From: Promethearchaeota archaeon
GTDB taxonomy: Archaea; Asgardarchaeota; Lokiarchaeia; Sigyniarchaeales; SOKP01
Reading direction: 5' to 3'
NCBI GenBank assembly: GCA_016930515.1
Contig: JAFGGO010000088.1
Location: 1-36,054, forward strand
DNA length: 36,054 nt
Each line of letters starts with the position of its first letter. Position 1 is the stretch's first letter. Under the pieces are notes generated by a model, which saw only the letters and a program-made list of their open reading frames with translations, was not told the origin of the DNA and made no database searches. Position numbers and translations under genes: made by a program. Positions 1 through 36,054 of the stretch are shown piece after piece.

Positions 1-175
1 AAAACGGTGTTTTTCTCAAATTCTTTATAAAAATGATAATATTATTATATAGTAATTTAGAGCAATATTCATATTAATGCATTTAATGCTTGAATCCTTC
101 ACTTTTGTACCACATGAGTTTAATTTATTTTTCTCATTTAATAATTTATGAATATTTATAAATCGTCATTTCAAA

Positions 176-748
176 TTGAGGGGAAGCAACACGGCAAATA
201 CTAAAGGAGGAATCGCTTTAGGCATCATTGCCTTAATTGTTGGTGCTGGAGGAATTGTTTTATGGGGATATAGTACCTTTTTGGCTCCAAACAGTCCCAA
301 TGTAACAGATCTAGCTACATCTCTATGCGCAAGAGTTTATTCTTCAACAAGTAGAACAATACCTTCTGGCCCTGGTGGCCCACAATCAATTAACTTTGAT
401 AGCAAGGACTACGATCCAGGCAATCATTTTGACCTTGAGGAAGACCAGTACAATATATCTGTTGCTGGTATATACGATTTTTTTGGAAGGATAACGGTAT
501 CTTCAACAGCACCAGGGGAAGTCTATTACTTGCATATATTTATTAACGACGAATATTCCTGCGAAGTTTACAATGTGGTTAGCTCTGGGGGAACGCTCAT
601 GGATTCAATTCGTTATTCCACGAGATTAAATCCTGGAGATTATGTGAGTTTAAAATTAAACGCAAATGTTGCATCAAAAACCCTTTATGTAGGAACTACA
701 GATATTGATACATGGGTTTGGTTCTCCATCCAATACATAGGCTCCTAA
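176..748 (+). CDS. Membrane-anchored C1q/TNF-like domain surface protein (true start possibly ACG at 191)
   Basis: N-terminal TKG + hydrophobic helix; C1q-like pattern INFDSKDYDPGNHFD...AGIYDFFGRI...LNPGDYVSL; paralog of 34070-34612. Confidence 0.7.
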   Translation: MRGSNTANTKGGIALGIIALIVGAGGIVLWGYSTFLAPNSPNVTDLATSLCARVYSSTSRTIPSGPGGPQSINFDSKDYDPGNHFDLEEDQYNISVAGIYDFFGRITVSSTAPGEVYYLHIFINDEYSCEVYNVVSSGGTLMDSIRYSTRLNPGDYVSLKLNANVASKTLYVGTTDIDTWVWFSIQYIGS

Positions 749-773
749 ATTTAGACTCTTTTTTTCATTTTTT

Positions 774-1401
774 TTATAAATGATTTTCGATAATATATTT
801 CAACTCCTTGAAAGACGATATTTCAAATTTGGAACAATAAGGGATATTTGCTGCATTTTTTACAAATTTAAGTGTTTTTATTCCAAATTTAGAAGCCGAT
901 TCGAGATTGTTGAGGTTATCGTCAATAAACACACAATCCTCGGGTTTAGCGTTTAATTTTTCCAACAAATATTTGAATATTTTGGGATCGGGCTTGAGTA
1001 GTCCCACGTCCCCACTAATAACGACAATAGAAAATAGATATTGAATATTATGTTTAAATCTCAAATAATGGGACCATTCCTTCACATCGTTGGAAAGCAA
1101 CGCCAAACAATAATTTTTTTTTAAATTTTTGAGCGATTGGAACGAATTCAGGGTCGATCTTGAGAAAATAGTTCAAATATAGCGTTTCGATCTCGGGATA
1201 GTGATCGCCTAAACCTAGTCTATTCCAAAAATCCTTCGACGAAATCTCACCCAGGCTCGCCTCTATATACGCCTTTTCCACGAGGAGCTGGCTCATTCTC
1301 TTGTTCTGGCGTTGAATAAATGGCACCAATAACTCCCTCACATCGTCCCCTACCTCGTACACGACGCCCATGGCGTCAAAGATCGACCATTTCTTAGACA
1401 T
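774..1401 (-). pseudogene. HAD-superfamily hydrolase, frameshifted in an A9 tract
   Basis: N-half has IFDAMGV (motif I-like); C-half has LLSN, LKPDPKIF and FIDD. Removing one A from the T9 run at 1114-1122 joins the frames (FKKNYCLALLSND). Confidence 0.85.
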
Positions 1402-1492
1402 AATATCTTAATTAAATGAGTGTATCAAAAGAATATAATTTTTCCCTTCCCTAAAAAACAACTTTAATACCCGCCAATGCTTATGTCACGAG

Positions 1493-2263
1493 ATGGATCA
1501 GGAACCATTAAATCACGAGCTCCTAAGAAACGATTATACTCTTGAAAAAGCTGCTTTTCTTCAAGAAAAGTGGCGAACCAAGCTGGACGAGGAAGAAAAG
1601 GGCGAAGGTTATTTTTTAAAGAGCGAGGACGTGCGTCTCGTCGCAGGCGTGGACATATCCTTTCCAAAAGAGCTCGAACCGACTTGGGGCGTGGCCTGTG
1701 CCGTGCTCTGGGATTACGAGGAAGGAAAGATGCTAACATCCGAAATCGTGAGAGGGAATCTTCCTTTCCCTTACACGCCAGGATATCTTGGTTTTCGAGA
1801 GAATCAACTCGTTGCTCGAAGCGTCTTGAAACTAACTCGAAGACCTGACATCGTCATGTGCGACGGAAACGGAGAGATTCACCCGAAACGCTTCGGAGAA
1901 GCCACGCATTTAGGAGTTGCATTAGAATTACCCACATTTGGAGTTGCAAAAACCCCTTTCATAGGACGATCCGAGTGGAAGTCCATTGCTCGAAAGAAAG
2001 GAAACAAGACACCCGTGATTCTTATGGGCGAGAGCGAACAAGAGCCCCCCAAACTAATTCTTGGAGAAGCCATATGCCTTACCAACAATTGCAAGCCCGT
2101 ATTTCTTAGCGGAGGTTATCGAGTTTCATTAGAACTTGCCCTTGAAATCGCCTTGAATTGCTCCAAGGATCACCGTCAACCAGAACCGTTGATACTTGCT
2201 GACAATATCTCTCGAAAGGTAATTCACAAGTTCGAAAAAAATCCAGAATCCAATAAGCAATAA
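1493..2263 (+). CDS. nfi: Endonuclease V
   Basis: Motifs VAGVDISF, FPYTPGYLGFRE, CDGNGEIHP..FGEATHLG, GVAK, KPVFLSGG, RQPEP. Confidence 0.95.
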   Translation: MDQEPLNHELLRNDYTLEKAAFLQEKWRTKLDEEEKGEGYFLKSEDVRLVAGVDISFPKELEPTWGVACAVLWDYEEGKMLTSEIVRGNLPFPYTPGYLGFRENQLVARSVLKLTRRPDIVMCDGNGEIHPKRFGEATHLGVALELPTFGVAKTPFIGRSEWKSIARKKGNKTPVILMGESEQEPPKLILGEAICLTNNCKPVFLSGGYRVSLELALEIALNCSKDHRQPEPLILADNISRKVIHKFEKNPESNKQ

Positions 2264-2290
2264 ATTCAATTTAAAATTGGAGATTGCAAG

Positions 2291-2758
2291 ATGAAAAAGA
2301 ACGAGAACAAGAAAGCTTTCAAGTTGATTGGGTTAGGGGGTACTTTTGATCACCTTCACGACGGTCACAAATTTCTTCTCAGAACAGCCGTTAAATTAGG
2401 AGATCACCTCGCCATTGCGCTCGCTACCGAGGCGCTCCTAGGCTCTAAACAGCACAAACACGTTATAGAGTCGTACGATATTAGAGAAAGAGTCTTATGC
2501 TCGTATCTCGAAGGCGTATTAGGACTTACTCGCGAAAAATATACCATAATACCCTTGAACGACCCGTTTGGTTCAGCGATCACCGATCCGAACCTCGAAG
2601 CTCATGTGAGCAGTGCCGAGACATTCGAAACGGCTTTAAAGATTAACGAGATTCGCACCCAAAACGGTCTTAATCCCATGATCCTGGTCGTGATTCCAAT
2701 CGTGTGTGATGCAAAAGGAAATAAACTTAGTTCAACGAACATTCGATCGTGTCTTTAG
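2291..2758 (+). CDS. coaD: Archaeal-type phosphopantetheine adenylyltransferase
   Basis: GGTFDHLHDGH (HxGH), LNDPFG, INEIR..NGL.P, KLSSTNIR. Confidence 0.92.
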   Translation: MKKNENKKAFKLIGLGGTFDHLHDGHKFLLRTAVKLGDHLAIALATEALLGSKQHKHVIESYDIRERVLCSYLEGVLGLTREKYTIIPLNDPFGSAITDPNLEAHVSSAETFETALKINEIRTQNGLNPMILVVIPIVCDAKGNKLSSTNIRSCL

Positions 2759-2806
2759 TAAAGAATAATAAATAAAAACTAGATTAGAGAAAAGAAAGAA
2801 TTCGCA

Positions 2807-3568
2807 ATGAAGATTACATTTTTAGGAACGGCTGGAAGTACGATGTCGAAGGAAAGGGGATTTCCGTCAATCCTCGTTGACGACAACCTACTCTTGGATT
2901 GTGGCGAGGGTACGACGCAAAAATTACTAAAATTAGAAAAAATGGGCTCCATTAAAACGATATGTCTTACCCACTTGCACAACGACCACTTTCTTGGCCT
3001 ATTTTCGCTTTTATGGCATTATTGGATAAACAAGCGCACCGAGGATCTCGAGCTCATCGGTCCCGAGGGCACCAAAAAAACCGTCGAAACCATCTTGGAA
3101 TTAATCAACACGCCACAAGACATGATGAGCTCTTTTCAAGTTCGCTACAAGGAATTAAAACCAGCGAATAAATCAGCATCTGTTCAGGATAAGTCCGATT
3201 TAACTTACGCGAGCGTCGACCATCGCATTCCTGCTTTAGCTTTTCGAATAGAAAGGGACGGTAAATCGTCGTGTTATACCGGTGACTCGAAGCCCGTTCA
3301 AACCGTCATCGATCTCGCAAGCAAGTGCGATCTTCTAATCTGCGAATCCACGCTTCCAGACGAGATGGCAGACTTTGCCCACGATCACTATCACTTCACG
3401 CCTTCGGACGCTGCTCATTTGGCATCGGAATCGGATTGCAAGCGACTGGTTTTGTTTCACATCTCCTCGTTTTTTGCCAATCAGATGGATAGGTTCAAAC
3501 AACAGGCCGAAAAAGCGTTGGGAAAGTCCGTGATAATTGCGAAAGACTTGATGGAAATCGACTTGTAA
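2807..3568 (+). CDS. RNase Z-like metallo-beta-lactamase-fold hydrolase
   Basis: KITFLGT, LLDCGEG, THLHNDH, YTGDS, ICEST, LFHIS. Confidence 0.85.
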   Translation: MKITFLGTAGSTMSKERGFPSILVDDNLLLDCGEGTTQKLLKLEKMGSIKTICLTHLHNDHFLGLFSLLWHYWINKRTEDLELIGPEGTKKTVETILELINTPQDMMSSFQVRYKELKPANKSASVQDKSDLTYASVDHRIPALAFRIERDGKSSCYTGDSKPVQTVIDLASKCDLLICESTLPDEMADFAHDHYHFTPSDAAHLASESDCKRLVLFHISSFFANQMDRFKQQAEKALGKSVIIAKDLMEIDL

Positions 3569-3691
3569 GAAATTTAAAAATACTTTTGCATTTTTTCAAT
3601 AAATAATAATTTCTACTTGAAAACGAATCCTTATTTTATTCTGCCACTTAATAATAAATTAATTAAAAGATAAAATTGAATTATCATCCAA

Positions 3692-4192
3692 ATGTCGAAA
3701 AAAGACGAAAATGAAGGAATTTTTCAGGAAAATAACGAAATTCAAACGAGATCATCTAATCCTTTGAATAACATATCGTTATTTATTGAGCCGTTAGACA
3801 AAACAACCGTTAAATTAATCAAATTGGGAAGGGTTAATGATTTACAAAACGCAAGAGAAAGAGCAATCCTTCTCGAAGACGAAGCAAGTTGGGATTTGGA
3901 AGAAGCGCTTTCAATACTTGATGTGCATGACGGCCGCATTCTCGTGAATAGAACATTAAAGGATGCCCGATTTAAAATGGTTAAAACCTACCTCTTAGCC
4001 GCATTTAGGGATTGGTTATATGACTATAACTCGGGGAAAGACTCTCCAAAGAATATTGAAGTCGTAACTACCAATATTAGACTCCAAGAAGTCATAAAAA
4101 AAGCATCTTTTAGACAAATCGCAGGGATGATGTGGTCCGCCTTAGCACTGGCAATTCAGAAAATGGATGTTCTTAGTTCTCCACCACTTTAA
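3692..4192 (+). CDS. Stand-alone EF-2 domain IV-like protein
   Basis: Aligns with domain IV of archaeal EF-2 and of the next ORF (SSNPLNNISLFIEPL; VKTYLLAAFRDW; RQIAGMMWSALALA). Confidence 0.8.
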   Translation: MSKKDENEGIFQENNEIQTRSSNPLNNISLFIEPLDKTTVKLIKLGRVNDLQNARERAILLEDEASWDLEEALSILDVHDGRILVNRTLKDARFKMVKTYLLAAFRDWLYDYNSGKDSPKNIEVVTTNIRLQEVIKKASFRQIAGMMWSALALAIQKMDVLSSPPL

Positions 4193-4239
4193 TCTGCACG
4201 CTATTCATAAATAAAGAATTATTTGAGCTAAACATTATC

Positions 4240-5580
4240 ATGAATGAAAATTCCAAAACGGGATATAATCAAAAAGATGAAAACAACGATTTTTATATTA
4301 TCTCAAGTCCCATCGTTTCCCTGGACATCAAATTAAAAGATCCTCACGATATTGATAAGTTAACAGTTTTAGTTAAAGAAATTACGCGACAAGATCCTAC
4401 CACATTGATTTGGATGGAAAAGGAAACGGGCAAGTTTTTGGTAGGAGGAATCGATCCGTTTCAAGTAAAACTTATTGCCGAAAATATAAATGAACGAGTA
4501 GAAATTGAGATCGGAGAACCCAAGGTTGTATATCGCGAAAAAGCGTTAAAAATAAGCGACATGTTTCCTACCAAGTCTGCCAATTCGCTCAATCGTATTT
4601 TGGTGTTTGTCGAACCCTTGGAAAAAAAATTAGAAACTCTGATAAAAACGAGAAAACTTCACGAATTACAGGATGAAAAAGATAGGATAAAAGTCCTTAC
4701 GAGCGAATTGAATTGGGACGAAAGCCAAGCAAGCAAGGTCCTTGATGTGTATCGAACATGTATTCTCGTAAACGATGGAGCAAATATGCCTTACTTTCAC
4801 AAGGTAAAATCGTATTTAGTTGCAGCCTTTAGGGATTGGATCGGAGCGGGAATAATTGCAAAAGAGCCCGTTGATGGAATAAAGGTCGTGATAAAGAACA
4901 TGGAGATTTCCGAAGATTCACGATGTGCTGGATACAACCAAATTTCGGGAATGTTATGGGCAGGAATGAGCCTGGCGATGCTCGATGCTGATCCACACCT
5001 TTTTGAACCCGAAAACGAATTCACAATTACAACACCTGCAAGTGCTGTAAGACGAGCTTTTAGGATCATACACGACAATCGTGGTAGAATATTTAATATT
5101 AAGGTGGAGAGCGATAGCGAGATGCTTCAAGGGAAGGTTCCTTCTTCGGAATCCACCACATTAATGGAAAAATTATGTTCATTGAACGAAGAAACTCGGA
5201 TTTTAGAACTTAAATTCTCTGGTTTTGAAAAGGTACCTGCAAAATACGAGGAAAAGATCATATTAAAGCTACGAAAAAGAAAGGGAATGGCAGAACAAAT
5301 ACCTCAAATCTTTTCTTGGGGTGTTGGTGTTCGTGGAAAAATGATAGAAAAGGCAAGCAACTTGGTGGATAAAATATTGTCGATTATGGAAACGGAAGTC
5401 CTTAAGGAGGTGGTCATCGATAGAAAATATCTTCTAGAATTTGCAGACCCATCTCTTTGCATTGGTTACGAGATATATTTACCGGAATTAAAACGCGAGG
5501 TCGTTTTATGGCTACATACAGTTGGAATTAAAGTCGAAGTTCAAGGACACGCCATTAAATTTGGTAAATTAAAAAAATAA
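4240..5580 (+). CDS. Truncated EF-2 paralog (domains III-IV-V, no G domain) fused to an unknown C-terminal domain
   Basis: Domain III QDPT...ETG..L.G, EPKVVYRE; domain IV KSANSLNRILVFVEPL, G.IAKEPV; domain V LFEP...RGRI, LRKRKGM; no P-loop; extra ~75 aa tail. Confidence 0.9.
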   Translation: MNENSKTGYNQKDENNDFYIISSPIVSLDIKLKDPHDIDKLTVLVKEITRQDPTTLIWMEKETGKFLVGGIDPFQVKLIAENINERVEIEIGEPKVVYREKALKISDMFPTKSANSLNRILVFVEPLEKKLETLIKTRKLHELQDEKDRIKVLTSELNWDESQASKVLDVYRTCILVNDGANMPYFHKVKSYLVAAFRDWIGAGIIAKEPVDGIKVVIKNMEISEDSRCAGYNQISGMLWAGMSLAMLDADPHLFEPENEFTITTPASAVRRAFRIIHDNRGRIFNIKVESDSEMLQGKVPSSESTTLMEKLCSLNEETRILELKFSGFEKVPAKYEEKIILKLRKRKGMAEQIPQIFSWGVGVRGKMIEKASNLVDKILSIMETEVLKEVVIDRKYLLEFADPSLCIGYEIYLPELKREVVLWLHTVGIKVEVQGHAIKFGKLKK

Positions 5581-5629
5581 ATAACATAATAAATAGCAAG
5601 TCATTCCTACAATTGAGAGGGCCTTAATA

Positions 5630-5818
5630 ATGGAACTCATATACGCTGTTCTCTTTCTTCACGAAACTTCGAAAGATATAAGCGAACGATAGATAGAAAA
5701 TATTTTAAATGCCGCAGGTCTTAACATTGGGAATTTTGAAATTAATAAGGTTTTAAATGCCTTAAAAGGCAACAGCATTAATGAAATATTAGCAATCAAA
5801 GGTTCAACATCTTATTAA
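5630..5818 (+). pseudogene. Ribosomal stalk protein P1/L12p-like N-terminal domain with in-frame TAG (not in ORF track)
   Basis: MELIYAVLFLHETSKDISER*IENILNAAGLNIGNFEINKVLNALKGNSINEILA follows the archaeal P1 pattern MEYxYAALLLH..GKEI.E..L..VL.AAG........K.L..AL.G.NI.E.L; SD-like GAGAGG upstream; TAG at 5690-5692. Confidence 0.8.
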
Positions 5819-5852
5819 CAAATCTAAACCCTCAAGCGAAGCTGAATGGTTA

Positions 5853-6080
5853 ATGCAATCGAGCTTGGAAAAAATTCTTTCAATCATTAACGAAAAACAT
5901 TTAGGCGTATTGTTATTTGATAGAAATTACCTTCTTGAAATTATTAATAAATCCCTGTGTATTGTTTACGAAATGCCCGAATTCAAACCTGAATTCGAAT
6001 TGTTTCTCAAAAATAATGGAATAAATATTAATAAAGAAGGAAATTCCATCAAATTTACGCTCCAAAAAGAGCGTATTTAA
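5853..6080 (+). CDS. Unknown ~70-aa domain homologous to the C-terminal tail of 4240-5580; probably the frameshifted 3' half of the P1-like gene
   Basis: EKILSII...DRNYLLE...SLCIVYE...E.K.E...GI....GNSIKF versus DKILSIM...DRKYLLE...SLCIGYE...ELKRE...GI....GHAIKF; frame open from 5793, overlapping the end of the P1-like frame. Confidence 0.75.
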   Translation: MQSSLEKILSIINEKHLGVLLFDRNYLLEIINKSLCIVYEMPEFKPEFELFLKNNGININKEGNSIKFTLQKERI

Positions 6081-6236
6081 ATGATTAGAAAAAAATCCGA
6101 GACTTTGAATAAAGAAACCATTAAAATTCAGCTCAATTAATTAACATTTTTATCAATAATAATTAATTACCAAAAAATTATAAGAGTCTCAAATTTGATA
6201 TAACTTAGAACTTGAATAATTTTGAGGCAAAATGTG

Positions 6237-6419
6237 ATGACAACGGAAAAGGATACAATAATTAACATGATTAAATATCTTCCTGATGACGCAAGTGCAG
6301 AAGATATTACAGAAGCAATTTATGTTAGACAAAAGATCGAAAAAGGATTAGAAGATTCTCGAAACGGAAATACAATCACTCACGATGAAGCTAAAGAGCG
6401 CTTGGAACATTGGTTATGA
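6237..6419 (+). CDS. Small putative antitoxin-like protein (type usually paired with RelE/ParE toxins)
   Basis: LPDDASAEDITEAIYVRQKIEKGLEDSRNGNTITHDEAKERL pattern; no toxin ORF follows. Confidence 0.6.
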   Translation: MTTEKDTIINMIKYLPDDASAEDITEAIYVRQKIEKGLEDSRNGNTITHDEAKERLEHWL

Positions 6420-6534
6420 TAAAGCAGATAAAAAATATATCACAGAACCTTAATGAAATTTTATTTTCTATTATAAGAATCTTTCATAGAGACTACAATA
6501 AAATAAAGAGATTTCAAACTATAGAGAATTATTA

Positions 6535-8355
6535 ATGAAGATAACCGCATTAAGACTGAAGAGCCCCTTGGATAAGTACGAGGGAGACATCCATTTCGAA
6601 TCGCTCGACCTCATCAATGTGATTCTGGGCAAGAACAACTCAGGCAAGACGCGAACGCTCAAGCAGGTCTTTAGCACCTTGTCCAAAGAATGCTTTGAGG
6701 GATACGGGGACTCGAGCGCTATGAGGAAAATCGAGCTCGAAATATCAATCAAGGAGTTTGAAGAATTAATCGTTAAATACGAATCTAAAAACCCCTCAAG
6801 CATCGAGACCTCCACCATTCTTGATTGTTTGCGTCAATTATTGCAAGAAAAGGCGTTTTCCAATGTTTGTGATAATAATTTAATCGTTCGTTTCGAGCGG
6901 GAAGATACAAATCAACCGCTTGTCTTTAACTTGGAAGAAAAAACCTTCAAGAATGCTCGCCTTTCGTCTAAAATTAAATTCATAAGCGAAAAAGTTAAAA
7001 AAACGGTAATATCTCCAAACGATTTGTTTTTAACCCTTAAAGAAGGGTTCAAAGCGATCCTGCTTCCCTCGACGCGCTCCTTGGAGTCGAGTAGGACAAT
7101 ATTCGAATCCGTCCAGATGTCTTACACCAGGGATGTCTTGACGGACATCCTCGAGAACGGCTTTACTTCCAAAAGCGTGCCTAACGCCGACCTCAAACAC
7201 TTTGACCATTATTTAATCCCCAACTTCATCGTATTGTTGCGGTTAGTCCTCGAAGGAAAGATCGACCTCGTGGAGCGCTCGTTCTACCAAGAATTCGTGG
7301 GCGTGCTCGAAAGGATCTTTCCCGAGCTCCTGCTTGAAATCGAAACGAGGGATTTCACATTCATTGTAGAGGGCAATGACACCGAAATGGAGCGGGTTAT
7401 CGAGGATTGGAAGAGACTGGGACACGGAACGCAGCAGATCATGTCCATCATGCTTCTCATGATGCTTCCAGGAGATTTTCTCTATTTTATAGACGAACCC
7501 GAGATAGGACTTCATCCCGGCCTTCAAACCAAGTTTCTTCAATTCGTTCGGGAGGTAGTCGTTGGAGATCCCAGGTACTCCAAGCAAGTCTTTTTCTCCA
7601 CCCACTCCACGAGTTTCATAAATTTTCTTGAAAATTGCGCCCATTTTATTACACGAAAAGAAGGAAAGATGTTTTATATAGAATCGCTTAATAGAGAGAA
7701 TCTCCAACTCATTCGTGGCGAATTGGGACTCAAACCGAGCGACCTACTTCAGGCCAATGGGGTCGTGTGGGTTGAAGGCCCTTCAGATGTTTTTTACGTG
7801 AAAATGCTTTTCAAGTGCTTCGATGTGGACTTGGACGCCATAGATGTGCTTATCGCCACCTATGGTAGTTCGGGGCACTTAATCGCCAACCACTTCACGC
7901 TCGCCTTGATGGAGCGTTTACATCCGAATTTTGTGGTCATTACCGATAGCGACAAGGAATACGAGCGAGAGCGGATCAATCCCGCCCTCAGGCGCAAGAA
8001 AGACGAGTTCGAAATTGCGGGACACTTGGTCTGGATCATAGATCATTATCGAGACATCGAAGGGACCATCCCCCAAGATGCGATTTCTGATTTTTTTCGG
8101 GTTCGACGAAAGCTCTCACCAGAACAATATAAAAAACCGTATTCACGCTTGAAAGATTATGTAACCTACCTCAAGCAATTGGGTTTCGTGAGTCCGTACC
8201 GGGGATATCGAAAGACTCGAGACGCTCCACAGATAGCTCGAATCGTATTGAGGAACCCTAAATACAGGGAGAGCGTCAAGTCAAACGGATATATAAAGTA
8301 CAACATCGAACGCCTTTCAGTAGAAATATTCAAGTGGATAAAGACGATTCAATAG
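6535..8355 (+). CDS. OLD-family ATP-dependent nuclease (ABC ATPase + TOPRIM)
   Basis: Walker A GKNNSGKT, signature LGHGTQQ, Walker B/D-loop FIDEPEIGLHP, H-loop STHS, TOPRIM VWVEGPSD and ITDSD. Confidence 0.88.
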   Translation: MKITALRLKSPLDKYEGDIHFESLDLINVILGKNNSGKTRTLKQVFSTLSKECFEGYGDSSAMRKIELEISIKEFEELIVKYESKNPSSIETSTILDCLRQLLQEKAFSNVCDNNLIVRFEREDTNQPLVFNLEEKTFKNARLSSKIKFISEKVKKTVISPNDLFLTLKEGFKAILLPSTRSLESSRTIFESVQMSYTRDVLTDILENGFTSKSVPNADLKHFDHYLIPNFIVLLRLVLEGKIDLVERSFYQEFVGVLERIFPELLLEIETRDFTFIVEGNDTEMERVIEDWKRLGHGTQQIMSIMLLMMLPGDFLYFIDEPEIGLHPGLQTKFLQFVREVVVGDPRYSKQVFFSTHSTSFINFLENCAHFITRKEGKMFYIESLNRENLQLIRGELGLKPSDLLQANGVVWVEGPSDVFYVKMLFKCFDVDLDAIDVLIATYGSSGHLIANHFTLALMERLHPNFVVITDSDKEYERERINPALRRKKDEFEIAGHLVWIIDHYRDIEGTIPQDAISDFFRVRRKLSPEQYKKPYSRLKDYVTYLKQLGFVSPYRGYRKTRDAPQIARIVLRNPKYRESVKSNGYIKYNIERLSVEIFKWIKTIQ

Positions 8356-8497
8356 GGGCCTGATTTTTTGTTTGATGAGGATTTGCTTTTAAGATAGTTA
8401 TAATTCAAAAAAAATAAAGCATTAATTGCATTCTTATCATCATATAACCAAACTATATATAAAGCACTAGAACTTAGTTTTCAAGAGGAATATCATA

Positions 8498-8926
8498 TTG
8501 CCAAAATTCGACGAAAAAGCTGTTGCAGAATATAGGCGCCCTTTTGAAGAAAAGGGCGGAGACATCTTTATTGCTTTCGGAATCACGCCAGTTGAGATCG
8601 GTGAAGGTCGAGCGGTCATGAAAATGCCTTTTTGCCCCAACACTAGCCAATATACCGGGGTATTCGCTGCAGGAGCCTTGATTTCGCTCGCAGATATCAC
8701 TGCCACGGCAGCCTGTGTAAAATCAGATGGGGCATTTCCTTTCTCAGTTCAGCTGAATGCAAATCTGTTGCGCAATACCAATTCTGGTAACGCTACGGCT
8801 GAAGCATTGGTCGTTCATTCTGGCCGAACAATGAAGGTCATTGAAACTGTCGTTAGAGACGACGATGATAATGTTCTGGCGCGCGTAACGACTACACACC
8901 TTATTGCCTCTTCAGAAAAGAAGTGA
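8498..8926 (+). CDS. PaaI-family hotdog thioesterase
   Basis: GVFAAGALISLADITATAA, QLNANLLR, HSGRTMKV. Confidence 0.88.
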   Translation: MPKFDEKAVAEYRRPFEEKGGDIFIAFGITPVEIGEGRAVMKMPFCPNTSQYTGVFAAGALISLADITATAACVKSDGAFPFSVQLNANLLRNTNSGNATAEALVVHSGRTMKVIETVVRDDDDNVLARVTTTHLIASSEKK

Positions 8927-9579
8927 GCATCATTGAACCTTTAACGCAAGCTTAGGCGCTCGAAATTGCATTGATTGGGATTTCGCTTGGGTTTAGAGGA
9001 ATCAACTAGAAATAACGACTGATTTTAATAGTGTTCGAAGACAGCTATTGCCATTGCAAAACAATAACCCATATCAAAGATCAAAAGAAAATATATGATA
9101 CATCAAGCAACAGGGTTTCGGGAGTCCATACAAACAATATCAAAAGGTTCAAGATCCTCAACGGATTGGCTGAATGGTGTTGCCAAACTCGAAATACAAG
9201 AATGCGTCAAGTCAATCGAATGTTTCAAATATAATATTAAACGCCGGATCAAAGAAAGATTCAAATTGATAAAACTTTCATAATAAAATCGTTTTAACGA
9301 ATGTAGCTTGAAAAATCACTTAATTGAATCATTATTTTGCTTTTAATGCAATTTTTAATAAATATTTTTTAACATAGATTAGTTTTTCTAAATATCGTCA
9401 ACATTAAAATGTAATAAGTCGAGTATATCGATAATTCATTTCTTTATTTTTTAAACGAAAAAAACTATAATCCATAGTTTTTTTAACTTTATTATTTACT
9501 CGCAGGGTCAAGTTAAATTTTTTATATCTCGATTTGTATATTAATATAAAAAATAAATCACATAAAGAGGAAAAATAAG

Positions 9580-10293
9580 CTGAATCGAAAGAAAAAGATT
9601 ATTATTATTATTGCTATAGTTATCGTGATAATAAGTACGGGAGGCATCTTATCTTTTATATTTCTACCTCCATTGTTAGATTCACTCGGTCCGATCCCTC
9701 GGTATGTAAATACCGATTGGATCGATTTAGAATGCATTGCCAACATAAGTAAATTTCACTCCACGATTGGTCACGGATATCCCGAAGAGGATCAAAGCAC
9801 CTCGGACAAGCATTATTTTAATCCCCGTGAGAATTGCAGCGATACGAACGATACAATTGCCGTATACGCACCAGATCGCGTGAAAGTGATCAAGATTGAG
9901 TCTGAGCATCATGTGCTTAGCGATGGTACAATTCGTGGACACCAGATTCATCTCGAATCAATAGCCCATCCCAGCATTACATTCGTGTTTTTTCACATCA
10001 ATATTGAATCAACCAGTTTAGTTGCCGGTCAGACTTTGAACGCTGGGAATAAAGTTGGGTATTGCGATTGTAGGGAGGGATGTAATACCGACTTGGCAAT
10101 ATTTCGAGGAGATAATGCGATTTCGTGGTTTCAAGTAATCACCGATTCGCTGTTCGAGACCTACCACGATAGGGGAATTGCAAGTCGGGAAACCATGATA
10201 AAGACGGCCGGGGAAATTTCGAATTCCACTTCAGCAGGATATAGTTTTAGCAATTCTGATCCTTCGGATTGGGTTGATCTTTCTCTTGATTAA
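9580..10293 (+). CDS. Membrane-anchored exported protein, weakly M23-peptidase-like; start uncertain (CTG 9580 or GTG 9625)
   Basis: Basic + hydrophobic N-terminus RKKKIIIIIAIVIVII; ISKFHSTIGH..KHYF; VYAP..V; FFHI...AGQ.L.AG..VG. Confidence 0.55.
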   Translation: MNRKKKIIIIIAIVIVIISTGGILSFIFLPPLLDSLGPIPRYVNTDWIDLECIANISKFHSTIGHGYPEEDQSTSDKHYFNPRENCSDTNDTIAVYAPDRVKVIKIESEHHVLSDGTIRGHQIHLESIAHPSITFVFFHINIESTSLVAGQTLNAGNKVGYCDCREGCNTDLAIFRGDNAISWFQVITDSLFETYHDRGIASRETMIKTAGEISNSTSAGYSFSNSDPSDWVDLSLD

Positions 10294-10572
10294 CCCTCTA
10301 ACAAAAACTTTCTTTTTTGTACTTTTTTCTTAGCCCTGATTTTTTTCCTTTAAAATATTGAAAACACCATCTATAAGATTATTATTGGATGTGATACATT
10401 TTCATGACATTTGCCTTTTACTGAAGAAGACTTTTATACTATTTTTAGAAGAAACCATAAAAGATGACTTATGAAAATAAAAAAATTCAAATTAAGTCGA
10501 TGTTTAAATAATTATTATAACTTCAAGTTTTTTGAGTCTTTAAGGTTTCAATCGAGATTTAAAAACTTTTTA

Positions 10573-10703
10573 GCCGGTGTAGCTCAGCCTGGTTACAGCG
10601 CTAGACTTCTATAATAAAAGAGACTAGACTCATAATCCTTCTGAAAAAACGGGTCAGACTGGATGGTCTCTAGAGATCGAGGGCTCGAATCCCTCCACCG
10701 GCA
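10573..10703 (+). tRNA. tRNA-Met(CAT), elongator-type, with two introns (10607-10629 at 32/33; 10636-10668 at 38/39)
   Basis: Acceptor GCCGGTG/CACCGGC+A; anticodon stem CTAGA/TCTAG; T-stem GAGGG/CCCTC; removing two BHB-like introns gives loop CTCATAA. Confidence 0.85.
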
Positions 10704-10704
10704 C

Positions 10705-10884
10705 TAAACATTCTTCAAATGTTTTTTTCACATCTTCGTGAGATATGAATTCTCCGTTATCTAATTGTTCAAGACTCTTTGAGATTGCTTGTTGAACTTA
10801 AATGGACTCCATGATATCGTCGTAATTAGCGGTATCGGGAAGTTTTTCAATAGTTTCAATTACTTTATCCTTAATCGTTTGCAT
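10705..10884 (-). pseudogene. Antitoxin-like pseudogene, paralog of 6237-6419
   Basis: MQTIKDKVIETIEKLPDTANYDDIMESI*VQQAISKSLEQLDNGEFISHEDVKK; TAA at 10800-10798 replaces the Tyr seen in the paralog; runs into the tRNA 3' end. Confidence 0.75.
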
Positions 10885-10904
10885 GGTTCTCAATAGAAGT
10901 TACC

Positions 10905-10931
10905 AATTAATTATTTAAATTTTTAATCGTT
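10905..10931. repeat. 27-bp exact direct repeat, copy 1; reads as a BRE/TATA promoter on the minus strand
   Basis: AATTAATTATTTAAATTTTTAATCGTT, identical to 12051-12077; both copies preceded by GAAGTTAC. Confidence 0.8.
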
Positions 10932-11058
10932 TGAATGTCTAAATTTTTATTATTATCTAATTACTTAAATTTTAATAAAGAAACCAATAAATTCTAATAC
11001 TCATATTATTAATTTGTTAAACGAATGGCTAAACCTAAAATAAAAAAAAAACAAAGCC

Positions 11059-11508
11059 GTGTTACTTATGCTCAACGAATCGCGAAAAAAGAGATATAAG
11101 CAAAAATTGGAAAGATTGGGAGAATATAATCAACTTTTTAAAAATTGGTTTAGTGGTTGGAAACTATCCGATTTAGAACAGCAACGCGATTTTGAAAAAA
11201 TTTTTGCCATTTATCATTCAATACAGCTAATTATAGAGGTAATTACCGATATAATTGCGATGATATTAAAGGATTTATCGCTTGTTGTTGAGGATAATTA
11301 CACGAATTTTGAAAAACTTTTTAAAAAGAAGATGATTTCAAACGATTTATTCCAAGGATTGAAGAAATTAAATGGATTAAGGAATAGGATAGTTCACGAT
11401 TACAATGGAATTATCGACGAAGTAGTGTGGGTTTCAATGGAAGAAAATAATAAATATATAGACGAATTTGAGTCGATCGTGAAAAAATGGTTAGAACAGA
11501 ACACTTAG
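11059..11508 (+). CDS. HepT-like (DUF86) HEPN RNase toxin
   Basis: RNRIVHDY (Rx4H + Y) motif; overlaps the MNT gene. Confidence 0.9.
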   Translation: MLLMLNESRKKRYKQKLERLGEYNQLFKNWFSGWKLSDLEQQRDFEKIFAIYHSIQLIIEVITDIIAMILKDLSLVVEDNYTNFEKLFKKKMISNDLFQGLKKLNGLRNRIVHDYNGIIDEVVWVSMEENNKYIDEFESIVKKWLEQNT

Positions 11509-11885
11509 AACATGTTAAAAGAATAATAAATCGAGTAAAGGAAGATTTTAACTTTATTAAGGCGAATCCTAAAATCCTTGGTGTAATTCTATATGGTTCC
11601 AAAATTCACGGTTTTCATCATCAAAAAAGCGATATTGACATTTGCATCGCTACAACTTATGAAAAACTCGTGGATGCTTATAATTATATTATCGAAAATA
11701 TTAACTTCAATCAAGAAATCTACGACATTCGATTCTTTAACGAGCTTCCGCTTGTCATCCAAGGAGAAATAATGGAAAATGGAATAATAGCAATTTCAAA
11801 CGATATATATTCCTTAAAAGAGTACTTTTTTACATATCGAAAAATGTACGACGATTGGAAATTCAAGATTGAACATTGTATTTAA
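11487..11885 (+). CDS. Minimal nucleotidyltransferase (MntA-like antitoxin)
   Basis: ILYGS...SDIDI motif; FNELPL.IQ.EI..NG. Confidence 0.9.
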   Translation: MVRTEHLEHVKRIINRVKEDFNFIKANPKILGVILYGSKIHGFHHQKSDIDICIATTYEKLVDAYNYIIENINFNQEIYDIRFFNELPLVIQGEIMENGIIAISNDIYSLKEYFFTYRKMYDDWKFKIEHCI

Positions 11886-11896
11886 ATAATTTTTTC

Positions 11897-12005
11897 AATC
11901 TCCTTATGATTCCTTGAGCGGTTATTATACCCGTTATAGCCGCTCCTACCATGCCCTAGAAAGACCCGATCCGTCTCCTGCGAAAAATACCTTTTTAAAG
12001 CGCAT
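11897..12005 (-). pseudogene. Diverged remnant of the 3' end of the FAD oxidoreductase gene 12828-14237
   Basis: RFKKVFFAGDGSGLSR(frameshift)MVGAAITGIITAQGIIRR versus RFKKIFFAGDGAGLSRGIVGAAVTGIIAAQGILRR. Confidence 0.9.
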
Positions 12006-12050
12006 CGTTCCATTAATGATATAGACTATTTTTTGGGGAAGTTACAAATA

Positions 12051-12077
12051 AATTAATTATTTAAATTTTTAATCGTT
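12051..12077. repeat. 27-bp exact direct repeat, copy 2
   Basis: Identical to 10905-10931. Confidence 0.8.
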
Positions 12078-12202
12078 CACTATGAATATGAAATTATACA
12101 TTTTAGGATAGTCCCTTGTAGGAGAGAAATATACTCGTGAGTAACAAGGAGTTTTAAAAGATAAATTTTTATGATTTTTAACCATATAGATCTTGATAAA
12201 AA

Positions 12203-12343
12203 ATGACACCATCTATTTCAATTAACGAAGATACTTACGAATTATCAGTAAAATATAGACTTAAGAACGGAACTTTTTCAGAAGCTATAAAAAGGTTATT
12301 AGAATCCAATCTTGATGTCTATTTAAAATCAAAAATCAAATAA
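12203..12343 (+). CDS. Small archaeal VapB/DUF217-like antitoxin (46 aa, possibly truncated; not in ORF track)
   Basis: MTPSISINEDTYELSVKYRLKNGTFSEAIKRLLE fits the family pattern TISI.E..YE.L...K...ESFS..I.RLL. Confidence 0.6.
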   Translation: MTPSISINEDTYELSVKYRLKNGTFSEAIKRLLESNLDVYLKSKIK

Positions 12344-12365
12344 TTTCAATTTATACTTTAATACA

Positions 12366-12797
12366 ATGAATATTAATGATTTTAGGAGATCGTTCAAGTT
12401 TGACGAGAAATCCTCTGAATATCGCCTATGGATAAAACATGAGAGCGGTATTCAAAACAAGATAATATTCTCTATAGACGCCGAAGGTCTTGATGAAAAT
12501 GAAATTAATAAATTATTGGAACTAGTCTTTAAGTTTTACGAGAAATTAGACAGTTGGATCGTTGATTCTAAAGAATTTGCGGTAAGTGAATTGCTAGACA
12601 TAAAAAATAAATCGTGGTTAGCAAAAGGCGAAGAAAGAGTTTCAGAAGACGAGTTCAAATCGAGGATGAGTCTCATTAATGTTGCTTTTTTTGAGGATGG
12701 ATATATGGCTTTTTTTGACGCAAAAGACATGTTTACCGAACACGCAATTATAATTAATGGAGATTTTGACAAGGGTTTTTCTGATTGTTATCTTTAG
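12366..12797 (+). CDS. DUF2262-like protein
   Basis: FAVSELLDIKNKSWL, SEDEFKSRMSL, FFDAKDMFTEHAIIING. Confidence 0.7.
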   Translation: MNINDFRRSFKFDEKSSEYRLWIKHESGIQNKIIFSIDAEGLDENEINKLLELVFKFYEKLDSWIVDSKEFAVSELLDIKNKSWLAKGEERVSEDEFKSRMSLINVAFFEDGYMAFFDAKDMFTEHAIIINGDFDKGFSDCYL

Positions 12798-12827
12798 CAA
12801 AAGACCGAGTAAATTTACATCTAATCT

Positions 12828-14237
12828 TTATTTATAAATTCTCCTGAGTATACCTTGAGCAGCGATGATTCCCGTGACCGCTGCGCCTACTATTCCTCTC
12901 GAAAGTCCAGCACCGTCTCCAGCGAAGAAGATCTTTTTAAAGCGTTTGGACTCCAAGAACGGGGAAACCTGTACGAGCTTGGCGCTTCTCTTGAATTCGG
13001 GCGCATATAGTAAGGTGCTATCGTTATTCACCCCCGGAATGATGTGATCAAGTCGCTCTAAACCTTCTAAGATGTCTTTAACGAATCGGTAGGGATATGC
13101 CATTGCGATGTCTCCCGGAGTCACGTCGTTCAGAGTGGGTTGAACTGGATTTTTGCTTATGAGGGCAGGTCTTGAACGGTGTCCCTTGCGGAGGTCACCG
13201 AGGGTTTGAATAAGGGGTTTATAACCGCCTAAAACTGACGCTTGTTTCGCAATGGCGCGCCCGTATTCCGTGGTATCCTCTAAGGGCGCAGTTAAAGCTT
13301 GCCGTATCAAGAACGCAAAATTTGAGTTTCTTGAATCGCCATCAGAAGTGAACTGATGCCCGTTCACTCCCACGATCTTTTCCTCGTACATTTCCTTGAC
13401 CACATATCCCTTGTGATTAACGCAAAAGGTTCGAACGAAATCATTATAGGTAGGAGTTATGATGTGAAACTTGGGATCGCGCTGGATATTTTCGCAAATC
13501 TCTTCGAGTATGATGGAGGGAACTTCCACGCGAACGCCTATATCTAAAGGCAAATAGGAGGTTCGAATACCAAGCTCCTCGCACTGTTTAGACAACCATA
13601 CCATGCCCCATCTCCCTGGAGCCAAGAGGATCGCGTCGAACTTTTCTTGAGAATCGGTTTTTTCCTTATTTCCAAAATATAGTTGCTTGTTTGCATCGAA
13701 CCGTTGGACTTTCGTATTCGGAAAGAACTTAACATCGTAATCAGATTCCAAGGTTTTCTGGATGGATTTTATCACATTCGGCGTGTTTTCCGTCCCTAAC
13801 AATCTCTGCTTGATGGGCACGAACCGGATGTCCATGGACGCTGCCCTGAAAAGCAGGTCTTTTAGTTTTTGCTCGTTCTGAAAGGGATTAAACAGCTTAT
13901 CAGGAGCGCCATTTTGTAGGAAAAAGGCTTCTATGTGTCCAATTATCTGTTTTGCGTCAAGACCTGCATTATTGCACAATTGGGCTAAATCCCCACCAAT
14001 GTTCTCGTCAAGGTTGAGTATGCCCGAGGAAAATGCTCCTGCGCCGCCTATTCCCGACATGATCTTGCACGGATCGCAGCCCATACAGGCAAGTCCTTCG
14101 GATATGGCGCAGTATCTCTTGTCCACGGGCGGTCCTTGGTCAAACACCTTGATTTCGAGGTCTGGGATGCCCGACTTTCCGAGCTCGCTTGCGGCAAATA
14201 GCCCCGCCGATCCCGCTCCGACAATTCCAATTTTCAT
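12828..14237 (-). CDS. FAD-dependent oxidoreductase (COG2509-like) with an N-terminal Cys cluster
   Basis: GAGSAG, C..CDPC.IMSGIGGAGAFS, DIGVRVE, VRTFC, VNGH, LYAPE.K, AGDGAG.SRG. Confidence 0.9.
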   Translation of the reverse strand: MKIGIVGAGSAGLFAASELGKSGIPDLEIKVFDQGPPVDKRYCAISEGLACMGCDPCKIMSGIGGAGAFSSGILNLDENIGGDLAQLCNNAGLDAKQIIGHIEAFFLQNGAPDKLFNPFQNEQKLKDLLFRAASMDIRFVPIKQRLLGTENTPNVIKSIQKTLESDYDVKFFPNTKVQRFDANKQLYFGNKEKTDSQEKFDAILLAPGRWGMVWLSKQCEELGIRTSYLPLDIGVRVEVPSIILEEICENIQRDPKFHIITPTYNDFVRTFCVNHKGYVVKEMYEEKIVGVNGHQFTSDGDSRNSNFAFLIRQALTAPLEDTTEYGRAIAKQASVLGGYKPLIQTLGDLRKGHRSRPALISKNPVQPTLNDVTPGDIAMAYPYRFVKDILEGLERLDHIIPGVNNDSTLLYAPEFKRSAKLVQVSPFLESKRFKKIFFAGDGAGLSRGIVGAAVTGIIAAQGILRRIYK

Positions 14238-14480
14238 ATGTATTATTCGTTAAGTTGTCGATATAATCTTTTTGTTATGTTTTTTTTTATTATGTAAGAA
14301 ATTTTAGTTATTATACGCAATATAAATAGACTTAAATTAGTGATAGATAGTATGAGTAATCTACTGCCCTAAAAAGAAAAGTATAAAACTTTTTAATGAT
14401 TTTTTTTTACAAGTTCAAATGGATTAAATGTCGTATTTCTGTATTATAAAACCCAACGATACTATTTAATGAGCATCAAC

Positions 14481-14554
14481 GCCTCTGTTGCATAGCTGGT
14501 TATTGCGTTGCCTTGGTAAGGCAAAGGTCGGGGGTTCAAATCCCCCCAGAGGCT
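14481..14554 (+). tRNA. tRNA-Thr(GGT)
   Basis: GCCTCTG/CAGAGGC acceptor, TTGCC-TTGGTAA-GGCAA anticodon arm, GGGGG-TTCAAAT-CCCCC T arm. Confidence 0.95.
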
Positions 14555-15030
14555 ACTATTAAATTATTAATGCTTAGATTAGATTTTAATCGTGAAATAA
14601 TTATTATATATAATACCAACACTAAAAATCAATAAAGAACTACAAAATATTTTTCTTATGGATTTTGCCGAACGAAAAAAAGCAAAAGAAAAAATATTCT
14701 CAAACGATGAAGAATTGAGAGATTTCTTGGTTTCTTGTGGATAAAATTATAGTCAAGATATTGGTAAAAATAAAAATTATTCTTATTTCTTGAGTTTATA
14801 AGATAGTAATTTTTTTAAAATTCTCTTTTCATTACCACTTAAGATATTAACGACAAAATTTAGCACCGATTTGAACCATTCATATTTTCTCGTATCTTTA
14901 CCATATACCTTTCCTTGCCCTCGAAATGTAAGGAATTAACTTGCTTATTAATTCAAGCGCGTGGTGACTAACCTTCCCTTTTTTGAGTATCGATTGAATG
15001 AATTTTTCTTCGCTTTCAATGTGAAAACTT

Positions 15031-16736
15031 AAATATTCGTGGTAACCAATATTACCCATACACATGACATTTTTAATCAAGAAAAAAATTAAAGGCAATG
15101 TTTATCTGTATCTTGCAAGAAACGCCCGAATTAACGGTAAAACGAGGAGAATATGGGAGAAATACATTGGTCCCGAAAATAACATAAATGAACAAACGGA
15201 ATTGTTGGTCGATCCCGAACCAAGCGTCACGACTCTTGATTTCGGACTTCCCATTGCACTCATGGGCTTGGTAAAACAACTCGGACTCGTTGGAATCATC
15301 AATAAGTGCACGAGCAAGCGCTCTCAGGGGCTTTCCGTGGGGCATTACATGGTCTTGGCTGCCATTAACAGTTGCGTGAAACCCACTTCCAAGGCGAGAT
15401 TGCTCCGCTGGTTTGAGCACACCGCTCTTTTCAAGGAATTTCCGCCTATTGAAACCTATTTAGATTCAATGGCATATGCAAACCACTTCAAGTACCTGAC
15501 ATCTGAAGCGATAAAGAACATCGAAGCGCTTATTAACAAGAATTTAATTGAAAAATTTAACCTGTCCATGAATTCGCTATTTTACGACCCGAAGAGCTTT
15601 TTTACCTATATCAACCCGAAGGAGGGCGTGGAAATTCCGAAACACGGTCATTCCAAGGAAGGCCGATCCACCCTGAACTTAGTGGGATTGACCTTGTTCT
15701 GTACCAAAGACGGAGGTGTGCCCGTCCTTCACGAGGTATATCCAGGAAATGTTCACAACGCCAAGATATTTAAGGAACAGGTTTCCAAGCTTTTTGAGAG
15801 ATTAAAACAAGCAAGTGTGGATCCCCGGGAAATTTGCGTGGTGTTTGATAAGGGAAACCTCTCCCAAGAAGCGTTTGAACAAGTGTACGACGCGGGACTC
15901 CGGTTCGTCTGCTCGATACGCCCCAGCACGCAAAAAGAATTCGATCGTTTAACGCCTTCCGATTTTTCTCTCGAAAAGCTGCCGAACGGAAAAGAAATAG
16001 GCGTGCTCGAGTTTGCTCGAAATGTGTACGGTCAACACGATCGACTCTTCGTGGTATTTAATCCACGAATGAAAGCGTGGCAGGAAAAAAACCTCCTTGC
16101 GAAGCTCGAAACGAAAATCGAAACCGTTCGCAATTTTTTTGAAGAACGCTTGAACGCAAAAAAATGGAGGGCTCCTGAGGCCATTGAGAAAAAGATTCGG
16201 GACGTTTTCAAGACGAAAAAGCATTTAGATCTCGTAGATTACTCGGTTTCCGGCACGCTTGGAAATGTGGCGTACACGCTAAAAATCAATGAGAAAGCGC
16301 TGGAGGACCGCTTAAACACGCTCGGCAAGAGTTATTTCTTGTCGAACCATCCCGAGATGGCTCCTCTCGATGTCGTGTGGTTGTATCGACAACAGAATAC
16401 CATGGAGCGCGCCTTCAAGTACATCAAGTCCCCTTCCCTGTTATCCGCCCGACCGATGTATCATTGGACGGAGGAGAGCATCCGTGGACATTTATTTACC
16501 TGCGTACTCGGACTGTTGTTATTAACTCTTCTTACCCGAAAGGTCCAAAAAGAGTTCGATCACATGAGCCTCTGGCGCATCGTTGAGGTTCTTTCAGAAA
16601 TTGAATTGGTAATCGTTCAATACAAGGGGACCAAGAAAATCGTGAAAAAAATCGTGGATGTTTCTCCTGACGCCAGGCGATTGCTAAAATTTTTAGAACT
16701 TGAGGCACCTGCGTGATTTTTTTTTTTGTAGTCCCT
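15031..16736 (+). mobile_element. IS1634-family insertion sequence (ends tentative)
   Basis: Transposase flanked by a possible 5-bp duplication AACTT (15026-15030 and 16737-16741); no convincing terminal inverted repeat. Confidence 0.55.
15064..16716 (+). CDS. IS1634-family DDE transposase
   Basis: N-terminal KKKIKGNVYLYL..NARINGK, LFYD, GHSK, YPGN, VFDKG, YRQQNTMERAFK, RPMYHWTEESIRGH. Confidence 0.92.
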   Translation: MTFLIKKKIKGNVYLYLARNARINGKTRRIWEKYIGPENNINEQTELLVDPEPSVTTLDFGLPIALMGLVKQLGLVGIINKCTSKRSQGLSVGHYMVLAAINSCVKPTSKARLLRWFEHTALFKEFPPIETYLDSMAYANHFKYLTSEAIKNIEALINKNLIEKFNLSMNSLFYDPKSFFTYINPKEGVEIPKHGHSKEGRSTLNLVGLTLFCTKDGGVPVLHEVYPGNVHNAKIFKEQVSKLFERLKQASVDPREICVVFDKGNLSQEAFEQVYDAGLRFVCSIRPSTQKEFDRLTPSDFSLEKLPNGKEIGVLEFARNVYGQHDRLFVVFNPRMKAWQEKNLLAKLETKIETVRNFFEERLNAKKWRAPEAIEKKIRDVFKTKKHLDLVDYSVSGTLGNVAYTLKINEKALEDRLNTLGKSYFLSNHPEMAPLDVVWLYRQQNTMERAFKYIKSPSLLSARPMYHWTEESIRGHLFTCVLGLLLLTLLTRKVQKEFDHMSLWRIVEVLSEIELVIVQYKGTKKIVKKIVDVSPDARRLLKFLELEAPA

Positions 16737-16844
16737 AACTTTTTTATCGCACGGTGAGAGGGGGCCATCTATCGAGAGTAGAGAAAGAAAAAAGGTTAAT
16801 TTTTTAATAACTTATAAACTCAAGAATTTATAATAAATTTATTG

Positions 16845-18263
16845 TTAATTCCATAATGATGTATCATATTTTTTCATCATTTTTTTAATGGTCTTCCTAT
16901 GGTTTAAAACATGTTGTTTATAACCTTTGCATAATGTTCTAAAACCCAACGCCACCACAATATTTTTGGTGTGAAAAAGGGTGGCCCAAAACCCTCTTCG
17001 CCATCGAAAAATCTTTAATATTCTATTCAAATGAAGATAATAGTTCTTGTAAAATTCATCAATAGATATGTGTTTTGGTTTGATAATAAGCCTGTCCATT
17101 AGCAACTCATCCCAATCTGCGGGAAAATTAGAATACATGAGTCTTCCTTCTTCTTTTACTCTCTCATATAAAGGTGTACCTGGGAGAGGGACGACGATTC
17201 CTATGTCTAGGGCGTCTACTTTCGATCTTTTGAAAAATTCGCTAATTCTTAAAAGCGAGTCAAGGTCATCATCGTCCATTCCATACATCGTTGCACCTAC
17301 GACACCGATACCACATTTTTGAATGGTCTTAATGGCGATCTTATATTTTTCGAGCATAGCTAGAAAATCATCTTGGACATCCTTTAATTTTAAAAAAGAA
17401 ATATTTGCTTGCTTGTTCATTTCCTTAAGGACTTTTAAGTTAAAGGATTCAAAACCGATATATAATTGCCTCAATCCCGCTTTATATGCAAGTTTTAAAA
17501 GATCTACTCGATCGGCAATGTTGATTGATGATTGAGTTCCCCAAATCTTGTTTAGTTTGTTGTCAATTATCATTTGAAGGAGTTTTTTCTTTTGCTCAAA
17601 GTGGCGCTCAGTGAATCCAAAAAAATTGTCGTCGGTGAAATATACAACCTTTTTTTTTATTGTCCTTAATTCTTTTATGACATCCTCGATAGGACGATGC
17701 TTGTATCTGTTTCCAAAATGTCGAGTTGAGTAGCAATACTCGCAAGCGAATGGACACCCTCGCGATGACTCGATTCCAACAGCAAAATATCTATCATCTA
17801 AATCGGAGTGATCCAATATTACCATCTGTTCTCCGGTACAATACGATGGGCCATATATGGATTTTAATTCACCGTTTTCAAAGTCTTCGATAAGTATTTT
17901 CCATATCAGTTCTGCTTCTCCAATTACGACGCAGTCAACATAATTAAGTGCCTCCTCTAACATTGGAGAAGCATGAACTCCTCCCATAATTGTTTTTATT
18001 CCTCTTTCACGATACTTTGATGCGATTTCGTATGCATGAGTTGCGTTGACAGTTGACGCAGAAATACCTACTAAATCACAATCAATAAAATCTGTAAATT
18101 CGTCCAAGCTTTCGTCAAAAATTTTCACATCCCAGTGATTTGGAGTAAGTGCTGCAATTATTTGTAATCCAAGAGGATTAACCTGGAGTTCTGGATAATA
18201 AGATTTTTGAACCTGACGGTTAACGGCACTGATAAGTATTAATCTTAATTTCTTTTCATTCAT
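16845..18263 (-). CDS. B12-binding radical SAM protein
   Basis: PLGL..IAALTP, DLVGIS, MGGVHAS, IGEAE; SRGCPFACEYC (CxxxCxxC), FTDDNF, IGFES, PLPGTPLY. Confidence 0.93.
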   Translation of the reverse strand: MNEKKLRLILISAVNRQVQKSYYPELQVNPLGLQIIAALTPNHWDVKIFDESLDEFTDFIDCDLVGISASTVNATHAYEIASKYRERGIKTIMGGVHASPMLEEALNYVDCVVIGEAELIWKILIEDFENGELKSIYGPSYCTGEQMVILDHSDLDDRYFAVGIESSRGCPFACEYCYSTRHFGNRYKHRPIEDVIKELRTIKKKVVYFTDDNFFGFTERHFEQKKKLLQMIIDNKLNKIWGTQSSINIADRVDLLKLAYKAGLRQLYIGFESFNLKVLKEMNKQANISFLKLKDVQDDFLAMLEKYKIAIKTIQKCGIGVVGATMYGMDDDDLDSLLRISEFFKRSKVDALDIGIVVPLPGTPLYERVKEEGRLMYSNFPADWDELLMDRLIIKPKHISIDEFYKNYYLHLNRILKIFRWRRGFWATLFHTKNIVVALGFRTLCKGYKQHVLNHRKTIKKMMKKYDTSLWN

Positions 18264-18525
18264 TATAGGTTTAGAATATTATTAATTGAGGATGTTTAAA
18301 AATATCTCTAATTTGTTAAATATTTGTTGGTTAAGTTTTTCATCATTTTTGAATTTTGACGCGTCAATTGTATTTAATTATTGTTGTGGTAGTTAGCTTA
18401 CTTTTGTTATCAAAATCATCCTTTTGATTTTTTTGATTAGTATTAATCCGTACAAAGGTCTTATATTTGAAAAACTAATTTTCTAATAAATAAATACAAT
18501 AGAAATAAAAAATAACGAACTATTT

Positions 18526-19233
18526 TTAGTGACTAATAAAGAAAGCCACATAATATTCAATGGCACTTGAAAGCAGTATTATTCTCATTATTGTTAGAAG
18601 AATCAGCTCATTTTCAAATAATTCACTACCAAGGGCACCAATTAATAATGAACTAAAGGCTATAAGAAGAATTATTCCCCTTTTTCGAATGCTTGGCTCG
18701 TCGTGCTTTATGGACATTACTGAGAAAAATACGCCTAAAATAAACGAAACGAGTGGGATTAGATAATTTAAAATCGACAAATAAATTCCTGAATCTTGAT
18801 AAAAATAGCCATTAACTTGCCCTACTGAAGTTGGATCAATGATGAGTAAACATATAAAAATAGCATCAAGAGTGCTAAAAATTATTGTCGTTATAATAAG
18901 GATGTTTTTTTCTTTATCTTGATAGAAGATGTGAACAAAGGAATAAATCCAAAATATAATCGCAAGAATGAAGAATGCGTTATTCAAGAATAAGAATTCA
19001 AATGTTCGAAACGCGTATCCAGAGATAATTATCGAGAGAAATGAAAACGCAGAACCCCACCACCCAGAGCTCAATAAAACCCATGTAAGACCAAGTGAGA
19101 GCTGTTCTATTCGTTTTGAATTGAAATATTTTTTTAAAAACAGCAATCCAATAAAAACAGAAATTGAAACGAAAATTACAGCAAAAATGCCGGTAAAGAT
19201 TTCCTGTGGGTTCAAGTCATTAAAAGTAACCAT
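18526..19233 (-). CDS. ~7-TM integral membrane protein of unknown function
   Basis: About seven hydrophobic segments separated by short basic loops. Confidence 0.7.
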   Translation of the reverse strand: MVTFNDLNPQEIFTGIFAVIFVSISVFIGLLFLKKYFNSKRIEQLSLGLTWVLLSSGWWGSAFSFLSIIISGYAFRTFEFLFLNNAFFILAIIFWIYSFVHIFYQDKEKNILIITTIIFSTLDAIFICLLIIDPTSVGQVNGYFYQDSGIYLSILNYLIPLVSFILGVFFSVMSIKHDEPSIRKRGIILLIAFSSLLIGALGSELFENELILLTIMRIILLSSAIEYYVAFFISH

Positions 19234-19332
19234 ATTTAATACCTTATAATTTCTTATTTAATACCTTTATTATCTATATTTAAGTTATTTATAAAAAACA
19301 TTTGCTTATAAACACTTTGAAAGGAAAATGTA

Positions 19333-20337
19333 TTATTTTTCGTTTAAAAACACCTCTTCGTAAGAAATTATTGTCCACGGATAAGGTTTAAACAAAAAAT
19401 TGCAGATGTTTTGATGCTTCTTTTGGTCCGCTATTTGATCAAAAAAATATCCATGATATTCAAAAATTTTAACACCTTCAATACAGCCATTCGCAAGAAA
19501 TTTCAGATAATTAGAAAGACGACTTTTTGAATGTCCTAATATTCTTATTATTGCTTCGTAATGCTTTTTTATATTAGATATCATCAGGGAGTATATATCT
19601 AGATCAATAACTGCTCGGATCAAATCCATATAATTTAAATGCTTTCCTTCTGGATTTTTAACTTTTAGTTCTAGTAATAACAAGTTCATACTATTTTTTT
19701 TATAATCTTGGTATAGATCTGACATGTCATCCAGAATAGTATCAATGATGACATAATGCTCGAGAAATTCGCTTATTAATTGTTTAGTATTTTCATATAT
19801 AAAAGGCGATAATAAATCAAAATATAAGAAGAAATCCGAATTTCTTACTTGCATAAAATTAAACAATTCTTTTTTTTCCATAATTCTTGGAAATTTCATT
19901 AACTCTATTTCCTTTATTACGCATTGTTTAATATCGTATAAAGCTTGAAGCATCAATTTATTACCATTCACGGGTAATTTATTTAAATACTTTTGCACTT
20001 TCCATGGAATAAAAGCAAAATAAGAAAGTATATCAATGAATTTCACATAATTATCAACAGTATTCGCTTGAAAATAGCTATCTACCAAGGAATCTCCTAA
20101 AGATATGTAATCCGAAAAGCAATCGACTACTTTAATAATCTCTTCCTTTCTGTTACTAAGTTCTAACTCAGGTTTTAATTCTTCAGCTGAGAGGTGTTCG
20201 ATGATATCCGAAACGAGCAATGAGAACTTAGAATTAGTATTTTCTAAAAGAGTATTCGAATTATTGTTAGTCAACCCAAATATGTTATAGCAATTACTAA
20301 AGTTCTCAATATTTTTTGATGAGTCTGACAAATACAT
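19333..20337 (-). CDS. Class I isoprenoid-synthase/terpene-synthase-fold protein (putative)
   Basis: Predicted helical; Asp-rich motifs LGDSLVD and ILDDMSDLYQDYKKNSMN. Confidence 0.55.
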   Translation of the reverse strand: MYLSDSSKNIENFSNCYNIFGLTNNNSNTLLENTNSKFSLLVSDIIEHLSAEELKPELELSNRKEEIIKVVDCFSDYISLGDSLVDSYFQANTVDNYVKFIDILSYFAFIPWKVQKYLNKLPVNGNKLMLQALYDIKQCVIKEIELMKFPRIMEKKELFNFMQVRNSDFFLYFDLLSPFIYENTKQLISEFLEHYVIIDTILDDMSDLYQDYKKNSMNLLLLELKVKNPEGKHLNYMDLIRAVIDLDIYSLMISNIKKHYEAIIRILGHSKSRLSNYLKFLANGCIEGVKIFEYHGYFFDQIADQKKHQNICNFLFKPYPWTIISYEEVFLNEK

Positions 20338-20474
20338 TTCAATTGTAAAAGTAAACTAAAGTTATTCTAATATATATCTAGATAATATATAAAAGTTTAT
20401 TTTTTTTATAGAATGATCATATTTCTGAAGATTTGAAACGAGATTCCTAATTTTTAGAATCTAATTTCCAATCT

Positions 20475-21662
20475 TTATCGAATATTTTTCCTTAACGCAT
20501 CCTTTATTCTATTTAAAGCTTTTTCAAGTGTTAATCTTGGGCAAGCAATATTGATTCTCCGAAATCCCTTTCCACTTTTTCCGAAGTGTATGCCATTCCA
20601 TAATAACACTTTTGCCTCATTCATTAAAATTCTTTCTAAAGTTTGATTATTATAGTTCAATCCTCTAAAATCGAGCCAAACAAGGTAGGTTGCCTCAGGA
20701 TTTATAACTTTTACTTCTGGAATATTAGATACTAAGAATTTTTTCAAAAATTCTAAATTTTCTTTAATATATTTTTTTAAATCATCCAACCAATCTTCGC
20801 ATTTGTTGTATGCTGTTTCTAAAGCTATAGATCCTAATGAATTGTTGTCTAAAATACCATACTTTTGTTTCATAACATTGAATTTAGTTTTTAATTCAGA
20901 AGAAGGAATAATAATATTAGCAAGAGGTATTCCTGATAAATTAAATCCCTTAGATGGAGAAGTGCAAGTTATTGAATTTTCTTCGAATTTTTTCGAAATA
21001 CTTGCGAATGAAATAAACTTATATTCTGGGAAAACTAAGTCGCAGTTAATCTCATCTGATATGACTAAGAGATTTTCGTCGATGCAAATATCACCTAATT
21101 GTTCAATCTCTTCTTTTCGCCAGACTCTGCCTGTAGGATTATGAGGATTGCAAAAAATTATCATTTTTACATTGTCTAAAATAACTTTTTTTTTTAGATC
21201 ATTAAAATCAATTTCATAATGATTGTTTTCCAATTTCAACGAATTGAGAACTTTTTTTCTTTTATTACTTCGTATGATTGAGTAAAAGGGAGGATATATT
21301 GGATCTTGTAAAATTATTTTATCTTTTTCGTTTGTAAACGCTTGTATGGCAATACTTAGCCCCATCATTGCTCCAGGTGTATATATAATAGAATTTTTTT
21401 CTATTTTCCAATTATATCTTCTATAAAACCAATTAATAGTACTTTCGTAGTAAGAATCTGGAAAAATCGAATATCCCATAATTCCATGATTTATTTTTTG
21501 ATTTAATGCTTGTAAAATTAGTGGTGCGTTTTTAAAATCCATATCAGCAATCCATAATGGGAGAAGATCCTTTACTTTAAACATCTCTTCTGTACTATCC
21601 CACTTCTCAGATCTTGAATTTTTTCTATCTATGAGATTGTCAAAATCATTTTTTTTAAACAT
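20475..21662 (-). CDS. MalY/PatB-family PLP-dependent C-S lyase
   Basis: SEKWD, LPLWIADMDF, CNPHNPTGRVW, SPSKGFN (PLP Lys), ATYLVWLD, RINIACP. Confidence 0.93.
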   Translation of the reverse strand: MFKKNDFDNLIDRKNSRSEKWDSTEEMFKVKDLLPLWIADMDFKNAPLILQALNQKINHGIMGYSIFPDSYYESTINWFYRRYNWKIEKNSIIYTPGAMMGLSIAIQAFTNEKDKIILQDPIYPPFYSIIRSNKRKKVLNSLKLENNHYEIDFNDLKKKVILDNVKMIIFCNPHNPTGRVWRKEEIEQLGDICIDENLLVISDEINCDLVFPEYKFISFASISKKFEENSITCTSPSKGFNLSGIPLANIIIPSSELKTKFNVMKQKYGILDNNSLGSIALETAYNKCEDWLDDLKKYIKENLEFLKKFLVSNIPEVKVINPEATYLVWLDFRGLNYNNQTLERILMNEAKVLLWNGIHFGKSGKGFRRINIACPRLTLEKALNRIKDALRKNIR

Positions 21663-21850
21663 GATATTCCTTTATAGAAAACAAGGATAAAAAGTATTTC
21701 CATTAAAAACATTGATGTTATAAAAAGTGCTATTAAATATAATAATTTTATATACTAATACAATGCAATTTAAAGATCTAAAGAAAAAATAGATTAACTT
21801 TTTTAGAGAGATAATGTTTAAAATATCAAGCAATAAAGAGGTTTATTATC

Positions 21851-22966
21851 GTGGCTGGTGCTATTAATTTTTTTGATGTTTTAGTTATTGGAGCAGGACC
21901 TTCTGGATCGATTGCCGCAAAAAATGCTGCTGATAACGGATTTTCTACTTGTTTAATTGAGAAGGACAAAATTGGAGAAAAAGGGCGTTATAAAGCTTGT
22001 GGAGGGGGGATTCCGTTTGAGGTTCTTGAAGAAATTCAATACCCTGAAGAAAAAGTTGCTCGGTTCGTTGAATCGTTAGAATATCATCATGTTGACGGAG
22101 AATATTATTCACAGAAAGGAAAAGGAGCGACTGTTTGGAGAAGTACTTTTGATAAATATTTGCTCGATTTGGCAATTATGAGCGGCGTAGTGTTCAGAGA
22201 AAAAGAACAATTATTAAATCTCCAAAAGCTCAACGGTTATTATGAAATTATCACAAATAATTCAAAATTTCGAGCAAAGTATTTAATCGCTGCCGATGGA
22301 ATAACCTCCACGACATTAAAGCTTTTAAAATGGCCTTTTTTCCAAAGTTCTGATGTTTGGCTTACAACAACTCACGAGATGAAAACTTCTAAAAAATATA
22401 TTGAGGAAACTTTGGAAACAGATAAACTCCACCTCTTTTTTGGAAGAGAAATCACATCTGCAGGATATTCGTGGTTGTTCCCAAAGAAAGATGTAGTCAC
22501 ACTTGGTTGGGGCAACCAAATAAATCTAATGAAAAACTCTCGAAAAGAATTTAGAAAGATTTCTTCATTTCCTCTTATAGAAAAGATATTAACCAATTCT
22601 TCCATTGAAACGAATAAATCGCATTTAATTCCCATGGGGGTGCGCCCAAAAATTTACGAAGATAATGTGTTTGCCGTCGGTGACGCTGGAGGATTTGTCG
22701 ATCCCATCAACGGAATGGGCATACCATACGCAATATTTTCAGGTCAGATTGCCGTAGAAGCCATCAAGATCGGGAAGAATAAAGGAGAAAAAGAAAGACT
22801 GGGAGATATCTACGAAAATCTATTAGACAGAAGTTTTTTAAACATGTTGAAACAGAAAAGGACCTTGCGAGAAAAAATATATCAGTCAGATGCAAACTTA
22901 AAGCAATATCTATCGCTTTTGGAAAATAATTCGTCAGAAGAAATAATCCTTAAAAAATTATTTTAG
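21851..22966 (+). CDS. Geranylgeranyl reductase-family FAD oxidoreductase
   Basis: GAGPSGS, KACGGG, R..FD..L, AADG, GYSWLFPK (YxWxFP), VGDAGGFVDP..G.GI. Confidence 0.9.
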   Translation: MAGAINFFDVLVIGAGPSGSIAAKNAADNGFSTCLIEKDKIGEKGRYKACGGGIPFEVLEEIQYPEEKVARFVESLEYHHVDGEYYSQKGKGATVWRSTFDKYLLDLAIMSGVVFREKEQLLNLQKLNGYYEIITNNSKFRAKYLIAADGITSTTLKLLKWPFFQSSDVWLTTTHEMKTSKKYIEETLETDKLHLFFGREITSAGYSWLFPKKDVVTLGWGNQINLMKNSRKEFRKISSFPLIEKILTNSSIETNKSHLIPMGVRPKIYEDNVFAVGDAGGFVDPINGMGIPYAIFSGQIAVEAIKIGKNKGEKERLGDIYENLLDRSFLNMLKQKRTLREKIYQSDANLKQYLSLLENNSSEEIILKKLF

Positions 22967-23260
22967 AGTATAACTATCACATATAAAATCTAACATCATC
23001 AAGATTCTCCCGTTATTGTAGATCCAATCTTAAAGATCCTGAGATTTAATTTCATTTTGATATCGAATTAACGAGAACTTTCTAAATACAAAAAATTCAA
23101 GAATCTCGTGAGCCTAACTTCAATTCTTAATTCTAATAATCTTTATATTATTTTTCTTTATACAAAAGCGTCAATTTAAAATCTTGAAACTTTATATGAT
23201 ATTATACAATATTGATCAATTAGTGGGTTTTTTTATCACATTATAAATAGGATAGAAAAA

Positions 23261-24289
23261 ATGTCAAATAATAAAGGAACATCAATAGCAGTCGTGGCAA
23301 TTATCATAGCTGCCGCAGGTTTAGGACTTGCCGGATATCTCGTGTTCTTTCCCTCAAATGGAGGGGTAAGAAACAATATGGAGAATGTGTACTACTGTTC
23401 TTCTGCTACGGAATTACAGGTCGCCATTGATACGATTGATGCGGGAAACGGACTGATTATGATCACGAACAACATCACTCTTGACGAAACTATCGACATT
23501 GATAATGGAGGAGATTACATTCTCCAAGGGGCAGGGGCGATCACGATTATAGTCGGAGGAAACTTTACGGGGATCAATATATCAAGTGCCTCTTCGTTTA
23601 TTCTTAAGGAATTGACCATTAATATGGCAGCAATAATTTCAGGTACGACTCCAGCTGTATACATTGACGAAGAAAATAATAATCCCGTGCACATTCAGAA
23701 CATTCATTTTATTGGAGGTGTGCGCGGGGTTTTCATATCAAGTAATCAAGTTTGGGTAGAAAGATGTGTTTTTGACGATCTTGATTATGGTGTATATATC
23801 CATACTTCGTATAATAGCCACATACTTGATAACCACATTAATAATGGTATAGAATCGGGGATTTACATCACAGGTTCGAGATATTGTGTTTTAACAGGCA
23901 ATGTAATACAATATTGTGATAGCGGAATATATTTGGGCAATAGTAATAACGAGATTACTGTTGCTAATAACATCGTCCGGGATATTTATGCTTACGGGAT
24001 TAGGGTATATGGTTCATTTATTTGCACAATCGTTGGAAACACTGTTTCTTCCCAAGCAGGAAGCATTTATACAGCGATATATGGGATATATGCATTGTCT
24101 TCAAGTTATAATGTGTTTACTGGTAACATGATCAATGATGTTAAAAGCATACCTGGTACGGGATATGGTTTTTACCTGGAGGGCAGTAATTATAATGTCG
24201 TGACAAGTAATAATATGTATGAAAACAACATAAATGCCGTTACTGAAGCAGGTTGTACTGGTAATCAAATAGCAAGCTGTATCCCGTAA
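23261..24289 (+). CDS. Membrane-anchored right-handed parallel beta-helix (NosD/CASH-like) protein
   Basis: NNKG + TM helix; repeated GIY....N..I..N.I units. Confidence 0.85.
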   Translation: MSNNKGTSIAVVAIIIAAAGLGLAGYLVFFPSNGGVRNNMENVYYCSSATELQVAIDTIDAGNGLIMITNNITLDETIDIDNGGDYILQGAGAITIIVGGNFTGINISSASSFILKELTINMAAIISGTTPAVYIDEENNNPVHIQNIHFIGGVRGVFISSNQVWVERCVFDDLDYGVYIHTSYNSHILDNHINNGIESGIYITGSRYCVLTGNVIQYCDSGIYLGNSNNEITVANNIVRDIYAYGIRVYGSFICTIVGNTVSSQAGSIYTAIYGIYALSSSYNVFTGNMINDVKSIPGTGYGFYLEGSNYNVVTSNNMYENNINAVTEAGCTGNQIASCIP

Positions 24290-24497
24290 ATAGCATTTTT
24301 AAATTCTTTTTTATTATACTCTCCTCTTTTTTATTTATTATTTTAATATTTAAAATTCCAATTTCTTTTCAATAGATTTTTTCAATTTCTTATAGAATAT
24401 GTTTCTAAAGAAGTTGATATCAATTATTTTCAAAAATGGGATTTTTATTCTATGTTAATTTAAATCCAATAAGAATCAAAAAAGAGGAAATGAAAAA

Positions 24498-25544
24498 ATG
24501 TCAAGCAAGGGTGGTGTAGGTTTAGGTATCGTTGGAATAATTATTGCAGGAATAGCACTTGGGTTAGTAACATATAACTTTTTTATACCAGACCATAACA
24601 TCATTGAGGATAATATATATTATTGTTCCACGGGAGAACAAGTTCAGGACGCCATCAATACGATTGGTTCAGGTAATGGGAAGGTAATCATAATCAAGAA
24701 CATTTCGATAAGTGATACAATCGATATCAACGGAAATGGAGACTATATCGTGGAAGGTGCGAGCTCAATCACGCTTAGAATAGAAGCAAACATTAGCTCA
24801 TTTAATATTTCGAACGCAAGATCGTGCGTCATTAGAGACTTAACCATTGATGGATCATCCATTGACAATGGGGGCGTGTCGCTATTATACATAAAAGAGA
24901 AGAGTCAAAATTCCATACATATTCAGAATATTCGTTTTTTAGGGAAACCAGGAAACACCGAAGTTCAGGGCATTTACATCAGGAGTAATAATATTTGGGT
25001 CGAAAACTGCCAATTTAAAGAGTTATATACAGGAATTTTTATTTTTTGGTCGCAATTATCTCATTTCTATCACAATAGTTTTAAAGATATTAACGATACG
25101 GGAATTTACGCCCTTTATGTCTGTCAGAAAAGCGTCATTGAAGGAAACACGATTGAGAACTGCGATAATGGCATTGCATTACATTCCTCTTGGGCAGTAG
25201 AGAATATAATTTCTAACAATGAGATTTATCACATACATACGGCAGGCATATTATTGAATAATTCTGAACTAAACGCTATTATAGGAAACAGATTAGACGA
25301 TACAACAATCGTACGGGATAAGGATGTTTATGGAATTCTTTTAATAGATTCTGATGGTAATTCCATCGAGGGAAATGTAATATCTCGAATCGTCCCTCTC
25401 TCTTCGGGGGATGGTTATGGGATTTATTTGGATAATGGCGATAATAATTGTATCGTTGGAAATATCTTTAATGAGATCCCGATAGATATTTGGTATACGG
25501 GCACTAGCACGGGAAACATAATTGACAATAATATATCTATATAA
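24498..25544 (+). CDS. Membrane-anchored parallel beta-helix protein, tandem paralog of 23261-24289
   Basis: Shared N.YYCS...Q.AI.TI..GNG...I..NI....TIDI...GDYI..GA, IHIQNI.F. Confidence 0.85.
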   Translation: MSSKGGVGLGIVGIIIAGIALGLVTYNFFIPDHNIIEDNIYYCSTGEQVQDAINTIGSGNGKVIIIKNISISDTIDINGNGDYIVEGASSITLRIEANISSFNISNARSCVIRDLTIDGSSIDNGGVSLLYIKEKSQNSIHIQNIRFLGKPGNTEVQGIYIRSNNIWVENCQFKELYTGIFIFWSQLSHFYHNSFKDINDTGIYALYVCQKSVIEGNTIENCDNGIALHSSWAVENIISNNEIYHIHTAGILLNNSELNAIIGNRLDDTTIVRDKDVYGILLIDSDGNSIEGNVISRIVPLSSGDGYGIYLDNGDNNCIVGNIFNEIPIDIWYTGTSTGNIIDNNISI

Positions 25545-25910
25545 ATTTAATGAATTCCTTTTTTCTCAATTGTTTTAATTTTCAGCTCAATATCCTAATC
25601 CCTCTCTATCTATGAATCTTCGCGAAAGGTATCTTTCTCGAAGAATAATTTTAAGTTTATAGAAAATATTTTAGTTTTAAATCTCATATTGTTATGGGGC
25701 GATTTTATATTATAGTTTTATGCCATATAGCTTTTTAAGAAATTTTTTTTTGATTATTATAACTATAAAAAAGACAATGTGATGTCGCATTAGTTCAGCA
25801 ATGAGGCTACATTTAACTTAATATGAGATATTCTTTTACTTCACTTTTTACCATCATCCCTTTATAAAGCAACTAATATTTCTAGTTATAAATTATAAGA
25901 GGTAATATCG

Positions 25911-28121
25911 ATGTTAGACATATTAAAATTACGATTTAAAGAAAAAATTAAGTCAAGTTTTAAAGTCGAGAACGGTTTTCTCAGGCTCTTACTCGTGACT
26001 GTTTCTGTCGTCATTCTAATACAACTATTTATCGTTCCAACTCATTTTGAATTTTATCGTGATTCTGGGTTTAGTGGATATATGTTTTATGGTTTAAGGT
26101 TTTTTCATAGTTATAATATATACAATTATAGATACGGTTTATATTTTGAATTTCACCCCAAATATTTTTTTCCCATGATAACCATGATTTTCGCCTTAAT
26201 ATTATCATTACTACTCGCCATTAAAATCAATAAGTTCAATAAAGATGAGATATTAAAAGTTGGAATTATTAGTACCATCTTATTTGTAATTACATTTATC
26301 ACATATATATATATAAGTGTGGTATTTGATTACTATTGCTTTTCTTATCTTTTTGTGGCAAATCTATTAATGATACTCGTTTATGCCATTCTTATGCTCA
26401 TATTAACTATTCAATTATCAAGAAAACACGATAAACCTGATAAGATAAAAAAAAGGTTCTTGAGAAAACATCAACTTAAACCATCAATGTATCATGTACG
26501 AATGCTATTTTTTGTCGTTTCTATCTTACTGATCGTTCAGTTTTTTATTCCAACCTTTATTTCTATTAATCTTCTTAATACGCCTCCATTATATTATATC
26601 TATTTTTTCTCTGGAATAATCTTTACTCTTGATGGAAGCAAAACATTATACATTTCTTTTGACCCCTTTTGCTTTTTCCAAATAATACCTCAGGCTGCTG
26701 CATTAATATTAATAATTATACTGATTATAAAGATAGAAACGCTTGAAAGGAAACAAATTTTATTTTTAGGGATTGCCAGTGCGATCCTTCTTATTCTTTC
26801 TCCAATTTTATACTTCGGGGCATATTATATGATAGGCGGCACATTCGTTCCATTTAATACGCTTTCTTGCTTTAATTTACATTTTATTATTTTTTGCGTG
26901 TTTTTAGTTCTTTTAGGATCTATACATGTCTCAAACAGAGCTAAACCGTCATATTACAATATCGCTCGAAAATTAAGCTTGTTTTTAAGGAAGTATCGAG
27001 TGGAAGTAGTTGCATTTTCTATCTTTTTTATTTATTTATATGCGCTGAGAGTCCTAACGCCTTTTATTCCGGCTTATGAAAACAGTTTCCTCGATTGGGA
27101 CATGTATCTGATGATGTCAAGAGATATTACATCCATTTTTAAGAGGCAAATCGTCGCTCCTTTTTGTTATAGGCCGTTAATACCACTTCTAGCGGGAATA
27201 TTACCCTTTGACTTGCAAACAAGCTACGCCCTTATTGTGTTCCTTTCCGCCTATTTCACGGGCATATTACTATACGCAACGCTCCGGTTAAGATTTAGCA
27301 AGAGTATGAGTTTAATGGGCTTATTATTTTTTATTCTCTTGAGTTATATTCCAAAAGCAAGCTTGATATCTTTTGGACCATTTAATCTTGGTTTCATCAA
27401 CGCAGCGTTTATTTTCGTCTATTTCGTTGATTTTCCTGCGGGGTTTTTCTTGATGGCGTGTTTTTATTGCATATTCTCTCAAAGAAAAAAAGGTTATCTC
27501 ATTTGTTTATTATTAGGAACTCTCACGAAAGAAATAGTTTTCGGAACGATCCCCGTTTTTATCGCTTACGAAATAATGATAAACCAAGACCCTCGTAATC
27601 TAAAAAAAATGGGAAACATTTTATTGAAAAACACCAAATATTTTGCACCTGGAATATGTGCTTACCTCTTATTGCGCCTTATTGTCGTTCCCATTCCTGT
27701 TATAGAAACATCTTGGTATGGTTCTTACAACAATAGCGATTACGGTTCCATCGAAATGTTTTTAGTTTTTTGGGACATGAGAATTGCAGAAATCTTCTAT
27801 CAAGGAGCGCTTTACGATTGGTTTATCGGCGTGTGGAGCCCCATGATCATTGCTTTCTGCTGCTTGAATAATTGGAAAAGAATGAAACATTGGTTCGGCA
27901 TATTTGGCATATTTATGTTGTTTTGCTATACTCAGATATTTTTAGGATTCGCCACTACTAGATATATAGTGTTTGGTTTTTACCCAATTATATTTCTAGC
28001 AGTTTCAGGTCTGGAGGGAATATTCAATATAAAACTTTTAAGAAAACACTACGAGATTAGTTTTATAAAAGTCGAAATCAGTTCAATAAAACATCAATAT
28101 TTGTTATTTAAATCCACCTAG
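25911..28121 (+). CDS. Large polytopic membrane protein; duplicated N-terminal TM module plus a GT-C-glycosyltransferase-like C-terminal half
   Basis: DWDMYL.M, APFCYRPLIPLLA, VDFP, LGTLTKE, TTRY; internal repeat in the first ~340 aa. Confidence 0.6.
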   Translation: MLDILKLRFKEKIKSSFKVENGFLRLLLVTVSVVILIQLFIVPTHFEFYRDSGFSGYMFYGLRFFHSYNIYNYRYGLYFEFHPKYFFPMITMIFALILSLLLAIKINKFNKDEILKVGIISTILFVITFITYIYISVVFDYYCFSYLFVANLLMILVYAILMLILTIQLSRKHDKPDKIKKRFLRKHQLKPSMYHVRMLFFVVSILLIVQFFIPTFISINLLNTPPLYYIYFFSGIIFTLDGSKTLYISFDPFCFFQIIPQAAALILIIILIIKIETLERKQILFLGIASAILLILSPILYFGAYYMIGGTFVPFNTLSCFNLHFIIFCVFLVLLGSIHVSNRAKPSYYNIARKLSLFLRKYRVEVVAFSIFFIYLYALRVLTPFIPAYENSFLDWDMYLMMSRDITSIFKRQIVAPFCYRPLIPLLAGILPFDLQTSYALIVFLSAYFTGILLYATLRLRFSKSMSLMGLLFFILLSYIPKASLISFGPFNLGFINAAFIFVYFVDFPAGFFLMACFYCIFSQRKKGYLICLLLGTLTKEIVFGTIPVFIAYEIMINQDPRNLKKMGNILLKNTKYFAPGICAYLLLRLIVVPIPVIETSWYGSYNNSDYGSIEMFLVFWDMRIAEIFYQGALYDWFIGVWSPMIIAFCCLNNWKRMKHWFGIFGIFMLFCYTQIFLGFATTRYIVFGFYPIIFLAVSGLEGIFNIKLLRKHYEISFIKVEISSIKHQYLLFKST

Positions 28122-28221
28122 TAAATTATTGTAATTTCTTACACAGTATTGAAGAATCATCACTCACGATTAAATTATAACCACAAAAATTATTTCCAGA
28201 GAGTGATAGTGATTTTTAGGA

Positions 28222-29019
28222 ATGAAAGAGTTAGATGTTTATAGAAAAAAATTCAATTATATTGCTGAAATAGACAATAAGATGCGATTTTTTGACGAAA
28301 ACGCAGCAATTATATCTTCTCTCTTGAACTTGAGTGGATGCGAAAGAATACTTGATGTTGCAACTGGAAATGGGGATGTTGCTATAGAACTTGCAAGACG
28401 ATTGTCAAATGGTCATGTCTTGGGTATTGATTTTTCGGAAGGAATGATTTCTCAAGCTAATAAAAAAAAGAACGAGCTTGGTCTGACCAATATCGAATTT
28501 ATCCGAATGGATATGCGATCTCTTGACTTACCTGATCGATCTTTCGACATCGTGGTTTGTTCCTTCTGCTTGTTTTTCGTAGAAGATATAAAAAGCCAAC
28601 TTTTTCATATTGCGCAGAAAGTCAAGAAAGGAGGTATTGTTCTGGTTACTTCCTTTTTCGAAAATTGCTTTTCTCCACCTATTGATCTTTTTTTTAAACG
28701 TCTTGAAACACATGGTATTGATTCTCCTATCATGATTTGGAAACGATTAGCAACGAAAGAAGGTAGTGTCTCGCTGTTTAAGGAAGTTGGTATTCAAGAC
28801 GTGAAAGCAGGCACGATTAAAGACGGTTTTTATCTCAAGGATGCTTCTGTTTGGTGGTATATCGTTTTAAACGCAGGATTTAAAAATATACTCAATCAAC
28901 TCAAGCCAGAAGTCTTTAAAAAAATTAAAGAAGAACATTTGGCAGAAATCAATGAACTTGCGACTAAGGAGGGGGTCTGGTTAAAAATGGATATTTTGTA
29001 TTTAATTGGAAAAATTTAA
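28222..29019 (+). CDS. Class I SAM-dependent methyltransferase (UbiE-like)
   Basis: ILDVATGNG, GIDFSEGM, SFDIVVC. Confidence 0.9.
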   Translation: MKELDVYRKKFNYIAEIDNKMRFFDENAAIISSLLNLSGCERILDVATGNGDVAIELARRLSNGHVLGIDFSEGMISQANKKKNELGLTNIEFIRMDMRSLDLPDRSFDIVVCSFCLFFVEDIKSQLFHIAQKVKKGGIVLVTSFFENCFSPPIDLFFKRLETHGIDSPIMIWKRLATKEGSVSLFKEVGIQDVKAGTIKDGFYLKDASVWWYIVLNAGFKNILNQLKPEVFKKIKEEHLAEINELATKEGVWLKMDILYLIGKI

Positions 29020-29189
29020 TTTAGGAAGAACCTACATGTTTCAAGTTATTTTAATTATTCAATCTTCATTAGATGTATTTTGTGTTTTAATTTTAACCAC
29101 CTTTTTTGCCTTCAAATCCTTAATCGAAATATTAATAGAATTATAAATCTTGAACTCTTTTTTAACCCCAAGTCATAGATATCACACCT

Positions 29190-29468
29190 TTAACTCTTTT
29201 TCAGTTCTAAAGATTTTATTTGTGAATGTTTTAAAGCCACATTCTCACAATTTTCGAGTTTGATGCGTTTAGTATGGATGTCTTCAACTAAGAGATGTTC
29301 CTTAGAATCTGAAATTAGAATCACTAAATTGCTGAAAACTAGAATATAATTGTCTAACATTACATGAGGTTCTTCGTTCGTTCCCTTCCCTGTTAGTTCA
29401 AAACTGAAAGAAGAAGAATCCTCGGTTCTCGTTTTAGCTTTATTATCTATTGAAATCGTTATTTTCAT
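29190..29468 (-). CDS. Truncated paralog of 29565-30212
   Basis: MKITI, F.LTGKGT...P, ISDSKEHL.V, KLE.CEN..L.H shared with the neighbour. Confidence 0.65.
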   Translation of the reverse strand: MKITISIDNKAKTRTEDSSSFSFELTGKGTNEEPHVMLDNYILVFSNLVILISDSKEHLLVEDIHTKRIKLENCENVALKHSQIKSLELKKS

Positions 29469-29564
29469 GGATATCAATCCTAAAAATCAACTCACATATT
29501 TAAATCAGCGTGGTTGAAAAGTGAATAGAACCTCTAATTGAAAAAAATATGATTAGGAAAAGTT

Positions 29565-30212
29565 TTAAAGGTTATAACCTCCCCATAAGGTCCAACCCGT
29601 AACCTTACAATTTACTCGCGATGTGTTTTGAGTTTCAACTTCTTTAATGCTTCCTGCTTCTACACATTCAAAAGAAAGATCGTTAGAATTTAAGATCTTG
29701 AGTTCTTTTTCAATCACACTATCTTGAATTTTACATCTAGAACAGTTATCTAATACTAATGTTCTGGATCTCAAGTTTTTTAATTCCATGAGAGAAGTGT
29801 TTTCTATTTTAGATTCGCTTATTTTTGTTTTTCCTGCCTCCACATTTTCTAGCGAAAGGTCGTTAGAATTCAAGATCTTGAGTTCTTTTTCAATCGCTAT
29901 ATCTTGGATTTTACATTTTGTGCAGTTATCGAGGTTTAGTGAATTTGTTTTTATGTGTCTTAAAATTAGATTTTCACAACTCTCGAGTTTAAAACCAGTA
30001 ACTTGGACGTTATCAACCACGAGATGCTCCTTAGAGTCTGAAATGTGAATCTCCATGACCGTTAAGCTCCGAATTGGGATCTCTGGGAACAAAATAAAAG
30101 GATCCTGTTCCGTTCCCTTTCCCGTTAATTGAAAATTTAAAGAATGAAAAAGAGGAATATTTATCCTATGATATATATTTCGTTTTCCCATTATGTTAAT
30201 CGTTATTTTCAT
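29565..30212 (-). CDS. Beta-solenoid repeat protein with an internal 60-aa-period duplication
   Basis: LTGKGTEQDPF; LDNC..CKIQD..IEKELKILNSNDLS.E.VEAG occurs twice (DNA 29651-29750 and 29831-29930). Confidence 0.7.
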   Translation of the reverse strand: MKITINIMGKRNIYHRINIPLFHSLNFQLTGKGTEQDPFILFPEIPIRSLTVMEIHISDSKEHLVVDNVQVTGFKLESCENLILRHIKTNSLNLDNCTKCKIQDIAIEKELKILNSNDLSLENVEAGKTKISESKIENTSLMELKNLRSRTLVLDNCSRCKIQDSVIEKELKILNSNDLSFECVEAGSIKEVETQNTSRVNCKVTGWTLWGGYNL

Positions 30213-30329
30213 AATTAGTCTTATAAGTTCACATATTCTTAAATTAATATAGTTGAAAAGTGAAAAAAATCATTTTAATATTAATTGAGAACCTAAATAT
30301 TTTTTAATGGAGAAAGCAACCTTTTATGT

Positions 30330-31898
30330 ATGAAGTTCTTGTCTGATGATAAAATACCTGCCGAAGAAGTAGGCGTTTTAGACAACAATTCCGAATGGTT
30401 GGGAATTCCAAAAAGTCACCTCATGGAATGCGCGGGATTTTCGTTTACGAGCGAAATTATCAATCGCTATAAATTGGAAAGTAACAATAAAGTTGCCATT
30501 TTTTGCGGAACCGGAAACAATGGAGGAGATGGGTTCGTCGTTGCCCGCCACTTGGCCGCTTTTGGAATAAAGTCTTACTTGATTTTAGTAGGATCTCAAG
30601 AACAAATTCGAACCCCCGAGGCTCGACTTAATTGGGACATCGTTTCAAAAAGCTTGATTTATTCAGTTGCTATAAAAGTAACCAAAGACTCTAGCGAATT
30701 GAGCGAAGTAATTAATACGATAAAAAAAGAATCGTCTTTTAAATTAGTGATAGATGGGTTATTAGGAACTGGAATCCGAGGACAGATTAGAGAACCCATA
30801 TCCTCTGCCATCGATGCGATCAACGATTTGAAGAACACCAACCAAAAACGATTAAATGTGGTTTCCATTGATGTTCCTTCGGGAGTCGACCCTAACACGG
30901 GAAAGGTTCCAGATAAAGCCGTAAAAGCCGATTTGTTGATCACATTCCATAGAAACAAGATAGGCCTAAAAGAAGGCTCAGATAACGCTCTTAATATAAT
31001 CATAAATTCGATCGGCATCCCTCAAGAAGCTAATCTATTCGTGGGAAAAGGAGACGTGCTACCCACGCTCAAGATGAGAGCATTAAATGTCCATAAAGGA
31101 CAGTTTGGGAAAGTATTAGTCGTTGGGGGATCAAGAGACTATTCGGGGGCTCCTGCGTATTCCACGCTAGCTTGTACCCATTTTGGTGTTGATTTAGTGA
31201 AGACTTATGTTCCAGAATCAATTGGAAATGTCTTGAAAAATTATTCTCCAAGCATTATAGTTCGAAATAGTCCTGGAGATTACTTTACCTTGAAGGCGTT
31301 AGAAGGAGGCATAAAGTTGGCAGAATGGGCGGACGCGATATTAATCGGACCAGGAATGGGCGTTGAAAAAGATACTCAAGAGTTCTTGGTAGAATTCTTG
31401 AAAAATCTTGAAAAGCAGGATAAACCCATCGTTTTAGATGCAGACGCTCTAAAATTAATAAGAAATAATCTCGAATTGATAAAAAACAAGAATATAATTC
31501 TCACTCCACACGCGGGAGAATTGAAGATTTTAACGGGTATGGAGCTCCCTTCTTTCGATGCGATCGACGAAAGATATAGTAAGGTAATGCAACTTGCGAA
31601 AAAATTAAGTATCACGTTGTTGATTAAAGGTCCTTTTGATTATATAAGCGATGGTACCAGAGTTAAGATTAATCGAACAGGTTGCCCAGAAATGTCAATC
31701 GGAGGAACCGGAGACGTTCTTGCGGGATTATGTGCTGCCTTATGTGCTTTAAGAAACGATACATTTTCATCGGCATGTTCGGCAGCGTTTTTAAACGGTT
31801 ATATAGGTGAATTCTGTAAGAAAACTATCGGTCCTCGATTTACAACTTCAGACATGATCTTGAAAATAAATAAAGCGATAATGATTTTTCAAAATTAA
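30330..31898 (+). CDS. nnr: Bifunctional NAD(P)HX epimerase/dehydratase
   Basis: LMECAG, GTGNNGGDG, DGLLGTG, SIDVPSG; HKGQFGKVLVVGGS..YSGAP, IGPGMG, LDADAL, LTPHAGE, GGTGDVLAG. Confidence 0.95.
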   Translation: MKFLSDDKIPAEEVGVLDNNSEWLGIPKSHLMECAGFSFTSEIINRYKLESNNKVAIFCGTGNNGGDGFVVARHLAAFGIKSYLILVGSQEQIRTPEARLNWDIVSKSLIYSVAIKVTKDSSELSEVINTIKKESSFKLVIDGLLGTGIRGQIREPISSAIDAINDLKNTNQKRLNVVSIDVPSGVDPNTGKVPDKAVKADLLITFHRNKIGLKEGSDNALNIIINSIGIPQEANLFVGKGDVLPTLKMRALNVHKGQFGKVLVVGGSRDYSGAPAYSTLACTHFGVDLVKTYVPESIGNVLKNYSPSIIVRNSPGDYFTLKALEGGIKLAEWADAILIGPGMGVEKDTQEFLVEFLKNLEKQDKPIVLDADALKLIRNNLELIKNKNIILTPHAGELKILTGMELPSFDAIDERYSKVMQLAKKLSITLLIKGPFDYISDGTRVKINRTGCPEMSIGGTGDVLAGLCAALCALRNDTFSSACSAAFLNGYIGEFCKKTIGPRFTTSDMILKINKAIMIFQN

Positions 31899-32263
31899 TC
31901 AAATCGATTATCTTGGGGAATTTCAAGTAGATCAGCAAGTTTCTCTTTCTTCTCAGCCATTAATGGGCCTGCTGCGGCCGTTGCGGGTCCAATGGAACCC
32001 ATGCCTAATTTTTGATGGATTTCCCAGTAGTAGTTTTTGTATATTTCGATTTTTTTCTCGTGATATTGTTCGCTATCCATCCTTGCCCGTTCGATGATAT
32101 TTTCAGCAATAATTTCCAGCTCGGCTAATCTTTCTCGTATGGATTCTCCCGTAATATCCCTTCCAGTCACTGGGTCGATAATTCTTTGAATCATATCTTC
32201 TTGAGGTATTTTTTCTTCATTATCGTTCAATTTTAAATCCATCTCAATCTCGTAATATTGCAC
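31895..32263 (-). CDS. Hypothetical protein
   Basis: Protein-like open frame (IDPVTGRDITG; GMGSIGPATAAAGP); convergent overlap with the nnr stop. Confidence 0.6.
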   Translation of the reverse strand: MQYYEIEMDLKLNDNEEKIPQEDMIQRIIDPVTGRDITGESIRERLAELEIIAENIIERARMDSEQYHEKKIEIYKNYYWEIHQKLGMGSIGPATAAAGPLMAEKKEKLADLLEIPQDNRFD

Positions 32264-32325
32264 AATGGAGAAAAGTATGATATTAATATTTTATACAAAT
32301 TAATTAAATAAAAATTTGAATACAT

Positions 32326-32658
32326 TTAGGTTAATCGAAGTGATGGCCATTCAATCCGCTGTTGCCGACATTTAGGGCACTTTGAGGGAATTTTAATTTC
32401 GTTCTTTTTATATACGAAAATGTATCCGCAAGCAATGCAACGTGCTGGCTCAAGTTTCAGAAGCTTATTGTTATTGCGTAATGATATCGAAACGCTTTTT
32501 ATATCGGCAATCAATTGCTTCTTACTCGAATATTCCATTTGCCTCATGTAAAACTTTAAATCGCGAATTGAGCCTTGTTCAACTAATCTTTGCGCTAGTA
32601 TTTGGCGTTTTGTTTTCCATTCGTTAGAATGATTTATTTGATCGCTATTTTCAGTCAT
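32326..32658 (-). CDS. HTH + Zn-ribbon transcriptional regulator (COG3357-like)
   Basis: TKRQIL, PARCIACGYIF, PSKCPKCRQQRIEWP; probable start MTENS at 32658, right after the upstream stop. Confidence 0.8.
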   Translation of the reverse strand: MTENSDQINHSNEWKTKRQILAQRLVEQGSIRDLKFYMRQMEYSSKKQLIADIKSVSISLRNNNKLLKLEPARCIACGYIFVYKKNEIKIPSKCPKCRQQRIEWPSLRLT

Positions 32659-32659
32659 T

Positions 32660-33442
32660 TTAATCAACCCATTTATATACATGTGAGATAGACTGAGATC
32701 CCGCTTGTTGAATCCTTCCTTCAGTGTTTTGTTCCACCAGATGCCACCCATGTAATTTAATTGTTTTATGTTCTATATGGCAGATCTTTCCCCTTACAAA
32801 TTGCTTTCGAGGAGTATTAATCAATTCGTCTGCAATATGAGAATTTCCAATCGAATCTTTCCCAATTCTCTGCTTTTTAAAAATTACATCCACATCTCCA
32901 TTCATCTCTTTTTCGATTTCTTCCAACTCTTTAGTCGAGGCGGGAAGAAAAAACCATTCTCCTTGTCTTTTAATTCGATTTGTGTTTTTTTCCCGTTTTG
33001 CAACGCTTTTGGGCTTGAGAATTCGATGAGCGTCATTAACCTTGTTAATCGGTCCTAAATCGCTTGGAAGTTCTGCGATAAAAAGATGGGACTCGTCCAT
33101 TCCCATTAAATATTTTCTTAACACATCAGGGGTGGTTTGGGTTACTTCGTCGTATTTTCTTTCTGTTGGGTTCCAAACGGTTACTTTATAGTCGCGAGAG
33201 GGTTCCTTAACCATGAGTATCACTTGTTGGTGTTTAAAGTTTGCGTCAATCACTCGAATATCGTTTTCTTCGTGGCCTCGATAGATTCGAAAGTATTCCG
33301 ATTTTTTCTTTTTACCTCTTGTATCGATGGACATTTGAAAAACATCTCGGTTATTAACTCCAAATCTATGAGTTGTTAAGGGATCTCTTTCGATTTTTAA
33401 GGGAACCATTGCTTTTTGAAACCACAGTTTTATATCTTGCAT
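32660..33442 (-). CDS. Hypothetical protein with RQGEWFF and His motifs
   Basis: LMGMDESHLFIAEL, RQGEWFFLP, SHIA, VRGKICHIEHKTIKL..WH...QNTE. Confidence 0.7.
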   Translation of the reverse strand: MQDIKLWFQKAMVPLKIERDPLTTHRFGVNNRDVFQMSIDTRGKKKKSEYFRIYRGHEENDIRVIDANFKHQQVILMVKEPSRDYKVTVWNPTERKYDEVTQTTPDVLRKYLMGMDESHLFIAELPSDLGPINKVNDAHRILKPKSVAKREKNTNRIKRQGEWFFLPASTKELEEIEKEMNGDVDVIFKKQRIGKDSIGNSHIADELINTPRKQFVRGKICHIEHKTIKLHGWHLVEQNTEGRIQQAGSQSISHVYKWVD

Positions 33443-34069
33443 GTTATTTATTTATTCGTTAATATTTTCCTAAATCACATAATGCTTCGATTATATTTAA
33501 GTTATCTGGTTTTTGTGCTACGCAAAAAGGTTTTACGCTAGCCTAAAATCAACTGAGCTTTACAAGATAAGATATTGTCAATTAAATTACTAAACCAATC
33601 TCAATATTATCTTAATTAAAGGATCAATCCATAATAAAGAATAATTTACGAGAAGTATGATGATTTATCGTAAAATAACTGACTCTATCTAAATATCGAT
33701 TCAATTCGATTCCGATGAATGTTTTCCGACCTCATGGCTTGGAAAAGCCACGCCGTTCACTATTCCATTCCCATACGGAAAAAAATTTTTATTCTAAAAA
33801 GAAGAGAAGAACAATGAATTGACTTTTCACTACAAAAAAGACTTAATTGTCTTGCTTTTCCAATCCATTCAAAATTTTCTTTCATTTTTAATCATACTAA
33901 AAAGTGTTGTTATAACACAAAATTACTCCTTATTATTTAAATTGTCTTCTTTCCAGACTCGAAATTCCCATTTTTGTGGGTACTCGGGTAATTTATTAGT
34001 ATTTATTTTGATAAGTATGATATTTTAAGAACATAAAGGTAAAAACAATATAAATATAAAAAAAAAATA

Positions 34070-34612
34070 TTATTGGAGCGAGATAGTAAGGGATGTGTGA
34101 TAAGCCAAGCTACTACCTAATATTGTCCTGTCAGAATTATCGCTACTATCAAAAAAAGCCACGAGTCGAACAAGGATTCCTGCGTCCAGCCAAACGACAT
34201 CTGAAACTGTAACACTTATCCATTCATCGTCGATCGAAGCGTGAGCGTATTCTACTTTAGCAATACTGTTATTTACAGATAAAATTGCCGAGAAAGTATC
34301 TTGATCCTGAATTCCCCCACCAAAAGCTATTGAACCTATTATTAAATAATAACCCGATATGGGCGCTCTATAAGAGTCTTCCGTAAGATCAAAATTATTT
34401 CCAGGATCGTAAGATTCGCTTGAAAAATCAACTCGATGCATTGAGACTTCGTCCAAATTAGAAATATCTGCTAATACATAAGCCCTAGCGTTAGTAGCTG
34501 GAGGTGATTCGCTAACTTTTGGCATTAAGGTAGTATAAAATACTAAACCAGCACTAACAATTGCTAATATTAATGCTATAACGGCAATGACGGTCCCTTT
34601 ATTATTACCCAT
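34070..34612 (-). CDS. Membrane-anchored C1q/TNF-like domain surface protein
   Basis: NNKG + TM helix; VDFSSESYDPGNNFD...APISGYYLI.GSI; WLDAG..V.L. Confidence 0.75.
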   Translation of the reverse strand: MGNNKGTVIAVIALILAIVSAGLVFYTTLMPKVSESPPATNARAYVLADISNLDEVSMHRVDFSSESYDPGNNFDLTEDSYRAPISGYYLIIGSIAFGGGIQDQDTFSAILSVNNSIAKVEYAHASIDDEWISVTVSDVVWLDAGILVRLVAFFDSSDNSDRTILGSSLAYHTSLTISLQ

Positions 34613-35213
34613 TCTAACTTATCCTCTGATTATTTTTACTTTAAATTGCATTCAAGAATACTTACTAAATATTTGAAAGTATTACAAATAAATTTTTTCA
34701 ACCCTCTTGATACTTGTGAGATTTCCTCAAGTAATATAATTGTTAATTAGTTAATTCCTGAATTAATGACGATATTTCATAAAATTGTGATTTAATAACT
34801 AAATCTAAATCAAGAGAAATGGCCCTTATCTTTTATTAAATTGACTAATAGCATTATAAAGCGCTAGATCTATAATATCTTAATAGTACGGGGATTATTA
34901 TAAGACTTTCAAGCGAGTTAACGTTTCTTATGATATTAATCTAGTTGCTAAAGCCTTTTACGAAATAAAATATAGATTCAATAAAATTCTACTTAGATAC
35001 CAGCCTTCCCTCAATTAAATTCTATATGCAGACGATTGAATTCTTGAATAATCTATACTTCAAGGTAATTTATATCAAAATGCTTTTTCGTGTTAATCTA
35101 ACTCTAAAAGAGTGTAAAAAATAAATTTATTAAACTCTAGCGTTATTATTTATGTAAATATATCATAAAATTATCACTTTTCATGTGTAAAAAACATTCG
35201 AGGAAATTCTTAG

Positions 35214-36029
35214 ATGACACAAGTATTCAAGGTTAATCCCGACGGTACGACCACGGAACTTACTGCCGATAGACCGATAAAAGACATCATGAGCACTGAA
35301 GAAGTATATGTAATAGTTGCGGATGATATACGAAAGATATTCTTGTGGTTAGGAGAAAAAAGTAGCGTTAGGTTGAAGTTCGTCGGAGCCAAGCGTAGTC
35401 AAGACATTCGAGGTCAAGTCGGACTTCATTACGGTTCCCAGTCCATAGACGAAGGAAACGAGCCACCAGAACTTATAAAACTCATGGGAGGAAAAACTGA
35501 AGCAGGAATTGCCCAAGAAATAAAATCAGATGAGGGAGGAGCTCCCGCTGTTAATCCCTTGAGACAAAAAGCTATTTTTGATCCTCCCCGTCCTGCTGAA
35601 GGGATGAATATAGCGGGAAGTAGGGATAGAGCTGCAACGAATACCGGACCGCTCTACACGGAATCGGGGGGCATCTACCAATTCGTTCAGGAAGATCAGC
35701 AAGTCAATTTCGATCAGATAATGCAAAAATTAGAAGAGATCAAAACTCCCTTAGGATACGAAAGGGAATTGATTATTGTGGGAAATCACGCATATTCTAT
35801 TGTTGAAAAAGTTCAGACCTTTTTAGGCAAGAAACAAGTTGAAAAGGTAATGGAAAAGGTTGGGACGATTCCCGAAGGCGTATTCTTTGCTGAAGATTAC
35901 TCGCCGCGAGTGCTTTCTGAAAACGGAAAGATATTAGCCATTGAATTTTTGAAACGCCAGGCGACTACAAGCCAATCCAAGAGCAAGTCGGAAATTCTAA
36001 AAGATCAAATTAAAAGCCAATTAGGTTAA
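35214..36029 (+). CDS. Asgard-type gelsolin-domain protein with a C-terminal unknown domain
   Basis: EVYVIV....KIFLWLGEKSS...KF.GA.....IR....IDEGNEPPEL fits a gelsolin/villin repeat; followed by a low-complexity linker and a second domain. Confidence 0.75.
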   Translation: MTQVFKVNPDGTTTELTADRPIKDIMSTEEVYVIVADDIRKIFLWLGEKSSVRLKFVGAKRSQDIRGQVGLHYGSQSIDEGNEPPELIKLMGGKTEAGIAQEIKSDEGGAPAVNPLRQKAIFDPPRPAEGMNIAGSRDRAATNTGPLYTESGGIYQFVQEDQQVNFDQIMQKLEEIKTPLGYERELIIVGNHAYSIVEKVQTFLGKKQVEKVMEKVGTIPEGVFFAEDYSPRVLSENGKILAIEFLKRQATTSQSKSKSEILKDQIKSQLG

Positions 36030-36054
36030 AAAAATTTTTTATCATAGTTCTCTT

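Follow-up and report, generated by a model that had tools for sequence, protein, structure and literature searches.

The window, a stretch of 36,054 nucleotides corresponding to contig C140 of a Lokiarchaeial genome (G000; 4.0 Mb, 94% complete), carries a GTPase-less derivative of archaeal elongation factor 2 (aEF-2), hereafter B, which is maintained by weak purifying selection and ends in an undescribed domain, X, found on many unrelated proteins of one Lokiarchaeial family. We tentatively prefer, with slightly less than an even chance of being right, the view that B could be a non-catalytic mimic of the EF-2 surface, a decoy or competitor for which X would be a generic adaptor, within a family-wide set of genes undergoing birth and death. 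The origin of the genes, the selection acting on them, the promiscuity of X and the death of the neighbouring gene C are well supported, and every functional step is one that we infer. The locus is arranged as follows.

1493..3568, + strand: conserved cluster of endonuclease V, CoaD-like cytidylyltransferase and RNase Z-like metallo-beta-lactamase (MBL), with A and B at its 3' end
3692..4192, + strand: gene A, 166 aa, incomplete copy of EF-2 domain IV without X (similarity to aEF-2)
4240..5580, + strand: gene B, 446 aa, EF-2 domains III-IV-V, C-terminal helix and X (Pfam)
5341..5577, + strand: domain X of B, about 79 aa, winged-helix-like, family motif IERKYLPEIF (alignments)
5630..5818, + strand: gene C, broken aP1 N-terminal domain, pseudogene (TAG at codon 21, TAA at codon 63)
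5853..6080, + strand: gene C, second X copy, 75-aa ORF from ATG, in another frame than the P1 piece
6222..6419, + strand: small antitoxin-like ORF
6535..8355, + strand: OLD/GajA-like ABC ATPase-TOPRIM nuclease, syntenic in the sister species G003

Three co-oriented frames had been reported here by the first-pass annotation, and all three are present where it had placed them. Gene A, taken to be EF-2 domain IV alone, does hold a piece of domain IV (42% identity to about residues 482-645 of the G000 aEF-2, E 7e-38), but not the complete domain, as the C-terminal segment of this discontinuous domain is missing. The reading of B as EF-2 domains III-V followed by X is borne out: Pfam matches to EFG_III (21-91), EFG_IV (145-225) and EFG_C (254-338) are followed by X at about aa 368-446, the G domain (G1-G5) and domain II being absent. 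In the model of the G003 orthologue of B, domains III-V form an EF-2-like unit to which X is tethered by a flexible linker; this model matches archaeal EF-2 structures with an E of 3e-36 and an rmsd of 2.6, and B is thus predicted to have the EF-2 fold in domains III-V. The diphthamide loop with its target His is not conserved in B, where Cys takes the place of this His, and it varies even among close B orthologues. As G000 has an intact canonical aEF-2 on contig C40, its own aEF-2p on contig C67 and an intact P1 on contig C134, in a uL11-uL1-P0-P1 cluster, A, B and C are extras.

B is 48% identical to canonical aEF-2, against 20% to aEF-2p, and all five truncated EF-2 copies stand in the tree beside the aEF-2 of G000 and G003, with a moderate support of 85/75 at a place where long branches may attract each other; their branches measure 0.8-2.8, compared with 0.02-0.06 for the aEF-2 of G000 and G003. 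Alignments and tree place the origin of A and B in canonical aEF-2 and not in aEF-2p. Canonical Asgard aEF-2 (Narrowe et al., 2018; PMC6143161), the direct parent of B, has the same fold and is 45-56% identical over III-V and the C-terminal helix, whereas B has no G, G' or II, shows a degenerate diphthamide loop, has gained a C-terminal X, diverges many times faster at the protein level and is dispensable. aEF-2p, the EF-2 paralog of Asgard archaea and Korarchaeota, is ancient, keeps G1-G5 and has eroded domain IV loops that make it unlikely to translocate (PMC6143161). B resembles it as an EF-2 duplicate with eroded domain IV loops, but has no GTPase motifs, stands outside aEF-2p in the tree and is confined to part of one genus, in line with the earlier claim that its architecture differs from those of known Asgard aEF-2 paralogs. 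The tail of aP1 docks in a groove formed by G and G' (PMC5887453), and the switching of EF-2 relies on its domains I-III (PMC8244253). B, which has neither G nor G', can therefore not work as a translocase, and known EF-2 biology implies that it can neither hydrolyse GTP nor be recruited by the aP1 tail.

Full-length relatives of B with the same layout are encoded in G003 (P0002) and on a JGI contig (P0100, on L003). In G003, the gene lies between the EndoV-CoaD-MBL cluster and the toxin-antitoxin remnant with the OLD nuclease, and neither A nor C accompanies it. The order MBL-A-B recurs in an independent run, SRR11241199 (L116), on a contig that stops at the X junction and shows a duplicated 5' end; there, an A orthologue of the same size and 60% identity is found upstream of the B orthologue. 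An ENA contig (L100) carries the last EF-2 helix only, joined to X. The MBL cluster is present without B in three genomes of the genus (G002, G004 and G005), and no further derived EF-2 copy was found among 135 genomes of the family. Several candidates were discarded: P0049 (498 aa), one of three such 'G-less' EF-2 entries, results from a mis-called start of a full aEF-2; the surplus EF-2 matches of G002 and G028 come from a split gene and from a 97% duplicate; and P0137 is identical to the G003 gene and therefore not an independent relative. L003 holds another EF-2 copy (L003:2512-3261) that begins at domain III, lies three genes downstream of P0100 and is truncated by the end of the contig; loop 2 of this copy has the sequence SPNKLN, as in non-Loki aEF-2.

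In the comparison with L116, B has a dN/dS of 0.31-0.43 and A one of 0.31-0.46, and the bootstrap intervals of both stay below 1; only this comparison is relied on, as dS between G000 and G003 is near saturation. The value for aEF-2 itself is about 0.02. The lowest values within B are those of domain V and the tail (0.18-0.24). When neutral evolution is simulated, the frame stays open in none of 500 runs for B and in 1.3% for A. These results show A and B to be under weak purifying selection. B, with orthologues elsewhere and a dN/dS below 1, is not the one-off, neutrally decaying duplicate that had been envisaged as a way for the initial proposal to fail. Of the positions that never vary in Loki aEF-2, 50-62% are retained in B-type copies, compared with 32-51% at variable sites. 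About half of the invariant residues are gone from B, the diphthamide loop included, and three of the four B-type copies no longer have the domain V motif. Selection keeps B whole and folded, most EF-2-specific residues being released from constraint. A scan for promoters and terminators gave chance-level results.

These genes could also be products of domain shuffling without any EF-2-related role, in which a folded scaffold is what selection maintains, perhaps for the sake of some partner bound by X or by a new surface, and in which the chimeras turn over fast. This reading, which we consider possible but rather doubtful, agrees with the slight enrichment of EF-2-invariant residues, with the decay series that A, the broken C, the X fusion of L100 and the duplicated end of L116 would form, and with the patchy, lineage-specific architectures general in Asgard archaea (bioRxiv 10.1101/2020.10.19.343400). 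It fits less well with the common start of all four long EF-2 copies at the domain II/III boundary, with the intactness of B in G003 across a near-saturated dS and with the retention of loop 2 and of the basic C-terminal RKRKG helix in B-type copies.

Gene C, a pseudogene, was found in a single genome. Its P1 piece (5630-5815) is 44% identical to the intact P1 of G000 (E 6e-11) and is interrupted in frame by TAG (5690-5692) and TAA (5816-5818); neither an intact N-terminal dimerisation domain, given the internal TAG, nor a hydrophobic C-terminal tail is left. Its X is 45% identical to that of B (pairwise E 8e-15) and nests in the EF-2-X clade of the X tree, with a support of 98/87 together with the two B domains. 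A Logan contig of run X1, a run that may represent the source sample itself, has both breaks too and is identical there. Pyrrolysine read-through of the TAG was considered and ruled out: a PylS search gave nothing above cut-off and TAG closes 12% of the long ORFs, so TAG is an ordinary stop, and the frame change remains regardless. C had been described as a disrupted P1 N-terminal domain plus X; both parts and the disruption are there, but a former single protein is not confirmed. The codon pattern of C shows former protein coding. One indel separates the two parts from a joint frame, and a P1-X fusion may once have existed; no intact one was found in any search, nor any other divergent P1 copy in 134 genomes of the family.

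The first-pass annotation had gone further, proposing that P1-X sits on the ribosomal stalk and recruits B by X-X pairing, as a private stalk/factor pair. Its premise that the native P1/EF-2 interface is missing on both sides stands, as B has no G/G' groove and C no C-terminal tail. The two X copies are adjacent and each other's closest relatives, and C was once protein-coding, all of which would suit such a pair. Yet C is broken and known once, the fusion itself is conjectural, G003 and L003 have B without C, and X is carried by a dozen unrelated partners, only 6-8 of 59 X proteins being linked to translation. With the P1 half broken here, missing from the syntenic locus of G003 and without a counterpart elsewhere in the family, B therefore persists without it. 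The fusion of X to many unrelated proteins is one of the two outcomes that the first-pass annotation had itself named as refuting its proposal, and the module as a whole is not supported and seems to us highly improbable. A prediction of the X-X homodimer, with a score of 0.18, speaks neither for nor against the pairing.

X is confidently modelled (pLDDT 92) with a helix-strand-helix-helix-hairpin topology, and is predicted to be a winged-helix-like domain that has not been described. Named winged-helix families (SelB WH, ESCRT-II, PCI and ScpA) give weak best matches, all tied, at Z 5.0-5.7. No sequence match was found in Pfam, NCBIfam or PDB, Foldseek gave nothing below E 0.001 on PDB and BFVD, and X was found neither in viral contigs with two queries nor in the ESM Atlas when searched by features. 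A likeness to a ribonucleotide reductase intein segment (L079:3072-3374 in G098; G074:C63), over 40 columns with an hhalign probability of 83%, is probably due to chance.

The X profile matches 36-38 of 135 genomes of one Lokiarchaeial family and none of 265 other Asgard genomes. Among the 59 X proteins, partners include roadblock (20), TBP (4), uS13 (3), EF-2 III-V (3) and receiver (2) domains, with single Pfam matches to Rab-like and proteasome (alpha) proteins; gelsolin-like and profilin-like domains, the PAN coiled coil, actin and the Cdc48 N-domain are further partners. X stands at either end of its partner, some proteins consisting of X alone or in tandem, and the X tree requires several independent captures. 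Judged from these sequences, X is shown to be promiscuous, roaming among genes of one family. Its fusions have dN/dS values of 0.09-0.55 (purifying). Two more X genes are present in G000, a roadblock-X (L056:2682-3332, C76) and an X-TBP (L018:937-1851, C138), the latter being a third TBP, which lacks the acidic tail. Adjacent X genes, X-roadblock and gelsolin-like-X-TPR-like, occur at L051:279-2253 (G094:C85), the only other tandem X pair seen.

Other derived core-gene copies were met on the way. A second uS13 copy of G000 (L126; G000:C159:8746-9183, minus strand), of 146 aa, 64% identical, with an altered C-terminus and without X, lies directly upstream of the canonical uS13, in tandem. Half-TBP fragments (L047:532-876 and L057:2185-2538) lie two genes from uS13-X fusions, so derived core-gene copies cluster at other sites too. 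The sole P1 match of G016 (G016:C224:11665-11793) lies inside a 401-aa open frame, perhaps by P0-P1 read-through or assembly error.

One could imagine that B alone binds the ribosome independently of GTP, as a plug of the A site or factor site in hibernation, stalling or recycling, X being an extra anchor loosely like the SelB winged helices. The predicted III-V fold, the conserved loop 2 and basic helix, the lowest dN/dS falling on domain V and the tail, and the presence of uS13 and P1 among X partners or neighbours would agree with this. We nevertheless hold it to be unlikely: both the diphthamide loop and the domain V motif have degenerated, the mean net charge of X is close to zero and X is not basic on average, many unrelated winged helices match X as well as SelB does (Z 5.3), and B occurs in few genomes, unlike a housekeeping dormancy factor.

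The reading that we prefer, B as a surface mimic, draws on the aEF-2 origin of B, the selection on A and B, the release of EF-2-specific constraint and the range of X fusions. Several X partners lack the portion that does the work: Cdc48 is represented by its N-domain and PAN by its coiled coil only, the P-loop of the Rab-like partner is altered and uS13 is C-truncated. Intact TBP and uS13 genes coexist with the fusions in most genomes checked. B would be a recent, rapidly evolving duplicate that covers the 3' half of canonical aEF-2, which arose in the ancestor of the G000 species and its sister species and then captured X; A would be a further, shorter aEF-2 copy, and C a local X copy behind a P1 duplicate, now dead. 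Folded as a soluble III-V unit, B could compete for, or bait, proteins that recognise the C-terminal half of EF-2, such as viral, toxin or regulatory ligands, with X serving as a generic protein-protein adaptor, and X-tagged copies of core machines would be born, kept for some time and lost. A diphthamide-directed toxin is an unlikely ligand, as no Dph1/2 gene was found. Several points weigh against this mimic. Its ligand, expression and binding are all supposed; X genes lie among ordinary genes, outside recognisable defence islands (judged by eye); X evolves as fast as its partner or faster and is no more constrained, which would suit a passenger no less than an adaptor; not every partner is dead, the X-TBP of G000 keeping its four DNA-wedging Phe; and A and the tandem uS13 copy are derived copies without X.

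A bolder version, to which we give little credit, would make X the mark of a family-wide bait library, catching viral or toxin proteins that target the core machinery, and signalling through a single X-binding receptor, with inactive or clipped EF-2, uS13, TBP, actin, gelsolin, proteasome alpha, PAN, Cdc48, roadblock and small GTPases as its putative members. If true, an archaeal relative of eukaryotes would be making use of integrated decoys. Plant NLR integrated decoys and the effector-associated adaptor domains of prokaryotic conflict systems place fast-evolving, often inactive copies of host targets on a common module. X fusions may be likened to them in these respects, but X was not found on any NLR, NTPase or effector, nor was there a conserved neighbourhood.

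In the lineage-specific, multidomain signature proteins of Asgard archaea, which are patchily distributed, roadblock, small GTPase, DENN, gelsolin and profilin domains are shuffled and fused (bioRxiv 10.1101/2020.10.19.343400). The X set differs from them by its one undescribed common domain and by partners that include universal machinery (EF-2, uS13, TBP, proteasome alpha, PAN and Cdc48). Patchy domain shuffling in Asgard archaea is thus already known; what is new is an unnamed domain common to copies of universal machinery and a selected, G-less EF-2, neither of which is described in the literature searched. The domain, undescribed and restricted to one family, tags copies of machines at the very centre of the cell. 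Should these copies be decoys, they would amount to a list of host targets of Asgard viruses; even otherwise, marker-gene trees and tallies of eukaryotic signature proteins can be misled by copies of EF-2, uS13, TBP and actin of this kind.

Around the locus, PADLOC gave no match for B, and the A-B-C locus is the only one at which a toxin-antitoxin remnant and OLD nuclease adjoin an X gene (neighbourhoods judged by eye). The nuclease gene (6535-8355) has a GC content of 45%, compared with 35% for the genome. The antitoxin-like gene (6222-6419) is intact in the window and its ParE toxin seems to be gone, whereas in G003 (L001:9435-9891) the toxin is intact and the antitoxin frameshifted. Further along the window, ORFs of 736, 260 and 271 aa without Pfam match (25911-28121, 32660-33442 and 35214-36029) are found, the first with two NosD beta-helix genes upstream, as well as a HepT-like RNase and minimal nucleotidyltransferase pair of the HEPN-MNT toxin-antitoxin type (11059-11885) and a 550-aa DDE transposase (PF01609; 15064-16716).
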